Shown in pieces: positions 1 through 59,720 of a stretch of 59,720 nt of DNA. Positions within the stretch are counted from its first letter, which is position 1. The number at the start of each line of letters is the position of its first letter. The stretch spans positions 1 through 59,720 of IMG/VR virus record IMGVR_UViG_3300020234_000033; one strand, 5' to 3'. The DNA is from a virus. Its lineage: Duplodnaviria; Caudoviricetes. The notes below the pieces were generated by a model. It was not told the origin of the DNA. It was given only the letters and a program-made list of their open reading frames with translations, and searched no databases. A program made the translations under genes and the position numbers.

Positions 1-1287
1 CAGCTGATTCGGATCGGCGAGGCCTTCAAGGCAAATCCGTTGTGCACCATTCGCGAAGCGATTGCATCCGGCCACGGTATCGGCAAGACCGCCGAGGTGG
101 CTTTTATTATTTTATGGGCAATGTCTACCAGACCGCATCTTGCCGGTGTGGTCACCGCTAACACCCTACCCCAGTTGACAACCAAAACATGGCGCGAGCT
201 GGCGGTCTGGCACAAGAGGTTAATCAATGCACACTGGTTCAAATGGTCCGCCACCAAGTTCTACCACGTCGAGCACGCAGACACGTGGTTCGTTGCAGCT
301 GTCCCAAATACTGAGCACAACTCTGAGGCGTTTGCAGGGCTCCACGCTACGCACGTACTTGTCATCTATGACGAAGGCTCCGGTATCCCGGACAAGATCT
401 ACGAGGTGTCCGAAGGTGCGATGACCACACCCCGGGCGATGTGGTTCGTCTTCGGCAACCCGACAAGGAATACCGGCCGGTTCAGGGAATGCTTTCACTC
501 AGACAAGCACCGCTGGACAACCCGGCAGATCGATTCCCGCACAGCCATGATGACCAACAAGGCCGAGCTGTCTGAGTGGGTGAATGTTTACGGCGAGGAC
601 TCTGACTTTGTCCGCGTGCGGGTACGCGGCGTGTTCCCGAGGACTGGCGACATGCAGTTCATCAGCTCAGAGCTGGTGGACCGTGGGATGCGGTGGGAGT
701 GTCCCTACGAGGCACACTTCCAGCTGCCGATCTTAATCGGCGTGGACGTCGCACGCTACGGCGATGACAAAACGGTTATTGCCATCCGCCAGGGCCGCAA
801 ACTTCTGGAGCTGCGCAAGTTCCGAGAGCTGAATACAATGCAGGTGGCCACGGTAGCGGCCGACGCGATCCGGGAGTACCGGCCAGCCGCAACCTTCGTC
901 GATGGAATTGGTGTAGGTGCTGGCGTGGTGGATCGATTGCGCATGCTCAACTACGAAATCGTCGAGGTCAACGCCGGTGTCAAACCGGATGACGAGGACA
1001 CCTACTTCAACAAGCGCGCCGAGATGTGGGACAGGGTCAGGATCTGGTTGCGCGATGGCGCCGACATCCCGGACGACGCGGAACTGCGTCAGGCTTTGAT
1101 CGGCATCGAGTATTCCTTTGACGGCAAGGAGCTGATGCGCATGGAGCGGAAGCAGGACATGAAACGCAGAGGACTCGACAGCCCGGACGAGGGCGACGCG
1201 ATCTGCATGACATTTGCCGAGCAGATCGGCGACTACACCAACAACTGGTTCGAGCCAGAAGACCAGTTCGAACCAGAGGCAGCATGA
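1..1287 (+). CDS. terL: Terminase large subunit (N-terminus lies outside the window)
   Basis: Frame is open from base 1 (QLIRIGEAFKANPLCTIREAIASGHGIGKT). Walker A SGHGIGKT, Walker B VLVIYDEG, motif III GNPT, and RNase H-like nuclease motifs GVDVARYGDD and SPDEGDA. Confidence 0.95.
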   Translation, partial: QLIRIGEAFKANPLCTIREAIASGHGIGKTAEVAFIILWAMSTRPHLAGVVTANTLPQLTTKTWRELAVWHKRLINAHWFKWSATKFYHVEHADTWFVAAVPNTEHNSEAFAGLHATHVLVIYDEGSGIPDKIYEVSEGAMTTPRAMWFVFGNPTRNTGRFRECFHSDKHRWTTRQIDSRTAMMTNKAELSEWVNVYGEDSDFVRVRVRGVFPRTGDMQFISSELVDRGMRWECPYEAHFQLPILIGVDVARYGDDKTVIAIRQGRKLLELRKFRELNTMQVATVAADAIREYRPAATFVDGIGVGAGVVDRLRMLNYEIVEVNAGVKPDDEDTYFNKRAEMWDRVRIWLRDGADIPDDAELRQALIGIEYSFDGKELMRMERKQDMKRRGLDSPDEGDAICMTFAEQIGDYTNNWFEPEDQFEPEAA

Positions 1288-1508
1288 TCATGCACGGGAG
1301 AACAAGCCCTATGAGGGGCAGCAGACGTTTCGTTACCGGTAAAGATGGACGCGTGCTACTGAAGGAGCCGCACCCGCTCTGGCTCATGTACCGGAAAGTG
1401 AATAGTACTGTTCGACAAGCGTTACGCCGGTGGGATCTTGAACTGATGGTCCTGTCGGGTGTGATCGGGGTGGCGGCATTCCTGAAGTCATTTGGGTATA
1501 TAGCATGA
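1284..1508 (+). CDS. Small hypothetical protein with a C-terminal hydrophobic segment
   Basis: ATGA overlap with the terL stop; TM-like LMVLSGVIGVAAFL. Confidence 0.55.
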   Translation: MIMHGRTSPMRGSRRFVTGKDGRVLLKEPHPLWLMYRKVNSTVRQALRRWDLELMVLSGVIGVAAFLKSFGYIA

Positions 1509-1753
1509 ACGACGCCTTCGACTTCACCCCGCCAGACAAGTGCACCATTTGTGACGGCGAGTTCAGCTTTGAAGACGAGGGTGGATCCCAAGGATTCATC
1601 GGCATTTTGCCAGTGACCTTCTGCCCGACCTGCAAGGCTGGCATATTTGATTTCGTCGAGAGCCAGTGCGAGATGTGTCAGGAGGCTACGAGCGCAGAAG
1701 ATATGCCTCCTGGCTGGCCCAATGGCTTGACGGAGGAACCTGATGCCGCTTAA
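1505..1753 (+). CDS. Hypothetical Zn-ribbon protein
   Basis: CxxC pairs CTIC, CPTC and CEMC; ATGA coupling. Confidence 0.65.
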   Translation: MNDAFDFTPPDKCTICDGEFSFEDEGGSQGFIGILPVTFCPTCKAGIFDFVESQCEMCQEATSAEDMPPGWPNGLTEEPDAA

Positions 1754-2120
1754 ACATAATAGCAACAGCGCAATCAACGAAGAGGCCATCAAAAGCTTCT
1801 TGTATCCCAAAAGGGTCGCGGCCGAAGAGGTGTTGCACAAGAATCCTGGCGCCAAGATCCTGCCGACCCAGCCCATCCCGGACGAGCTGCCATCCTGCAA
1901 GCACATGATTCCGATCAAGCACAAGACCTGCGGCGCGGTCGCGTTCTACTACACCCACGTCCCGGCCAAGGGAGAGATGATGACCGCGACGCGCGCGAGG
2001 ACCATCGGTGGCGATACCATCGAGCCTGGGGCAACAATGACCTGCGGCAGCTGTGGAGACGGTGTCCACCCCATTCATCTGCAGGTGAGCAAAACAGATT
2101 ACGAGGCAGCGCATGGGTAG
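1743..2120 (+). CDS. Hypothetical Zn-binding protein
   Basis: HKTCG and CGSCG motifs; GGAGG upstream; overlaps its neighbours. Confidence 0.65.
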   Translation: MPLKHNSNSAINEEAIKSFLYPKRVAAEEVLHKNPGAKILPTQPIPDELPSCKHMIPIKHKTCGAVAFYYTHVPAKGEMMTATRARTIGGDTIEPGATMTCGSCGDGVHPIHLQVSKTDYEAAHG

Positions 2121-2562
2121 GATATCTAACCAGCAGAAGATCTCACTACCCACCAAGCGCGGCAAGTTTGGTCGTGAGATCGAGGCCGATTACAACGAGA
2201 TCAACCTGTTAGAGACCCCCGAGGCCCAGCAGGCGAAGGTCGAAATGTGGATCGCTAAAAACCTTGGTGACGTACTGATTAAGAACTATCCGAACCGTGA
2301 GTGGGGCATTTATGTCAATATCGAAGGACGGATGGTTATCATTTCCTGCGATTCGCTCTCATCTGAAAAAGGCTACCACATTCACATGGAGGGGCGTACT
2401 ATCCACCAGTTACAAGCGAAGAGCATTAGCGCAGCGGGTGAAATTCTGGAGCGGCACGGCATCACCAGAGGCAAGCATGTCGATGAAGATATATTCGAGA
2501 CGCTGCCCCGGGATGCTGGTGACAACGTCATAACCGAAGATTCAGGAGCGGGCTACCTGTAA
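2113..2562 (+). CDS. Hypothetical phage protein
   Basis: GAGG SD; stop overlaps the portal start (TAATG). Confidence 0.7.
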   Translation: MGRISNQQKISLPTKRGKFGREIEADYNEINLLETPEAQQAKVEMWIAKNLGDVLIKNYPNREWGIYVNIEGRMVIISCDSLSSEKGYHIHMEGRTIHQLQAKSISAAGEILERHGITRGKHVDEDIFETLPRDAGDNVITEDSGAGYL

Positions 2563-4859
2563 TGGCAGACTCTCAAGTACCGATAGGAATCACAGACGCG
2601 CAGGGGCATCCGACATCTCCCAGCGCACCGGTGTCTCCAGAAGCTAATGCGTCGATGGAGCGCTTCGGATCCGGCGGTGATGTCTACTCGCGCAACCCGA
2701 ACCAGTTACCCCCAGGCGATTCGCCGGAGGGCGGTGGCAGCATCGGCACACCACAGGACACCGGCGACGGAGATCTGAAAGACGGCCAAGCTTCCTCGAT
2801 GATTACAAGGGACGCATGGCTGATCGCCAAGGCCCACGAGATCTACACCACTTCCACTGACTACGTCGACGCCAATATCACCAATATCTGGGAGACGAAC
2901 CTTGCACATTTTAATAACGAGCACGCGCCCAGCACTGCTTTTAGGGGTAAAAATTGGAGACGAAGTCGTGTTTTCAGGCCGAAGACGCGTGCTACCACAA
3001 AAACCGCTGAAGCAGCGCTTACGGTCGCTGCCTTCTCGACCATTGACGTTGTCGACATACAGGCCGAAGATGAGCGAGACCCCCTCCAAATTGCATCCGC
3101 CCAGATAAATCAGAACATCCTGCAGTACCGCCTCGACCGGCGCATGCCGTGGTTCCAGACCGCAATCGGCGCCTACCAGTCCACCAAGGTTTACGGCCTG
3201 TGTATCTCGCACCAGTACTGGCGCTACGAGGCGGACGTCGACTACGAGCCTGCCATCGATGACCAGGGTATGCTGATGACCGATGACGAGGGATTTCCAC
3301 TGGGCACCGAGGTGCCGGTGATTCGCAAGGATGAACTGGTCTGTGACTTAATCGCGCCGGAGAACTTCCGCTTCGACCCGATGTGCGACTGGCGCGATCC
3401 CTGCAATACTTCACCTTACCTGCTTTACATGATGCCGATCTACGCCGGTGAAGCACTGGAGCGGATGGAGACCATCGACAAGAAGACCGGCCAGCCGCAG
3501 TGGCGGAAGTATGCACTGGGCCAGATCCTCGCCACCCGGCGCAAGAATTACGACCGTACCCGGCAGGCGCGCGAGGGACGTCAACGAATCGACCCGGCTG
3601 ACGAGCAGCACGGAAACGCCTATACCACGCTGTGGGCCCACATGAATATTGTCAAGATCAACGGCACCGACATGGTCTACTGGACCATGGGCACCGAACT
3701 GATCCTGTCCGATGCAATACCCCTCAGACAAGCCTTCGACTGGCTCGAAGAGGGTGAACGACCCTTTGTAGTTGGCTTCAGCACCATCGAGGCTTTCAGG
3801 AATTACCCCGCTGGTGACGTTGAGCAAAGCTCCGGGCTGCAGGAAGAGATCAACCAGATAGCCAACCAGCGACTCGACAACGTCAAGCTCGTGCTCAATA
3901 AGCGGTACTACGTCAGACGGGGATCCCAGGTGGACCTCGATGCACTTGTGCGTAACGTCCCAGGCGGGGGCGTCATGATGAATGACCCCGAGAAAGACGT
4001 GAAGACGGTTAACACACCGGATGTCACGCAGTCGAGCTACATGGAGCAGGACAAGCTGGCGATGGAAATGGACGAGCTGGTTGGCAACTTCTCTCAGGGC
4101 ACAGCTGCAGCTGCTGATGGGTCCAAGCAGAACGTCGGCAACACCCAGATCGCTGGCCAGACTGCCGGATCCATGTCGGACTACGCGCTGCGGATCTACT
4201 TCGAGACGTGGATGGAGCCCGTGCTCAAGCAACTGGTGAAACTGATTCAAATGTACGAGACCGACGCGGTCGTACTCGGCATCGCCGCGAAGAAGTCCAA
4301 GATGATGCTGCGGTACGGCCTCTCCGAGATCACTGACCAGTTGATCCGTCAGGATCTGACAGTTCGGGTTAATGTCGGCATGGGTAACACGGATCCAATC
4401 CGCCGGGTCGAGCGACTGATATTCGGACTGGAGAAGACCGCCGCGCTGCCGAAGATGGCCGAGCGAATGAAATCTGACCGGGTAGCTGACGAGATCTTCG
4501 GATCACTGGGCTACAAGGATGCCACCGGGTTCTTCATGTCGGATGAGGAACTCAAACAGAAAAATGAGGAGATGGGTGACCAGACCCCGCCTGACATCAA
4601 GTTGAAGCAGCAGGAGATTGAGACCCGTGCAGCCGACAACAAGATGCGCCATCAGCGTGAGTTGATGCATCTGGATATGGAGGCGCAGCTCGGGTTCGCG
4701 AGGCTCGCGCTTGATAGGGAAATGACTTTAGAGAAGCTGTACCAGACGCTCGGCATCGAGGAGAAAAAGATCGACTCGAAGCGTCAGGCCGATGGTGTAC
4801 GTGAAATCAACAAGGTCGCGGAGCTTTCGCTCGCGCGGGATACTGGATCAGGAATCTGA
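2562..4859 (+). CDS. Portal protein (P22/N4-like podoviral type)
   Basis: 765 aa, located between terminase and scaffold/capsid. Has APENFRFDP, LQEEINQIANQRLDNVKL and a C-terminal coiled coil typical of long podoviral portals. Confidence 0.85.
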   Translation: MADSQVPIGITDAQGHPTSPSAPVSPEANASMERFGSGGDVYSRNPNQLPPGDSPEGGGSIGTPQDTGDGDLKDGQASSMITRDAWLIAKAHEIYTTSTDYVDANITNIWETNLAHFNNEHAPSTAFRGKNWRRSRVFRPKTRATTKTAEAALTVAAFSTIDVVDIQAEDERDPLQIASAQINQNILQYRLDRRMPWFQTAIGAYQSTKVYGLCISHQYWRYEADVDYEPAIDDQGMLMTDDEGFPLGTEVPVIRKDELVCDLIAPENFRFDPMCDWRDPCNTSPYLLYMMPIYAGEALERMETIDKKTGQPQWRKYALGQILATRRKNYDRTRQAREGRQRIDPADEQHGNAYTTLWAHMNIVKINGTDMVYWTMGTELILSDAIPLRQAFDWLEEGERPFVVGFSTIEAFRNYPAGDVEQSSGLQEEINQIANQRLDNVKLVLNKRYYVRRGSQVDLDALVRNVPGGGVMMNDPEKDVKTVNTPDVTQSSYMEQDKLAMEMDELVGNFSQGTAAAADGSKQNVGNTQIAGQTAGSMSDYALRIYFETWMEPVLKQLVKLIQMYETDAVVLGIAAKKSKMMLRYGLSEITDQLIRQDLTVRVNVGMGNTDPIRRVERLIFGLEKTAALPKMAERMKSDRVADEIFGSLGYKDATGFFMSDEELKQKNEEMGDQTPPDIKLKQQEIETRAADNKMRHQRELMHLDMEAQLGFARLALDREMTLEKLYQTLGIEEKKIDSKRQADGVREINKVAELSLARDTGSGI

Positions 4860-4872
4860 CAGAGGAATTGAC

Positions 4873-5175
4873 ATGGCTAAGTACAAAGGTAATTTGAGCG
4901 CTGCAGAAGCAGCCAGACGTATCAGGGAACGCAAGAATATGGTTGATCAGATCGTCGATGACGCGACTGCGGGTGGGCCGTCGAGTGCTAAGAAGGCGAA
5001 AGTCAGAAGTGTTCGGCGGAAGAAAGCCCCGTCGGTAGCAGAGATCAAGAAATCCAAACATGTTGGACTCGAAGGTGAACCTGCCTACGGCCAGCGAATG
5101 GCCCCCTCCCCGATGGAAGGTGGCACCAAGACCCGGTTCAACCAGACGGGCGAAAATGAAGGCAACCCGTACTAG
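4873..5175 (+). CDS. Hypothetical basic protein
   Basis: GAGGA SD before ATG 4873; K/R-rich. Confidence 0.65.
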   Translation: MAKYKGNLSAAEAARRIRERKNMVDQIVDDATAGGPSSAKKAKVRSVRRKKAPSVAEIKKSKHVGLEGEPAYGQRMAPSPMEGGTKTRFNQTGENEGNPY

Positions 5176-5178
5176 AAC

Positions 5179-5508
5179 ATGAGCACCCCCGAGGAATTTG
5201 ACTACTCCAATGTTCACTTTATAAGTGATCAGGAGCGTGAATACTTCGCGGAGGCTCATCTTGGCGAGCAAGTTCGTAGCTTTATCGCCAGTCCGACCGG
5301 CCGTTACCTGCACGGCCGCGCCAAGCAAACCATGAGTGAATGCAAGGACAAACTGGCAGACTTAGACCCGACCGTAAAGGGCGGTATCGCAGACTGGAAA
5401 GCCATCAAGCAGGACATGGCCAACGCAGAATCATTCTTGAAATGGTGTGCCGAGGCAATCGTAAACGGTGATAACGCAGCTTCACAGCTGGAGGAATACA
5501 GAGAATGA
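5179..5508 (+). CDS. Hypothetical head-module protein
   Basis: Small helical ORF between portal and scaffold; ATGA coupling to the next gene. Confidence 0.7.
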   Translation: MSTPEEFDYSNVHFISDQEREYFAEAHLGEQVRSFIASPTGRYLHGRAKQTMSECKDKLADLDPTVKGGIADWKAIKQDMANAESFLKWCAEAIVNGDNAASQLEEYRE

Positions 5509-6677
5509 GTTCAACCCCTGAAGCCATCCCCCAAAAGGACGTTTCTGCAAAAGATCCAGCAGTTGCGAATCCGGATACCCCACAGGCTCCGGAGCCCGTA
5601 GTAAACCCGCGTGATCTCATCCTCGATTCGTTGGATGAAAAGATCGACGCGCAACGCCATCAAGAGCAAAAGGATTACCTCGAAGAGGTAAGTGAGGAGC
5701 TGGGCATGGCTCCTCCCGATCCTGAACCGGCCCCAGCAGCGGACGGTGCCCAGACTGTAGAGCCTATGCACCCACCCGCGGAACCGGTAGAGCCTGAGCC
5801 GTTGCCCGTAGAGCTGCAGGACCACGCAATGGCGGACTATATTGTGATGCACAATGGTGAGCCGCACATGAAAGCAAAAGTGCATGGAGTTGACAAACTG
5901 ATACCAATGTCTAAAGTGCAAGCGCAAGCGCAGAAATTAGACGCCGCCGAGGTGACCCTGGAACAGGCGGCTATCACAACCAGGGATCTCGCACAGCGCG
6001 AGGAGTGGATACGTGAGAATGAAGCTTCACTCAAAGCGCGGTTAGAGGCCCCTGTAGTACCGGTACCACCCGTTGACGCGGGCGTACCGAGCGAAGAACT
6101 CGTTGGCGAAGCCAAGGAGATCGTCTCAACCCTGTTCCGGGGAGACGAAGACGCAGCTGCTCTCAAGTTGGCTACACTACTGAAACGATCTCAGGCACCG
6201 GCTAACCCCGTCCCTGCGATTGATACCACCCAGTTAGTCAATCAGGCAGCAGATGTTGCTGTCGTCAAGATGACACAGATAGATAAGGCGAAGGATGCTG
6301 TCGCTGGACTCGAACAGTTCAAAGATAGTTACCCGGAAATTATGGCTGACCCTATGCTGTATCGGATTGCCGACAAATTTACCGACGTCATTGAGAAGGA
6401 GAATCCCTCGTGGAGCCCGACTCAGTTGATGTTGGAAGCCGGTGTACGGACCAATAAGTGGTTGGCTCAGCAGAAAGGGGAAACCCTGCCTAATGAGCCG
6501 CCGCCCGCGGACCCTGCATCAATTGACCCTAATCGACAGGAACGGAAGGACAATTTGGTTCGAATCCCGAACCCTGCTCTCGGTGCGGTATCCCCGCACG
6601 GCGTAACAGAGGAGCCAGTACAGACTCCGGCTGACGCGCTGCACGAGATCAGGGAATCGAGAGGGCAACCGGTCTAA
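5505..6677 (+). CDS. Capsid scaffolding protein (putative)
   Basis: Acidic, Pro-rich, coiled-coil protein with a KVHGVDKLIP motif, directly upstream of the major capsid gene. Confidence 0.7.
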   Translation: MSSTPEAIPQKDVSAKDPAVANPDTPQAPEPVVNPRDLILDSLDEKIDAQRHQEQKDYLEEVSEELGMAPPDPEPAPAADGAQTVEPMHPPAEPVEPEPLPVELQDHAMADYIVMHNGEPHMKAKVHGVDKLIPMSKVQAQAQKLDAAEVTLEQAAITTRDLAQREEWIRENEASLKARLEAPVVPVPPVDAGVPSEELVGEAKEIVSTLFRGDEDAAALKLATLLKRSQAPANPVPAIDTTQLVNQAADVAVVKMTQIDKAKDAVAGLEQFKDSYPEIMADPMLYRIADKFTDVIEKENPSWSPTQLMLEAGVRTNKWLAQQKGETLPNEPPPADPASIDPNRQERKDNLVRIPNPALGAVSPHGVTEEPVQTPADALHEIRESRGQPV

Positions 6678-6698
6678 CTGTTCAGGAGATAAATCATC

Positions 6699-7640
6699 AT
6701 GCCAGGACAAGTATGGCAAACGAGTGCGTTGGGTGGCTTTATGTGGGCCCCCAACCTGAGCCGTAAGCTCAGAACAGCACTGCAACCGATGGTGCGTTTT
6801 CGTCAGTTCTGTGACGCTCGTGAAGCGTTTGGTTTGGGTAAAGGCGAGATTTTTAACTGGGACGTCTATTCGGACGTTCAGACACAGGGTGGTACCTTAG
6901 CTGAAACAGCGACCATGCCTGAGTCAAATTTCGTCATTACCCAGGCTACGCTCATCATCACAGAGTTTGGCAACAGCGTGCCTTTCACCAAGAAACTGGA
7001 TGACCTATCAGAGCATCCGGTAACTGAAATCATCCACAAGGTGTTGAAGAATGATGCTCGGAAAGCTTTGGACGCGGCAGCTAATGCCCAGTTCGAGGTT
7101 ACCCCGATTCGAATCGTTCCGGACAACGCTGGTGTGGGCCCAGGTATCACCGTGACAGAAAATGGTATCCCGGCCAACATCAACAACGTCGCCTTCGGAA
7201 ATGGTTTCGCAAAATTGATCGCGGATGAACTGGCAGAACGAGATGTTCCGACTTTTGACGGAACGAATTACTTCTCGGTTGCCCGTCCTACCACGCTACG
7301 TGCTTTTAAAGACGATCTGGAGCCTATTCACCAGTTCGTCAGCGAAGGCTGGCACGTGATCATGAACGGCGAGAAAGGTCGTTACGAGGGTATCCGTTAC
7401 ACTGAGCAGACCAATATTCCTTCCGAGGGATGGTCCAACGGTTTGTCGGATGCTATTTTCTTCTTTGGCTCAGACACAGTTGTCGAAGCCTTTGCAATTC
7501 CTGAAGAGATTCGGGGCAAAATCCCAACCGACTATGGTCGGTCGCGAGGTATCGCGTGGTATGCAGAGCTTGGTTATGGACTCGTCCACACCGCAGCCGC
7601 GCAGGCGCGTATCTTCAAATGGGATTCACTTGAGCCATAG
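6699..7640 (+). CDS. Major capsid protein (N4 gp56-like family, HK97 fold)
   Basis: Strong AGGAG SD. Motifs RFRQF, GLGKGEIFNW, ITEFGNSV, GEKGRYEGIRY and TDYGRSRGIAWYAELG resemble N4-gp56-type capsids. Confidence 0.9.
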   Translation: MPGQVWQTSALGGFMWAPNLSRKLRTALQPMVRFRQFCDAREAFGLGKGEIFNWDVYSDVQTQGGTLAETATMPESNFVITQATLIITEFGNSVPFTKKLDDLSEHPVTEIIHKVLKNDARKALDAAANAQFEVTPIRIVPDNAGVGPGITVTENGIPANINNVAFGNGFAKLIADELAERDVPTFDGTNYFSVARPTTLRAFKDDLEPIHQFVSEGWHVIMNGEKGRYEGIRYTEQTNIPSEGWSNGLSDAIFFFGSDTVVEAFAIPEEIRGKIPTDYGRSRGIAWYAELGYGLVHTAAAQARIFKWDSLEP

Positions 7641-7649
7641 GAGCCTATC

Positions 7650-8048
7650 ATGCCAGGACAATTTTATGATAATGCACTCCAGACTCAACATGATGCAGCT
7701 GCAGTAGATCTTACCGCTGGAGCAACTTTCCTGACCATTGGTGGTCCGGCATTGCAATTTGGACGAATCTTGGATGTGACTTTCGACATAACTACAGCCA
7801 TTACGGTTGCGGATACCCTTGTTGACATAGGTGAGAGCGGCGGCGACGTCGATGCTCAGCTTGCCGCATTTATCCTCGCCTTCACCGGCAGTGGTATTGG
7901 AGATCGATTGGCCCCTACCAGAGACAACACAACTGTTGCGCTCGACCAGGGTGTAGATATTGAACCAGACGTAGATACGATTTGCGCAGATGACGGCGGT
8001 GCTACTGCCGGAGTCGGTGATGTTCGCGTCCTCGTCGCTTGGTGGTAG
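7650..8048 (+). CDS. Putative capsid decoration/cement protein
   Basis: 132 aa, beta-rich, immediately after the major capsid gene; TAGGAG SD. Confidence 0.55.
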   Translation: MPGQFYDNALQTQHDAAAVDLTAGATFLTIGGPALQFGRILDVTFDITTAITVADTLVDIGESGGDVDAQLAAFILAFTGSGIGDRLAPTRDNTTVALDQGVDIEPDVDTICADDGGATAGVGDVRVLVAWW

Positions 8049-8057
8049 GAGACTATT

Positions 8058-8369
8058 ATGCCTTCAGATGTAAGCAAAAATAGTGGCCATGGTGCTGGCG
8101 GTCCGGCGGGATTAGAGCCGGGCCCAGGTGCCTACATGCCAGGGGATCATAAAGCAACCACGATCCGTGGTTCGTTTATGCGTATGGAAGGATCAGGGGT
8201 GCAGTTCGGCCTCAACAGCTATATGGAGTTTGACTCCGAAGCGCTGGCCTTCCCACGTTACAACGGTGCTCGCGATCCATTAACCGGTAACGCTCCAGAC
8301 CGTCCAGATCCGTACAGGGATAGCGGTATAGGTGTTACGAGTAAAGGGCATCCGTTCGTAATTTGTTAG
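8058..8369 (+). CDS. Hypothetical protein
   Basis: TAGGAG SD; part of the head operon. Confidence 0.65.
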   Translation: MPSDVSKNSGHGAGGPAGLEPGPGAYMPGDHKATTIRGSFMRMEGSGVQFGLNSYMEFDSEALAFPRYNGARDPLTGNAPDRPDPYRDSGIGVTSKGHPFVIC

Positions 8370-8391
8370 AGCGAATGCTTCAATAGTTTGT

Positions 8392-8413
8392 CCCGGGGTC
8401 ATCTGACCCCGGG
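8392..8413 (+). terminator. GC-rich intergenic hairpin (weak terminator or processing stem)
   Basis: CCCGGGGTCA-TC-TGACCCCGGG perfect inverted repeat after the capsid block; only a poor U tract (CCATTTG). Confidence 0.45.
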
Positions 8414-8430
8414 CCATTTGGAGAACTGAG

Positions 8431-8769
8431 ATGGCGATTAAAAAAGCAGTCAACGAAACCCGCGACAATATCGAGCCGGTTACACCCCGGGGCGGTGTTG
8501 TTGATTATCAATACGGCGGTATGGGGATCCCTGGCGACATGGTCGACCATGACGCAGCATACCCACCCCCGAATTTAGAAGCCGCTTTCCACCAGAACGC
8601 CTGTGCAGAAGATGGGTGCTCCGGAAAGCTCCGTATCGACACGCTGTACGACAATACTATCGAGACAGAAGTCATTAACCCGCGAAGCAAAGAGCAAGGT
8701 CCGCCTGATATGGTGGTCGGTCCCGACGTCAAAGCTTGGCTTTATCCACATCGCGAAAGCAATATGTGA
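8431..8769 (+). CDS. Hypothetical protein
   Basis: GGAG SD; ORF in the structural operon. Confidence 0.65.
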   Translation: MAIKKAVNETRDNIEPVTPRGGVVDYQYGGMGIPGDMVDHDAAYPPPNLEAAFHQNACAEDGCSGKLRIDTLYDNTIETEVINPRSKEQGPPDMVVGPDVKAWLYPHRESNM

Positions 8770-8779
8770 GGAAATTGTT

Positions 8780-9049
8780 ATGGCACGTGAATCAGCAGCA
8801 GCAAAAAAGAAACGACTGGCGGCAGAGAAAAAAGCCGCTGCAAAAACCACAGACGAGCTGACCGAGACCGCACTGGAAGAATCCGAAGAGCCAGAAAAAG
8901 CGGCCAAGAAAGCCAAACCCGAAGCCGAGGAATCTCCTCCGGCACTGGTGGATAAGTCGATGGTTACCATCGCTACTGGTAAGGGTCGCGTGCGCATGAC
9001 AATGGCTGCGTACAAGGCTATGCAGGAGTCCAGTGATGGAGACTCCTGA
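8780..9049 (+). CDS. Hypothetical K/A/E-rich protein
   Basis: GAGG SD before ATG 8780. Confidence 0.65.
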   Translation: MARESAAAKKKRLAAEKKAAAKTTDELTETALEESEEPEKAAKKAKPEAEESPPALVDKSMVTIATGKGRVRMTMAAYKAMQESSDGDS

Positions 9050-9347
9050 GCAGGAACCTGAGCTGGATAAAAACCAGCCGATGACGACTCATCGGACCAT
9101 GACTGGCGCCAAGTACAGCCAGAATGGTCACATGTTCAGTCTGGCCGGGATGTATACCGGGCCGGATCCGGACTACAAGCCGCCGGTCGAGGAAGAGGAA
9201 GTCATCGAGCTACCGAAAGACGACGGCAAAGCGGGTGTGCTCGCGCGTGCGACGGCAAAGCTGTCTGAATTCGCAGATCCCGAAGATCTCACCGAAGTGA
9301 AAAAGGAAAACAATAAGGCTGCTGCCGCGGAACGATTAGCGCAGTGA
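9036..9347 (+). CDS. Hypothetical protein
   Basis: AGGAG SD; stop overlaps the next gene (GTGA). Confidence 0.65.
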   Translation: METPEQEPELDKNQPMTTHRTMTGAKYSQNGHMFSLAGMYTGPDPDYKPPVEEEEVIELPKDDGKAGVLARATAKLSEFADPEDLTEVKKENNKAAAAERLAQ

Positions 9348-10075
9348 GCACTTTCCTTCAGTTAGTAGAGGATCTGCAGCGCGAAGTCGGTGCGTCTGGC
9401 ACGGCCCCGATAACCAGTGTGGTTAATCAGGTCGGCGAGTCGCAGCGCTTGGTGCGATGGATCCGTGATTCTGATACCTATATTCAGGACCGCTGGCTCA
9501 ACTGGAAGTTTTTGTGGAATCAGGTGCAGTTGAATACCTCAACGGGTAACCCCGCGCTGGCTGCACCGACGGATCTCAATTTCTGGGATCCCAAAACATT
9601 TAAGATCAATGATGGCGGCGCAAATGACCTCGATGAGGATCTCAATTACGCCGAACATGATTCGATCAAATGGATGGTACGCGACACGAGTCAGGCTAAG
9701 CCCTCACTCGCCATCGTCATGCCAGACAACTCGTTAGAATTTGAACCGGTACCGAATGCGTCGTACCAGATCAAAGCAGATTATTTCATTAAGCCCACCC
9801 CTATGGCGGCTAACGGTGATGTGTCTCTGATACCAGAGCAGTATCACCAAGCAATCCTCGGCCGAGCGATTGTTCTCTACGCGAATTATGAAAACGCGCC
9901 AGAGATCAAGACGCAAGGCGAGGAGATTTTTGAAGAGGTGTTTGGTCGCCTCGAAAATCACCAGCTGCCAAACCAAAGATTTTCGCGTTATCAGAGCACC
10001 GGCAGCTTTTTCGATGTCAACGCAAATCAAGGTGGAGGAGACGGCTTTACTGTCGGTGGCGACGGGGCTTTTTAG
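9344..10075 (+). CDS. Head-tail adaptor / tail tubular protein A-like
   Basis: N-terminal TFLQLV, W.FL motif, P.P...Y....Y and IPEQYHQAIL motifs typical of podoviral adaptors; sits before the nozzle gene. Confidence 0.75.
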   Translation: MSTFLQLVEDLQREVGASGTAPITSVVNQVGESQRLVRWIRDSDTYIQDRWLNWKFLWNQVQLNTSTGNPALAAPTDLNFWDPKTFKINDGGANDLDEDLNYAEHDSIKWMVRDTSQAKPSLAIVMPDNSLEFEPVPNASYQIKADYFIKPTPMAANGDVSLIPEQYHQAILGRAIVLYANYENAPEIKTQGEEIFEEVFGRLENHQLPNQRFSRYQSTGSFFDVNANQGGGDGFTVGGDGAF

Positions 10076-10079
10076 GTGA

Positions 10080-12827
10080 ATGGCACAAACCAAAGCACTT
10101 TACTATCCGTTGGGTGGTGGACTTGATGTTGTAACACCGGTTCAGTCAATGAACCCGGGGCGCGTGATTGCGTGTTCTAACATCGAGCCATGGTTTAACG
10201 GTGGCTACCGTCGGATCGATGGCTTCGAGCGCTTTGACGGTCAACCCAAACCCAGTGAACAAAACTTCATCGGCTTCGAAGTCAGTGCCGTAGAGGATCT
10301 CGTTATTGGCCAAGCCGTGACCGGTTCACTCTCAGGCGCCACGGGTGAGATCATTGGCATCTACGAAGACGACGGTACCCGCGGCAACGACATGATCGGT
10401 GTGACCCAGACCACCGGCACCTTCCTGATCAATGATGTACTAACCACAGTCACCAACGCCGACGAGGACATCGTGCCGGATATCTCGGCCATGTCCCAGG
10501 CCACAGACCCAGGCAGCGTGCTCATCATTAACGATCTGCGAGATTGCGACAACGGTGTCGACAATCCTGATGGCGTCGTTGGTCTCGAATGTGTCCGCAA
10601 CGAATGGCCCGGTGGCGTAGGCGTCGACACGGTGAGCATACAGATGGCGGATCTCCCGGCGCACGTCACCACGATCAACTCGTGGACCCTGCGCGTGCGC
10701 GGGCAGGTGATTCGAAAAGGTGACGCGGTCTTCCGCAACAACAGTCAATTCGTGGTCAGCCCTGAGAGTGATGACACGGTCTTATACACATTCACATTCG
10801 CCCCGGGTGGAGACACCCAGTCGCTGACCTTCTCCGAGTCGGATTCGACGCTCGGCTTCATCGACCGCTCGGTGACGCAGGCAGGCGCGACAGCCACACC
10901 GGCCCAGGTTAATGCAGCTGTAGTGACCTGGGTGCAGACCGCTTTCTCGATGGCGGGTGATTTATTCGACGGCTTAATGCTACAAATCGACGAAATTGAC
11001 ATAGTCTTCGATTACGACGGCGATGTGGAGATCCTTAGCGAGCCCATAAACCGGGACTCGATTGACGAAAACACAGAAGCGGATTGGTTACTGGTCGCTC
11101 AGGATCTCTACCGGGCTGACATCATCATGGTTCCGGGTGCCGCAGCAAGCCCTGTAGACTCAGCGTGGCAGCTCGGGGATCTGGTGTATGCCATCCGTAA
11201 CAATGTCGGCCTGACAGCTGGCGTGTTGCACGTCGAGAGTGCTGCAGGGTGGACCACGGCCGGTGTGACCATGGCGGAGTACATATTCTTTGACGCAGGA
11301 CTCGCCGCGGGTGCGACCGTGGTCGAGGGTGACACGCTGACAGGTGGATCCTCGGGTGCAACAGGCACCATTCATCGAATAGTTTTGAACAGTGGATCCA
11401 CGGCCTGGGACGGATCCGGTGGCGGGTACTTTGTTCTAACTGGTGTAGCCGGTGGGCCTTTCACAGATAACGAGGCACTGGAGTCTCCGGCCCTGACACA
11501 GATCGCCGACGCAGACGGTATCAATGTCACCCTGGCTTTCTCGATTGACGGGATCTACGAGTGGGAAAACCACAACTTCTTCGCAGGCACGGGCACGCTA
11601 CGCGCGTACGGAGTGAATGCAGTCGACACCTTCGCCTTCGAGCTGGACGAGAATGGCGTGGTCTCACCGATATTCTTTCCGCCGTCACCGGCAGCAGCTA
11701 ACCCCGACGAGGGTAACCCAGGTGGACCACCCTTCCTCATCGAGGAGCACCGGAACTACCTGTGGTTTGCCTTCCCGGGTGGCCGATTCATTAACTCGGT
11801 GCAGGGTGAGCCCCTGCTGATCACCGGGTTCCTCGGATCCAATGAGTTTGGCGCAGGTGATGAGATCACCGGAATGGTCAGCGTGGTTGGCTCAGTACTG
11901 GATATATTCACTAATCGAGAGAGCCGAGGCCTGTTTGGCTTCGACGCATCTGACTTTGAACTCAAGCTGTTGGCCGAGAAGTCAGGATCCAGGCTTTACG
12001 GGGCTCAGAAGATCGACACTGTTTACACCCTCGATGACTTAGGCATATCCAGTCTGGCCCGGACCGACGCCTTCGGTGACTTCATCGGATCCACGGTATC
12101 GCAGCTCATTCAACCGATAGTGACGGGAGACGTTCAAGATCTATTCACGGTCTCCACGATTGTGAGAGCCTCGAACCAATACCGAATCTACTTCACTGAT
12201 GGCAGCGGGTTCATCATGTATGTGCCCTCGGTCGGTGATATGAACCGGCAACGACAGGCACAAGGCGAGGGCACTCGAACCAAGGTGCAATTCGGCGTGA
12301 TGCAGTATCCCTTTGCTGTTAGTCGTATCTGGAACACGGAGAACGGTGATGGCATGGAGAGAAGCTATTTCATCACCCAGGAAGTGGGTGCCGGTTTTGG
12401 CTATGTAATGCAGGACCGTAAGGGTATTAACTTTGACGGCGAGGTCATACGATCCTTTATCCGAACCGCTTTTAACTTCCTCAAGACACCTTCGATTCGC
12501 AAGCGGTTCCGGCGTGTTGACATGGAGATCGATGCTGAGAAGCCAACCACGTTGAGGTTAATCGCTGATCTGTCATTCGGTGTGTCTGATGCAGAGAGTG
12601 TTACCGCAGAGCCTGATACCACGATAAATGCCGGTGGCGGGTTATGGGATCTCGCTGAGTGGGATGAATTTTTCTGGGATGGACAGGCAAGAAACAATGC
12701 AAGAGCAAATATCAGAGGCACCGGCGAAGCTGTCGGATTTACAATATTCAATGAATCAGCGACTACTCGCTCATACATCATGCAAGGACTGACAGTCCAC
12801 TACGAACCTCGGAGGCTTCAGAGATAA
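10080..12827 (+). CDS. Tail nozzle / tubular protein B-like (DNA stabilisation protein)
   Basis: 915 aa, N-terminal GGGLD...N...GGYRRIDG, beta-rich body, C-terminal RKRFRR and W..AEWD; follows the adaptor gene. Confidence 0.75.
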   Translation: MAQTKALYYPLGGGLDVVTPVQSMNPGRVIACSNIEPWFNGGYRRIDGFERFDGQPKPSEQNFIGFEVSAVEDLVIGQAVTGSLSGATGEIIGIYEDDGTRGNDMIGVTQTTGTFLINDVLTTVTNADEDIVPDISAMSQATDPGSVLIINDLRDCDNGVDNPDGVVGLECVRNEWPGGVGVDTVSIQMADLPAHVTTINSWTLRVRGQVIRKGDAVFRNNSQFVVSPESDDTVLYTFTFAPGGDTQSLTFSESDSTLGFIDRSVTQAGATATPAQVNAAVVTWVQTAFSMAGDLFDGLMLQIDEIDIVFDYDGDVEILSEPINRDSIDENTEADWLLVAQDLYRADIIMVPGAAASPVDSAWQLGDLVYAIRNNVGLTAGVLHVESAAGWTTAGVTMAEYIFFDAGLAAGATVVEGDTLTGGSSGATGTIHRIVLNSGSTAWDGSGGGYFVLTGVAGGPFTDNEALESPALTQIADADGINVTLAFSIDGIYEWENHNFFAGTGTLRAYGVNAVDTFAFELDENGVVSPIFFPPSPAAANPDEGNPGGPPFLIEEHRNYLWFAFPGGRFINSVQGEPLLITGFLGSNEFGAGDEITGMVSVVGSVLDIFTNRESRGLFGFDASDFELKLLAEKSGSRLYGAQKIDTVYTLDDLGISSLARTDAFGDFIGSTVSQLIQPIVTGDVQDLFTVSTIVRASNQYRIYFTDGSGFIMYVPSVGDMNRQRQAQGEGTRTKVQFGVMQYPFAVSRIWNTENGDGMERSYFITQEVGAGFGYVMQDRKGINFDGEVIRSFIRTAFNFLKTPSIRKRFRRVDMEIDAEKPTTLRLIADLSFGVSDAESVTAEPDTTINAGGGLWDLAEWDEFFWDGQARNNARANIRGTGEAVGFTIFNESATTRSYIMQGLTVHYEPRRLQR

Positions 12828-15800
12828 ATGGCCAATAATTATTACAACTTCCCTGTGGCATTTACGCCCGGGACCAAGGTCCGGTCAGAGCAGGTTAACA
12901 TCCAGTACCAGGGAATCCAGTCCGCGTTTGATCTGTTATCGACTGACCCGGCTGCTTCCGTTATTGGTACTGCATGGAAGGGCGGTGATGTTCAGGGCGT
13001 CGACGTTAATGAGTTCCTGATCACGACACCGGATCCACAGGCAGCACTGGTCGATGGTCAGCGGGTTGCCTTCTTTGCCACGCATACCAATGACGACGCA
13101 GTTACCTTTAACGTCGACGGCCTGGGAGTCATCAACGCGGTTGATAACGACGGCACTCCGCTTGTAGCTAATGACATCATATCGGGCCAGTTCTACGAGT
13201 TTGTATTTGACAACGCCAATACTCAGTGGGTTCGATCGCTCGCAGGCAGCGATCTGATCGTCGGTGGCGCCGATACCAATATCCAGTTTAACGATAGTGG
13301 TGTATTTGGTGGTAGCGCAAACTTTACCTGGGATGGTTCCACGCTTGATGTAGTTGGGGATATAACTGTATCTGGCACCGTCGATGGACGGGATGTTTCC
13401 GTGGATGGTGGGGTGCAGGATGCTCATATCGCGGATGCCACGATCCACTTCACTGAGGGCAGCATCGATCACACAGCGATCCTGAACATCGGTGTAAATA
13501 CCCACGCTCAGATAGATACTCATATCGCAGACGCCACGATCCACTTCACTGAGGGCAGCATTGATCACACAGCGATCCTGAACATCGGCACGAACACTCA
13601 TGCCCAGATCGATACTCACATCGCAGATGCGACGCTTCATTTCACTGAGGGCAGCATCGATCACACTGCGATTCTGAACATCGGCACGAACTCTCATGCG
13701 GCCATCGATACGCACATCGCGGATGCGACGATTCACTTCACCCAGGCTGCAATCTCGATTACCGCTTCCCAGGTCAGCGACTTCAGTACCGCTACCGCTG
13801 CCGCTGCAATTGCCGTGGTCGAGGATGAAGGTACACCACTTGCGGGTACCGCAATCTCTCTGGATTTCGTGGGCGCTGGCGTAGTGGCCTCTGGAACGGG
13901 TGGAACCAAGACGATCACGATCCCTGGTGGCGGTTCCGGTATTACGGTAGAAGATGAAGGCGCCCCGCTTGCTACGCTTGCCACGACACTCGACTTTGTT
14001 GGCGCCGGTGTGGTGGCCTCTGGCGCAGGCGCAACTAAGACGATCACAATTGCCGGTGGTGGCGGCGGCGGCGATGTAACCAAAGTCGGCACGCCAGTTA
14101 ACAATGAAATTGGCGTGTGGACCGGCGATGGTACGTTAGAAGGTGATACCAACCTAACGTGGGATGGCAGCCTGCTCACAGTAGCAGGTGAACAGAAGAT
14201 CGATGATGAACTTACTCTTGGCTCTGGTACACAAAACTTCCTGATTAAACACGGTGGGACGCCTGGGCTGGGGGCTGGCCTGATCACCATATCAGGTGGT
14301 ACTTCAGGTTCGGATGGTGCACACATACAAATGTTCGGTGAGTTCCACGCGAATCAGCGCAATGACATGAACTTCCGGGTCGGTACAAATGCTTGGATGA
14401 GGTGGGATGAGTCTGAAGGCACCATAGAAATGCTGACAGGAGTCGGGTCGAAGCTAAGATCACTGATTCTCCACTCTGACAGGACTGCAACCTTCACAAG
14501 GGATGTATCCCTCTCTCCAGCAGGAATACCACCCTTACTTACGTTTGCCGACATAGATACCACAGTTTCAAGCGGTCAGAACATGGGTAAGCTAAGCTGG
14601 ACAACTATCGATACAGATCAAGGTACTGCCCCTTTTGAGGGGGCGCTTATACAGTGTGTAGCTAACTCCGACTTTGATGGCACCGCCACAGATGGTCTGG
14701 ATATGACCTTCCATACCTTAGAAAGACAAGGGTCACTAACCGCGCGCCTTACCATCTTAGCTAATGGCGAAGCCACCTTCTCAGGCTTGTTGACTGCAGG
14801 GGCTACATTAGCTGTAGCAACTGAGATACTGCTTACAGAGAGAGCAGATCATAGCTTCACTCCAGTCGCTGGCCGGGGCATCCTTTGGCTTAGAGATGAC
14901 GCACCAAATAAACTCATATTCACCGATGACGCAGGTACAGACTTTGATCTGACCGCTACTGGTGGCGGCGGTTCTCCTGTGTGGGCAGAAGATGCAGCCG
15001 ACAACATCTGGACTATCGATGGCGGTGCGATGGCACTCGTCACCTCTGGCGTAAATAACTTCGTTGCTGGTGATCTATCCGGCAACGCGATCACCGAAGC
15101 TGAGAATAATATAATCATCGGTGAAGGTTCGGGTAATCTCCTGACCACCGGTGACGACAACATAATGTTGGGCGCGGGTGTCGGCGCTGCCATGACCACA
15201 GCGTTAAGAAATATCCTGATAGGTGACGGCGCCGGTGAGTTGATGACGCTCAGCACTACTCAGGGCAATGTTTGTATCGGTAGGTTTGCTGGCGACAAAA
15301 TGACCGATGCTGCCGTTGGTAACACGGTAATAGGAAATTCAGCTGGAGGTGGGTTGGGGTCAGGATCAAGGGATAACGTCATCATCGGTGAGAACGTGAT
15401 GAATAGCCCAACCGCCAAATTAGTTCAAAGGAATGTCTTTATTGGTGATCAGGGTTGGCAGCAGAGTGGCCTCAGTGCAGAAAGCAATGACAACGTCAGT
15501 ATTGGTACCTTAACCGGCAGGAATCTCACAGGGGTTAATACTAAGAATATTCTTATAGGTTTTAACGCAGGGCCTGTCTCTGGCACGATAGTCAATCAGA
15601 TATTTATAAACAACAGCGAGAATGCCGACCCCTTCATAGGTGGCGATCTGGGAACAGGCGGAATGACCGTCAAAGGTTCAATCAGATTCACAGAACGTGC
15701 TGATCATATTCAAACACCAATAGCTACCTTCGGTGAGTTTTGGGTCAGGGATGATGCTCCCAATGTACCCATGTTTACCAATGATGCTGGCACAGATTTT

Positions 15801-16979
15801 GTGCTGAATTTAGCTGGTGGCGGCGATGTTACCAAGGTCGGTACGCCTGTAAATAACGAATTAGGAGTTTGGACCGGTGACGGAACTATCGAAGGCGATT
15901 CCGGGCTGACCTGGGATGGATCAACTCTATTAGTTACTGGCGATATCCTGCAATCCGAGTTAGCCAATGTTGCGGATCCTACCGCTGGATTCGGCAGATT
16001 CTGGACCAGGGATGACGCTCCGAATATCCCGATGTTTACCGACGATACTGACGTTGACAATGTACTTGCCTATGTCAGTGAGGTTGGTGCATTTGAAGAC
16101 AGTACAAACAATTCAATATTCTCTGCGGGAGCAGGGGCAGCATTAGAGGCTGGCGGTACTTTTAATTTTCTCATGCTGGATGGTGCCGGTGCGCTTATAA
16201 CTTCAGGCGATGACAATATTTCAATCGGTCGGGCAACTTTACCCATACTGACTACCGGTAGTGACAATATTGCAATTGGCCCATTAGCGGGTGAATTGCT
16301 GATCGATGGCATTGACAATGTAATGATCGGACATTTATCCGGTGACCAGTTGACTGGAGACAACAATACTTTTGTCGGTGCATTCTCGGGTCGATCTGTT
16401 ACCGGCTCTACGCGTAACACAGCGATTGGGTATCAGGCACTGGGTAATACAGCGGCTGATTTAGATAGCCCTGGTGCTAGTAACACAGCGATTGGCGCTG
16501 GTTCAATGTCTAATTTTGCACTGACATCTGCCGACCACAATACAGCGGTTGGTGAAAGCACACTGAATTTTATGGTGTCCGGTGATGACAACGTAGCAAT
16601 CGGATATAACGCTGGCGGCAATATCACTACCGGTGACGGTAACGTCATACTAGGTAACCAAGCTGGCCCGACCGTCAATCAATCCAATCGACTTTATATC
16701 AGTAACACAGGTGGAGATACGCCTCTGATATTTGGTGACTTCGCCACTCCTCAAATAATCATTAATGGTGCTTTAGAGACTACGGGATACTTCCTACCCA
16801 ATAGAGCAACAGATGCAGAGCTTAATGCTATCGCCAACGCCATCAACACTGATGCCGGTAAGGTACAAGGCGCGATGGTTTACAATACAAGTACCGACAA
16901 CCCGGTATATGCTACTGGTGCCGCCGATGGCTCTGTCTGGGTGGACGGCGCCGGAACTACAGTTAACACACCAGTATAA
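12828..16979 (+). CDS. Long tail fibre / adhesin-like protein 1
   Basis: 1383 aa, Gly/Thr/Asn-rich. N-terminal virion-anchor-like region, His-rich 32-aa repeats and YadA-head-like N.aIG repeats. Confidence 0.8.
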   Translation: MANNYYNFPVAFTPGTKVRSEQVNIQYQGIQSAFDLLSTDPAASVIGTAWKGGDVQGVDVNEFLITTPDPQAALVDGQRVAFFATHTNDDAVTFNVDGLGVINAVDNDGTPLVANDIISGQFYEFVFDNANTQWVRSLAGSDLIVGGADTNIQFNDSGVFGGSANFTWDGSTLDVVGDITVSGTVDGRDVSVDGGVQDAHIADATIHFTEGSIDHTAILNIGVNTHAQIDTHIADATIHFTEGSIDHTAILNIGTNTHAQIDTHIADATLHFTEGSIDHTAILNIGTNSHAAIDTHIADATIHFTQAAISITASQVSDFSTATAAAAIAVVEDEGTPLAGTAISLDFVGAGVVASGTGGTKTITIPGGGSGITVEDEGAPLATLATTLDFVGAGVVASGAGATKTITIAGGGGGGDVTKVGTPVNNEIGVWTGDGTLEGDTNLTWDGSLLTVAGEQKIDDELTLGSGTQNFLIKHGGTPGLGAGLITISGGTSGSDGAHIQMFGEFHANQRNDMNFRVGTNAWMRWDESEGTIEMLTGVGSKLRSLILHSDRTATFTRDVSLSPAGIPPLLTFADIDTTVSSGQNMGKLSWTTIDTDQGTAPFEGALIQCVANSDFDGTATDGLDMTFHTLERQGSLTARLTILANGEATFSGLLTAGATLAVATEILLTERADHSFTPVAGRGILWLRDDAPNKLIFTDDAGTDFDLTATGGGGSPVWAEDAADNIWTIDGGAMALVTSGVNNFVAGDLSGNAITEAENNIIIGEGSGNLLTTGDDNIMLGAGVGAAMTTALRNILIGDGAGELMTLSTTQGNVCIGRFAGDKMTDAAVGNTVIGNSAGGGLGSGSRDNVIIGENVMNSPTAKLVQRNVFIGDQGWQQSGLSAESNDNVSIGTLTGRNLTGVNTKNILIGFNAGPVSGTIVNQIFINNSENADPFIGGDLGTGGMTVKGSIRFTERADHIQTPIATFGEFWVRDDAPNVPMFTNDAGTDFVLNLAGGGDVTKVGTPVNNELGVWTGDGTIEGDSGLTWDGSTLLVTGDILQSELANVADPTAGFGRFWTRDDAPNIPMFTDDTDVDNVLAYVSEVGAFEDSTNNSIFSAGAGAALEAGGTFNFLMLDGAGALITSGDDNISIGRATLPILTTGSDNIAIGPLAGELLIDGIDNVMIGHLSGDQLTGDNNTFVGAFSGRSVTGSTRNTAIGYQALGNTAADLDSPGASNTAIGAGSMSNFALTSADHNTAVGESTLNFMVSGDDNVAIGYNAGGNITTGDGNVILGNQAGPTVNQSNRLYISNTGGDTPLIFGDFATPQIIINGALETTGYFLPNRATDAELNAIANAINTDAGKVQGAMVYNTSTDNPVYATGAADGSVWVDGAGTTVNTPV
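13425..13742 (+). repeat. 96-nt (32-aa) tandem repeat, about 3.3 copies
   Basis: HIADATIHFTEGSIDHTAILNIGxNTHAQIDT units start at 13425, 13521, 13617 and 13713. Confidence 0.9.
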
Positions 16980-16996
16980 CGAGAGAGAATTTAATT

Positions 16997-19900
16997 ATGC
17001 CAACAGGATTCATATCAGGCTTTGTCCAATCGGCAATAGACCAACTCAACCTCCAATCGACGGCGGCAACTTCGGATCCTACTGCTACCGGGGCGGCAGT
17101 AGCTGGCCCAGACGCGGACGCAGGAGCCCTTACGGCTGCAGGGGGTGATCCAACTGGTGCGGATCCAACTACAACTAGTGGCCCATCAGCATTCCAGTTA
17201 GCGCAAGATTCGATAGCAGCGTCGACAGCAGCGGCGACAGCAGCGGCAGCGGAGACAGAGGCCCAGCAACCGGTAATATCTGGCATACAAGACCCCGCTG
17301 GCCCGACACCTCCGATTGGCGAGAGCCCGATCATTCGTGACGATCAGCCCAGTCCAATACTGAGCGAGCTGTACCAGAGTACTCCGGATACTGAGCGAGC
17401 TGAAGCTGCGCCTGCGGTGGACGTGACAGCTGCGGACGTAAAGGATGCAACAGCTGCGGCCGTCGGCACCCCGGGTGTCGCAGCTGCGGATCAGGCCGAG
17501 GCCGCTCTGGTGACGGGTGGCCCCGCCGAGATGTCAGCGGCAGCGCAGCTCAACCTGATTACCTCGCAGGATAGCCCCAACATGGTCCGGGCCAGACAGC
17601 AGGGCTTACAGGCAGCTGCACGTAGAGGGCTCGGCGGGTCGTCAATCTCAGCGCAGGCAGCACAAGGCGCCATGGTGGATCGCGCGCTCCCGCTCGCGCA
17701 ACAGGATGCCGCTACGGCTCTGTCAATTGCTCAGGAAAACGCGAATCGCCAGACCCAGATCTCTCAACTTAACGCGCAGCTCGGTACTGACGTGTCGATG
17801 TTCAATGCCGATCAGTTGAATGAAGCCGAGCGACTGTCCGCTCAGATGCAGACCGCGGTGAGTCAAGGTAACGCTGCAGCCTATAACGCAGCCCAGCAAC
17901 AATTCACAGACCTGCAGACTCGTGCGGATCTAACGCACGCCGATCAATTATTCAGTGCCAGCACCGCTTACGCAATACAGCGTAATGAGATGGTGGCGCA
18001 AACCCAGGCCCAGATCCAGGCACTCAATGAGCAGTACTTGGCTGGATCCCAGGCCGTCGATCTGGCACAAATTCAGGGCAAGTACAGTGTCCTGATCTCG
18101 CAGAATGACAGCGCGGCCCGGGTATTCGATTCTTACCTGAGCGGTCTGTCAGCGATCATGTCGAACGAGAACATCGGGCCCGAGCGGGTTGCGCAATACG
18201 TGCAGACCCAGCTCGGTAATGTCCAAGGCGCTCTCCAGTTCATTCAGGATCTGAATGACGCGGATCTTAGTGAATTCAGTTTCAACCCATTCCCGGGTGG
18301 TGCTACTAGCCCAGGCGGAGCAACCGCAGATACAACTGGAGTGAATGGTAACCCCGGTGGTCCGGCCCCAGGTGGCACAGGCGGTGGTGATGGTACTGGT
18401 GCTCCCGGAACAAATACAGGTGCTGGCGGTTACGACGGTGTAACCCCAGGATTTGACGGACTGCCCGGTATCAGTAATGCTGGTGTCGTAGCTATTTCGG
18501 CATTGTCTCCCCTCGCTGGTGTGGCGGCGACGGTGTATAACGGATTTGTAAATCTCACTAATATGATTGTCGATGCGGTTGACCAAAACGATCTGGATAA
18601 TTCTATTTCTGAATTGTCCACAATGACCGGTATGTCAGTAGAGGCTATCGAGGGAATGACCGCTGCAGAGCTTGGCGAGATGAACCAGCAAGCGCTGGCC
18701 GATATGAATCAGGCAATAACCAATTCATTGGCTGATAGTTTGGACGCTATGGACGAAAGTGGTAGCGACACAGGCGGACTAAGCACCAGCAGCGGTATGG
18801 GTATGAGTGGTATGGGCCCGCAAGGTGGCAGCGATGATAGCGGTACGAGCACTTCGAGCGGTATGGGCATGAGTGGTATGGGCCCACAAGGTGGCACCGA
18901 TGACAGTGGTAGCGACGGTGGTGCCTCTACTGGTGGGGCAAGCACTTCGAGCGGCATGGGCATGGGTGGGCAAGGCCCGCAAGGTGGCACCGATAATAGT
19001 GGTGACGGCGGCGGCGGCGGTAGCAGCGGCGGCGCAGCTGGTGGTGGCGGTGCTGCGGGTAGTGACGGGTCAGGTAGTCCAGGCTCAGGGGGCCCAGGTG
19101 GCAGTGGCGGTGATGCGACATGCTTCATAGCCGGTACCCAGGTCATCATGGACGATGGAAGCACTAAAAACATTGAAGACGTTAATATAGGTGACATACT
19201 GATCGGAGATAATGGGGATAACACGGTTGTCGAATTTGATCGTCCGAAGCTCGGAGATCGACGCCTGTACTCAATTAACGACAGTCGATTCTTTGTCACC
19301 AGTGAACACCCATTCTTTACGCAAAATGGATGGGCAGCTATCGAGCCGGAGGCAACTGCCAGAGAAAATCCTGAGTTAGCTGAAGAAGTTAGTACGCTGA
19401 CAATTGGTGATCGCATACAACTGGCAGACGGAGATCACGCCTTAGTCAGTCAGATTGATTCTGATGAATTCGACCCGGATACCCAGCTATACAATTTCAA
19501 ACTCGACGGCGATAACACTTACTATGCCGACGACATGCTTGTGCATAACAAGCACGGTGGCGGCGGTAACGGCGGTGGCGGCGGCGGTGGCGGTGGCGGC
19601 GGTGGCGGCGGTTGCTTTGCCAAAGGCACTATGTTTGAAATGGGCGATGGCAGCTTTAAGGCCATTAACCTGTTTGAGATCGGTGACAAGGTTAAAGGCG
19701 GCGAGGTAACTGATGTTATCCAGGGATTGAATCGTAACACTTGGTACGACTACCTGGGTACGAAGGTCACCGACGATCACTTTGTCAAGGAAGATGGGGT
19801 CTGGATGTACGTCAAGGACTCTAAGGAAGGCACGGTCAGCGATGTGCGCTACCCAGTGTTCTATACCTGTATCACCACCAACAACGAGTTGACTGATGAG

Positions 19901-20083
19901 CAGGGAACAACCTTCTCCGATCACAATGTCTTTGACTACTCGCATCCCGCAATGGATATCGAGGATTACTACTGTGATGCTTTGATCGAGATGAAGAATG
20001 GCAATACCCAGAAAGCTCGTGAGATCATGATGGCAGGCGCACTGGATCTGGCAGACCAGATGAAGGGAGAAGAGGCAGCATGA
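16997..20083 (+). CDS. Internal virion/ejection protein with two C-terminal Hint (intein-like) domains
   Basis: Ala/Gln-rich helical N-half (RRGL..SS motif) and Gly/Ser linker. Hint1 CFIAGT...VTSEHPF...YNF...LVHN (19121-19549); Hint2 CFAKGT...VTDDH...FSDHN (19613-19927). Confidence 0.8.
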   Translation: MPTGFISGFVQSAIDQLNLQSTAATSDPTATGAAVAGPDADAGALTAAGGDPTGADPTTTSGPSAFQLAQDSIAASTAAATAAAAETEAQQPVISGIQDPAGPTPPIGESPIIRDDQPSPILSELYQSTPDTERAEAAPAVDVTAADVKDATAAAVGTPGVAAADQAEAALVTGGPAEMSAAAQLNLITSQDSPNMVRARQQGLQAAARRGLGGSSISAQAAQGAMVDRALPLAQQDAATALSIAQENANRQTQISQLNAQLGTDVSMFNADQLNEAERLSAQMQTAVSQGNAAAYNAAQQQFTDLQTRADLTHADQLFSASTAYAIQRNEMVAQTQAQIQALNEQYLAGSQAVDLAQIQGKYSVLISQNDSAARVFDSYLSGLSAIMSNENIGPERVAQYVQTQLGNVQGALQFIQDLNDADLSEFSFNPFPGGATSPGGATADTTGVNGNPGGPAPGGTGGGDGTGAPGTNTGAGGYDGVTPGFDGLPGISNAGVVAISALSPLAGVAATVYNGFVNLTNMIVDAVDQNDLDNSISELSTMTGMSVEAIEGMTAAELGEMNQQALADMNQAITNSLADSLDAMDESGSDTGGLSTSSGMGMSGMGPQGGSDDSGTSTSSGMGMSGMGPQGGTDDSGSDGGASTGGASTSSGMGMGGQGPQGGTDNSGDGGGGGSSGGAAGGGGAAGSDGSGSPGSGGPGGSGGDATCFIAGTQVIMDDGSTKNIEDVNIGDILIGDNGDNTVVEFDRPKLGDRRLYSINDSRFFVTSEHPFFTQNGWAAIEPEATARENPELAEEVSTLTIGDRIQLADGDHALVSQIDSDEFDPDTQLYNFKLDGDNTYYADDMLVHNKHGGGGNGGGGGGGGGGGGGGCFAKGTMFEMGDGSFKAINLFEIGDKVKGGEVTDVIQGLNRNTWYDYLGTKVTDDHFVKEDGVWMYVKDSKEGTVSDVRYPVFYTCITTNNELTDEQGTTFSDHNVFDYSHPAMDIEDYYCDALIEMKNGNTQKAREIMMAGALDLADQMKGEEAA

Positions 20084-20511
20084 TCATACGACCTGCAACA
20101 ATGGTAGATCTGGAAGTGATCGTCGATATCGCGATGGAGCAGACGTTGAAGTATCCGTTTATGCGCGCGGAGCGGCATAAGGTCAAGGCCTTGATCACTG
20201 ATTCGATCAGTGCTGCACGCCACTTCTCGTGGGTGGTGGAAGACGAAGGTCGAGTACAGGGATCGTTTGTGGCTTTCACAACCGACAATGCCTGGGCCCA
20301 GCGACAACACTGTAGCGTGATGCTGTGGTACTCGTGGATCCCGGGCGGCGGGGCTGCGATGATACGCAAATTTCGCGACTGGGTATTGTCCCGGCGAGCA
20401 ATTAAGATAGCTGGTTTCGCACCGGACGTGGATTTGGATCCACGTGTGTGGATGCTGGCTGAAAGAGTCGGGTTCAAGCGCTCCGGTGGCGCGTACCTGC
20501 TATACAACTGA
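20080..20511 (+). CDS. GNAT-fold acetyltransferase-like protein
   Basis: MIIRPATMVDL N-terminus and ERVGFK C-terminal motif; a usual position in podoviral ejection modules. Confidence 0.7.
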   Translation: MIIRPATMVDLEVIVDIAMEQTLKYPFMRAERHKVKALITDSISAARHFSWVVEDEGRVQGSFVAFTTDNAWAQRQHCSVMLWYSWIPGGGAAMIRKFRDWVLSRRAIKIAGFAPDVDLDPRVWMLAERVGFKRSGGAYLLYN

Positions 20512-20521
20512 GGATAGAGAT

Positions 20522-21334
20522 ATGGGTGTTTTCGATTTCGTAAAGAAAGTATTTAAGAGTGTCACCAAGGGTATTTCAAAAATATTCTCATCGGTTAAAA
20601 AAGGCATAAAGCGTATTGCGGAGTCCGACTGGGCTCGAACACTTCTTGTCGGGGCAGCTATATTTACCGGAGGTATGGCACTCTCTGGTGGTATGGACGG
20701 ATGGAGCAAAGCCGCAGCTGCGGGTGAAGGGTTCCTGGGTAAGTTCGTCGGTGGCGCCGAAGGATTTATCACCGCATTGTCCAGTCCAATGGAGCAAGCG
20801 CAGAAATTAATCGCCGGAGATCGGATAGACCCCATGCAAATGGCGGCAACCCCGGCGGCTGGTATTCAGCAAAAGGCAATGGCTCCTGCAGGCGCTGACC
20901 CAGGTGGGCAAGGCCCTGGTGGAACACTGGCGACGGCGCAGGCAGCGCAGCAACAACCACCGGCCACGGCCGCTAATGCGGCGACCCAGGCCCCACCAGG
21001 GGCAGCAAAACCCGAAGAACAAAGCTGGCTGGAAAAAGCAGCCGGGTATGCCATGGACTTTGTCCAGTCACCGGTTGGTGCTCAGATGATTCAGGGTTAT
21101 GCCTCGGGTAAGGAACGCGAACAGGAACAAGAATTCGAGGACCGCGTTCGTCGGTCATGGCAGGATCCCAATAACGCGCTGGCCAAGCTCAACAGGCAGG
21201 GCGTGGGAAGCAGATTCATTAGTCGAGGAAACATCCCGGCTTATAACCCCGGTAGCTCAAGTGTGACATCTGTGTCAACAACAGGCGCGCTACCGGGCGA
21301 ACCAGTATCACCGGGCGTACCGGTAGGAGCGTAG
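20522..21334 (+). CDS. Putative internal virion (ejection) protein
   Basis: Basic amphipathic N-terminus, Gly/Ala hydrophobic segment, GAGG SD. Confidence 0.6.
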   Translation: MGVFDFVKKVFKSVTKGISKIFSSVKKGIKRIAESDWARTLLVGAAIFTGGMALSGGMDGWSKAAAAGEGFLGKFVGGAEGFITALSSPMEQAQKLIAGDRIDPMQMAATPAAGIQQKAMAPAGADPGGQGPGGTLATAQAAQQQPPATAANAATQAPPGAAKPEEQSWLEKAAGYAMDFVQSPVGAQMIQGYASGKEREQEQEFEDRVRRSWQDPNNALAKLNRQGVGSRFISRGNIPAYNPGSSSVTSVSTTGALPGEPVSPGVPVGA

Positions 21335-21336
21335 TC

Positions 21337-22191
21337 ATGCCATTGCCACCACAACCAGGGCAACCACCGCAAGGCGGCGGCGGCGGAATGCTCGCTCAGG
21401 CTGCAGCTGCAGCGGCAAAAGTGCCGGATCCAGCACAAGCGGCAGGCGGGCAACCACCATCCAGCAGTGCGGTTGGGATGCCGGATAAGCAGCAAACTCA
21501 GCCACCCGCTTCACCGATCCCTGGCCCACATGCCGAAACGATGCCGGGGGTTGCAGCTTTTCAACCAGATCTCCAGATCCCTACTGAAAAGGCGACTGAA
21601 GATGAAGAGCGGGAATATCAACGCGTCTCTGGCGCATTGGATAAAGTACTTTACGAGGAAGACAAGCTGGTTGATTCGATCATGAAGCAGCTGGATCCCA
21701 ACGATAAGATTGGGTCCACCACAAAAGCCACGGCCCTGCTGATTCAACAGTTAGATGAGCGTGTTGACATGGATGAGATTGTCATCCCGCAGATCACGAT
21801 GGATGCGGTCGACGCTGTTGCTGAGTTGGCGGAAAATAGACATAACATGCAGTTCTCGGAGCAGGATATGCAAGCTACTCTGGGCGCAACCTGGGAAGCG
21901 GTGATGGCCATGTTCGGCGTGGACAAGAATGAGCTGGACCGGTTTCAGCAAGGCTTCAAAGGACAGGGCAGATTGCTGAAACAATCACACGAAAAATTTC
22001 TCAAGCAAGGTGACGAGTCAACCCTTCCGGCAGCGTATCACCCAGCCCCGCCAGTTCCGCCAGCTCCGCCGCCACAAATGCCAGGACAGGCAGCAGCACC
22101 ACCACAGGCAGCAGCAGCACCACCACAGGCAGCAGCAGCAGCAGCGGCACCACCACAGGCACCAGTGCCGGGAGGACCGACCGGTGGGTAG
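21337..22191 (+). CDS. Hypothetical virion protein with P/Q/A low-complexity ends
   Basis: AGGAG SD; QAAAPP repeats near 22085-22160. Confidence 0.65.
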   Translation: MPLPPQPGQPPQGGGGGMLAQAAAAAAKVPDPAQAAGGQPPSSSAVGMPDKQQTQPPASPIPGPHAETMPGVAAFQPDLQIPTEKATEDEEREYQRVSGALDKVLYEEDKLVDSIMKQLDPNDKIGSTTKATALLIQQLDERVDMDEIVIPQITMDAVDAVAELAENRHNMQFSEQDMQATLGATWEAVMAMFGVDKNELDRFQQGFKGQGRLLKQSHEKFLKQGDESTLPAAYHPAPPVPPAPPPQMPGQAAAPPQAAAAPPQAAAAAAAPPQAPVPGGPTGG

Positions 22192-22921
22192 TTTAGCATT
22201 GTATGGTGCGATAGGCGGTATCGGTAAGGGACTCGAACAGGAGTACCTGCTGGACCGCGCGACCACGGAATCAGAAGCCAAGGATGCGCGTACATTCCAG
22301 CTCGAACGCATGCGACAGCAGTCCGCTATGGCACGTCAAAAAGAGCGACAGGGGGCTGAAGCTACCCGCTTGGAATCTCAGTACGGACCGGGTGGCTATT
22401 CAGAGCAGGCCGCTGTTAAGAAAGAAGAGCGAGACGTGTTGTCTGCGGGCGTGCAGGATCTCCACGAGATCCAGCTCGAAGAGATGCGGCAAAAAGGGCA
22501 GACCTCGCGGTCTCGGCTGTCAATCACTGAAAATAGAGAGCCGTTTGATTTCAATGTGACTAAGCGGTCAGAGACATGGAACCCGGCGACCAACGAAACC
22601 ACTATCACACCAGCGCAGAGCACGGTGACCGATAAGATAACCAACGTAACATACGTTCAGGAAGGACTGGCTTACATACCGCAGGGATGGGACTCACCCA
22701 GTAAATCCAAACTGGAGGCAGGACAGAAAGCTTTGACGTGGTTATTGCAATCGCCCGACCGGGAGAAAGCGCGAGAGAACTCCTTGATATATCTGCGCAC
22801 CTTCGGTTACTTACCGGCTGAATATTTCAACAAGTATGGCGGCGGTGGTGACCGGCTCAAGAAGGTTACAGAGCGAGGTAGCGAGTCCACCATAACACCA
22901 GCCAATCCAGTGGTTCAATGA
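22184..22921 (+). CDS. Putative internal virion protein
   Basis: GGAGG at 22171 then GTG 22184 (MGSLALYGAIGGIGKGL); coiled coil. The upstream extension in the ORF track is a shadow frame. Confidence 0.6.
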   Translation: MGSLALYGAIGGIGKGLEQEYLLDRATTESEAKDARTFQLERMRQQSAMARQKERQGAEATRLESQYGPGGYSEQAAVKKEERDVLSAGVQDLHEIQLEEMRQKGQTSRSRLSITENREPFDFNVTKRSETWNPATNETTITPAQSTVTDKITNVTYVQEGLAYIPQGWDSPSKSKLEAGQKALTWLLQSPDREKARENSLIYLRTFGYLPAEYFNKYGGGGDRLKKVTERGSESTITPANPVVQ

Positions 22922-22925
22922 GTAA

Positions 22926-25900
22926 ATGCCAACTACTCCGGAAGAGGTAAATAGATTAACGACGCCCGGTGCGCAGGGTCCGTGGACGCCTGAGAGTGGG
23001 CGCTCTCCTTCCCCTGAAGAATTATTGGCCTATTACAGTGATGTGCCTGAAGCGATCACTGAGGACTACGAGGCACCGCCTGAACCGGTAGTGCCTGAAC
23101 CCGCTGTCGAGGAACCATGGACCCCTGAGAGTGGACGCACCCCTACCGCGGAAGAGCTTGGCTCTTTCTACATCGAGCCCGAGCCCGAGCCACCACCACC
23201 CGAACCAGTACCCCTGACACCTGAGGAGCAGTTGCGCCAGACCCCCGGGTTGCTTTCCCCGGAAGCCCGGGCCGCGCTCGAATCAGTCGTACCGGAAGAG
23301 GAGCCTGTGCCTGAGCTGGTCGCGCCAGAACCAGTCACCCTGGTTGAGCCTGAGATAGAGCCATGGGATCCAGAGTCAGGCGAAGATCCAACACCTGAAC
23401 AACTGCGTGTGTGGTCAGGCATGAGCGCAGAAGACGCCCCGCTCAGAGCAACCCTGGTCAACCCAATTAACTTACCGTCTAAGCCAATCGATGAATCGCC
23501 CGGTCGGTCTATGACGGCTCTTGGCAACGCAGTACAAAGCGCCGGTAAAATGCTTTCCAGCATACCGAAAGCGATACAGCTGTGGTTTGCTCCTAGTACC
23601 GCACTACTGCCGTGGATGGACGAGATGGATCGCATTGATGCAGATCCGAACTCCACGGAACTAGAACGAAAAATTCATTACCAAAAAGGAAACATTGAAT
23701 TTGTAGGTCAATACGGTCTTGGTTACTTTTCTGAATCAACGTCTCTTTTCCGTCGATATATGGAAGGAGAAGAGATCGACGGTGAAATTAACAAGGGTGA
23801 AACCCTGACTAAAAACAGGGCCAAAGTAAGAGCTGAATTCCTCGACGCCATGCGTAAGACAGTGGACCGGCCACTGTACAAAGCCGGTGAGGCATTCGAT
23901 CAAGGAGTGCGTGAGTCTTTCCCTGCCAATCCTGAATATCAGGAGGAGTGGCTTACCAGCAAGATACCGAGTGGCCTGGGATCTGTTGTGGGTTATATGA
24001 CAGTGTTCGCGCTCACCAGAAGGGTTGTCGGTGCGCGCACTGGCGGAGTAATAGGCCCAGGCGCAGCAGTGACAACCACTGCCGGTGTTGGCGTCACCAC
24101 ACAACAAGCTTTTGCATTTGAGGATGCGTTGACATCGGGTGCGGAAATTGACGAGGCCTTTGATTCTGCATTCTCAGGGTACACCACCTTGTCCGGTATG
24201 TCGGAGGCGATACCGATCAGTCGATTCTTCGGGCGCGCGGACGCGGCCAGCGGCGGTGCCATAAAAAAGGCCCTGATCCGGATGTTCAAACAGGGCGGTG
24301 AGGAAGCACTACAGGAAGGCTTTCAGGACATCATGGGTAACCTGACCGCGCTGAAGTTATATGATCCTGAGCGGCAACTGTGGGGTGCGGGTACCGGTGA
24401 GGCAGCTGCGGTTGGTTTCACCACCGGCGCCATCGTCGAGTTCATTGCGTCTATGTTCTTACCCGGTCGACGTCGTGGTACGGCAGCGCGCGGGCCGGAG
24501 GCCATTGAGAAGACACTGCAGGATCAACTGGACGAAGCCCGGGCAGCGGTAGTTGCAGAAGGTGGCGACGTCCTCGATGAGGCAGAAGCAGCCAGCCGGG
24601 TCATGGCAGAACTGTCACCAGAGATGCGTGTGCAGCAGGAGGCTACCAAGAATAGATTACTAGCGGCACGTGAAGCCCGGGCCGAGCGTAACAAAGCAGG
24701 GGAGCCGCTGGCCGGACTGGTGCAGGCCGAGTCAGATATCGCGCGCCTGCCATTCGAGCAACAGGCTGAAGTCGTTGCTCGTGGTGTCGCTGAAGAGATA
24801 GCCGCGGCCAAGCAGCTGGCCTTCGAGCGTGCTGAGGAAGAAGCCGAGGTCCAGAAAGTCGAAGAGGTCAAGGAAGCCGAGTTCCAGCAGGAGCTGCAAA
24901 AGGGTGAAGCCCAGGAAGAAGTTGGCGCGGCCCTCGAAGTTGCAGAGGAAGTTCAGGCTGAGGTCACACCCACCACCATCGGTGAGGCCATCGAGCCCGA
25001 GGCCCGTGAAGGTCTGAAGCGGATGCAGGCAGCACTGGCGAAAGAAGCTGCACCTGAACCCGAGGTGGCCGAAGAGCCAGCGCCTGAGCCCGAGGTGGCC
25101 GAAGAGCCAGCGCCTGAGCCCGAGGTGGTTGAAGAGCCAGCGCCTGAGCCCGAGGTGGTTGAAGAACCAGCTGAACCTGTCGCTGCTGCGGAGATCACAA
25201 CACAGCCGGACATGTTCGAAGAGCCCGCCTTACCCGGTGAGCGCCCCGTAGCGGAGACTAACGCACTGATCAAGGCCAAGGCCGATCAGGCAGCGACGTC
25301 GCCTACAAACGCCCTTCCTGAACCGACAGAGGCCCAGGTTGAGGTGGGTAACTACAAGAAGGGTCACCTGACTGCGCAGGATACCGGCATCCCGGGTATC
25401 GAGATCACGATTGAGAACCCCGCAGGATCCACGCGCTCGGGCACGGACGCAGCTGGTAATCCGTGGTCGCAGAAAATGCGCGATCACTACGGCTACATCA
25501 AACGCACCGAGAGCGCTGAGGGCCCTGAGGAGCAGCTCGATGTATTCGTCGGCGAGAACCTCGACAGTGATCTCGTATTTGTTATCGATCAGGTCAACCA
25601 GAACACCGGTGAGTTCGACGAGCATAAGGTCATGATGGGTTACCGCAGTCAGATGGACGCCGTGCGCGCGTACAAGCGCAACTACCAACGCAAGTGGAAA
25701 GTCGGCCCGGTCACTGTGATGACCCGGGAACAGTTCGCCGGGTGGCTGGAACGAGGTGACCAGACCCAGGCCGTCGACAGGACATTACGTGGGACACGAG
25801 TTGCGTCAGCTGCCGAGGTAGCGGATATAGCTCGTGAGCAGGGAGAGGTGGTTCGGTTCAGTGTCGAAGATGTACCAAGCCCTGGCGCCAGTGCAGCTGC

Positions 25901-26909
25901 GCAGGCCGAGATGGAAGTCGTGCCAACACCTGAGACAGTTTCTGAGACAGAAATTGCTGAAGACATGGCCGCAGCTCTCGCTCGCGTGGACACAATTTCG
26001 GACACGTATGACTTCACCGCCATGACTAAATCTGACCGGGCGTCACTCGCGACGCATCTGACTGACCGAGGCTACACCACCATGGAAGCAGCAAAGGTTA
26101 TCTCGGATCTGCAGAAAGGCGACGCACTGGCTCTCGATGACATCAACGTGCAAGCCTGGGTCGAGGGCAAACAGCCGAGCGTGGTCCGGGTTAAGGATGC
26201 CAAGGCTGCAGTCAAACCTATCACTGATGAGCTTACCCAGTTGAAGCCAGTCATCGTCACGGATCCTAGCGACAGCCGGGTACCTGAAACCCTGCAGCGT
26301 CTGATGCGTGATCGGCGAGCCATGCGCGCTAAGGGTGCGTACTTCAATGGCAAGCTTTACATCTTCGCCAATAATCACGAGACCGCTGATGACGTCGTAC
26401 GGACCCTGCTGCATGAAGGTGTGGCTCACCAAGGTCTGCGCGCGCTCTTCAAGAATGACACCGAACTGAATGCCATCCTCGATGAGGTGTACGCCAGCAT
26501 GACCCAAGCCGAGATCGATACCATGCGAGGCCGTGCGCGCGCGTACGCGAACATCGATCTCACCACAGAGGAGGGGCAGCGGGAAATGGCCGAGGAACAC
26601 ATCGCACATCTAGCCGAGACAGATCCGCAGCAAACGGTTATCCAACGACTGGTGGCCATGGTCCGGTCCATGCTACGCAGCGTCGGCATGACCATGAAAT
26701 ACACCAATGATGACATCGTCGCCATACTGGCAGACTCCAGACGTGAGCTGCGTAAGACTGTACCACTGAGTAGGATTAACATAGTGTCCCAGGTTCAGGT
26801 TGCGGAGACCGGCGAGGTGATCGAGATAGAAGAGCGTGCCGACGTCGCCATCCGACAGCTTGAGAAACGGATGAACATCATTGAAACACTGAGAGGATGC
26901 GCGGCATGA
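22926..26909 (+). CDS. Large polyvalent internal virion protein with an inorganic-pyrophosphatase-like domain and an HExxxH zincin-like domain
   Basis: GNYKKGH...IENPAGS.RSG...HYGYI...LDVF...IDQ...FDEHKVMMG (~25340-25700); LLHEGVAHQGLR...AEEHIAH (~26400-26610). Confidence 0.75.
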   Translation: MPTTPEEVNRLTTPGAQGPWTPESGRSPSPEELLAYYSDVPEAITEDYEAPPEPVVPEPAVEEPWTPESGRTPTAEELGSFYIEPEPEPPPPEPVPLTPEEQLRQTPGLLSPEARAALESVVPEEEPVPELVAPEPVTLVEPEIEPWDPESGEDPTPEQLRVWSGMSAEDAPLRATLVNPINLPSKPIDESPGRSMTALGNAVQSAGKMLSSIPKAIQLWFAPSTALLPWMDEMDRIDADPNSTELERKIHYQKGNIEFVGQYGLGYFSESTSLFRRYMEGEEIDGEINKGETLTKNRAKVRAEFLDAMRKTVDRPLYKAGEAFDQGVRESFPANPEYQEEWLTSKIPSGLGSVVGYMTVFALTRRVVGARTGGVIGPGAAVTTTAGVGVTTQQAFAFEDALTSGAEIDEAFDSAFSGYTTLSGMSEAIPISRFFGRADAASGGAIKKALIRMFKQGGEEALQEGFQDIMGNLTALKLYDPERQLWGAGTGEAAAVGFTTGAIVEFIASMFLPGRRRGTAARGPEAIEKTLQDQLDEARAAVVAEGGDVLDEAEAASRVMAELSPEMRVQQEATKNRLLAAREARAERNKAGEPLAGLVQAESDIARLPFEQQAEVVARGVAEEIAAAKQLAFERAEEEAEVQKVEEVKEAEFQQELQKGEAQEEVGAALEVAEEVQAEVTPTTIGEAIEPEAREGLKRMQAALAKEAAPEPEVAEEPAPEPEVAEEPAPEPEVVEEPAPEPEVVEEPAEPVAAAEITTQPDMFEEPALPGERPVAETNALIKAKADQAATSPTNALPEPTEAQVEVGNYKKGHLTAQDTGIPGIEITIENPAGSTRSGTDAAGNPWSQKMRDHYGYIKRTESAEGPEEQLDVFVGENLDSDLVFVIDQVNQNTGEFDEHKVMMGYRSQMDAVRAYKRNYQRKWKVGPVTVMTREQFAGWLERGDQTQAVDRTLRGTRVASAAEVADIAREQGEVVRFSVEDVPSPGASAAAQAEMEVVPTPETVSETEIAEDMAAALARVDTISDTYDFTAMTKSDRASLATHLTDRGYTTMEAAKVISDLQKGDALALDDINVQAWVEGKQPSVVRVKDAKAAVKPITDELTQLKPVIVTDPSDSRVPETLQRLMRDRRAMRAKGAYFNGKLYIFANNHETADDVVRTLLHEGVAHQGLRALFKNDTELNAILDEVYASMTQAEIDTMRGRARAYANIDLTTEEGQREMAEEHIAHLAETDPQQTVIQRLVAMVRSMLRSVGMTMKYTNDDIVAILADSRRELRKTVPLSRINIVSQVQVAETGEVIEIEERADVAIRQLEKRMNIIETLRGCAA
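25051..25170 (+). repeat. 30-nt tandem repeat x4 (APEPEV[A/V]EEP linker)
   Basis: cgcctgagcccgaggtgg(cc/tt)gaagagccag units at 25051, 25081, 25111 and 25141. Confidence 0.9.
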
Positions 26910-27352
26910 GATCAACTCCGATAGCCGAGGTGGGTAATTTCACTGCAGTGCTGCAACAAATTAGCGAGCGGCTTGAGGCCCTCGAAAAGTGTGTCAGCGA
27001 TATGAAGCAGTACGAGATCGATCACACCGAGATGCACCGGGTCTTGGCCGCTGCAACTGGTAAGAACACTGCCTCGGTACAGAAGACCCTGGCCCATGCA
27101 GTCACTGCACATCAGCAAACGATGGAGTTAGCCATACAGCATCACAGCCAGCAGGTTGCTGCGACACTGGCCGCTAACATCGACTCCACGCGTGACATGA
27201 TTCAGGCCATGGTCGAGACCATCAATAATGCTACTGGACAGGAGATCGAAGTACACCTGCCCGATCAGCCGGAGCGCAAGCTACTGGACTACGACATCAT
27301 TCGCGGGCCGAATAATCTCCTGTCTAAAATCAGAGAAGTTGAACAACAGTGA
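26906..27352 (+). CDS. Hypothetical coiled-coil protein
   Basis: ATGA coupling; GAGG SD. Confidence 0.65.
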   Translation: MRSTPIAEVGNFTAVLQQISERLEALEKCVSDMKQYEIDHTEMHRVLAAATGKNTASVQKTLAHAVTAHQQTMELAIQHHSQQVAATLAANIDSTRDMIQAMVETINNATGQEIEVHLPDQPERKLLDYDIIRGPNNLLSKIREVEQQ

Positions 27353-29775
27353 GTGATGGATCCTCGACGGTACACCTGACACCGAGCGGGTCACCGTTAG
27401 AAAGCGTCGGGGTCACTGTCTCTGCCGAGTACAGGTTCCAAACATCTATCGTTGAGGCTGATCCCGGTAACGGCAACTTCCGCATGGACAATGCGACGCC
27501 TGCCTCCGTTACCGAATTATTTATCTCCAGTACGACCGACAATGGCATCGACCTAAACAACATCCTCGGGCTCATCAGTGTTGGCGATCAGCTCTACATT
27601 CAGCAGGACAACGACGCAAGCAAGTTCATTCTGTTTGATGTCACGGCGAATGTGGACAATACCGGCTGGTTCTCAATAGCAGGTACGGCCAGTGTCAGCG
27701 GCACGATCTTCGACAACAATGCCAAGTGCCACATACTCATACTGTTCGGCGGCACTGGCGGCGCTGGCGGTGGTGATGTCTTTAAGGTAGGCACTCCGGT
27801 CGATAATCAGGTCGGCATCTGGACTGGCGACGGTACGATTGAAGGCGCTGTTGGCCTTATTTGGAGCGCAAATGGTTTTCTCGACGTTCGTTCGTCAACT
27901 TCACCGGGACTTGGTTCGGCTCAGACGGTAGCCACTACATTAGCGATGGCCGATGGCACGTTGCTGGCGGCTGTTGGCTTCGGCTCTTCTGCAGACTTTC
28001 AGATCACGAACTTCAATCACGGCGGTAATATACTCATTCAGGGAGAGGATGTTGGCGGAACTCTAATACCGTTCTTCACACTCGATCCCGATCTCCTGAG
28101 AAACCTGTCGGAAGTGCCGATCTATTTTGAAGGGCAAGCGGCAGCGGGTTTCGACTTCCTCAATCACGGACAGTTTTGGGTACGCGACGACTCGCCAACT
28201 ACCCCGATGTTCACCAACAGCTTCGGGACTGACTTTGAGCTGAATGATGGCGACGTAAATGCGGGTGCGGGTGCGGCTGAGTTTCGGATCGCCGTCTTTG
28301 ATGGATCGAATGACATCATAGGCGATGCCAATTTCACCTACGGATTAAACGGCAACCCTGAACAGATGATGATTCAGGTCGATACCAACACCATCAACGA
28401 GGTTGGCCTTCTCTTTCTTGATCCCAATAGTATATTCAATCCTGACGGTTTTGGAATCATGCCGGGGCAGGCCGGTTTGTTCGACGGTTCGCTGATCTTC
28501 ACAGATGACCCGACTGATACTGTCAACAATCGCAACATGACTATGGTCAAGAACAATTCGGTGGCCTTTGGAAAAGGTTGTGCGGTAGCTGCTGGTGTTA
28601 CTTTCCGATCAGAGTCAGCAGGCGCACTGGCGTACTTCCAGCCGCAGGACATTACCGGACGCGAGGAAACAAAAATCTCTTTCGTCGGTGAAGTCGGAGG
28701 TACAGGACATGAAGGCGTGTTCAGCATCGAAGGCTTCGCTTACGGTGATGCCGGTCTGCAATTCCATCGCATGGCTCACTTCGTCATTGACGCTGACTAC
28801 ACGCTACACACTGATCTTTTCGGCACACTGAATCTTGGCACATTAGGTGCTAACGCGCCTGTCTTGTCAGGTGACAATGCTGCAATAGGTTACACGCAGG
28901 CCAACGGTCTGGAGCTGACTGGTCAGGGTACGGACAACGATCTTGTTATCTTTGACGATGGTCACCAATTGTGTCTGAGCAAGCCTAGTGGTTCAGCCGG
29001 ATTTAGATTCCACCAGCGGTTTTCGCCAACTAGGTTTACCGAATTTGAGCAGGGTAATCCCGACTTCTCTATCACCAGCGAAGCCAATGTCACAGACTTC
29101 TTGATCGGCGGCTACTCTGGTCTGCTTGATATTGCCAGTGATCTGACGGTTGAAGGCATCCGGCCCTCTGGCACCGTCGAGTGGGACAAGGGTGCTGACA
29201 TTGCCAGCGCGACTACGCTGGTCCTGGGCTCAGACGGAAACTCGTTCGACGTCACTGGCACCACGGACATCGAGGCGATTAGCGCTAAGCCGATTGGCAC
29301 AGTCATCATATTGCAATTTGACGCTGTGGCAAGACTGATCTACGACGCGACTGCCTTGGATTTAGATGGCGACGTGGATATGGTCCCTGAGACCAACGAC
29401 ACCATAGGATTGTATTGCTACGATGGCACCAACTGGCGTGAACTTTTCAGAACTGACGGTCAGGGTGTTCGTGTATCAGGCTCGATTGCCGATCAATCAA
29501 TGGTGCGTGGCAACGGCGGGGCCAAACGTGTCCAAGATACCGGGAACCTCATTGGCGATGATGATGAGATTATCATGGCCGGTACCGTTATACTCCAGAG
29601 CTTCACCGATGCACAGTTGAACGATGACGGCAATTCTGTGAATACGAACGATGGCAAGGCCGCAGGCGCTATGGTGTTCAATAGCACTCAGGGTCACGCG
29701 GTCACGGCGCAAGGTTCGGGTTCTGGCGACGTCTGGAATGATGGCGTTGGTACTACAACCAACACGCCGGTATAG
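27349..29775 (+). CDS. Tail fibre / virion appendage protein 2
   Basis: Shares the GGDV.KVGTPV.N..G.WTGDGT.EG module, the FWVRDD.P..PMFT module and the C-terminal GAMV.N...W.DG.GTT.NTPV domain with fibre 1. Confidence 0.7.
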   Translation: MSDGSSTVHLTPSGSPLESVGVTVSAEYRFQTSIVEADPGNGNFRMDNATPASVTELFISSTTDNGIDLNNILGLISVGDQLYIQQDNDASKFILFDVTANVDNTGWFSIAGTASVSGTIFDNNAKCHILILFGGTGGAGGGDVFKVGTPVDNQVGIWTGDGTIEGAVGLIWSANGFLDVRSSTSPGLGSAQTVATTLAMADGTLLAAVGFGSSADFQITNFNHGGNILIQGEDVGGTLIPFFTLDPDLLRNLSEVPIYFEGQAAAGFDFLNHGQFWVRDDSPTTPMFTNSFGTDFELNDGDVNAGAGAAEFRIAVFDGSNDIIGDANFTYGLNGNPEQMMIQVDTNTINEVGLLFLDPNSIFNPDGFGIMPGQAGLFDGSLIFTDDPTDTVNNRNMTMVKNNSVAFGKGCAVAAGVTFRSESAGALAYFQPQDITGREETKISFVGEVGGTGHEGVFSIEGFAYGDAGLQFHRMAHFVIDADYTLHTDLFGTLNLGTLGANAPVLSGDNAAIGYTQANGLELTGQGTDNDLVIFDDGHQLCLSKPSGSAGFRFHQRFSPTRFTEFEQGNPDFSITSEANVTDFLIGGYSGLLDIASDLTVEGIRPSGTVEWDKGADIASATTLVLGSDGNSFDVTGTTDIEAISAKPIGTVIILQFDAVARLIYDATALDLDGDVDMVPETNDTIGLYCYDGTNWRELFRTDGQGVRVSGSIADQSMVRGNGGAKRVQDTGNLIGDDDEIIMAGTVILQSFTDAQLNDDGNSVNTNDGKAAGAMVFNSTQGHAVTAQGSGSGDVWNDGVGTTTNTPV

Positions 29776-29784
29776 GAAACGATA

Positions 29785-30099
29785 ATGCCAAGACAAGACC
29801 AACTAGGAATCAAGTGGTGGTGGTGCTGCCCGGTGTGCCTGTGGTCTGCGAACACCAAGAACAATGACAACGACAACGTGAAGTGTCCGAATTGCTTTAA
29901 TCCCGCTCTCGACGTCTGCACGGATTTTGAGGTATTCAGGGAACTGAGATACGATGTCTCGGTTCGCAATGACAGGCAGCAAGTTGTGGCCGATGAAGTG
30001 CGGCAGAATCAAGGACGACCACCGGCCCCGCCTGACACAGTGAACACCGGAAACCAGGGTTTTAATTATCGACCGGGTGAGGAGCCCTTCCCACCATAA
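29785..30099 (+). CDS. Hypothetical Zn-ribbon protein
   Basis: CPVC...CPNC motifs. Confidence 0.6.
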   Translation: MPRQDQLGIKWWWCCPVCLWSANTKNNDNDNVKCPNCFNPALDVCTDFEVFRELRYDVSVRNDRQQVVADEVRQNQGRPPAPPDTVNTGNQGFNYRPGEEPFPP

Positions 30100-30524
30100 T
30101 GGAAATCATATTCACATCGTATTGGGAAAGCGATCCTGGCATACCGCTGGTCGCGCCGGGTGAGGATCCGACGATTCGGATCCGGCGACTCGATACCAAC
30201 GCACTCGTGGTCACTGATGCCGCGATGGATGAAGTCGGTGACGGCATGTTCAAGTTCATCTACTCCACGCCGGTCGAAGGCGTCCAGTTCTCTGCCCGGG
30301 CCGATGGGGATCCAACTGCGATAACCCAGGTTCCGGCGAGCGTTCGATATAACACAGGATCCGGTGACAACTTCGCGGCCGAGGTGTGGCAGAATGAAGG
30401 ACTGGATCCGAACGAGCCGAAAGACATCACCGTCAATTCACCCACCGACATGGATGAAGACGTCGACCAGATCCACAAGGATTCTGTTACTGTCGGCGAC
30501 ACTACCACGCAGACCAGAACGTAA
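30099..30524 (+). CDS. Hypothetical virion-associated beta-rich protein
   Basis: TAATG coupling; MDEVGDGMF.F motif. Confidence 0.6.
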   Translation: MEIIFTSYWESDPGIPLVAPGEDPTIRIRRLDTNALVVTDAAMDEVGDGMFKFIYSTPVEGVQFSARADGDPTAITQVPASVRYNTGSGDNFAAEVWQNEGLDPNEPKDITVNSPTDMDEDVDQIHKDSVTVGDTTTQTRT

Positions 30525-30784
30525 TGGCCCAGGAATTCAATGCGTTCTCAGTCGCCACAAAAGGCTATGCGTGCGGTCTCGGTACGACCGGGTTCTTTGC
30601 CTTCGCAATCGCATCGAAGGGTTATATATGCGATGCTGAAGAAGTAGCAGTCCGTGGTGGTGACAGCTCTAAGGGTAAGTGGGCGAAGAAGCAGCTCGAC
30701 ACATCGCTGGCAACCATGCTGGCCCGGGAAGATGAAGAGGCGCTGTCCATCATCATCGCGATCAGTAGAAAGAGGCGACATTAA
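30524..30784 (+). CDS. Hypothetical protein
   Basis: TAATG coupling on both sides. Confidence 0.6.
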   Translation: MAQEFNAFSVATKGYACGLGTTGFFAFAIASKGYICDAEEVAVRGGDSSKGKWAKKQLDTSLATMLAREDEEALSIIIAISRKRRH

Positions 30785-33700
30785 TGGCAACATTGGCATC
30801 ATGTATTCGAAAAGCTGGTAAGGCATTGAACGCCGGGGACGCCGCAACGATCCGCGAGATCTATGATGACCTACGCACGGAAGGTGGTCTTGCTCCAGAA
30901 GCAGCAGCTGATCAGGCTATCGGTGAGTACTTGGATACCCTGACAGCAGAACGGGCGGACATCACCGCTCAGGTGCGTGCACAGGGCGGTACGATGCCCG
31001 GGGACCAGACGGTCCGCTTTGCACCAGATAGTGGTATCGTCAAACGCACGGCCAAGAAGCTCAATATGCGTCGGATCCTGAGTGGACAAGAGAAGCTCGA
31101 CATCACACCAACCACCGAGAGTGGCATCCCAATCATGCGTGATGTGGCACTTGCACTGCAGGAACGTGCCAAGGCCATCAACCCCGACCTCGAAGAGCAG
31201 ACCGACGAGGCCAAGGATATCATAGCCACCACGATGGCCGATGAAGTAGAGGCTGCGATGGCTGAGACCGGACACGCCGGACACTGGTACAGCGACAAGC
31301 TGCGCAACGCCGTGGCCCTGGTAGCGGAGATCCACCCAGATCTCAAGGATCCTAACTCCCAGGCCATGTTCCTGGCAGCACTGGCGATCACTTCCAACGG
31401 CCAGCCGGTGTCTAAGAATGCGGAGATGGCTGAGGCACAGTATCAAGAGTACAAGCGCACCGGCAAATTCCCCGAGATTGGCTCAGGTAAAGAAAAGCAG
31501 GCCATGGTCAACGGGTTCAGAATGTTGAATGAGCTGCTCGATAAGAAAGGTCTCGATGCTACCCGGAAATTCCTGGCCACCGAGTACACTAAACGCGAGC
31601 TGATGGATCTCGGCTACGGCAATATCCTGTCCGGTGAGGGCACTGAGTTCGGTACTCACGGTAGTGGAATCTTTGGCCCCAAGATAGGCGCAGGCTTCTA
31701 TCAGAACCTGATCGGCAACTTCAATCCACTCACTACAGACCGCTGGTTCATGCGCACCTGGGGGCGGATGGTTGGCAAGCTGATGCAGGATCCTTATTCC
31801 GACGCCAACAATAACCGCAGAGACAGGCTGCGTAAGGCTTTGTCCACTAAGAAAGGACAAGAAAAGTTGGCTGAATTAGGCTATAATAAGTTAAGTATGG
31901 CCAACGATACGACGCTGGCAGATATTGCGACCTATCTCCACATGCAATACATACAAACCAACTATGAAAACAAGGTGGAGTGGAATCAAGCGGCGAGAAA
32001 TTTGGACAAGGGTCTCAACGAGACCATCGGTCAACCGTCAGGAGCAGGACACAGATCATGGATCAGAGAAGTAGTAGCGGAGGCCAGATCGATACTGGCT
32101 TCACGAGGTACGGAAGTAGACACAGCGACGTTACAGGCGCTGGTCTGGTTTCCGGAGAAAGCACTTTACACATTTCACGGAGTAGGTGATGCCAAAGCAA
32201 CCCCAACAGATTATGAGCAAGAGTTCGCTCGAATCGCTGAAGAACGAGGTGTTGATTCAGCCACAATTCGAGGGATCCTACGAACAGAGACCGGACGACG
32301 ACCAAGAGGAGTCTCTGGACCCGGGGAGCCTGAAGGATTCGACGCTCTTCGACAACCTATTGAACCGAGTAAACGAAAACTCGAACTTGTTCAGTCCGGA
32401 GTCGCAGCGATCCGGCGGACCGGTAGAAGCACTTACCGATCAGCAGTTCCAAAAAGGGCTGGATCTCTATTAGACGGCGCTGTTATATCAGTAATATTCA
32501 AGCCCCAGGCTTTTGCTAAAAACCAATGGGAGCGGGTAGGCCTATCCGCTCCCACCATCAATCAACTCGATACTGCCGCTGACGGAGCCATCCCCAGCGC
32601 GCAGGCTTTCACGCGTGCCATCACTGCAGCCAAAGAAGCACACCCAGATGGTGCAGCAGTCTATGTCTACCCACAGGAAGAATACGAAGGTGCTCGTCTG
32701 TACCTGACCGAAGACGGCATGGCTGGCTTCGCCCTGAAAGGCGGGGACATTGTATCGGTCTTCAAGCATCCGGATCTCAAGGCCCCGGGTGTCGTGCAAT
32801 CGTTGATCTCACTGGCCGTGCAGGAAGGTGGCCGCAAGCTCGATGCGTTCGACACCATGCTGCCTCACTTCTATGAGATGCAGGGATTCAAGGTCGTGTC
32901 TCGGATACGGTGGGATGAAAATGAGATGCCGCTCGGGTGGGATAAGGAGCGCTTCGCTGACTTCAACAACGGCGAGCCCGACGTGGTCTTCATGGCGTGG
33001 GATCCGGGGAACTACAACCAGTACACCGGCGAGGGTGTGATGGCAGAGAGCTATGAGGGAGCCGTCGCTCGACAGGATGCTGCGGTCGTTGAAGACATGT
33101 ATCCTGACCTGGGACCGATGCGACTGCGCATCGAGGACGACGCTGAAGAGCAGTTCGTCGATAAGCACCCGGAGCATCCGCACTCGCAGCTGTTCAAGAT
33201 GGCTGTGACTATGGAGGATCAAGCCAACAACGCACCGAGCATTGTCCAGATAATTAAGGACAAGATTACGAACGCAGGTGACACTGCCATCGAGGCCAAC
33301 CTCGCGTTGATCCACCGCAACTACCTCGAAGACTTTATGCCGGATGCACGGATGAGTGCTATCCGGGAATACAATCATGACATCCGCGAGATGGAAGGTC
33401 GCAAGGGTGAGCTGGTACAGAAGTATCAGCCGACCGCGCAGAAGATGTTCTGGCATAAAACTAGAAACAGGAAAGAGCATGCCCGCCTTGGTGAGGCAAT
33501 GCACGCTGCCACCATCAACGGGATAGATCCCAGTGAGGAATACAAGGCACTGAAGAAGCGCGAGAACATGACCGAGGCGGATAAGAAAGCCGACACCCTG
33601 CGTCGTGCTGAGTACAAGATCCTGAAGGATTACTACGACACCCAGCTCACCCAGGATTCACGAGATCTGTTCGTCGAGGTGCGCGATCAGTACAGTGATC

Positions 33701-35955
33701 TGCGTAATAATATGGAGACTGCGATCATGCAGCGCATCGAGGACGCCGTGGCTAGCGACATGGCCAAGCGGGCGTTGCGGTTGGAGATGCGCAAAATGTT
33801 CGAGTCTGGCCGGGTGCAGGGTCCGTACTTCCCACTTGATCGCTGGGGTGACCAGTGGGGTGCAGCCTATAACGAAGAAGGCGAGATCTATTCGTACAGT
33901 AAATTCGATACCAAGTCCGAGCGGGTCGCGTGGCGCGAGGCCATGGAAGAGGCCGGATTCACTGTCAAGGACGGCAAGAAAATCACATCTGATATGGGCC
34001 AGCTGCAGGCACTGGACCCTGAACTGGTAGCGCGCCTTCAGAAACTGACCTCCGGGTTACCCGAGAGCGATTCCATCGCTGACGAGATCTATCAGATGTA
34101 CCTGCGCTCACTACCCGAGATGTCGATGCGCAAGCACTTCATCCATCGTAAGGGTCGCATCGGATTCAGCGAGAACATCCTGCGGTCCTACGCTGGCCAG
34201 ACATTCCATGGCGCTACCCAGATCGCACGCATGGAGCAGCAGCCAAAGCTCGAACGTGACATGGTCAAACTCAGAGAGCAGGCCCAGGCTGCAGAGGCGA
34301 TGCGTGACGAGCACTCCGACTGGGCCGTGCCGATACTCAATGAGATGGACAAGCGTCATGGGCTGGCCATGAACCCACCGAAGTCAGTGGTCGCGAGTAA
34401 GCTGACCAACCTGGGCTTTGCGTGGATGCTCGGTGTGACCCCGGGCGCGGCCATACTGAACCTGTTCCAGACACCCATGTTCGCGATGCCGACAATTGCT
34501 GCCCGTAAAGGGAATGGAGCCGTGAAGACCACGGCTTATTTCTTGAAAGGAATCGCCGAGTATTTCAGTACCCGGATCGGTGGCTACAAATCTAAGCTGC
34601 GTGATGACGAGCTGGCCGCTTACGTCTGGGCTGAGAAGACCAATATCCTGACCAATACCATGTCACATGATCTGGCGGATCTGATTGAGAAGGATGACAC
34701 CGCGTACGGCCTGCGTCGTAACATCATGACCGTGGTCTCGTACCTGTTCCACCACACTGAGCAGGCTAACCGCAGTGTAACTTTTATGGTCGCTTACCGG
34801 CTCGCGCGTGATCGAGGACTCAGTCACAGCGAAGCGCAGTACGATGCCGCGGATCTCAATGACCGCAGCCATTACGATTACTCGACCAGCAACCGCCCAC
34901 CGATCATGCAGAAAGAAGCGGCCAAGATCGTGCTGTTGTTCAAGAACTACGGCGTGCACTCCACCTACCAGATGGCTCGCGCACTGAAGGATGGATACTT
35001 TGCCCAGAAAGATCTGCCCATCGAACATCGCAGGGAGGCCCGCCGCAAGCTCACCGGGATCCTGATGATGACCGGTTTACTGGGCGGCGTATCCTCGCTG
35101 CCATTTGCATGGGTGGTCGAGACCATACTGAATGCAGTCTGGGGTGACGACGACGAACCGATGGACGCGGGCGCAGAGTTCCGGGTGTACATGATCGAGC
35201 AGGGCTTCAGCTCGGAGCAGGTCGAGGCACTGCTAACCGGTGGCTGGGATGCAATGACCGGTACCACCATGTCGAGCAGGATCTCACTGTCATACCTTGG
35301 CCTGGGACGTGAGTCCATGTACCCGCTGGAGGGCAAGGACGCAGCACTACACTTCTTCGAGGAAATGATTGGCCCGGTGGGCTCCATACTGGTGACGTCG
35401 CCGCTACAGGGTCTGCAGGATGTCAGCGAGGGTCGTTACGAGCGGGCCATCGAGCGGGTCATACCCAAATTCATGCGAGATCCAATGAAGGCGGTCCGCT
35501 ATGCCACCGAGGGTGCACTGACCTACGCCGGTGAGCCGATACTCACACCCGAGCAGTTCACCAATAAGGATCTGTTCGTGCAGTCAATCGGACTGGCGCC
35601 GTCTCGACTGACACAGCGCTACGAGCAGAACCGTGCGTTCAGGAATAGAGAGCAGAAGTTACTGGATCGATACAAGCAAATCACCAACCAGTACTGGATG
35701 GCCCTCGAACTGGGGGATCCAGCTGCACGTAAGGAAGCCTTGAAGGCTATGCACAAGTGGTCCCTGGCCAACCCACAGCTTCCGATCAACGCTGAAATGC
35801 TTGAGCGATCCTCTCGGTCCCGGGCGCGCATGAGTCAACAGGTCTACGGCGGCATCGCCCTCGACCCACGATTAGACTTCCAGATCCGGAAGGATCTGAC
35901 TTACCTCCCGGTCGAAACCGGTGAGCCATTCCCCAGACCTGCAGGTGTTAAATAA
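30784..35955 (+). CDS. Large polyvalent internal virion protein (PLxRFG-like, with GNAT-like and possible glycosylase-like domains)
   Basis: GPYFPLDRWG (PLxRFG-type motif); DIVSVF...KLDAFDTMLPHFYEMQGF (GNAT-like); GPKIG.GF..NL.GN...LTTDRWF.RTW; helical C-terminal region. Confidence 0.7.
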   Translation: MATLASCIRKAGKALNAGDAATIREIYDDLRTEGGLAPEAAADQAIGEYLDTLTAERADITAQVRAQGGTMPGDQTVRFAPDSGIVKRTAKKLNMRRILSGQEKLDITPTTESGIPIMRDVALALQERAKAINPDLEEQTDEAKDIIATTMADEVEAAMAETGHAGHWYSDKLRNAVALVAEIHPDLKDPNSQAMFLAALAITSNGQPVSKNAEMAEAQYQEYKRTGKFPEIGSGKEKQAMVNGFRMLNELLDKKGLDATRKFLATEYTKRELMDLGYGNILSGEGTEFGTHGSGIFGPKIGAGFYQNLIGNFNPLTTDRWFMRTWGRMVGKLMQDPYSDANNNRRDRLRKALSTKKGQEKLAELGYNKLSMANDTTLADIATYLHMQYIQTNYENKVEWNQAARNLDKGLNETIGQPSGAGHRSWIREVVAEARSILASRGTEVDTATLQALVWFPEKALYTFHGVGDAKATPTDYEQEFARIAEERGVDSATIRGILRTETGRRPRGVSGPGEPEGFDALRQPIEPSKRKLELVQSGVAAIRRTGRSTYRSAVPKRAGSLLDGAVISVIFKPQAFAKNQWERVGLSAPTINQLDTAADGAIPSAQAFTRAITAAKEAHPDGAAVYVYPQEEYEGARLYLTEDGMAGFALKGGDIVSVFKHPDLKAPGVVQSLISLAVQEGGRKLDAFDTMLPHFYEMQGFKVVSRIRWDENEMPLGWDKERFADFNNGEPDVVFMAWDPGNYNQYTGEGVMAESYEGAVARQDAAVVEDMYPDLGPMRLRIEDDAEEQFVDKHPEHPHSQLFKMAVTMEDQANNAPSIVQIIKDKITNAGDTAIEANLALIHRNYLEDFMPDARMSAIREYNHDIREMEGRKGELVQKYQPTAQKMFWHKTRNRKEHARLGEAMHAATINGIDPSEEYKALKKRENMTEADKKADTLRRAEYKILKDYYDTQLTQDSRDLFVEVRDQYSDLRNNMETAIMQRIEDAVASDMAKRALRLEMRKMFESGRVQGPYFPLDRWGDQWGAAYNEEGEIYSYSKFDTKSERVAWREAMEEAGFTVKDGKKITSDMGQLQALDPELVARLQKLTSGLPESDSIADEIYQMYLRSLPEMSMRKHFIHRKGRIGFSENILRSYAGQTFHGATQIARMEQQPKLERDMVKLREQAQAAEAMRDEHSDWAVPILNEMDKRHGLAMNPPKSVVASKLTNLGFAWMLGVTPGAAILNLFQTPMFAMPTIAARKGNGAVKTTAYFLKGIAEYFSTRIGGYKSKLRDDELAAYVWAEKTNILTNTMSHDLADLIEKDDTAYGLRRNIMTVVSYLFHHTEQANRSVTFMVAYRLARDRGLSHSEAQYDAADLNDRSHYDYSTSNRPPIMQKEAAKIVLLFKNYGVHSTYQMARALKDGYFAQKDLPIEHRREARRKLTGILMMTGLLGGVSSLPFAWVVETILNAVWGDDDEPMDAGAEFRVYMIEQGFSSEQVEALLTGGWDAMTGTTMSSRISLSYLGLGRESMYPLEGKDAALHFFEEMIGPVGSILVTSPLQGLQDVSEGRYERAIERVIPKFMRDPMKAVRYATEGALTYAGEPILTPEQFTNKDLFVQSIGLAPSRLTQRYEQNRAFRNREQKLLDRYKQITNQYWMALELGDPAARKEALKAMHKWSLANPQLPINAEMLERSSRSRARMSQQVYGGIALDPRLDFQIRKDLTYLPVETGEPFPRPAGVK

Positions 35956-36431
35956 TGTTAGACGTCCCACAGTTCCGTGAATTGATAATCAAGCCCGCGC
36001 TCACCGTTGTTGATGGATACTCTCTGGCTGCTGACGAGCTGGTACTGGGTACCGCACTACAAGAGTCCCGGCTGATATATATCAAGCAGCTCGGCAGTGG
36101 CCCAGCCCTCGGTGTATTCCAGATGGAGCCCGCCACCCACAACGATATCTGGGACAACTATCTCGCGTATCGTGAAGAGCTGGCCGCTAAGGTCATCAGC
36201 CTCGCTGCGCCGAATGGTGATCGACCATCATCCAACGAGTTGATCGGTAACCTGTGGTACGCAGCAGCGATGTGCCGGATCCATTACATGCGAGTGCCGG
36301 ACGCACTGCCCGAAGCAGGTGACATCCCCGGGCTGGCCGCGTACTGGAAAGAGTTTTACAATACCTTCGAAGGTGCCGGTACCTCGGAAGAGTTTGAGGA
36401 GAACTGGTTCGCAAACATGGGGAGCAACTGA
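35955..36431 (+). CDS. Endolysin (lysozyme-like/transglycosylase fold)
   Basis: LGTALQES (catalytic Glu), GPALGVFQMEPAT and YWK..YNT..G.G motifs. Confidence 0.75.
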   Translation: MLDVPQFRELIIKPALTVVDGYSLAADELVLGTALQESRLIYIKQLGSGPALGVFQMEPATHNDIWDNYLAYREELAAKVISLAAPNGDRPSSNELIGNLWYAAAMCRIHYMRVPDALPEAGDIPGLAAYWKEFYNTFEGAGTSEEFEENWFANMGSN

Positions 36432-37201
36432 TGAAATGGTTTATAGTTCTACTCGCTCTTTTTGCGTTAAGCGTAGAGGCCTCGGGCCGGGATGATGATA
36501 ATGACAACAACACCAATTCAAGCGCTGAGGGCGGCGATTCCTCGGCCACATCAGAAGGCTCTACTATCAGCATCGCTGGATCCAGCGGCGAGGATAATTT
36601 CTTCGCGTTCTCAACCTCGTTTCCTCAAGCTTCTGGTTGCTTCGGAGGAGTACAAGGAGGTGCTGGCACAAGCGGTAGCGGAGGTGGTTTCTTTGGGATG
36701 CACTTCATTAATCATAACTGCTGGACCTCTGCACTTGCGGAGGCTGAGTCAAACGTCGATGTACGATCTCGACTGAAATGCGCCGGTAAGCATTTCCGAA
36801 ACGCGATTGCCTTTGACCACAAGGGCGACTCCGGCGACAAGCAGATATTCTGCGTCACCTACATGAACGTCAAGTACGCAGGTGAGATCAAGCATCTCAA
36901 GGCCCAGGTCGAGAGCGCCATGGAATTGGGTGAGCTAATCCCGGCAACTGGTGACATGATGATAGCAGCCAACGTCACCCAGGAAGAGTTTGAAGAGCAG
37001 GCCCAGCGGGTCGAGGACAAGAACGCTCAGCAACAACATCAAATCGAGGATCTGGAACGCCGTGCCCAGGAAGCTGAAACCCGGGCAGCGCAGGCCGAGC
37101 AGGCACTTCAGCAAATACAACAGAAACAGGTAAGCAAAAAGCAGGCGCTTCAACAACTCCAACAGCAGGTGCAACAAGACTATGTCATCGTCGAAGAATA
37201 A
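36431..37201 (+). CDS. Secreted Cys-containing coiled-coil protein in the lysis cassette
   Basis: Signal peptide MKWFIVLLALFALSVEA; four Cys; Gln-rich C-terminal coil. Confidence 0.6.
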   Translation: MKWFIVLLALFALSVEASGRDDDNDNNTNSSAEGGDSSATSEGSTISIAGSSGEDNFFAFSTSFPQASGCFGGVQGGAGTSGSGGGFFGMHFINHNCWTSALAEAESNVDVRSRLKCAGKHFRNAIAFDHKGDSGDKQIFCVTYMNVKYAGEIKHLKAQVESAMELGELIPATGDMMIAANVTQEEFEEQAQRVEDKNAQQQHQIEDLERRAQEAETRAAQAEQALQQIQQKQVSKKQALQQLQQQVQQDYVIVEE

Positions 37202-37487
37202 GCATTGGAATTTCATCCGCGAAGGCTGGCCGGTCATCGTCACAATCGTGGGCATCAGCTGGGGTATCGCAGCGTTCGTAGCCGACGCCTACATAGCAGG
37301 CATCGTGGAGCGTGAGTACCAGAAGAAGGTGCGGACCGAGCCGATAATCGCTGCCATCAAGAATGACATCACCAAGATCAACGGAACCCTGATCACACTC
37401 AGTGGCAATGACATCGAGATCCGCGGCCAGCTCAACACGGTGGTCAGCAGACTCGACACACTAATCAGCATTCAATTGCAGGACTAG
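37182..37487 (+). CDS. Single-TM membrane protein (lysis-associated)
   Basis: TM segment WPVIVTIVGISWGIAAFVA followed by a coiled coil. Confidence 0.6.
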   Translation: MSSSKNKHWNFIREGWPVIVTIVGISWGIAAFVADAYIAGIVEREYQKKVRTEPIIAAIKNDITKINGTLITLSGNDIEIRGQLNTVVSRLDTLISIQLQD

Positions 37488-37489
37488 TC

Positions 37490-38062
37490 ATGGATCTTTG
37501 GAGCATTGTAAAAAAGGTCGGCACCGGCCTCATCAGCGCTGCTGTCCCAGGTGGTTCGTTAATTATTAGTGCCATCAACGAGTTCCTGCCTGACAAAGCC
37601 AAGCTACCCGAGAACGCCACCGGTGCGCAGGCCCAGGATGCACTGGCGTCACTACCGGCAGAGCAGCGGGCCCAGATAATGGACCGGCAGTTCGATATCG
37701 AGGAAACCCAGATCAAGGAATCCTATGCATCCAACCGGGCGATGCTCGAAGCCGACGCGATAAGTCCACACACAACTCGGCCCTACATCGCCAAGCATTC
37801 ATTCCACGTGGTCGCGTTCACCAGTGTGGTAACTGTCAGCCTGTGGGCATACGGTATCATCAAGGCTGATACTAAAATGGTCGAGACCATCGTCAACGGC
37901 TGGCCATTCTTGCTGGCCGCTATAGGTCCGTTGGTAGTGTTACTGCAGGCGTACTTCGGGGTGTTGAAAACGGAGCAAAAGAACAAGCTCGATGCTGCTA
38001 GTGGTAACTCTCAACCCGGCGGAGTTGCAGGGTTGATCTCAGCGTTTATGAAGAAGCGTTAG
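37490..38062 (+). CDS. Putative holin (GTA 3TM-holin-like)
   Basis: Amphipathic N-terminus, TRP motif, two or three TM helices, AYFG motif. Confidence 0.6.
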   Translation: MDLWSIVKKVGTGLISAAVPGGSLIISAINEFLPDKAKLPENATGAQAQDALASLPAEQRAQIMDRQFDIEETQIKESYASNRAMLEADAISPHTTRPYIAKHSFHVVAFTSVVTVSLWAYGIIKADTKMVETIVNGWPFLLAAIGPLVVLLQAYFGVLKTEQKNKLDAASGNSQPGGVAGLISAFMKKR

Positions 38063-38234
38063 CGTCAACCCACTTCCAGCCAATAGTCCATCGACTCCAA
38101 AACTGGTTCCACCTGTTTGGCCGAACAGTTACATGGATCGTTAAGTTGGTACCACATACTTCCCAGCGACCAACTGTTGGTGGCATTCCTGAAAATACAA
38201 AATCAGGAGAAGGAGCAGACTTGTCGTCACTCAC
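38046..38234 (-). CDS. Hypothetical protein
   Basis: GTGA coupling; last gene of the leftward replication operon. Confidence 0.5.
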   Translation of the reverse strand: MSDDKSAPSPDFVFSGMPPTVGRWEVCGTNLTIHVTVRPNRWNQFWSRWTIGWKWVDANASS

Positions 38235-38449
38235 GATGCCACTCCCAGCTCGACAGCCAGCAGACCCTCTTCGGTTTTCTCTTCAAAGAACTTCTTGATC
38301 ACAGCCACGTTGACCACGTGTCGGCCAGCCAGTGTGTAGGTGGGGAGTTCGAACAGACCATCTTTAATAGCCCGGACAGCTGCGCGTCGGTTCTTGTAAC
38401 CCAGCACCGCGGCGACTTCTTCCATCTCCATATAGGGTAGATCTGCCAT
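38231..38449 (-). CDS. Excisionase-like/HTH DNA-binding protein
   Basis: YMEMEEVAAVLGY...VRAIKDG.F..P...GR..V pattern; GGAG SD. Confidence 0.6.
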   Translation of the reverse strand: MADLPYMEMEEVAAVLGYKNRRAAVRAIKDGLFELPTYTLAGRHVVNVAVIKKFFEEKTEEGLLAVELGVAS

Positions 38450-38472
38450 CTTTTATATTGCTCCATATTGCG

Positions 38473-39924
38473 TTAAGCTGCACATTTTAGCACACGTTTG
38501 CGCATGGCATTAAGCATTCTTTCTTGCCCATCGTCTTTCTCATCGAGGCCCAGTATGACATCATCGTCCGCAGTACCTTCGGTAATGATGTGATGAATAA
38601 CTATATTGCGACCCTTCCGACGGTGGCCCCCGGTGAGACGGGCGTTGGCTTGTTGATAGAATTCAAGATTCCAGTTCAGCCCGAACCAAATAAGATTTTC
38701 GGCGCCAGAATGCTGGAGGTTGCACCCGTGCCCAGCACTGGCCGGGTGGAGCAGGAGCGCGTCAGTCTTACCAGCGTTCCATCGATCCTCGCTGTGGGTA
38801 TCGGTGAGAACATCCCAGTTAATCTTTGTCTTGGTCAGCGCGGTTTTGATTCGCGCGAGGTCCGACTTGAAATTGTAGCAAATCATGCAGGGGCCATTGA
38901 TATCCTCAAGGATCTCCAGAAGCACGTCGATCTTCCCGTCATGGAACGGCACCCACGCGGGGGCTTTTGTATACACGGCGCCATTGGCGAGCTGCAGGAG
39001 TTTTCCGGCCAGTACCCCGGCGTTAACTGCGGTGATGTTCTGATCCTTAATCTCGACTATGTAATCGCGCTCCAGCGTGCGGTACTGATCCCGTTCTTCG
39101 GGGGTCAGGTATGCAGGAATATAGTTCCGTACGATGGGGGGCAGCTCCAGATAGTCCTGCTCTCTAAGCGACAGGCAGATATCGCTGAGCTTATCCATGA
39201 TCTCCTCTTCGGCATGCGCCTTCGGTCGCCACTTGAACTGGTTATATCCCGGCGGGTCGAACCAGCGATCTCGGAAGGCTGTCAGAGTCTTGCCGAGCCG
39301 TACCCCTTTGTCTATCAGGTAGATCTGAGCCCATAGGTCCATGAGGCCATTCGGCCTGGGAGTACCCGTCAGCTCGATGCACGGGCCGAACAGCTGCCGG
39401 ACCTTCTTCAATGCCAGCCAGCGCTTGGATCCTTTCTGACCACCGGACTTGAAGGCCGTGCTCTCATCGATGACCAGCATGTCCCAGCGCCACCGATGCA
39501 GCACCTTGCGTTCCTGCACGTGCAGGTCGACGAGCCACTTGGTGTTCTCCCGGTTGATGGTGTAGATGTCAGCGTCAGCCTTGATGCCCTGCTTGCGCTG
39601 CTTTTCGTTGCCGATGCAATGCGAGATCCGCAGGCCCTGCGTGTGGGCCCAGGTGTTGATCTCATCTCTCCATGTTTTTCTGGCGACGCGCAGCGGGGCG
39701 ATCACCAGCACCTTCTCAACCTCCAGCTCCTGAAGCAGTTCTAGTATGGCGGTGAGCAGGATGACAGTCTTGCCCAGACCCATGTCCACCCACAGCGCGC
39801 AGCCTGGGCCATCGTAAACGGCCTCCTTAACGAACTGGGTAGCGTGGTGCTGGTACTGGCGGAACTCGACCAGGGATCTAAGTGTGGATCCTGAGGATGT
39901 CTTTACATCGTTGGTAGCTGTCAC
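38473..39924 (-). CDS. SNF2-family (SF2) helicase
   Basis: RQYQ, DMGLGKT, VIDEST, LTGTP, HPASAGHGCNLQ and QANARL motifs. Confidence 0.92.
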   Translation of the reverse strand: MTATNDVKTSSGSTLRSLVEFRQYQHHATQFVKEAVYDGPGCALWVDMGLGKTVILLTAILELLQELEVEKVLVIAPLRVARKTWRDEINTWAHTQGLRISHCIGNEKQRKQGIKADADIYTINRENTKWLVDLHVQERKVLHRWRWDMLVIDESTAFKSGGQKGSKRWLALKKVRQLFGPCIELTGTPRPNGLMDLWAQIYLIDKGVRLGKTLTAFRDRWFDPPGYNQFKWRPKAHAEEEIMDKLSDICLSLREQDYLELPPIVRNYIPAYLTPEERDQYRTLERDYIVEIKDQNITAVNAGVLAGKLLQLANGAVYTKAPAWVPFHDGKIDVLLEILEDINGPCMICYNFKSDLARIKTALTKTKINWDVLTDTHSEDRWNAGKTDALLLHPASAGHGCNLQHSGAENLIWFGLNWNLEFYQQANARLTGGHRRKGRNIVIHHIITEGTADDDVILGLDEKDDGQERMLNAMRKRVLKCAA

Positions 39925-40153
39925 AGAAGTGTGCCTCCTGACCGGCTGCTATCAGCCTGTCGTACTCGTCCAGCTGCAGCGGGCTGGCCTCGCCATCCGG
40001 ATCCTTGAATTCTATCCACACGGTGCGCTCCTTCATGAATACCCGGTCGAAGGATCCTTTGCGGCCTGGGGTCACTATTTTCTTGATGTACCACCCGTGC
40101 TCCTCAGCTGTCCGGACGCTGTCGCGCTCGATTTTCTTTTCTATTCTTGGCAT
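39878..40153 (-). CDS. VRR-NUC domain nuclease
   Basis: EK.IE...G.FDR...WIEFK...G..S.LQ motif. Confidence 0.85.
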   Translation of the reverse strand: MPRIEKKIERDSVRTAEEHGWYIKKIVTPGRKGSFDRVFMKERTVWIEFKDPDGEASPLQLDEYDRLIAAGQEAHFCDSYQRCKDILRIHT

Positions 40154-40162
40154 GATTCCTCA

Positions 40163-42199
40163 TCAGTCATCTTTCCGATATCGCTTGTGGCGGAACCCGT
40201 CGGCCGAGACCGGCAAGCCCTCGTAACAAGCAGGTAGATTATCGCACATCAGGTGAGCAGCTTCCTCGACCGAGCCGAAGTTCATTTGCGGTTCCATGAT
40301 GATCTCATCGTGGATGGTACCCAGTATCGGGTAGCCATTCGCCTCGACCTGCTCGCAGCCGTACACCATGACGTCACGAGCTGCGCCTGAGGCTGCGTTC
40401 TCGGTGAGCCTGCCGCCGTACGTGTTCACACGGCACCACTGGCGCGTGTAGGTGTCGATGCCGAGGTAGGTCAGCTGACCCTCGATATTTATTTCGGGTT
40501 TGTAGTAAGCGATCCTGCGTCCGCTCGGCAGCTTCATGTAGAGCCAGTCGCCTGCCGTGCCGAACAGGATGCGATTGGTCTTGAACACTTTACCCGGGTG
40601 CGTCACCGCAGCGATGGCATACTCTTCGAGGTTGTACCACAGCTGCTCGATCTTCGGGTTGGCATCACGCCACTCGGAGACGATTACCATGGCGCGCTCC
40701 TTGTCGATGTCGATGCCGAACTTCGCCGCCATCTTGGTGAACGCCTTGTGGCCACCCTGATACCCGCAGGCCAGCTCCCCTGTCTTGCCGGTGAATCGTT
40801 CGTCCGGGTGGGTCTTCTTCATGTTCATCAGGAATTCGAGATCTAGTGGCAGACGATTCATCTTGGCGCCGGTGTACTCATACACCTTGCCATGGGTGCG
40901 GAAGATCTCCAGCTTGTCTTCCTGCCCAGCCAGCCACGCGGTGATCCGGCCCTCGATGGACGAGTAGTCGAGGCACAGCAGCTCGTGACCTGGGCCCGCG
41001 ATCAGCAGGCTGCGGATGGTAGACGACAGTATGTGCATCGGGTTCTTCTCGTACAGGGTGTGGAGCCACTGGATGTCACGCGCCTCACAGGCCTCCAGCG
41101 CCACGTAGGCATCCGATATCAACGGCCGCATCAGGTTCTGCAGCTGCACGCCAAGCGACGACCAGCGTCCTGTGTTGGCGCCGTAGTACATGAACTGTCC
41201 GTAGAGACGCTCGTCACTGCACACCTGTCGCTGAATAGCATCGAGCTTGGCCACGGCCTTCAACTCGTGCAGTCGTCTGCAGCGCACCACGGTCTTAACG
41301 TCAGCAGGTATGTCTGGATCCGCCAGTGCCTTGATCATGGTCTGCTCCTGCAGGTTCGGCATGGGATAGCGCTCACGGATCCACTCGCCGAGCTTGCCGG
41401 TCTGACTGGGATTGAACCCCGAGATCTCGATACACTTTTCGCGCAGGATCTTCTTGTATTCGTCGCGCAGGAATTTGACGTTGGCCACCCCATCGAGGTC
41501 GACCCGGATCCCGCGCATGTTAATGCGCTGGTCCATCATGTAGACCTGCCGCTCATGTGGCGGCAGCTCTGGAATTATTTCATCGATAGCACGCTCAGCT
41601 TCGACGTCGTCGATGCAGTACTGGTACATCTCATAGAACCGGTCCGGAGAATTCCACGGGGTCCATCGATCCTCAGGGTTTTCCTTCGACGGCTGGCGGG
41701 TCTTGATCACCTGCATCATCATCATGCGGCCATCTTCATTCTTCTGGTGTGGAGACTTGAGCACGGTAGATACCTTACCCAGTGCCCGGGGCAGGCCGTG
41801 CACCGCAGCCTTGGCCATGGTGCACACCCACTGTTCGATTGTTGTCTTGGGGAAGTTGACCTTCTGACCGGGTACACCGTTGAGCATGGTGCGCTCGAAC
41901 TCACTGTTGTGGGCCCTCATCTCACCGCCCTCGCGGGCATGGGACTCCAGCTCAAAAGGAACCTGGGTACCGGGAATGAACTCACCGCCTTCGATCTCAT
42001 GGAGGGCATGCATCCACTCGATCAGTTCGGTAGGCAACCCATCCACTGGCACCCAGGTTGAAACAGGCTCATCGCCAAACGCAAAACAGACGCACAGTAA
42101 CTCCGTGCTGTCGTCCTCCGCATAACGATAGAGCCCGCACTGCTTGAGATTGACTCGTGAGAACGACTCAATATCAACGTGACAGATATCCTCGCGCAT
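40163..42199 (-). CDS. DNA polymerase family A with a 3'-5' exonuclease domain
   Basis: DIES and AHNSEFE (exo), YCIDDV, TGRWSS...QLQN, DYSSIEGR (motif A), KTGELACGY (motif B), TIHDE (motif C). Confidence 0.95.
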   Translation of the reverse strand: MREDICHVDIESFSRVNLKQCGLYRYAEDDSTELLCVCFAFGDEPVSTWVPVDGLPTELIEWMHALHEIEGGEFIPGTQVPFELESHAREGGEMRAHNSEFERTMLNGVPGQKVNFPKTTIEQWVCTMAKAAVHGLPRALGKVSTVLKSPHQKNEDGRMMMMQVIKTRQPSKENPEDRWTPWNSPDRFYEMYQYCIDDVEAERAIDEIIPELPPHERQVYMMDQRINMRGIRVDLDGVANVKFLRDEYKKILREKCIEISGFNPSQTGKLGEWIRERYPMPNLQEQTMIKALADPDIPADVKTVVRCRRLHELKAVAKLDAIQRQVCSDERLYGQFMYYGANTGRWSSLGVQLQNLMRPLISDAYVALEACEARDIQWLHTLYEKNPMHILSSTIRSLLIAGPGHELLCLDYSSIEGRITAWLAGQEDKLEIFRTHGKVYEYTGAKMNRLPLDLEFLMNMKKTHPDERFTGKTGELACGYQGGHKAFTKMAAKFGIDIDKERAMVIVSEWRDANPKIEQLWYNLEEYAIAAVTHPGKVFKTNRILFGTAGDWLYMKLPSGRRIAYYKPEINIEGQLTYLGIDTYTRQWCRVNTYGGRLTENAASGAARDVMVYGCEQVEANGYPILGTIHDEIIMEPQMNFGSVEEAAHLMCDNLPACYEGLPVSADGFRHKRYRKDD

Positions 42200-42783
42200 T
42201 AATCTTTGAGGAAATCGTCCTCATCATCATCGTCTTCGAGGATGTCCAGCTCTTCATCGATGTCAGGCGGTGACACTCCGAAGCGGTCGCCGTCCTTGAC
42301 GAACTGGACAATGCGCAGGTTCGAGTTGATACGCTTACCGAACTCGTTGTCCATGGTCCACAGGGTGATCGACGCATTGACGATACAGCCCGCATACGGA
42401 ATCGCAGGCTCGACACCATCGACGATGGTCAGGGTATTGCGACCCCGGTCGGCGATCAGTGGCGGCGTGTTGATCTTGGCCGCGGTGCGGATGAAGTACA
42501 TCCCCTCATAACCGTCGTACTCCAGCGGCGGCTTCTCGTCTTCTGCCAAACCGTAGCAGTGGACGACTGTGGCCGGGATTTTCTTCGGCCACATCTCATC
42601 CCCGATCTCATTCGCAATGGACTCGATCTCTGCGATTATCTTGGCGTGCATTTTGTCCGACGGATCCATCAGGAAGGTGGCCTCGAAACGGGGCTCCTGA
42701 TCCTTGCGGAATGAGCGGGCTTTGAACAGCCGCGGGAACGACAGGCGTACATTCTTTAACTTAATTACATCACTTGTTGGCAT
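42199..42783 (-). CDS. Single-stranded DNA-binding protein (DUF2815/gp2.5-like)
   Basis: VRLSFPRLF, YAGC.VNA and VQFVKDGDRFG motifs; acidic tail. Confidence 0.88.
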   Translation of the reverse strand: MPTSDVIKLKNVRLSFPRLFKARSFRKDQEPRFEATFLMDPSDKMHAKIIAEIESIANEIGDEMWPKKIPATVVHCYGLAEDEKPPLEYDGYEGMYFIRTAAKINTPPLIADRGRNTLTIVDGVEPAIPYAGCIVNASITLWTMDNEFGKRINSNLRIVQFVKDGDRFGVSPPDIDEELDILEDDDDEDDFLKD

Positions 42784-43976
42784 TACTCTTCTCCAGCGCT
42801 TTGCGCTTCGTCATCATCATCTAACTCAGAAATATCCGCGGTGATCGCAGAGCGTGGATCCGTAGGTGGAGCCAGCTTCGGTGATCCCGGGGGTTTACGA
42901 ACATGGTCCGTCATAATTTTATGATCCTTACCCAGCAGCTTCTCAGCCTGGGTGGGACTGATCATGGTTTGCTTGAAGATATCCTTGACCTTCAACTTGG
43001 TTTTACGCAGTGCAGCTTCCGCCTTAACAGCGTCGCGCCACGCACGGTTCGAGCGTCCCGCTACCAGTTTCCAACTGGGGGTGCCCACAGCACGGCCTGC
43101 CTGAATTTCTGACAGCACGCGCCCCTCGATGTCATTACACCAGCTGCGCATCAGACTAATGACGTCCATGCAATTCGCCAGATCGTCGTTGGTCATCAGG
43201 TCCGGATCCTTGATCGACTCCATGTCGTCCAGTTCATCCAGCATCTGCGCCATCAGCCACTCTTTACGGTGGCCACAGGTGTCCCGAGCCTTACACCACC
43301 GGCAATGCTCACCGGGTTGAAACGGTGCGTTCGGCTTCAGTGCAATTTCAGCGGTAGGCTGAACCTTGTCCCGGGCCCATAGCAGGATCTCTTTCAACGA
43401 GACCGTGGCCTCATCGATGTGGTCGAGCCGGGGCTGACATATATTGAACTTGAAGGTTTCAATATCATAGAGGTGACCGAAGTCCTGAAATACACCAAGG
43501 CCATACCCCCACATCTGCGGGTTGTTCTTGATGTAGACCTTCACGCCCTGCCCGAATTTTAAATCGGTCAGGTTGCACAGGCCATCATGGATCCGGATAT
43601 CATCCGCAGTGCCGTAGCCACCCGGTACCCAGGCATCGTAGCTGACGCGCTCTTCGATGAGTACGTCACCCTCGAACTCCGCCACGTAATCCAGAAAGAA
43701 CTGGACGTGACGTGCGAACTCAGCATCGACCGTGAAGCGCTTGCAATGGCTCACCAGATCTATGTAGGTCGTGGCAGGTACATTGTTGAGGCGGCACAGC
43801 TCCGACACGTGGTGGGCAAACGTGCCCTCGTCAGCGTACTCCGTGGGTGCATCCGGCAACCCCCGGCACAGCAGCACCGAGCCCGGGCACTCCAGCCAGC
43901 GCTCCATCGCCGACGGGCCCAGCTCGGAATGGTCGTCCGGCTTCTTCAGCAGATCCTCGTAGGTTACGAGTTCCAT
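42783..43976 (-). CDS. DUF2800 / Cas4-like PD-(D/E)xK exonuclease
   Basis: HS.LGPS...RWLECPGS, EGT.AH, GTADD, DLKFG.G, NPQ..Y, QPR and HCRWC...C (Fe-S) motifs. Confidence 0.88.
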   Translation of the reverse strand: MELVTYEDLLKKPDDHSELGPSAMERWLECPGSVLLCRGLPDAPTEYADEGTFAHHVSELCRLNNVPATTYIDLVSHCKRFTVDAEFARHVQFFLDYVAEFEGDVLIEERVSYDAWVPGGYGTADDIRIHDGLCNLTDLKFGQGVKVYIKNNPQMWGYGLGVFQDFGHLYDIETFKFNICQPRLDHIDEATVSLKEILLWARDKVQPTAEIALKPNAPFQPGEHCRWCKARDTCGHRKEWLMAQMLDELDDMESIKDPDLMTNDDLANCMDVISLMRSWCNDIEGRVLSEIQAGRAVGTPSWKLVAGRSNRAWRDAVKAEAALRKTKLKVKDIFKQTMISPTQAEKLLGKDHKIMTDHVRKPPGSPKLAPPTDPRSAITADISELDDDDEAQSAGEE

Positions 43977-43977
43977 G

Positions 43978-44313
43978 TCACTCTGCCAGCTTGACGTCAC
44001 ACTCGTCGATCACCTGCTTGTACTTCGATGCGGGCAGGTTACCGATGGTGCTGGCGCCATGGCTCTTCAGGATGGACTTGGCCTGGGCCGGAGTGGTGGC
44101 CTTCTGCAGCTCCTGCAGTTTGGCGCGTACCATCTCCTTGGTGTACTCCGGATCCCCGACGTCTTCAGTACCGACTCGTTTCTCATTTGACTTCTTGGTC
44201 GAGGATTTTTTCGGCGGGGCTTTTTCTTCGGCCGGGGCGGCGACAGTGCCTCCCCCTGCTGCGATGGTTTCAAGAGCTGCAGCTATGCGCTCAAGCGTTG
44301 CTTCAATTGTCAT
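43978..44313 (-). CDS. Hypothetical replication-module protein
   Basis: AGGAG SD, MTIEATLERIA..LE start, small helical C-terminal domain; a common neighbour of DUF2800 genes. Confidence 0.7.
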   Translation of the reverse strand: MTIEATLERIAAALETIAAGGGTVAAPAEEKAPPKKSSTKKSNEKRVGTEDVGDPEYTKEMVRAKLQELQKATTPAQAKSILKSHGASTIGNLPASKYKQVIDECDVKLAE

Positions 44314-44326
44314 GCGTTTTGTTCTC

Positions 44327-44632
44327 CTAAAGTTTACAAGTACAGTGCGTCGGCGTCTGAGGAAACCACACGTATGGAGTTCCCCTGCAGACGGCCAGCA
44401 CACCACTATCGTCATCCTCGACCACTTCACAGTGGCCAAAGATCTCACGAAGCGTTCTAACGGTGCAGTAGCTGCACTCGTTATAAGATTTAAGTATGAA
44501 GCTGAAGCCCGGGAGGGCAATCGCTTCACAGCCTTTAACGAAATTAGGATCGAGATTCTTTTGCCAGCGTACTGGGTGACGAACTAGATCGTTGCCCCCA
44601 TGACGCAAGAATTCTGTGTTATCCATGCTCAT
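44327..44632 (-). CDS. Hypothetical protein
   Basis: GGAG SD; part of a tightly packed operon. Confidence 0.55.
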   Translation of the reverse strand: MSMDNTEFLRHGGNDLVRHPVRWQKNLDPNFVKGCEAIALPGFSFILKSYNECSYCTVRTLREIFGHCEVVEDDDSGVLAVCRGTPYVWFPQTPTHCTCKL

Positions 44633-44822
44633 TGATATTCACTCCCTGCTCGTTGTTCATTGACTTCATTTTTTCGTTGGCCTCTTTCTCAGTGTCAAAT
44701 GGACCAGCGGTAAAGTCGAGTCGGTTATCCTCGATCTGTTCCCAGACACACCAGCCGACCCGGTCGTGGTCGTAGGCCACCCGGTATAAATGGAACCCGG
44801 TAACCTCGTCGTCTTCATTCAT
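44619..44822 (-). CDS. Hypothetical protein
   Basis: GGAG SD; GPFDTEKEA motif. Confidence 0.55.
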   Translation of the reverse strand: MNEDDEVTGFHLYRVAYDHDRVGWCVWEQIEDNRLDFTAGPFDTEKEANEKMKSMNNEQGVNINEHG

Positions 44823-45318
44823 GACACACTCCAATTGCTGCCTGCATGATCTCATCGAAGTCAAAGCCACCTCGGTTCAACGCCTGCCGGATGGTGATGT
44901 CTTCTATCTCTTTCGTCGACAGCCAGTGCGGCTCGACTCGTTCGTCATTGTAGGTAAAAATATATTCTGTAATCTTGACGCGCTCCTCGATGAGCGCTCT
45001 GCCTAATTCAGTGATGCGGTAGAGCCCGGAGTGTTTTGTTTTTGAATCAGGATCAGGCGACTTGGCTTCAGTGACTCCGAATTTTTGCATGTGTCCCCAC
45101 TGATTAGTCCGTAAAGTGTACCGGCTTCCTTTGGCCTGGGTTTCAACCCATGAATCCTTGGATTCGTGATACAGCCAGATCAAGGACTTTGCCATCGGCA
45201 CGCCAAATCTCCGGGCATAGACCTTCCCTATTCGATCACAGACAGGACAGATAACTCCACCGGGTACGATCCAAGTGTCATCCTGCCACTGTGTTCTGCG
45301 GTCGGCAAGCTCACCCAT
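44815..45318 (-). CDS. Hypothetical Zn-finger/winged-helix protein
   Basis: CPVC and GLYRITELGR motifs. Confidence 0.65.
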   Translation of the reverse strand: MGELADRRTQWQDDTWIVPGGVICPVCDRIGKVYARRFGVPMAKSLIWLYHESKDSWVETQAKGSRYTLRTNQWGHMQKFGVTEAKSPDPDSKTKHSGLYRITELGRALIEERVKITEYIFTYNDERVEPHWLSTKEIEDITIRQALNRGGFDFDEIMQAAIGVCHE

Positions 45319-45441
45319 TTATTTGATCAGCTCCACGGTAAAGTACGACAGCATGTACGGTAACCCGACCAGCCAAAAATAAATTTTCAGCAAATCGTCG
45401 ATCCAGTGCAGTTCATATATTAGTCTGTCCCACTTGCTCAT
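45319..45441 (-). CDS. Small membrane peptide (40 aa), not in the ORF track
   Basis: MSKWDRLIYELHWIDDLLKIYFWLVGLPYMLSYFTVELIK exactly fills the gap, with ATGA coupling. Confidence 0.5.
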   Translation of the reverse strand: MSKWDRLIYELHWIDDLLKIYFWLVGLPYMLSYFTVELIK

Positions 45442-45683
45442 TTGACTGCCGTGCACCCATCGGTGCCGACCTCGGGAGCGTTGCCACCATCCCAGTCTTT
45501 CAGGAACAGCTGCGCGTTCTGCATGGTGTCAAAACAAATGCGGGCGCTGTACCCAGTCTCATCGAGACCGACGCACACGCCGCAGGTGTATATGTACCGG
45601 TGAACCCCACAGATCAGCCCATTGATCTCACGTAGGTCGGTGTAGCCGTGACCCTCAATCATGGTCCGGGTTTCTTCATTCAT
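45438..45683 (-). CDS. Hypothetical protein
   Basis: AAGGAG SD before (M)MNEETR. Confidence 0.6.
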   Translation of the reverse strand: MNEETRTMIEGHGYTDLREINGLICGVHRYIYTCGVCVGLDETGYSARICFDTMQNAQLFLKDWDGGNAPEVGTDGCTAVK

Positions 45684-45801
45684 CATCGCTCTCCTTACAT
45701 TCATCGCAGGTGAAAGGATATCCCTGCGGCTCATCGGGAGGATTGCCACAGCAAATCTGGCAGATCTCACCCGCTACAATTGCCTCAGCTATATCACCCA
45801 C
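45676..45801 (-). CDS. Small Zn-finger protein (41 aa), not in the ORF track
   Basis: MGDIAEAIVAGEICQICCGNPPDEPQGYPFTCDECKESDDE; GGAGG SD before the GTG. Confidence 0.6.
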   Translation of the reverse strand: MGDIAEAIVAGEICQICCGNPPDEPQGYPFTCDECKESDDE

Positions 45802-45913
45802 GGTGTGCCTCCCACCAGTCTTCGATCTCATCAAGGGCCCAGCGCAGATTGCCACCGGTCAGGACAGCGTAGAGCGCGAAGAAGTAAGCTACTAAAAACA
45901 GGGCTTCAATCAT
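45794..45913 (-). CDS. Small membrane peptide (39 aa), not in the ORF track
   Basis: MIEALFLVAYFFALYAVLTGGNLRWALDEIEDWWEAHRG; GGAGG SD. Confidence 0.5.
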   Translation of the reverse strand: MIEALFLVAYFFALYAVLTGGNLRWALDEIEDWWEAHRG

Positions 45914-46169
45914 GACCCCTCCGCAGGAACGCAGGGATCACGAGATGGTCATCCTGATCCCAGTCTATATTCAAGTCCAAGGTCACCTCGTCCAAGTCAC
46001 GGTCGACGTTGGCACCCTTTTTTAATTCATCCTGCACGTCCCGGCCCGGTGAGAATGCTCTGTCACGGGATGCATTGGGATCCACGGGTGTGATAGTGTC
46101 GTCGTCGTCGTCATCAACGCGCCGACGCCTATCATTAACGCGTCGATTTTGATCAGGGGTATAAATCAT
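45906..46169 (-). CDS. Acidic, probably disordered protein ending in an FtsZ-C-terminus-like peptide
   Basis: GGAG SD and ATGA coupling; C-terminus DDHLVIPAFLRRGHD. Confidence 0.65.
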   Translation of the reverse strand: MIYTPDQNRRVNDRRRRVDDDDDDTITPVDPNASRDRAFSPGRDVQDELKKGANVDRDLDEVTLDLNIDWDQDDHLVIPAFLRRGHD

Positions 46170-46675
46170 ACTTGGCACTCCGTATAGAACTGTGAATTGT
46201 GGTTGTTGAGATCGTACTGCGGAACCTGGGCCCACCATAGCAGGTAGTGCACAAACTCGTGGCGCAGGTGGTTGCTCTGGTTCTGCTGCAGATCGTAGTC
46301 GGTTATCCGGATATAGCGCGTGTCATAATTGATGTACGCGGTGACCTGTAACGAGCCATCGATCAGCGGCATGTTTGACTGGGCCACATACTCGATGACC
46401 AGCTTCGGATCCGGCGGGGCGAGGCCGACGCAGGCCTGCACATCAAGCCAGACCTGATCGATAATATAGAGCCACGGCCCGGGTAACTTGCCCGGGTCGT
46501 AGTTGACGGTGAAGCGCTCGTTGCGCTCCTGATAGTTCCCAGTCCACCCAGGCCAGCCGTAGAAGGCGCCATCGCCATTGCTGGGACCGGTGTTGCTTGT
46601 GGTACTGCAGCCCGTGAGCAGCAGCGCGAGGACCACCAGCAGGATGGTGAGGATATCGAGTTTTAACATACTCAT
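46166..46675 (-). CDS. Lipoprotein with an HExxH metallopeptidase motif
   Basis: Lipobox LLTG-C after a hydrophobic signal; LRHEFVH. Confidence 0.65.
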   Translation of the reverse strand: MSMLKLDILTILLVVLALLLTGCSTTSNTGPSNGDGAFYGWPGWTGNYQERNERFTVNYDPGKLPGPWLYIIDQVWLDVQACVGLAPPDPKLVIEYVAQSNMPLIDGSLQVTAYINYDTRYIRITDYDLQQNQSNHLRHEFVHYLLWWAQVPQYDLNNHNSQFYTECQV

Positions 46676-46857
46676 GGCAGATCCCTCTTTTTGGCACTGT
46701 ACAAGTAGGTGACCGATGAGGCTATTGACTGAGCCAACGCCTCCGCGGTCTTCGGCTCATTGCCTTGCCTCGGGTGTTGGTTGTGCTCCAGATCAACGTG
46801 AAGCTCGTACAACAGCTCCCCCTCGCCATCCTTGATGACTACGATGATGTCGTTCAT
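46672..46857 (-). CDS. Hypothetical protein
   Basis: ATGA couplings at both ends. Confidence 0.5.
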   Translation of the reverse strand: MNDIIVVIKDGEGELLYELHVDLEHNQHPRQGNEPKTAEALAQSIASSVTYLYSAKKRDLP

Positions 46858-46961
46858 GACATCCACGTCCCGGTGACGTAGGTAAACAGGATCCAGATCA
46901 CGAGCGGGAACAGCCAGTCGCTGATATGATCATACGTGTTGAAGAGCAGAAACTTTCTCAT
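46854..46961 (-). CDS. Small membrane peptide (35 aa), not in the ORF track
   Basis: MRKFLLFNTYDHISDWLFPLVIWILFTYVTGTWMS fills the gap, with ATGA couplings. Confidence 0.45.
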   Translation of the reverse strand: MRKFLLFNTYDHISDWLFPLVIWILFTYVTGTWMS

Positions 46962-47365
46962 GATGGCTCTCCCGGCAGGTGGACGATGAGACCTTTGTTC
47001 TTCCAGTAGTTGTTCGACACGAAGTCATGCAGATCCTTGTAGAAGACAGGGTTGCCACTGATCCAACTGGGCCTGCCGTTCAAGGTGCCCTTAAAGGCGT
47101 CGATGCTGAACTCGAAGCTCGGCTCTTCTTGCATCCGGGCACCGGTGCCATTCTCTCTGGATGGCTTCCAGACGCTGCTGAGGTTGAAGCCTCGCATAGG
47201 GGAGGTGTCGATGGTGAAGTGGCCGAACTTGTCGTCCTTCATGAAATCGAAGTATTGGTCGGCGTGTCGGATGATGGTGAAACCATGGCCCAGCAAAAAT
47301 TCCTGGGTGGCGTCGACGGATTCCTTCACGGTCTCGTGCTGGGTTAAATCGATAAAGAGTTTCAT
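46958..47365 (-). CDS. Hypothetical protein
   Basis: 135 aa, ATGA coupling; KPSRENGTG motif. Confidence 0.65.
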   Translation of the reverse strand: MKLFIDLTQHETVKESVDATQEFLLGHGFTIIRHADQYFDFMKDDKFGHFTIDTSPMRGFNLSSVWKPSRENGTGARMQEEPSFEFSIDAFKGTLNGRPSWISGNPVFYKDLHDFVSNNYWKNKGLIVHLPGEPS

Positions 47366-47547
47366 GTCAGCATCCCCGTGTCCTTCTTGGGAGCAACATC
47401 AACCTTGGGCTCTTTAGGCTCAGTCACGTCCCCACATATTGAGTGGGTGTGGTACATACAATAGAGGTCTTGATAATCCTCAGGCGTGGGTAGCACGATA
47501 TTGGGGTCGCCCATCAGGGCATGCAGTAGTAGCAGTACAGTATTCAT
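47362..47547 (-). CDS. Hypothetical small protein
   Basis: First ORF after the structured intergenic region. Confidence 0.45.
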   Translation of the reverse strand: MNTVLLLLHALMGDPNIVLPTPEDYQDLYCMYHTHSICGDVTEPKEPKVDVAPKKDTGMLT

Positions 47548-47574
47548 AGCGTTTTCTCATAGCGTTAGTTGGAA

Positions 47575-47850
47575 AAAAGAAGGTTTAGGGTGTCAGCCGG
47601 GTCATTTGGCCGACTCGACACCCACCACCCACACCACAGACACGCGCCCATGATTGGTCTTCACTGGTATTTATGAACGCCCCAGTAGCAATCAACTTCC
47701 GCCATGGCGATCTTGCAAGACAAAATAAAACAGGCGGTGCCCTTAGACTGACACCGCCAAACATCAGGCCCATAGCGTCACACACGAACAGGGCCAGAAG
47801 AAGAAAAAGGTGAGCGCGTACCCGGGGAACTGGACCGGATACACGCTCGG
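47575..47850 (-). ncRNA. Candidate structured ncRNA with five consecutive hairpins
   Basis: Stems at 47812-47848, 47767-47795, 47733-47758, 47651-47694 and 47588-47623. G-U pairs in the first and last stems work only on the minus strand; several linkers are U-rich. Confidence 0.5.
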
Positions 47851-47873
47851 GTTGTGCCGCGATACGCAAGGAA

Positions 47874-48707
47874 CTACGCGGCGACTTTGAGGCCAACCAG
47901 ATTACTGAGAAACTGATCAGTGATCTGAGTACGGTCAGCGATAAGGTTGTGGTTGATGTTCTGACCAACAGGCTTCAGGGCCTGGGTCACACAGTTGCGT
48001 ATCAACCATGCAGATTTGCCCCATTCGAGGTGCTCTTCGAAGGTAGGCTTGTCCCACTCATTGATGGCTTTGGACAGCTGTGCGCCACTGAGGCCACCTT
48101 GACGGTAGATCTCGACCAGTGCAGCATCACCACCACGGGGATTCGGAAATTGGTAAGCCTTGTAGGCCTCGAACTGATCCGCGCGTTGCTCAGCCAGCAT
48201 CGGGATTAAGCCCACGGCTTTCGAGATCAGCCCGGGCAGGCGACGATGGATGTTGGTGGTCTGCTTGGTAGCGATGCTACCGATGGTGCCGCTGAAAGCG
48301 AGGTTGCTGCAGACGAAGATCTTGTCGCCCAGTACCAGCTCACGCCTCAGTGACTGATCGTGTGCACCGCGCAGTCCGACCAGCAGCTCGTAGCCTGCAT
48401 CATTCTGACGCCATTCAGATACCTGCATGTCTTCGCCGGTGTTCTCGACGGTGACAACAGTGCCGGTGGCCTCGTCGCGGGGAGCGATGGCCAAGGCACC
48501 AAAAAATTTCTGGTGGTCCTTGGTGACTTCGAGGTCACGTTCCAGCACATTAAAGCCGACGCGATCCAGAGCGGACTCGACATCTTCGACATAGGTGTGG
48601 AAAGGATACGGGCGATGGAAACGGCCTCGGCCTTGTGGGGTTTCGATCTGGCCTAATTGAGCCAGGGTCAGGTGCGGATTGCCTTCATGTGAATAAAGTA
48701 ATGACAT
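47874..48707 (-). CDS. DUF932 family protein
   Basis: P.PF..YVE.V...L, FFG.L, GLR..HD.S...L..G..IFVCSNLAFSG; AAGGAG SD. Confidence 0.75.
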   Translation of the reverse strand: MSLLYSHEGNPHLTLAQLGQIETPQGRGRFHRPYPFHTYVEDVESALDRVGFNVLERDLEVTKDHQKFFGALAIAPRDEATGTVVTVENTGEDMQVSEWRQNDAGYELLVGLRGAHDQSLRRELVLGDKIFVCSNLAFSGTIGSIATKQTTNIHRRLPGLISKAVGLIPMLAEQRADQFEAYKAYQFPNPRGGDAALVEIYRQGGLSGAQLSKAINEWDKPTFEEHLEWGKSAWLIRNCVTQALKPVGQNINHNLIADRTQITDQFLSNLVGLKVAA

Positions 48708-48822
48708 TTTCAATCTCCTTGCGTTGCGTTAGTTGCGTTAAAAAATTACTACACCTAAAGTATAGCTCATCTCCATATAAAGTGGTACCATATTTTGCCA
48801 ATAAATCAGAGGATCCACACCG

Positions 48823-49149
48823 ATGCGACCCCCACTTTTTTGGCCTATAACTCCTCTGACTGAAAGGCAGAGTAGAAAATTTGATCACGCATTCAATAAC
48901 GCGATTGATCAAGCCGGTAGTATCGGCAAACTGGCACCCAGGCTATCAGCTCACAGCGGCGAATACATCAGCCATCAGGCTATGCGTAACTGGCTGGTTG
49001 ACCGCAAGATCCCATTTCAATGGGCCCTCGTGATGGAGGACTACACTGAGGGTACTTCTAATTTCTTCGATCTGATACCGTGGCTGCTACCGCGAACGGT
49101 GCAGTGGCACGACAGACTCATGACCGAGCAACAAAGGGAGTCGGCTTGA
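48823..49149 (+). CDS. Cro/YdaS-like HTH regulator
   Basis: AIDQAGSIGKLA..L...ISHQAMRNW...IP..WA..ME pattern; divergent from the leftward operon. Confidence 0.7.
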   Translation: MRPPLFWPITPLTERQSRKFDHAFNNAIDQAGSIGKLAPRLSAHSGEYISHQAMRNWLVDRKIPFQWALVMEDYTEGTSNFFDLIPWLLPRTVQWHDRLMTEQQRESA

Positions 49150-49260
49150 CGCCACTCGCTAAAAAATTATTATGGGTGCTGACCGCAGTCGCTATACTGT
49201 TCGTCGCTCTCGAAATCACCGCTGATTTTCAGCTTATTTTAAACACATAGGAGATACACC

Positions 49261-49722
49261 ATGCTCGGAATGATTGCCATCATTGTCCAGAACAATGAAC
49301 TTAAAAATACCTGCCAGATAGTGAAGGAAATAAAACCGGGTGAGAAGTACCTCGTTAAATTCCTGAACGCTCCCACCTTCAGTCGCGTGTGCACCACTGA
49401 AGAGATCCAGCAGTGGCTGCTGTTTCAAACTCAGGACGAAGCCAATGCTTGGGTGAAGAATTCCCGGACGCCAGCGCCCGAGTCGAGACCACCAGCACCC
49501 CCGGCAGCTGCAGGGGGAAACGGAGTAGGGGAAGACACCCCACCAAAAAGTCCAGATCCAAACGCCGGAAAAGGAGATGAAACAGAAAAGCCTGAGCCAC
49601 TTGCTGCTGTCACCCCGGGTGCGCCCGTGACCAAAGAGGCTATGGAGAGAGCACTGGAGCCTGACCATCCCGGTGGCCAGGATCCTGAGCCTGAAGATGA
49701 CAAGCACGGTAGACAATCATGA
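49261..49722 (+). CDS. Hypothetical protein
   Basis: AGGAG SD; Pro-rich tail. Confidence 0.65.
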   Translation: MLGMIAIIVQNNELKNTCQIVKEIKPGEKYLVKFLNAPTFSRVCTTEEIQQWLLFQTQDEANAWVKNSRTPAPESRPPAPPAAAGGNGVGEDTPPKSPDPNAGKGDETEKPEPLAAVTPGAPVTKEAMERALEPDHPGGQDPEPEDDKHGRQS

Positions 49723-49997
49723 TGCGTCGGCAGGGTCCACAGTGGGTCAGCATCACTGCAGAAAACCAGCCGTTCGGTGCCACGCTCAACACGGACCACA
49801 TCACCAATATCCGATGGCAACCCCAGCTCAAGCCCACCAAACCCGGTGAGCCAATGCAGGCGGTCGAGGGGATGTTCGAGGTCATCATCGCACTGGTAGA
49901 TGGTGCACATACGCTCATCTTCGACAGCCAACAGAAGGCAATGGATGAGTATTTTCGTCTGCACAATGAAATCAGGGGAGTGCTGCAGGATGACTAA
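49719..49997 (+). CDS. Hypothetical protein
   Basis: ATGA coupling. Confidence 0.6.
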   Translation: MMRRQGPQWVSITAENQPFGATLNTDHITNIRWQPQLKPTKPGEPMQAVEGMFEVIIALVDGAHTLIFDSQQKAMDEYFRLHNEIRGVLQDD

Positions 49998-50358
49998 CTT
50001 CGTCAATTTTAAACTCAATGTGGACGGGGGTTCCATGCGCACGTTCCTCGTGAACGTGTCGCACATTGTGCACCTGAGCCTGTACCCGCTGCCCGGGGAG
50101 TACGCTGCCATCGACCGCAAGACGGGTGAGCAAAAAGCTGTGAGCGCTGTCAGGCTGGTCCTGACGATGAACCAGTCCACGCTGCTTGATGAACTTGTTG
50201 ATACGGATCTGTCCGATGATATCTACCGGAAGCTGGATATCCTCATATCGTCTGACGATGGAAACCTACTTGTGGGATGCCTGCTGAAACATAACGATAT
50301 GTTAAAAGATGAGGCGTTCAGAGAGCTACCAGTACTTAATGAATTGAATCAGGGGTAG
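49990..50358 (+). CDS. Hypothetical protein
   Basis: Start at MTNFVNF overlaps the upstream stop; GGAG upstream. Confidence 0.55.
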   Translation: MTNFVNFKLNVDGGSMRTFLVNVSHIVHLSLYPLPGEYAAIDRKTGEQKAVSAVRLVLTMNQSTLLDELVDTDLSDDIYRKLDILISSDDGNLLVGCLLKHNDMLKDEAFRELPVLNELNQG

Positions 50359-50361
50359 GCA

Positions 50362-53040
50362 ATGCGAAAGCTTCGGATTTCACGAGGCAAGCATCGCTTA
50401 AACCCTGCATTACGCAACGGAGAAACGGACTGGCCCACGCTGGCCAGTAAGCTGCTTGACTTCAAGGTGACCGGCGAGACCTATGCCGAGTACATCGCTA
50501 TGCCTGCCGACCAGCAGGCTGACATTAAAGACGTGGGTTACATGATCGGCGGTCCGTTCGAGGGTAATGCCCGTAAAAAGGATGAGCTGATCTGCCGCTC
50601 GGTGGTGACACTCGACGTCGATCACTGTAAAAATATGGATGACGTACAAGCCCTGCGCGATGCCTACGAAGGCTTCGAGTACGTCATGCACTCGACGCAC
50701 AAACACAGCAACGACAACCCCAGGTTACGACTGGCATTCCCGCTGAGTCGTGATGTCTCGCCGTTCGAGTACGAGGCGGTCGCGCGTAACATCGCCGACC
50801 ACGCCGACATCGAGTTGTTCGACGACACCACGTTTCAGGTTAGCCGGATTATGTACTGGCCCAGCCGCAGCAGTGATCTGGATAACGGATTCATTGCTGA
50901 GCGTGGCAAAGGTGAATGGATGAACCCGGATGACTGGGATCCGAGTGCTGACTTCCTCGACTGGCCACGGTCAACCAGGGACACCCGCACGCATGAACCC
51001 ACTACCGAGTCTGCGGATCCACTGACCCGGCCTGGGATGATCGGCGCCTTCAATCGCACCTACGACATCCACGCTGCCATCGGGACATTTCTGCCGCACG
51101 TATTCGACTCCACTGAGTGGGACAATCGATACAACCCGGTTGGCGCCACCGGTGCCCCGGGTGCCATCGTCTACGATGATGTCTTCATGTACAGCTGGCA
51201 CGAGAACCCGGCCGGGATCATGCAAAAGAATGTCAATGCGTACGATCTGGTACGCCTGTGCCTGTATGGTGAGGACGACGACGACGACACCCCGGTGATG
51301 CAGCGCGCGAGCATGAAGGAGATGAACAAGCTAGCTGCGTCGCTGCCCTCGGTACTGGCCAATCTCGATGAGCTGAACTTCGATGATGAGGGCGAAGAAT
51401 CGCATATAGACCCACCCAAGGGTCCGACCGCTGACGAGTTTTTGATCGACCTGGGGGACTGGGCACCGAAGACTATGGCTGAGTGTGATAGTAGGATGCA
51501 CCTGATTGCGATGTACGAGCCGCACGAGACCGAGGTCATGTTGCAGGTGATGAAAAGTAAGTACTCATCCGCGACCGGCGAGAAGATGGGGATCGTGGCA
51601 CTGCGTGAAAGCCTCAAGCGGATTCGCAAGTCACTGGTCGGCGTCATCGATGAGGATGTCGCTGACATCGAGCTTGAGCTGATACAGGAATTCCTCGATG
51701 AACACTACGCTGGCGGTGCGCACATCCGCCGGGTCGGTAAGGTCTTCTGGGTCTACTACCACGGCGTGTGGGGCATGATGGACGATGAGTACGTGCGTGG
51801 CGAACTGAGCAACACCATCAAACGGATCCGCGAGGACCGGCCCGAAGAGATCGCGCAACTGGTGGCCTCGGTTGCTGACAACAAGACCAGCACAATGACG
51901 TCGGCATTGTTTGGGCTGGTCACTGTGCAACTGGCTGCGGCGTCTGAACTGGGTAGTGATCCACTGATGCTGATGCGCCGGATCCCTGAGCCCGTCGTCA
52001 ACTGTTTGAACTGCGAGCTGCACCTCGACTACAACGGCAACATGAAGGTGCGCGATCACAACCCGAATCACTTCTATACGCTGCAGGTCGGCTGCGACTA
52101 TGACCCGGATGCCGAGTGCCCGGAGTGGGACCGGTTCATGGAGATGGTGTTCCGTGACTGCATCGATCCTGAGGATATGGTGCGCCACATCGAGGAGCTG
52201 GGCGGCTACATTATTAACATGTCGCGATGGCTCAAGAGCTGGGTGCTATTCCACGGCCCGACCGATACCGGTAAGTCAACGCTGCTCGATGTGTTCAAGG
52301 AGTTACTGGGTGGCAGTTGTCAAGCGATGGAGCTGGGCCGGTTCGGTGTGGGTAACACCTTCGCGGATTCGATGCTGCTCGGGAAGCTGTTACTCGCCGA
52401 TGATGACTTCGACAAGTCAGCGTCATTGCCGGATGGCTTCATCAAGAAGATCTCCGAAGAGAAGCGTATCACCAGTGATATTAAATTTGGAGCACCGATC
52501 ACGTTCCAGGCCCGGTGCCTGCCGCTGGTCTGTGCCAACCACTGGCCCGTGACCAGAGACGTCTCGGATGCATTCCGTGAGCGCGCGATGGTGTTTGAAT
52601 TTCTGCACCGTATACAAGGTGCTGAGAAATCTGACCGGCGTCGGGATCTGATGATGCTCGAACTGCCCGGGATTTTGAATCGATTCATCGCTGGCCTTGT
52701 ACGTCTGCGTACTCGGAGTGAATGGCTGATACCCATCGATGCTGCGATCAGTCACGAGACCTGGGAGGGCAACTCGAATAGTGCAACTCGTTTCGTGCGT
52801 GATCGTATGATCGAGGCACCGGGTGTGAAGACAGCGACGACATTGTTATGGAATGATTACCTGCACTGGGTGCGTGAAGAGGGTGGCTTCAGATTAACTA
52901 AGCCCAATTTCTATGAACGTCTCGATCAGGTCATTGGATCCCGCCGAACTACCAAAGGCACGCAGTATTTTAAGCACTGGGAACTGCTGCCACCGGATGG
53001 CCTGACCCATTTACCAGATTCCGACATCGACGACGATTGA
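50362..53040 (+). CDS. Primase-helicase (AEP-like primase plus P4/D5-type SF3 helicase)
   Basis: LDVD, HSTHKH and PRLRL..PL (primase); NCLNCEL (D5_N-like); HGPTDTGKST (Walker A); CAN.WP...D.SDAF.ER. Confidence 0.9.
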   Translation: MRKLRISRGKHRLNPALRNGETDWPTLASKLLDFKVTGETYAEYIAMPADQQADIKDVGYMIGGPFEGNARKKDELICRSVVTLDVDHCKNMDDVQALRDAYEGFEYVMHSTHKHSNDNPRLRLAFPLSRDVSPFEYEAVARNIADHADIELFDDTTFQVSRIMYWPSRSSDLDNGFIAERGKGEWMNPDDWDPSADFLDWPRSTRDTRTHEPTTESADPLTRPGMIGAFNRTYDIHAAIGTFLPHVFDSTEWDNRYNPVGATGAPGAIVYDDVFMYSWHENPAGIMQKNVNAYDLVRLCLYGEDDDDDTPVMQRASMKEMNKLAASLPSVLANLDELNFDDEGEESHIDPPKGPTADEFLIDLGDWAPKTMAECDSRMHLIAMYEPHETEVMLQVMKSKYSSATGEKMGIVALRESLKRIRKSLVGVIDEDVADIELELIQEFLDEHYAGGAHIRRVGKVFWVYYHGVWGMMDDEYVRGELSNTIKRIREDRPEEIAQLVASVADNKTSTMTSALFGLVTVQLAAASELGSDPLMLMRRIPEPVVNCLNCELHLDYNGNMKVRDHNPNHFYTLQVGCDYDPDAECPEWDRFMEMVFRDCIDPEDMVRHIEELGGYIINMSRWLKSWVLFHGPTDTGKSTLLDVFKELLGGSCQAMELGRFGVGNTFADSMLLGKLLLADDDFDKSASLPDGFIKKISEEKRITSDIKFGAPITFQARCLPLVCANHWPVTRDVSDAFRERAMVFEFLHRIQGAEKSDRRRDLMMLELPGILNRFIAGLVRLRTRSEWLIPIDAAISHETWEGNSNSATRFVRDRMIEAPGVKTATTLLWNDYLHWVREEGGFRLTKPNFYERLDQVIGSRRTTKGTQYFKHWELLPPDGLTHLPDSDIDDD

Positions 53041-53059
53041 GGATCCGGGTGTAAGACGA

Positions 53060-53264
53060 GGGGGTGGAAAAGGTGGAACACAAAATCACGTGTGTTCAAT
53101 ATTGCATGAGATTGCGTGGCTGTGTAGGGGTAAACTGAGTTAGGGTGGAAAAGGTGGAATGTTTTCTTACCCTAATGTATATGAGATATTATTGTGTTTT
53201 TAGAAAAAGAATAATAATTGGTCTTATAGGTATATAGAGAAATTGTTCCACCTTTTCCACCCCC
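53060..53264. promoter_or_regulatory. Putative replication origin (iterons flanking an AT-rich core)
   Basis: GGGTGGAAAAGGTGGAA at 53062 and 53143; perfect 21-bp inverted copy at 53244-53264; AT-rich stretch 53160-53243. Confidence 0.65.
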
Positions 53265-53266
53265 AC

Positions 53267-53293
53267 AAAAAAGCCCCGACCGGAGCCGGGGCT
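53267..53293 (-). terminator. Rho-independent terminator of the leftward early operon
   Basis: Minus strand: AGCCCCGGC-TCCG-GTCGGGGCT followed by TTTTT. Confidence 0.85.
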
Positions 53294-53329
53294 GATTCAT
53301 CGGCGGGTCACGCCAGAGTGTGAACGTCT

Positions 53330-53620
53330 TTAGCAGACGTCTACATCCACACCATCCTCCTTGGTGATGCGGCCATTCCATCCGAATGACGCGAACCTTG
53401 TGACGCAGTTAGCGGCCACCGAATAGTTGTCATGCAGGTTCACACGGACCGTGCGAGGCACCTTGAGGTAATCGAGTTCTTCATCATTGCTCGCACCTAC
53501 TCGTGGGCGTTCCATGCTGGACACGTCTTCGACGTTGACCGGGCAGCACTGTGAGTACCGCAACATGTCGAGAGGGAAATCTCCCTTACCGGTTACTGTG
53601 ATTTCGTAATGTGATTTCAT
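53330..53620 (-). CDS. Hypothetical protein
   Basis: V.G.G.FPLDMLRY..C.P...RF.SFGW motif; AGGAG SD. Confidence 0.7.
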   Translation of the reverse strand: MKSHYEITVTGKGDFPLDMLRYSQCCPVNVEDVSSMERPRVGASNDEELDYLKVPRTVRVNLHDNYSVAANCVTRFASFGWNGRITKEDGVDVDVC

Positions 53621-54183
53621 GCGTAATCTCCTGCGTTAACTTCAGTGAATGTATAGCCAAAATCGGCCAGTTTCTTTTCGACCAAGATCCGGGTCTGGTC
53701 CAGCGACTTATTCCAGTACGCATTGGTGCGTGTAGATCCAGTCAGTCGTGTGGCCAGAGTCAGGCGGAACTCAGAGGCGATGCCACGTCCTGATTTCTTT
53801 ACCGGGTACACTGGCACGTCGGTCTTGTATTCCGGATCCAGCGAGGCGTTGAGATCCCGGGTGCGAAGCCCGATGTAGAAGTCTGCAGCAGCCTGGGCCT
53901 GTTGCGCCATGGAGACGCCGTCCCCCAGGTTGCGACGCCCGGTGAAAGATCCCCAGTTCATGTCCTTGCGTGTGGGCCTCATCGTGCGCTTCTTGTCGCG
54001 GCGTACGATACGGAAGGTCAAGAGCTTAGGGTCAGCCAGCAGGGTATCGCCCTTGCCGTCGTGCAGTGCACGGATGCACTCGTTGTGCTGGTCCCGGGAT
54101 CCATCGGAGTAGGCGTAGGTACGGATGTACTCTTTGCCGTTCCAGATCTCAAGACGGTAGTCATTGTGATTAGATTCACTCAT
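53617..54183 (-). CDS. Hypothetical early protein
   Basis: GGAG SD; coupled to its neighbours. Confidence 0.65.
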   Translation of the reverse strand: MSESNHNDYRLEIWNGKEYIRTYAYSDGSRDQHNECIRALHDGKGDTLLADPKLLTFRIVRRDKKRTMRPTRKDMNWGSFTGRRNLGDGVSMAQQAQAAADFYIGLRTRDLNASLDPEYKTDVPVYPVKKSGRGIASEFRLTLATRLTGSTRTNAYWNKSLDQTRILVEKKLADFGYTFTEVNAGDYA

Positions 54184-54185
54184 AA

Positions 54186-54620
54186 TTATTTCTCCATTGC
54201 GTTGAGGATATCGATGGCGTCGCGGATATGACCACGGGCGTCATCGAGTTCAGGTGCTGCATCTTCAGGTACCACCATACCGTCGTGCCAGTCTACGATC
54301 TCCAGACCCATGGCTTCTTCAGCGTCGCCCTGCGCGTCTTGGATCAACTCGCAGGCTATGGACTCCAGTGCCTCCAGTTCAGCCAGTAGCTGCTGTTCCC
54401 GGGTCGGCGTGACCATGGGCTGTTCACGTGTCACGATTCCAACTTTAGCCATGGCATCGACGACGTGCGCCAGTGTCGAGCCCTCTTCATCACGTCCGGC
54501 GATGATGGTGCCGGAGTTGTCGAGGGTGCGACCGATGGCGCTGTAGTTGGTGGGCAGGTACGGCGCGACTGCTCGCGACGCACGCCCATCTTCAGCGATT
54601 GCTATTCTGATGGGTTTCAT
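54186..54620 (-). CDS. Hypothetical early protein
   Basis: TAATG coupling; YLP.NY...IAGRD..G.TL motif. Confidence 0.65.
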   Translation of the reverse strand: MKPIRIAIAEDGRASRAVAPYLPTNYSAIGRTLDNSGTIIAGRDEEGSTLAHVVDAMAKVGIVTREQPMVTPTREQQLLAELEALESIACELIQDAQGDAEEAMGLEIVDWHDGMVVPEDAAPELDDARGHIRDAIDILNAMEK

Positions 54621-54898
54621 TATTTATCTCCGAATTGTTCAACGGCATCGCGATGTTCAAACTTGAATATACGCACTCGTCTGACGGTGTCGTAAGGTAC
54701 GACTACGGCGCCACCTTGGTGGACCATTATCTTCACCCATACACCGTTCTTCTGGTCTTCAGTTGGCTGGATGCTTTGGCAGTTGAACCAGTCAGCGGTG
54801 ATGCTGTCGCGGTCTTCGAACCCATAGATCCGGCCCTTGTGGCCGTGGTTGTTTGACACGACGTAATCGCCTATTTTGTAGATTCTAAATGTACTCAT
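54620..54898 (-). CDS. Hypothetical SH3/HspQ-like small protein
   Basis: YKIGDYV...HGHKGRIY...W pattern; AAGGAG SD downstream of a ribozyme. Confidence 0.6.
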   Translation of the reverse strand: MSTFRIYKIGDYVVSNNHGHKGRIYGFEDRDSITADWFNCQSIQPTEDQKNGVWVKIMVHQGGAVVVPYDTVRRVRIFKFEHRDAVEQFGDK

Positions 54899-54918
54899 TT
54901 TCAATCTCCTTGCGTTGT

Positions 54919-54990
54919 AGATCCTGTCTCATCAGTGCCGGTAGGATCTGGATCCGGCAGACGCACCCAGTCACCCGGGTGCGTTTCGAC
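54919..54990 (-). ncRNA. Type II hammerhead ribozyme with pseudoknot (HHR1)
   Basis: GUC GAAA C GCACCC-GGGUGACU-GGGUGC GUC/ UGCCGG-AUCCAGAUCCUA-CCGGCA CUGAUGA GAC AGGAUCU; predicted cut 54960|54959. Confidence 0.92.
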
Positions 54991-55242
54991 TCAGCCTGCC
55001 AGTGCCCTCCTTGCGGATTTGGTGATGCCGAAACTCAGGCCACATTTCCTGAGCTTTTTCCGTGCACGTTTCACCGGGTATTCGACCACGTCGAATCGAG
55101 CGGTCGATAATTCGACCTTCTCGATTCTCATGCCTGAGCTATCCGGCCAGATCACTGACAGCCACTTGGGCCCGACAGTGACGACCAGTCCGGTGCGGAT
55201 GCCATCGTCAAGATGGATCCGGATGACGGTGTCCTTATCCAC
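54991..55242 (-). CDS. Hypothetical early protein
   Basis: Stop directly abuts HHR1. Confidence 0.6.
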   Translation of the reverse strand: MDKDTVIRIHLDDGIRTGLVVTVGPKWLSVIWPDSSGMRIEKVELSTARFDVVEYPVKRARKKLRKCGLSFGITKSARRALAG

Positions 55243-55705
55243 GTTTCACCAACCATGCTTGGACGTTGGCAATTGCGGCCCGGGTGACGTCGGACATGTT
55301 GGCCCGTTCAGCCTGATCACTTTCGTAAAAGCAATCGAGGTTGGCTTCGCCGTGTTCCGCGAAGTCCGCCCACATGTCAGCACGATGCCCAGCCATTTCG
55401 ATGACGTATGACAGATCGGTCGCGAGCGTCGGGTCATCTTCCTTGACCCGGTCGAGGGAGCGCTGGCGATTCTGCTGTTTGCCGATCACGTACTTGGCCC
55501 GGTTCATCAGTTGACGAGCAGCATTGATCTGGGGAACCCAGCCCGGATTGTCAGGCTGGTCCAGTAGTTCCTGAGCGTCGCTGAGCATGCCCATCGATAA
55601 CATGGATAGGTTATCCACCTGTCGATTGATCAAGCTCATCAGGGAGCACTCAGACATGCCCATGGCCTGTTTGAACCACGCTTCCTTTTCTTCGACGGTT
55701 CTCAC
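55235..55705 (-). CDS. Hypothetical early protein
   Basis: GTGA coupling; GAGG SD. Confidence 0.6.
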   Translation of the reverse strand: MRTVEEKEAWFKQAMGMSECSLMSLINRQVDNLSMLSMGMLSDAQELLDQPDNPGWVPQINAARQLMNRAKYVIGKQQNRQRSLDRVKEDDPTLATDLSYVIEMAGHRADMWADFAEHGEANLDCFYESDQAERANMSDVTRAAIANVQAWLVKRG

Positions 55706-55998
55706 GCTGCCACCTCACCAGTGCGAGCGGTCACACGTATGCTGGTCACGACACTGTGACTGGTGTGAGCGGAGACCAGTTGACGACTGGGCTTGAGTAC
55801 GGCGCTGATGGCCTTCCAGTCTATGTTGGTCCGGTTGGCATCGACCACGTTGGCCCGGAACAGATCGCCCTCAGCCACGGTGACGTCTGCCGCCAGCAGG
55901 TCTGCCTTGAGGTCAGCCTCATCTATTTTGAGGATGGCCATCTCGGCACGGATCTGGCCTAAATCATCGACCAGTTGTTTCAGTTTCTTCGCGTTCAT
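55702..55998 (-). CDS. Hypothetical early protein (coiled coil plus beta region)
   Basis: MNAKKLKQLVDDLG.I.A...; AAGGAG SD. The upstream extension in the ORF track runs through the ribozyme and is unlikely to be coding. Confidence 0.7.
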   Translation of the reverse strand: MNAKKLKQLVDDLGQIRAEMAILKIDEADLKADLLAADVTVAEGDLFRANVVDANRTNIDWKAISAVLKPSRQLVSAHTSHSVVTSIRVTARTGEVAA

Positions 55999-56020
55999 TT
56001 GCGTTAACTCCTTGCGTTGT

Positions 56021-56085
56021 AGATCCTGTCTCATCAGTGCCGGTAGGATCTGGATCCGGCAGACCGGGCATCGCCCGGTTTCGAC
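56021..56085 (-). ncRNA. Type II hammerhead ribozyme with pseudoknot (HHR2)
   Basis: GUC GAAA C CGGGC-GAU-GCCCG GUC/ UGCCGG-AUCCAGAUCCUA-CCGGCA CUGAUGA GAC AGGAUCU; predicted cut 56062|56061. Confidence 0.92.
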
Positions 56086-56086
56086 T

Positions 56087-56296
56087 TTAGCTTTCGTTGC
56101 GAACCCAGATGTTGATGTCGTGAACTTTGGATCCATCTGTCAGGGTCTCTTCGACCAGTTCGATGCCGAGGCCGTCGATGTCTTTGCCGTCGATCTTGAG
56201 GTAGTTGACGCCGCTGGTCTTGAACTGGTTCAGAGCCTTGATCAGGTCTTCGACGGTGTTACCAATATGATCTTGGATCAGTGATTGTTTACTCAT
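56087..56296 (-). CDS. Hypothetical early protein (69 aa) flanked by two ribozymes
   Basis: AAGGAG SD; EETLTDGSKV..I motif. Confidence 0.7.
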   Translation of the reverse strand: MSKQSLIQDHIGNTVEDLIKALNQFKTSGVNYLKIDGKDIDGLGIELVEETLTDGSKVHDINIWVRNES

Positions 56297-56317
56297 GTTT
56301 CTAATCTCCTTGCGTTT

Positions 56318-56383
56318 GATCCTGTCTTCATCAGACCGGGTAGGATCGGATTCCCGATGACCGGGCTTGCGCCCGGTTTCGAC
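56318..56383 (-). ncRNA. Type II hammerhead ribozyme, core-insertion variant (HHR3)
   Basis: GUC GAAA C CGGGC-GCAA-GCCCG GUC/ AUCGGG-AAUCCGAUCCUA-CCCGGU CUGAUGA A GAC AGGAUC; predicted cut 56359|56358. Confidence 0.88.
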
Positions 56384-56384
56384 T

Positions 56385-57365
56385 CTATGCGCAGGCCCTC
56401 CGATCTGCTGCGTTGCCGCCGTTGGCTTTCAATTCGTCGGCACGTCGCAGGCACCAGTCCCGGTCAGCGATGAATGTGCCTGTCTCGCGATCCACGATGC
56501 CGTTCTCCCGGGCCCAGTGGTTCCAAGCAAAGGATCTACCCAGTCCGACAGTGATGCCCGTGGTGGGCCACTGAGTGGCTGGCTTGGCTACGAACTCTTC
56601 CCAGTCCTTGCCGTAGGTGCAGTCGTCTGAACCCCAGCGGCTGTGCTTGCCCACCATCGCGGCGTGCTCCATGGCGAGGGATTTCATGAACAGATCCGGG
56701 TGCGCCCCGGCCAGCCAAAACAGTTCCCATTTCTGGGAGGCTGGGCAGAAGAAGCAGGCCGACTTGATTGGCACGGGCAGGCCCTCTTCGACGATGCGCT
56801 TGATGCAGTCTTCGCGCTCCCAGTTCAGATCCTGAAGTGGGTACGAGTACAGGAAGTCGTCGTCTTCGCGCTTCACCTTTTTGGCTCTGCGGATGTCCGC
56901 TTTGCCGCTGTCGTAGCCGATCAGTTTCACCAGCTTGCGACCCTGGCCCAGAGCATTGGTCCACAGTGGATGTGGGTCGCAGGCATTGGGTCCAGACTTG
57001 CAACCCTTGACCACGTAATCCTGCGGTACCTGTTTCCATTTGATCGAGCAGGACTTCATGCCGAAGGCCAGACTGGGCAGTGTCTCATTGTGTGAGCAGT
57101 TGCCACCGAGCGAGCCGTAAGGCGTGGTGTCGAGCGTGATCTTTTTACACCATGTGACCGTGGGGAAACCTTGGCGCAGTAGCCAGTCATCCATCAGGCG
57201 GACGGTGTCGTAGGTCTCTGGCTTTTCAGCGCCGGTGTCAGCGAACGTGATCAGGTCCGGGCGGATCCCGGCATCACGCAGCGCGATCAGCATCGCAGTG
57301 CTATCGACACCGCCGCCGTAGCAGACTACAACTCCGGCGTTCTCAGGTAGTTGGATCTGGCTCAT
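56385..57365 (-). CDS. PAPS-reductase-like / adenine nucleotide alpha-hydrolase (PP-loop) protein
   Basis: YGGGVDS PP-loop, FADTGAE.PETY, CSIKWK, YPL...W.REDC, and KSACFFCP Fe-S motif. Confidence 0.85.
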   Translation of the reverse strand: MSQIQLPENAGVVVCYGGGVDSTAMLIALRDAGIRPDLITFADTGAEKPETYDTVRLMDDWLLRQGFPTVTWCKKITLDTTPYGSLGGNCSHNETLPSLAFGMKSCSIKWKQVPQDYVVKGCKSGPNACDPHPLWTNALGQGRKLVKLIGYDSGKADIRRAKKVKREDDDFLYSYPLQDLNWEREDCIKRIVEEGLPVPIKSACFFCPASQKWELFWLAGAHPDLFMKSLAMEHAAMVGKHSRWGSDDCTYGKDWEEFVAKPATQWPTTGITVGLGRSFAWNHWARENGIVDRETGTFIADRDWCLRRADELKANGGNAADRRACA

Positions 57366-57484
57366 GATTTCGCCTCGTGGTTCTGGGCCTGCTTGGCAGC
57401 GTACTTGCTGACTGGCTTTTGCTGGCAGTACTTGAACTTGCGAGCGTTGGCTTCGGCTGTTCTATTTCGTTTGCTATCTTTCAT
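57362..57484 (-). CDS. Small basic protein (40 aa), not in the ORF track
   Basis: MKDSKRNRTAEANARKFKYCQQKPVSKYAAKQAQNHEAKS; AAGGAG SD after HHR4; ATGA coupling to the next gene. Confidence 0.6.
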   Translation of the reverse strand: MKDSKRNRTAEANARKFKYCQQKPVSKYAAKQAQNHEAKS

Positions 57485-57504
57485 GCGTTTAACTCCTTGC
57501 GTTT

Positions 57505-57568
57505 GATCCTGTCTCATCAGTGCCGGTAGGATCGAATCCGGCAGACCCGGGCAAGCCCGGGTTTCGAC
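57505..57568 (-). ncRNA. Type II hammerhead ribozyme with pseudoknot (HHR4)
   Basis: GUC GAAA C CCGGG-CUUG-CCCGG GUC/ UGCCGG-AUUCGAUCCUA-CCGGCA CUGAUGA GAC AGGAUC; predicted cut 57544|57543. The first G is shared with the upstream UAG stop. Confidence 0.92.
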
Positions 57569-58371
57569 TAGGCGATGCGCTCGGCCAGGGTCTTGCCGTT
57601 GAACATCGTGGTGCGGACCTCGATCTCCAGATCGATGTAGCGCTTGAGCAGGTCCGGGTTGGCCCGGGCAGCGTGCCTGAGGTCACCAGTGCTGCCGAAG
57701 ATGCAGAACATGCATGACAGGCGGTCGTTGCCACCAGCGTACGCTGAGTGAGGCGTCTGGCCAGCGGCAGCGATGGTGTTCCAGACGTCATCGATTGACC
57801 AGTGCGCGATGGGCCACCAGTCGTAGGCGATCCGCGACTTGATGGTGTTCTTCTTGTTGCGGTTGAGCGTGCCACGCTGGTCGATCTTGGACTGGCGTGC
57901 CGGTGACTCATCACCCCGGATGCCGACGCAGTTGACCACGATCTTGGCGTGGACGTTTGCAGCGTGCTGGCGGATGACTTTCCAGATGGGCCCAGTCTTC
58001 AGATCGCTGGTGCAAAAGCGTGCGGCTGAAGATGGGAAGGCCGGTGCGTCCGGGCGGTTGGTCGCGTCGAGTGTGGCACGGCGCTGGCGTATCGCACTGA
58101 AGAGATCCTTGGGGGATCCATCAGCGTGAATGGCACGTGCGATCATCAGCTTGCGTCCCGGGCCGATTGTGTCGTGGATGTGTTCTTTCACTCCCGGCCA
58201 TTCGATGTCACCCAGATCAGCGTGGACCACATGCAGTTGATCGAAGGGCACGCTGCGTGCCAGTACTGTGTACATGGCCTGCGAGTCCTTGCCGCCAGAG
58301 TGGCCCACGTAGAAGTGAGCACCCTTGGCGATCAGTTGCGCGATGTCGCGGTAGTTGGCTAATGGATTCAT
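57568..58371 (-). CDS. PAPS reductase family (CysH/DndC-like) protein
   Basis: HSGGKDS PP-loop, HADLG.IEW, RFCTSDLK..PI, GIRGDES.AR, PI..W...DVW and RLSCMFC motifs. Confidence 0.88.
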   Translation of the reverse strand: MNPLANYRDIAQLIAKGAHFYVGHSGGKDSQAMYTVLARSVPFDQLHVVHADLGDIEWPGVKEHIHDTIGPGRKLMIARAIHADGSPKDLFSAIRQRRATLDATNRPDAPAFPSSAARFCTSDLKTGPIWKVIRQHAANVHAKIVVNCVGIRGDESPARQSKIDQRGTLNRNKKNTIKSRIAYDWWPIAHWSIDDVWNTIAAAGQTPHSAYAGGNDRLSCMFCIFGSTGDLRHAARANPDLLKRYIDLEIEVRTTMFNGKTLAERIA

Positions 58372-58934
58372 GATTGGTCAGCCAGTTCAGCGCGAAGGTT
58401 CTTCACTTCCTGATCGTAGATGCGGCAGTGGGCCATGACCTTGTCGGTCAGGTAGGTGATCGCATGCTCCTGCGCGTCTTCGATGTCGACACCCTTGGGT
58501 GCGTAGTACTCGATGCTGTAGTTCTCATCGGCGGGTGCGTTCACCTGACAGGTCCAGACGTAGGCACCAGCCTCGCCTCGCTTGTGGCTGTTCTTCACGA
58601 TGTCTTTGTAGTCGCGGCGGAATGAGTTGACCAGCTTCTCGATGGCCTCGTCCCGGGTGTCGGCGGTTGCCCATCCGAAGGCACAGCTTGCGAAGAAGTG
58701 GACCGGGTCAGGTGTGGGCGTGGTGGTGTCAACGTCGTCGTCATCAGCGTACACGACTGGGTCAGGTGACTCGTCGGTCTCGCGGTTGGTGATGACCAGA
58801 TTGGAGTAGCCCTGATCTGCCCAGCTTACCTTCTCGGCCTGCAGTTCGAACTGGCAGTCACCCTTGCTGAAGCTGCCGAACAGTAGCTCGGTCTCGCCTT
58901 CGATGGTGCCGTGGATCTCGTGGTATGTATTCAT
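58368..58934 (-). CDS. Hypothetical protein, first gene of the early operon
   Basis: AGGA SD; directly downstream of the sigma70 promoter. Confidence 0.65.
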   Translation of the reverse strand: MNTYHEIHGTIEGETELLFGSFSKGDCQFELQAEKVSWADQGYSNLVITNRETDESPDPVVYADDDDVDTTTPTPDPVHFFASCAFGWATADTRDEAIEKLVNSFRRDYKDIVKNSHKRGEAGAYVWTCQVNAPADENYSIEYYAPKGVDIEDAQEHAITYLTDKVMAHCRIYDQEVKNLRAELADQS

Positions 58935-58984
58935 GTTTCAGTTCCTATGTTTGGCCTCGCCTGAGTGGCTAAGCTCTGTCCCAG

Positions 58985-59013
58985 AGCTTAGTTGCAGAAT
59001 GGCACAAAGTCAA
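58985..59013 (-). promoter_or_regulatory. Sigma70-type promoter for the early operon
   Basis: Minus strand TTGACT-17 nt-TAAGCT. Confidence 0.7.
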
Positions 59014-59209
59014 GCAATCGGGCGCACTAATGTGCAGAAGTGTGCATGCGGTCACACTACCCCCTGACACCGCCCCGGATCGCATGGCACAGGGCCATAC
59101 AGGGCCTTGCCTCAGGGGTTGCAGGTTGGCCAGACGCTGGCCAGACCATCGCACGCGCCAGCGCCCGAGGGGCTGAGACCCGCAGTACAGCTGGCTCTTA
59201 GCCCGAGGC

Positions 59210-59341
59210 CCTCGGATACCCGGGGGCCTCGCCACCCACCACCTCGGATACCCGGGGCCAGCAGGCCCGGGGGTCCGAGGGGGTGGGGGGTGCTGTCTTG
59301 ATACCCGGGTAGTCCGCTGGCCAGAGCAGCGGATACCCGGG
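59210..59341. repeat. GATACCCGGG direct repeats x4 in a GC-rich non-coding region
   Basis: Copies at 59215, 59247, 59300 and 59332; the first two extend to CCTCGGATACCCGGGG. Confidence 0.75.
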
Positions 59342-59462
59342 CCCGGGGGCCGGGGAATCCGAATCGATTCGGCCCAATAGAGTCTCATACATTCTGGGAT
59401 CGGGAAAGCGAGCCGCGGCACCAAGGACCGAGCCATCGGTCCCATGACGTCTCTTCAGATTT

Positions 59463-59490
59463 TTGAATTCCCGGCAAAACGAGGTACAAT
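59463..59490 (+). promoter_or_regulatory. Possible sigma70 promoter for the rightward HNH/terminase transcript
   Basis: TTGAAT-16 nt-TACAAT. Confidence 0.4.
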
Positions 59491-59720
59491 GTTCCACATG
59501 CAAAAAAGATCCCCGTATAAGCTTCCTTGGGAAAAACGATATCAGGTCGACCCGGACACTGGCTGCTTCAACTGGCTGCAGAGTTTGAGTTATGGCTACG
59601 CGCAGTACCACCCACCCCGGGCAAAAAATGTGAAGCCGAGAACTGTGATGGCTCACCGCTGGGCCTGGGAGATGGTGAATGGCCCGATACCCGAGGGACA
59701 GGTGATCCGCCACACTTGCG
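59489..59720 (+). CDS. HNH endonuclease (3'-truncated)
   Basis: ...VDPDTGCFNW...GY...AHRWAWEMVNGPIPEGQVIRHTC is a typical phage HNH_3 pattern; start is at 59489 or 59498. Confidence 0.8.
   Translation, partial: MFHMQKRSPYKLPWEKRYQVDPDTGCFNWLQSLSYGYAQYHPPRAKNVKPRTVMAHRWAWEMVNGPIPEGQVIRHTC

Follow-up and report, generated by a model that had tools for sequence, protein, structure and literature searches.

Gene organization of the locus

The window analysed here (the whole stretch of DNA, 59,720 bases) is a whole virus record of IMG/VR, IMGVR_UViG_3300020234_000033, which is estimated to be 94% complete and has about 55% G+C. A near-identity search with positions 43000-49000 found no match among 50,697 cultured-phage records, and the DNA polymerase of the virus is at most 34.6% identical to any polymerase in those records. 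Structural genes (terminase, major head protein) lie on the plus strand, whereas a long minus-strand block runs from about 48.7 kb down to 38.5 kb, beginning with many small genes and ending with a replication module that consists of a DUF2800 exonuclease, a Gp2.5-like single-strand-binding protein, a family A DNA polymerase and an SNF2-type helicase. A terminator-like hairpin at 47758-47733 precedes the block.

Among the small genes, an ORF at 45906-46169 (minus strand; ATG 46169-46167, stop TGA 45908-45906) encodes a protein of 87 aa, which we call P0001, ending in NIDWDQDDHLVIPAFLRRGHD. Its start codon is supported by a GGAG ribosome-binding site 8 nt upstream (46178-46181, minus), by an ATGA overlap with the stop codon of the upstream gene, and by the same MIY start in both of its homologues (see below). 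The upstream gene (46166-46675, minus) encodes a 169-aa predicted lipoprotein with a lipobox (LLTGC) and an HEFVH (HExxH) motif, and has no Pfam family. The downstream gene (45794-45913, minus) encodes a 39-aa peptide with one hydrophobic span, predicted to be a single-span membrane peptide, and its ATG lies inside the HD-stop codons of P0001, an 8-nt overlap. Its likely Shine-Dalgarno site, GGAGG (45918-45922, minus), lies inside the Arg-Arg-Gly codons at the end of P0001, and therefore adds a nucleotide-level constraint on the last codons of that gene. The next gene in the block (45676-45801, minus) encodes a 41-aa Cys-rich small protein (CxxCC...CxxC). P0001 thus belongs to a translationally coupled block of small early genes upstream of the replication module, and phages typically keep host-takeover genes in such places.

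P0001 is acidic (21 D, or 24% Asp, and 2 E against 14 K+R; pI 4.49) and hydrophilic (GRAVY -1.24). No Pfam family (E <= 0.01) or PHROG family was found for it, and a search of PDB sequences returned nothing relevant. AlphaFold2 gives no confident fold, with a mean pLDDT of 58, a pTM of 0.16 and no residue at or above 90, so that the protein is predicted to be largely unstructured. The best-predicted block is residues 71-80 (mean pLDDT 74), and a short helix covers residues 80-85. Residues 1-73 (45951-46169, minus), predicted with low confidence, form a linker or body with a basic patch (RRVNDRRRR), an Asp run and a conserved SRDRAFSPGRDVQD stretch, whereas residues 74-87 (45909-45950, minus; DHLVIPAFLRRGHD) form the tail, made of a core HLVIPAFLR and a four-residue variable end.

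Similarity to the C-terminal peptide of FtsZ

E. coli K-12 FtsZ, translated from NC_000913.3, ends in KEPDYLDIPAFLRKQAD. BLASTP aligns residues 74-87 of P0001, which itself ends in WDQDDHLVIPAFLRRGHD, to the conserved C-terminal peptide of FtsZ (residues 370-383, DYLDIPAFLRKQAD) without gaps and through to the C-terminus of both proteins, with 9/14 identical and 11/14 positive positions. The residues equivalent to I374, F377, L378 and R379 are kept, as are the P and A of the core, and four residues follow L-R in both proteins (RGHD in P0001, KQAD in E. coli FtsZ). The acidic residue at the D373 position is lacking, being replaced by Val (Val77) in P0001 and in both homologues, and Arg replaces K380. 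As in FtsZ, the peptide follows a linker that is predicted to be disordered and is poorly conserved. P0001 is not, however, a member of the FtsZ/tubulin GTPase family, since it is only 87 aa long and has no GTPase domain, and there is no FtsZ_C match anywhere in the record.

Using the window's own amino-acid composition, 9 or more of 14 end-anchored identities have a probability of 7e-9 per C-terminus, or about 3e-6 over the 421 stop-to-stop segments of at least 60 aa, and the next best C-terminus scores 4/14. A relaxed form of the motif occurs four times in the six frames of the window, and only this one is terminal. Over a scan of about 250,000 windows, such a probability alone would still allow roughly one chance case (our extrapolation), and it is conservation and the recurrence of the motif in other phages that carry the argument. 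An ESM Atlas feature search places P0001 beside short clusters automatically named "Cell division protein FtsZ" (score 0.95, 184 of 256 features), but residues 1-69 without the tail still score 0.94, and as the method was not calibrated for parts of proteins we regard this as a lead only.

The first-pass annotation had described an 87-aa acidic, low-complexity protein whose last 15 residues, encoded at 45909-45953, imitate the tail of FtsZ after a disordered linker, and this observation is confirmed, the disorder being a prediction.

Homologues and conservation of the tail

Only two homologues were found in 5.8 billion clustered proteins (P0002 and P0003, of 83 and 88 aa, 77-80% identical). 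A search for related loci found none in viral contigs and a single one in metagenome contigs, a syntenic contig (L001) on which one of the two homologues lies and which carries the lipoprotein, the tail protein and the membrane peptide (there a 40-aa ORF) in the same order, with an extra 302-aa gene inserted before the Cys-rich gene. A profile search of 1.84 billion representatives returned only the query itself and P0004, an unrelated repeat protein that matches the body and not the tail, and tblastn of P0001 against cultured phages gave only two insignificant hits (E = 8). Scans for DHLVIPAFLRR (0 loci) and LVIPAFLRR (6 loci, none in a credible ORF) found no further copies of this exact tail.

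Conservation of the motif in homologues had been proposed in advance as a check, and it holds in the available sequences: in all three, the last 18 residues are identical apart from one Phe/Tyr exchange, while the body has three in-frame indels. Compared codon by codon with L001, the 18 tail codons comprise 16 identical, 2 synonymous and 0 non-synonymous, whereas the 64 aligned body codons comprise 37 identical, 15 synonymous and 12 non-synonymous. This fits a constrained tail on a freer linker. Nevertheless, three closely related sequences give this conservation little depth, and the last 15 codons, which are identical at the DNA level between the window and L001, also carry the ribosome-binding site and start codon of the next gene, which explains part of their invariance.

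Recurrence of the motif in other phage proteins

We next scanned IMG/VR (2.9 million contigs) with back-translated patterns of the motif. DIPAFLRR gave 65 loci, of which 62 were exact in-frame peptides, 53 in ORFs of at least 100 aa and 37 within 20 aa of the stop. The corresponding numbers were 17, 16, 13 and 2 for DIPAFLRK, 21, 20, 14 and 7 for IPAFLRRQ, and 30, 23, 18 and 10 for EIPAFLRR. In contrast, a reversed control peptide of the same codon degeneracy, RRLFAPID, gave 11 loci, 9 exact peptides, 3 in ORFs of at least 100 aa and none within 20 aa of the stop. After merging there were 99 distinct carrier ORFs of at least 50 aa, which, with the motif masked, fell into 39 BLASTP clusters (E 1e-5), 19 of them with the motif within 20 residues of the stop, five within 10 residues of the start and 15 only internally. 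ORF starts were simply taken as the first ATG, GTG or TTG, so that lengths are upper bounds, a few short ORFs are probably spurious, and one cluster of 22 members dominates the raw counts. Moreover, not every occurrence is a docking motif, since in one N-terminal cluster (TLIPAFLRRQRNQ...) the heptapeptide is probably part of a folded helix of what looks like an XRE-type HTH. The same tail nevertheless recurs at the ends of many unrelated phage proteins, whereas the reversed peptide does not, which argues for a functional docking motif, and the tail therefore behaves as a portable one.

Pfam scans of 20 carriers found a domain above cut-off in six: MT-A70 in three (one also with ParB_N), GapR DNA-binding, HTH_23 and DUF5131. 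We considered that the carriers might be true FtsZ genes, but none of the 20 has a tubulin or FtsZ domain, and this possibility was rejected. Several carriers are small proteins ending just as FtsZ does, such as one (L088) that ends in LDIPAFLRKQAD and others ending in RRQSK, RRQGG, RRQAE and RRQLA. In general the terminal xIPAFLR[RK] motif follows a variable, often Pro/Ala/acid-rich linker; the bodies are unrelated to P0001, and most carriers have a folded domain, whereas P0001 is essentially linker plus tail. A second small-protein family of about 110 aa (L055/L117/L015) repeats the plan seen in P0001, with a conserved N-terminal part, a variable linker and an invariant L[DG]IPAFLRRQ tail. 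One N-terminal carrier family continues into an AT-hook-like RGRPRK. Among carriers the residue before Ile is D, E, G, L, P or V (D, E, G, L or P in the other phage carriers), so the Val of P0001 is within the observed range. Searches of two carrier families (L055 and another, L024) by tblastn against cultured phages found no match. The MT-A70 homologue of a cultured Bradyrhizobium phage lacks the motif and has QMSLF at the equivalent linker position, and the motif is therefore gained and lost within a family.

Possible roles of the FtsZ-like tail

The FtsZ tail is read by six documented partners, FtsA, ZipA, MinC, SlmA, ZapD and ClpX, all of them division or ClpX related. The free 14-mer tail peptide binds ZipA (Kd about 20 uM), FtsA (about 50 uM) and SlmA (81 uM) and competes with full-length FtsZ for SlmA in vitro, with I374 and L378 being critical (PMC4117426), and fragments 354-383 of FtsZ are growth-inhibitory when expressed in E. 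coli (PMC11831152). In E. coli, substitutions at two of the positions where P0001 differs, D373E and K380M, reduce MinC sensitivity while FtsZ remains functional with ZipA and FtsA and still replaces the wild type (PMC4117426; PMC3618327). The record encodes no FtsZ, FtsA or ZipA (ZipA_C), so that any reader of the tail must belong to the host.

Our preferred, though tentative, reading is that P0001 is an early-expressed, intrinsically disordered protein whose one sharply constrained element copies the C-terminal peptide of FtsZ, and that this tail inserts into the pocket of host proteins that normally read the FtsZ tail, the membrane anchors FtsA, and ZipA where present, being the first candidates. 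P0001 would thereby compete with FtsZ filaments for these anchors, Z-rings would be weakened or detached, and division would be delayed or blocked during infection. Given the differences at D373 and K380, the mimic may be biased towards the anchors rather than MinC. What our analysis shows is the sequence match, its register and conservation, the predicted disorder, the gene context and the recurrence of the motif in other phage proteins, whereas binding, the identity of the partner and any effect on division are inferred. The first-pass annotation, which proposed a decoy that titrates the FtsZ membrane anchors or a protein that positions phage functions at the divisome, is thus supported only in part: the mimicry is well supported at the sequence level, its target and effect are not demonstrated. 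A complex prediction of E. coli FtsA (1-390) with residues 45-87 of our alignment (A1), made without controls, scored 0.19 against a mark of 0.32 and counts neither for nor against binding. Pure titration is also quantitatively demanding, since the peptides bind weakly and cells hold thousands of anchors, and a monovalent decoy, which unlike FtsZ forms no polymer and has no avidity, would need very high copy number, extra contacts or oligomerisation. The annotation further took the motif as a hint of a proteobacterial host; it remains no more than a hint, as no tRNA was found in the record and the best DNA polymerase hits are only 34% identical and spread over unrelated hosts.

One may also consider alternative explanations, each of which we regard as less likely. 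The tail may be a docking tag rather than a competitor, placing P0001, and whatever its body or neighbouring gene products bind, on FtsA/ZipA at the membrane or divisome, any effect on division being secondary. This would parallel the way in which the same tail appears to be appended to many larger phage proteins. Among the other carriers scanned, those with a recognisable domain are mostly DNA methyltransferases, GapR-like or HTH proteins, for which a division block is not an obvious purpose, and this fits a docking tag at least as well as a decoy; for such DNA enzymes a docking tag or another hub is more natural than a decoy. The motif is portable, occurring at disordered C-termini, at N-termini and in linkers of unrelated proteins with domains of their own; weak affinities suit reversible localisation better than stoichiometric titration; and P0001 has further conserved stretches in its body and is translationally coupled to a predicted lipoprotein and a predicted membrane peptide. 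On the other hand, it has no recognisable cargo domain. It is also conceivable, although unlikely, that the motif docks onto a different host hub, for instance a replication or nucleoid factor, with which P0001 would interfere rather than with the division machinery, its identity with the FtsZ tail reflecting shared use of that hub or convergence. All six carriers with a Pfam domain are DNA-transaction or DNA-associated proteins, one N-terminal family has the AT-hook-like continuation, and the QMSLF found in place of the motif in the Bradyrhizobium phage resembles the beta-clamp-binding pentapeptide. However, no such hub is known to read this peptide, and P0001 matches FtsZ beyond the heptapeptide, in an acidic residue and Leu upstream, in the distance to the C-terminus and in a terminal Asp.

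A role in ClpX recognition appears less likely still. The C-terminal 18 residues of FtsZ, which the tail of P0001 resembles, are listed as a ClpX degron (PMC8138137, Table 1), and the tail could make P0001 and other carriers short-lived ClpXP substrates, as a timing device, or make P0001 a competitive substrate or decoy that protects phage proteins or stabilises FtsZ; rapid turnover would make sense for phage regulators and methyltransferases. Yet the occurrence of the motif at N-termini and in internal linkers fits a docking site better than a terminal degron, and strict conservation of the I-P-A-F-L core is what the FtsA/ZipA/SlmA pockets require. Finally, the resemblance might have no function, being due to chance or to a decaying remnant of a captured 3' end of a host ftsZ gene. 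The family is tiny, about one chance match of this quality is expected in a very large scan, and the similarity of residues 1-69 to FtsZ-named fragments in the Atlas search would fit a captured ftsZ end. While this cannot be totally excluded, it is the least likely of the alternatives, since the indels are in frame, the body shows more synonymous (15) than non-synonymous (12) changes and the tail no non-synonymous ones, the gene has a good ribosome-binding site and coupled neighbours, and the motif is strongly enriched at the termini of many phage proteins relative to the control. Capture from ftsZ would in any case be an origin, not evidence against function.

Relation to known systems and implications

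In the proposed mode of action P0001 would work like an isolated FtsZ C-terminal peptide, as do the expressed fragments 354-383 and the synthetic 14-mer, but these are laboratory constructs and not natural genes, and P0001 has a conserved 73-residue body of its own. Phage and prophage division inhibitors such as T7 Gp0.4, lambda Kil and DicB are likewise small early proteins aimed at the host division machinery, Gp0.4 being an FtsZ-binding phage protein (PMC4944311; PMC13423816). P0001 shows no sequence relation to the described families (Kil, Gp0.4, DicB, SulA-like, MciZ) in the Pfam and PHROG libraries, in which such inhibitors have models, or in the profile search. Gp0.4, Kil, DicB and the like are known to bind FtsZ itself or redirect MinC, and none is known to copy the FtsZ tail. 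Our literature searches found no phage or prophage protein described as doing so, although they covered open-access papers and bioRxiv only, so that a report in a subscription journal cannot be excluded. Phage interference with host division is thus already known, and what is new here is that it would be achieved by short-linear-motif mimicry.

Phages are known to stop host division, but the inhibitors described so far act through their own folds, and a natural protein that simply copies the FtsZ tail would be a new and very economical mechanism. It would also be a ready-made probe, and a lead peptide, for the FtsZ-anchor interface, which is already pursued as an antibiotic target. A bolder possibility, less likely than not on present evidence, is that the FtsZ tail is a widely used, portable "plug" in phages, carried at a disordered end by dozens of unrelated proteins (DNA methyltransferases, GapR-like and HTH proteins, DUF5131 proteins and several tiny proteins) and connecting them to the host proteins that read the FtsZ tail. 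P0001 would then be the minimal form, linker plus plug, acting as a natural competitive inhibitor of Z-ring anchoring. This would be short-linear-motif mimicry of a bacterial cytoskeletal hub by viruses of bacteria, a strategy well known for eukaryotic viruses but one of which we found no description for FtsZ. The tail variant might also serve as a host-clade marker for uncultured phages, provided that it tracks the host's own FtsZ tail. The presence of the same heptapeptide in 39 unrelated clusters of phage ORFs suggests that phages use the FtsZ-tail readers as a general docking hub, and if so, a long-standing question becomes directly testable, namely what else, besides FtsZ, is brought to FtsA/ZipA-type proteins, and why.

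Occurrence of the FtsZ-tail-like motif in other phage proteins

When IMG/VR was examined, an FtsZ-tail-like heptapeptide (xIPAFLR[RK]) was observed in 99 phage ORFs belonging to 39 unrelated clusters (IMG/VR loci L008-L089 and L103-L146, for example L024:2129-2896, L016:4209-5588, L036:5238-6005 and L106:761-2485). The motif is found mostly at disordered C-termini, and its carriers include MT-A70 and ParB-MT-A70 methyltransferases as well as GapR-like, HTH and DUF5131 proteins. In contrast, a reversed control peptide shows no such pattern. Among the carriers there is a family of phage proteins of roughly 110 aa (L055:7228-7557, L117:2232-2558 and L015:1968-2294), in which a conserved helical N-terminal part is followed by a variable linker and an invariant L[DG]IPAFLRRQ tail, and for which we observed neither a Pfam family nor a match in cultured phages. 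In another IMG/VR locus, a phage ORF of roughly 67 aa (L088:7368-7568, minus strand) ends in LDIPAFLRKQAD, which is identical to the last 12 residues of E. coli FtsZ; this ORF sits among small prophage-type genes, next to a cytosine methyltransferase.

Not every occurrence need be a docking motif, however, and a warning of this is an XRE-type HTH family (the 114-119-aa ORFs of loci L104, L107, L108 and L115) that begins ...TLIPAFLRRQRNQRRLTLE, where the heptapeptide is probably part of a folded helix. The same motif also occurs at the extreme N-terminus, in L126, L132 and L138 (150-aa ORFs) and in L121 and L122 (e.g. MEYDTLEIPAFLRRHKKRGRPRK, followed by an AT-hook-like stretch), and is therefore not restricted to C-termini. 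The MT-A70 homologue of Bradyrhizobium phage ppBdUSDA122-1 (OP596612.1; L090:1495-3474), which is annotated as a "hypothetical protein", lacks the FtsZ-like motif, and at the equivalent linker position it has QMSLF, a sequence that resembles a beta-clamp-binding pentapeptide.

Genomic context of the tail-mimic gene

The phage represented by the window (1-59720) is very distant from cultured phages. Its portal-sized and tail-sized proteins (765, 915 and 808 aa) have no PHROG family, no tRNA was found in it, and no host could be assigned. Two adjacent PAPS-reductase-like genes are present on the minus strand at 56385-57365 and 57568-58371 (phrog_424; PF01507 for the second), and these may belong to a DNA-modification module.

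Closer to the tail-mimic gene, the related metagenome contig (L001) differs from the window in having an extra 302-aa gene (L001:1427-2335), inserted between the gene for a small membrane peptide and a Cys-rich gene, which the window lacks. Two neighbours of the tail-mimic gene are, in contrast, conserved in L001. The gene at 46166-46675 (minus strand), which is translationally coupled to the tail-mimic gene, encodes a 169-aa predicted lipoprotein (lipobox LLTGC) that carries an HEFVH (HExxH) metallopeptidase-like motif and has no Pfam family. The other, at 45794-45913 (minus strand), overlaps the end of the tail-mimic gene by 8 nt and encodes a 39-aa peptide with a single hydrophobic span. 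Since small membrane peptides are a known type of division inhibitor, this peptide and the tail mimic may act together.

Follow-up and report, generated by a model that had tools for sequence, protein, structure and literature searches.

Why should a phage operon hold a hammerhead ribozyme in each of its intergenic gaps? The question is raised by an uncultivated tailed phage of about 60 kb, recovered from marine-sediment and subsurface metagenomes, of which the whole stretch analysed here (the window) comprises 59,720 nucleotides. On its minus strand lies a 12-gene accessory operon, split into five blocks by four hammerheads (Table 1). Only at four places does the operon have a true intergenic gap, of 83-92 nt, and a hammerhead occupies every one of them; the seven ribozyme-free junctions within blocks all overlap or lie at most 2 nt apart. 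The answer that appears probable is that the four hammerheads are functional and split the operon RNA into five block RNAs, with host-independent insulation as the likeliest effect.

The layout as a single operon, claimed by the initial annotation of this DNA, was borne out. The terminator placed at 53267-53293 was recovered by a scan, which picked up the stem at 53293-53272 together with the T run. Of the promoter proposed at 58985-59013, the site itself is present, and in the related phage R (L153 and L156, overlapping at 99.8%) both hexamers are invariant, with three substitutions confined to the spacer; its -10 is weak, however, and the site was left out by a consensus promoter scan because TAAGCT fits at only 3 of 6 positions. 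TTGACT-N17-TAAGCT is a plausible operon promoter, and the inverted repeat that overlaps it is possibly an operator or a 5' hairpin. Early expression may be supposed from gene content and position. The products of g1 and g3 gave no match to a Pfam or PHROG family.

Table 1. Features of the hammerhead-punctuated operon, listed from the promoter-like site downwards
Feature	Position	Strand	Description
Promoter-like site	58985..59013	-	TTGACT-N17-TAAGCT; upstream of g1; sole match in the window
Perfect 9-bp inverted repeat	58970..58990		TAAGCTCTG-gga-CAGAGCTTA; overlaps the -10; invariant in phage R
g1	58368..58934	-	Block 1; ORF, 188 aa; homologues in phage R (71%) and phage S (67%)
g2	57568..58371	-	Block 1; 267 aa, PAPS-reductase-like (PP-loop); PF01507 E 8e-8, phrog_424 E 1.5e-40; 4-nt overlap with g1
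HH1	57503..57569	-	Type II; RF02276 38.7 bits; stems II/III/I 3/7/6 bp; 6-bp pseudoknot
g3	57362..57484	-	Block 2; ORF with SD leader; 40-aa basic peptide
g4	56385..57365	-	Block 2; 326 aa, second PAPS-reductase-like protein; phrog_424 E 2.2e-25; 4-nt overlap with g3
HH2	56316..56384	-	Type II, extra A between CUGAUGA and stem II; RF02276 33.2 bits, E 8e-4
g5	56087..56296	-	Block 3, single gene; ORF, 69 aa
HH3	56020..56086	-	Type II; RF02276 34.3 bits, E 4e-4; 7-bp pseudoknot
Block 4	54991..55998	-	g6 to g8
g6	55702-55998	-	ORF
g7	55235-55705	-	ORF; 4-nt overlap with g6
g8	54991-55242	-	ORF; 8-nt overlap with g7
HH4	54918..54991	-	Type II, 10-bp stem III; RF02276 38.7 bits
Block 5	53330..54898	-	g9 to g12
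g9	54620-54898	-	ORF
g10	54186-54620	-	ORF; 1-nt overlap with g9
g11	53617-54183	-	ORF; 2-nt gap after g10
g12	53330-53620	-	ORF; 4-nt overlap with g11
Intrinsic-terminator-like hairpin	53272..53293	-	9 bp (7 G-C), then T run; found by scan
57-nt exact direct repeat	54906..54962 and 56008-56064	-	3' half of ribozyme plus leader; common to HH4 and HH3

The identity and anatomy of the motifs are clear. They are four minus-strand type II hammerheads at the positions initially annotated, and the Rfam family RF02276 (Hammerhead_II) matches every one. HH1 and HH4 pass its gathering score of 37 bits, while HH3 and HH2 fall just under it, with scores taken from a permissive search of 7.7 kb. Under a model built for this analysis HH2 reached 89.5 bits, and the same model found exactly these four hammerheads in the 59.7-kb window. 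The core-plus-tail motif occurs four times in the window versus none in 100 shuffles, and an Rfam scan of the window at E<=5 returned no further match beyond one weak ctRNA match. The catalytic core is intact throughout, with CUGAUGA, GAAA, an A..U pair that closes stem III, and a GUC cleavage site, where RF02276 is defined by CUGANGA, GAAA, the A15.1-U16.1 pair and H17 at the cleavage site. By the descriptor, stems II, III and I span 3, 7-10 and 6 bp in all four copies, stem II being open and loops capping stems I and III, and the 3-bp stem II (GUC/GAC) is common to all. The proposed pseudoknot between loop I and the 3' tail was confirmed, since AGGAUC(U) is perfectly complementary to GAUCCU in each copy over 6-7 bp. 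The four copies sit within 2.65 kb on the minus strand, among co-oriented genes of a viral contig. Logan contigs break at the 57-nt repeat listed in Table 1.

Comparison with relatives revealed selection on this structure. In an alignment of 150 subfamily members, which were fitted to the model in a way that favours the structure, 96.1% of cells are paired versus 30-44% with slid partners, both-sided changes occur in 19 of 22 pairs, and the observed values were reached by none of 500 shuffles. Such covariation strongly supports the hammerhead fold. The pseudoknot helix is 81.7% paired in the same alignment, and among 217 hammerhead copies surveyed in IMG/VR, drawn from 120 fetched loci and the window, complementarity of at least 4 nt is present in 161, through 73 different sequences. 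Hammerheads at matching gene flanks of the window and phage R, beside genes of 60-87% protein identity, differ by double changes that preserve the stems (GCCGG/CCGGC to GCCAG/CTGGC, and CCGGGC/GCCCGG to CCGGAC/GTCCGG). In phage S (L163) the pseudoknot is retained with a different sequence. It is conceivable that the motifs are inert repeats in vivo, whether misfolded, outcompeted by ribosomes or untranscribed, and HH2 and HH3 lend this some colour by scoring under the gathering score, as does the predicted minimum-energy fold of HH2 alone, which is not the hammerhead. Inertness is nevertheless very improbable given the four intact cores, the compensatory changes relative to kin and the strong family-wide covariation, and related type II copies are reported to cleave in vivo (PMC3088659, PMC8782182).

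Each hammerhead is fused to translation signals on both sides. The stops at the hammerheads are TAG 57570-57568, TAG 56387-56385, TAA 56089-56087 and TGA 54993-54991, and the G of the first is also the first stem II base of HH1. Every ribozyme starts within 0-2 nt of the upstream stop or overlaps it, and the leader AACGCAAGGAG follows directly downstream of all four, so that both the stop contact and the ribosome-binding site described initially hold. A fifth exact copy of AACGCAAGGAG stands at 48715-48725 without a ribozyme. The order stop, hammerhead, SD and start is common in the IMG/VR survey. Arrays of at least two copies occur in 53 of 117 sampled locus-strands, with a maximum of nine; the last base of the upstream stop lies no more than 2 nt from stem II in 126/217 copies and coincides with the first base of stem II in 73/217; a start codon lies 15-34 nt past stem II in 165/211, and an SD was found in 168/211. 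Where a TAG falls at the start of stem II, it is the in-frame end of a long ORF in 72 of 86 cases, against about one third expected if its T served ribozyme structure alone. The stop spacings and the in-frame closures are also what would be seen if translation gated cleavage, with the cut rate at each junction set by ribosome traffic on the upstream gene. Given the footprint of a ribosome, termination at a stop that touches stem II would melt this stem together with the GAAA core strand and some of stem III. Such gating is improbable, however, since genome compaction by itself would account for the tight spacing just as well, and the effect of gating would be weak because the cut is irreversible and quick compared with the spacing of ribosomes.

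In the processing model, the transcribed ribozyme would fold with stems III and I as hairpins, the 3-bp stem II left open and the 6-7 bp pseudoknot in place, and would then cut 3' of GUC. The cut positions given by the initial annotation (57544/57543, 56359/56358, 56062/56061 and 54960/54959) agree with a reading of the sequence as predicted sites, and arithmetic on them returns the same inter-cut lengths of 1185, 297 and 1102 nt. A transcript of about 5.7 kb would be divided into five RNAs that match the five translationally coupled gene blocks exactly. The 3' terminus of each upstream product would be the stem III hairpin, 25-33 nt beyond the stop codon, carrying a 1-nt overhang and a 2',3'-cyclic phosphate. 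Every downstream product would open with a 5'-OH, followed by the fold of stem I and pseudoknot and by a strong SD leader that is the same throughout. Hammerhead chemistry predicts such a set of five mRNAs, with hairpin 3' ends and structured 5'-OH leaders; in vivo cleavage would be expected from this chemistry, and any effect on stability or expression is presumed. The ends of a block would become standard regardless of its neighbours, and each block would be translated independently and decay at its own rate, from which a stability or insulation benefit might arise. Cleavage does not seem to unmask the SD, because the predicted accessibility shifts inconsistently across the four copies (0.78 to 0.83, 0.81 to 0.65, 0.36 to 0.77 and 0.55 to 0.56 from uncleaved to cleaved). 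The hammerheads are dispensable for these genes, because relatives with homologous genes (L027-L032, whose g4 homologues are 66-78% identical, and L159-L162) have no ribozymes; several of the ribozyme-free relatives join the homologous genes by plain RBS leaders.

The fragments released in this way could in principle be rejoined, the three excised RNAs being circularised or spliced by the reverse reaction or by an RtcB-type ligase into exonuclease-resistant circular mRNAs. A 5'-OH and a 2',3'-cyclic phosphate are the end chemistry that RtcB requires, and the stem II common to the four copies would let their 5' and 3' halves pair in every combination. This outcome is hardly credible, however, since spliced or circular products of clustered hammerheads were sought and none was detected in the study of Perreault et al. 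2011 (PMC3088659). A 3-bp stem II would be a weak splint, and the phage has no match to RtcB (PF01139) or RNA ligase (PF09414), which also counts against rejoining.

The early polycistronic RNA of T7 is cut between genes by RNase III, and hairpin 3' ends remain. The phage module would be analogous in working to these sites or to synthetic RiboJ insulators. T7 relies on a host protein enzyme that leaves 5'-P and 3'-OH ends, whereas the phage RNA is predicted to cut itself, with 5'-OH and 2',3'-cyclic phosphate ends, so the hammerheads would act like T7 sites yet are not members of the T7 RNase III site family. RiboJ insulators (PMC7536230) are 84-94% cleaved in vivo, and the uncleaved mRNA decays faster in that paper's model. 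As in the phage, the hammerhead of RiboJ lies just 5' of the RBS, where it removes RNA context from upstream and makes the 5' UTR uniform; RiboJ is an engineered derivative of a hammerhead with an added 23-nt hairpin, whereas the phage module is natural, of type II with a pseudoknot, and fused to the stop.

That clustered phage hammerheads process transcripts to gene-length mRNAs was already proposed by Perreault et al. 2011 (PMC3088659), for long phage transcripts and from clustered type I, II and III hammerheads flanking prophage genes. Most of their type II members have the pseudoknot, fast cleavage needs it, and clustered A. tumefaciens hammerheads undergo cleavage in living E. coli. A 2019 review repeats the processing idea as still unproven and describes phage ribozyme function as elusive. 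The window has in common with the 2011 cases the type II topology, the loop I/tail pseudoknot, copies that flank genes or short blocks, and variable flanking genes, and likewise holds at least two same-strand hammerheads around short gene blocks in phage DNA. It differs from them in being a new uncultivated phage, in blocks that are translationally coupled units, in a quantified stop/SD fusion, and in relatives identified with permuted or ribozyme-free blocks; the words 'stop codon' and 'Shine-Dalgarno' are absent from the main text of the 2011 paper. By cyPhyRNA-seq (PMC8782182), three type II hammerheads near phage-like genes were found to cleave in vivo in Desulfovibrio vulgaris. These belong to the same Rfam family and lie in a phage-like context, two of them close together; their 2',3'-cyclic phosphate and 5'-OH ends were captured in a cultured bacterium with function unaddressed, whereas the phage locus was found in no RNA run.

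Based on the gene order of the relatives, a further model can be considered, in which cleavage occurs but the ribozyme-plus-leader modules mainly serve genome evolution and modularity is what selection favours. With its own context-independent RNA ends and RBS, each block would be portable, open to reordering, gain and loss, and the repeated modules of 60-90 nt may in addition act as recombination homology. The window reads g1-g2, HH, g3-g4, HH, g5, HH, g6-g7-g8, HH, g9-g12, phage R reads g1-x1, HH, x2-g2-x3, HH, g6-g7-g8, HH, g5, HH, g9, and phage S reads g1, HH, g2.., HH, g6-g11.., HH, so that hammerheads are kept at cassette boundaries while block order differs. The g6, g7 and g8 homologues stay together in phage R, its g5 homologue (83%) stands at a different position, and all breakpoints between window and phage R fall at hammerheads. 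The window and phage R also have in common an HH1-like module, 98.75% identical over 80 nt, at non-equivalent junctions, where flanking genes are 77-80% identical in DNA, and HH3 and HH4 have their 57-nt exact repeat. Across the survey, both flanks are common in just 73 of 314 junction pairs having one homologous flank, and array-flanking genes are seldom common to different phages. Selection mainly for modularity is a tentative possibility, however, since homology-block ends fall no farther than 60 nt from a hammerhead in 104 of 1301 cases, where 39.1 are expected at random and 88.8 at ordinary gene boundaries; 104 against 88.8 is no clear excess over normal phage mosaicism (P about 0.055, with block ends that are non-independent). 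Mis-joining of metagenome contigs at repeats is conceivable, but exact repeats among the hammerheads of phage R do not exceed about 31 nt, as read from its sequence, and phage S independently puts the g2 block beside the g6 block. In one X6 contig there is a hint of a back-joined or variant arrangement.

The PeSL cassettes of T4-type phages (Arbiol et al. 2010, PMC2839356) are likewise short repeated modules between non-essential genes in variable regions, with gene order differing at the modules, and for these promoter-plus-terminator DNA elements recombination and mini-circles were shown. The phage module is instead a ribozyme with an RBS, no promoter-like or terminator-like site was reported by the scan of the four modules, and no clear breakpoint excess over gene boundaries was seen here. 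It is rather doubtful that the stop-hammerhead-SD module is a natural plug-and-play insulator selected for the portability of accessory-gene blocks, in which the standard 5' and 3' RNA ends made by every block would leave expression undisturbed when blocks are permuted, inserted or lost; the stop-codon fusion may additionally couple cutting to translation termination. If true, this would account for permuted blocks with a hammerhead at every boundary in related phages, for near-identical modules at non-equivalent junctions and for variable array-flanking genes.

What hammerhead, twister and related ribozymes, present in their thousands near phage genes, are for has long been asked. This locus is an unusually clean test bed for the question: a single operon has four near-identical modules, and its blocks are translational-coupling units. 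Natural comparators exist in two relatives with permuted, hammerhead-punctuated blocks and in several with plain RBS leaders. In conclusion, the quantified rule of a ribozyme at the stop and a start 15-34 nt past stem II may aid the annotation of phage operons and may guide the design of compact synthetic insulators.

The minus strand of the window carries four type II hammerhead ribozymes, HH1 to HH4, and this observation of the initial annotation is confirmed. The Rfam type II model matched at four places, two above its gathering score and two just under it (see table). The core-plus-tail motif occurs four times in the window and in none of 100 shuffles, a model made from the four copies matched precisely these four, and a permissive scan of the whole 59.7-kb window for other ribozyme classes gave none. 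In all four copies a structural descriptor finds stems II, III and I of 3, 7-10 and 6 bp, together with the claimed pseudoknot of loop I and the 3' tail, which shows perfect complementarity over 6-7 bp. HH2 has a single additional A separating CUGAUGA from stem II, while HH3 and HH4 have in common a 57-nt exact repeat. Reading of the sequence also agrees with the cut sites predicted after GUC, between 57544 and 57543, 56359 and 56358, 56062 and 56061, and 54960 and 54959, and with a stop codon abutting or overlapping each ribozyme. The RBS described after each ribozyme corresponds to the leader AACGCAAGGAG, present behind every tail.

Four minus-strand hammerheads of the window and the stop codons preceding them
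Feature	Position	Strand	Detail
HH1	57503-57569	minus	RF02276, 38.7 bits, above gathering score 37
HH2	56316-56384	minus	RF02276, 33.2 bits, E 8e-4 (7.7-kb search), just below gathering score 37
HH3	56020-56086	minus	RF02276, 34.3 bits, E 4e-4 (7.7-kb search), just below gathering score 37
HH4	54918-54991	minus	RF02276, 38.7 bits, above gathering score 37
Stop codon before HH1	57570-57568	minus	TAG; its G opens stem II
Stop codon before HH2	56387-56385	minus	TAG; sequence reading
Stop codon before HH3	56089-56087	minus	TAA; sequence reading
Stop codon before HH4	54993-54991	minus	TGA; sequence reading

A fifth exact AACGCAAGGAG was observed on the minus strand at 48715-48725 (context 48700-48830), followed by the same ATTGAAAATG as behind HH4, with an ORF downstream, an AT-rich promoter-like stretch upstream and no ribozyme. 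The leader is also present after the hammerheads of a related phage, S. Since the fifth copy is ribozyme-free, AACGCAAGGAG is a phage-wide strong RBS module and not specific to ribozymes.

The subfamily defined by a GUC/GAC stem II was then scanned in IMG/VR, giving at least 120 loci and, with the window, at least 217 descriptor copies, of which 202 are unique. MAFFT alignments A1 and A2 misaligned stem III of HH1 and HH4; the structure was therefore set by hand for model R1, and the model-fitted alignment A3 was used. Among 150 model-aligned copies, 96.1% of cells hold standard pairs versus 30-44% after shifting partners by 1-3 columns; although fitting to the model biases this comparison toward the structure, the margin is wide. 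Changes on both sides were found in 19 of the 22 pairs, none of 500 shuffles matched the observed covariation values, and, where alignable, the pseudoknot helix shows 81.7% pairing. Furthermore, loop I can pair with the tail through 4 or more complementary nt in 161/217 copies from the 120 loci and the window, by way of 73 distinct sequences. Comparison of these sequences shows the hammerhead structure to be under selection.

The arrangement of stop codon, ribozyme and Shine-Dalgarno (SD) sequence is very typical of the subfamily, although the counts are descriptive only, because the loci were chosen by pattern and include related phages. Across the 217 copies the first stem II base is the commonest upstream stop position: counting ORFs that have 50 codons or more, 73 copies have a stop ending on this base, 27 have it 1 nt earlier and 26 have it 2 nt earlier (126/217), and no such stop lies near 16 of the 217. 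Where TAG stands at the first stem II base, it is a genuine in-frame stop of a long ORF in 72/86 cases, and stop codons may account in part for the A conserved 5' of stem II. Downstream, a start codon follows 15-34 nt past stem II in 165/211 copies and an SD sequence is present in 168/211, no start codon being found in 6 copies of the 217. At least two copies occur on 53 of 117 locus-strands in the sampled IMG/VR loci; in loci L033-L152 type II copies form arrays of up to 9, all on the same strand and within a few kb, the largest being in L058 (9 copies) and in L035, L057 and L102 (7 each).

The window, a viral record in IMG/VR that spans 59,720 bases and has a completeness estimate of 94%, codes for a terminase, a tail-spike-like protein, a DarB-like protein, a helicase, a DNA polymerase, an exonuclease and a primase. 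The DarB-like protein, of 1723 aa and encoded on the plus strand at 30784-35955, matches antirestriction families (phrog_10089, E 2e-146). The ribozymes sit among 12 co-oriented minus-strand ORFs, g1 to g12, running from 58934 to 53330, convergent with the primase gene and closed by a terminator-like hairpin at 53293-53272; among 50,697 phage records, megablast found none matching this operon. A family could be assigned only to g2 and g4, which are PAPS-reductase-like (PF01507, phrog_424). These two PP-loop genes, at 57568-58371 and 56385-57365, lie in neighbouring ribozyme-bounded blocks, and the pair is found also in relatives L028-L031, there without ribozymes; its role is perhaps nucleotide or DNA modification. 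All seven ribozyme-free junctions (g1/g2, g3/g4, g6/g7, g7/g8, g9/g10, g10/g11 and g11/g12) overlap or leave a gap of at most 2 nt, and the four ribozyme-bearing junctions are 83-92 nt long. From this spacing, the ribozymes delimit five translationally coupled blocks, g1-g2, g3-g4, g5, g6-g8 and g9-g12.

That the operon forms a single transcription unit, as initially proposed, is favored by the co-oriented ORFs and the terminator-like hairpin, but its promoter is plausible and not proven. The putative promoter TTGACT-N17-TAAGCT at 58985-59013 has a -10 agreeing with the consensus at only 3/6 positions and is absent from the output of a consensus promoter scan, yet in the related phage R both hexamers are invariant, within 190 nt upstream of g1 of 95% identity in which the spacer has 3 substitutions. 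'Early' expression is deduced only from which genes the operon contains and where they lie. The putative -10 is overlapped at 58970-58990 by a perfect inverted repeat of 9 bp, invariant in R, which may act as an operator or form a hairpin at the 5' end of the mRNA. Further upstream, in a stretch of about 780 nt with no convincing ORF, a 16-nt repeat, CCTCGGATACCCGGGG, has three copies at 59210-59225, 59242-59257 and 59327-59342 (100%, 100% and 81%); the region is partly conserved in phage R (77% overall, 95% immediately upstream of g1), and the repeats could be protein-binding sites, or mark an origin or terminal region.

Hammerhead cleavage after C17 leaves a 2',3'-cyclic phosphate and a 5'-OH, and such ends would probably withstand 3' exonucleases, polyadenylation and 5'-monophosphate-dependent entry of RNase E or RNase J. 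The stem III hairpin would form the 3' end of each upstream RNA, with the terminal 46 nt predicted to fold at -14.5 to -20.9 kcal/mol, and each downstream RNA would open with stem I and the pseudoknot, ahead of an accessible SD sequence. Ends of this kind would shield the predicted products from exonucleases and RNase E/J entry, and the blocks may gain independence in translation and decay. Unmasking of the SD sequence by cleavage was considered as another role and rejected as unlikely, because its predicted accessibility shifts without a consistent direction on cleavage. Neither an RtcB nor an RNA ligase match was found in the phage; a T7-like RNA polymerase (PF00940) gave no match either, but the control also matched no genome, which leaves that negative without weight. 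Synthetic RiboJ insulators are cleaved to 84-94% in vivo, with uncleaved mRNA decaying faster in that paper's model (PMC7536230), and by analogy may serve as a precedent supporting block independence in the phage operon.

Related phages carry the same elements in other gene orders. A metagenome scan with the 29-mer common to HH1, HH3 and HH4 recovered L153 and L156, which overlap by 1262 nt at 99.8% identity and represent phage R, with protein identities to the window of 71% for g1, 77% for g2, 83% for g5, 80% for g6, 60% for g7, 87% for g8 and 86% for g9. Phage R has four hammerheads (HH) in the order g1-x1/HH/x2-g2-x3/HH/g6-g7-g8/HH/g5/HH/g9..., x1 to x3 being extra genes, so that relative to the window g5 and g6-g8 are swapped, g3-g4 is missing from the stretch and g1 is separated from g2 by a hammerhead. 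In phage S (L163, part of a contig of 58.9 kb) the order is g1/HH/g2../HH/g6-g11../HH, with hammerheads whose stem II is 4 bp long and whose pseudoknot differs in sequence. A hammerhead directly precedes g6 in all four hammerhead-bearing phages (window, R, S and L123), and hammerheads with matching flanks differ by double substitutions preserving the stems. Between the window and R, an HH1-like module keeps 98.75% identity across 80 nt, although it lies at non-equivalent junctions with flanking genes of 77-80% DNA identity; this near-identity, together with the HH3/HH4 repeat, suggests module exchange or conversion.

Metagenome contigs could be mis-joined at repeats, a caveat for the gene orders of R and S; by sequence reading, exact repeats between the R hammerheads are no longer than about 31 nt, and the g2 block lies beside the g6 block in S too, independently of R. 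Of 314 junction pairs from different contigs with homology on one flank, 73 share the other flank as well. Ends of homology blocks lie within 60 nt of a hammerhead in 104 of 1301 distinct DNA ends, versus 39.1 expected at random positions and 88.8 at ordinary gene boundaries (P about 0.055, the ends not being independent of one another). Special recombination hotspots at hammerheads thus find no support beyond gene-boundary mosaicism. Judged from gene order, shuffling at hammerheads is real in this phage group, but in general does not clearly exceed normal phage mosaicism. None of the runs listed as containing the locus is recorded as RNA. DNA contigs of four runs are near-identical to the window, hold no informative ribozyme variation and break at the HH3/HH4 repeat, an assembly effect of its 57 exact nt. 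In an independent metagenome, an 816-nt contig of run X6 links 54991 back to 54211 through 19 nt of other sequence, setting a hammerhead start straight behind a variant end of g10. The join could reflect strain variation, or tandem duplication or circularization of g9-g10, and is a hint only, as it comes from a single contig of depth 5.6 with a side of 38 nt.

Other relatives have the genes and not the ribozymes. Homologues of g4 with 66-78% identity occur in six IMG/VR contigs (L027-L032), some with g2 too, where Rfam, the descriptor and junction reading gave no hammerhead and the junctions are short or overlapping. L159-L161 have g8 in common, with g2 also in L160 and L161 (62-67% identity); no hammerhead was found in L159-L162 by descriptor or junction reading, and L159-L161 have plain junctions carrying their own repeated leader. 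This leader (...CATAACGGAGAAAATTATG) is repeated between homologous genes at 2950-3000 in L159 and at 1610-1645 and 2420-2445 in L160, and is a version of the modular junction that lacks the ribozyme. A negative from the permissive Rfam search is unreliable, the search reporting only 3 of 8 descriptor-positive copies in L153, L156 and L163; because it misses copies, ribozyme absence in L027-L032 and L159-L162 rests on the descriptor and junction reading.

Natural type II hammerheads were described by Perreault et al. 2011 (PMC3088659), with mutagenesis in which the loop I/tail pseudoknot was required for fast cleavage, and with a triple arrangement that cleaves in vivo; spliced or circular products went undetected. 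Their main text leaves stop codons and Shine-Dalgarno sequences unmentioned, and the supplements may show such context. By cyPhyRNA-seq, three D. vulgaris type II hammerheads near phage-like genes were found cleaved in vivo (PMC8782182), and a 2019 review restates the transcript-processing idea with function still unsettled. Literature searches gave no paper linking a hammerhead ribozyme with PAPS reductase, nothing relevant on intercistronic phage hammerheads and nothing specific on twister ribozymes in polycistronic transcripts. Since the 2011 paper and the review already hold it, the initial interpretation, that the ribozymes cut the early transcript into five mRNAs in the manner of T7 RNase III sites, is the standard hypothesis correctly applied to a new phage, not original and partly supported. 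What the locus adds is a quantified design rule of stop codon, ribozyme, SD sequence and start codon, and natural comparators, with blocks permuted or ribozyme-free, that make the question of function testable.
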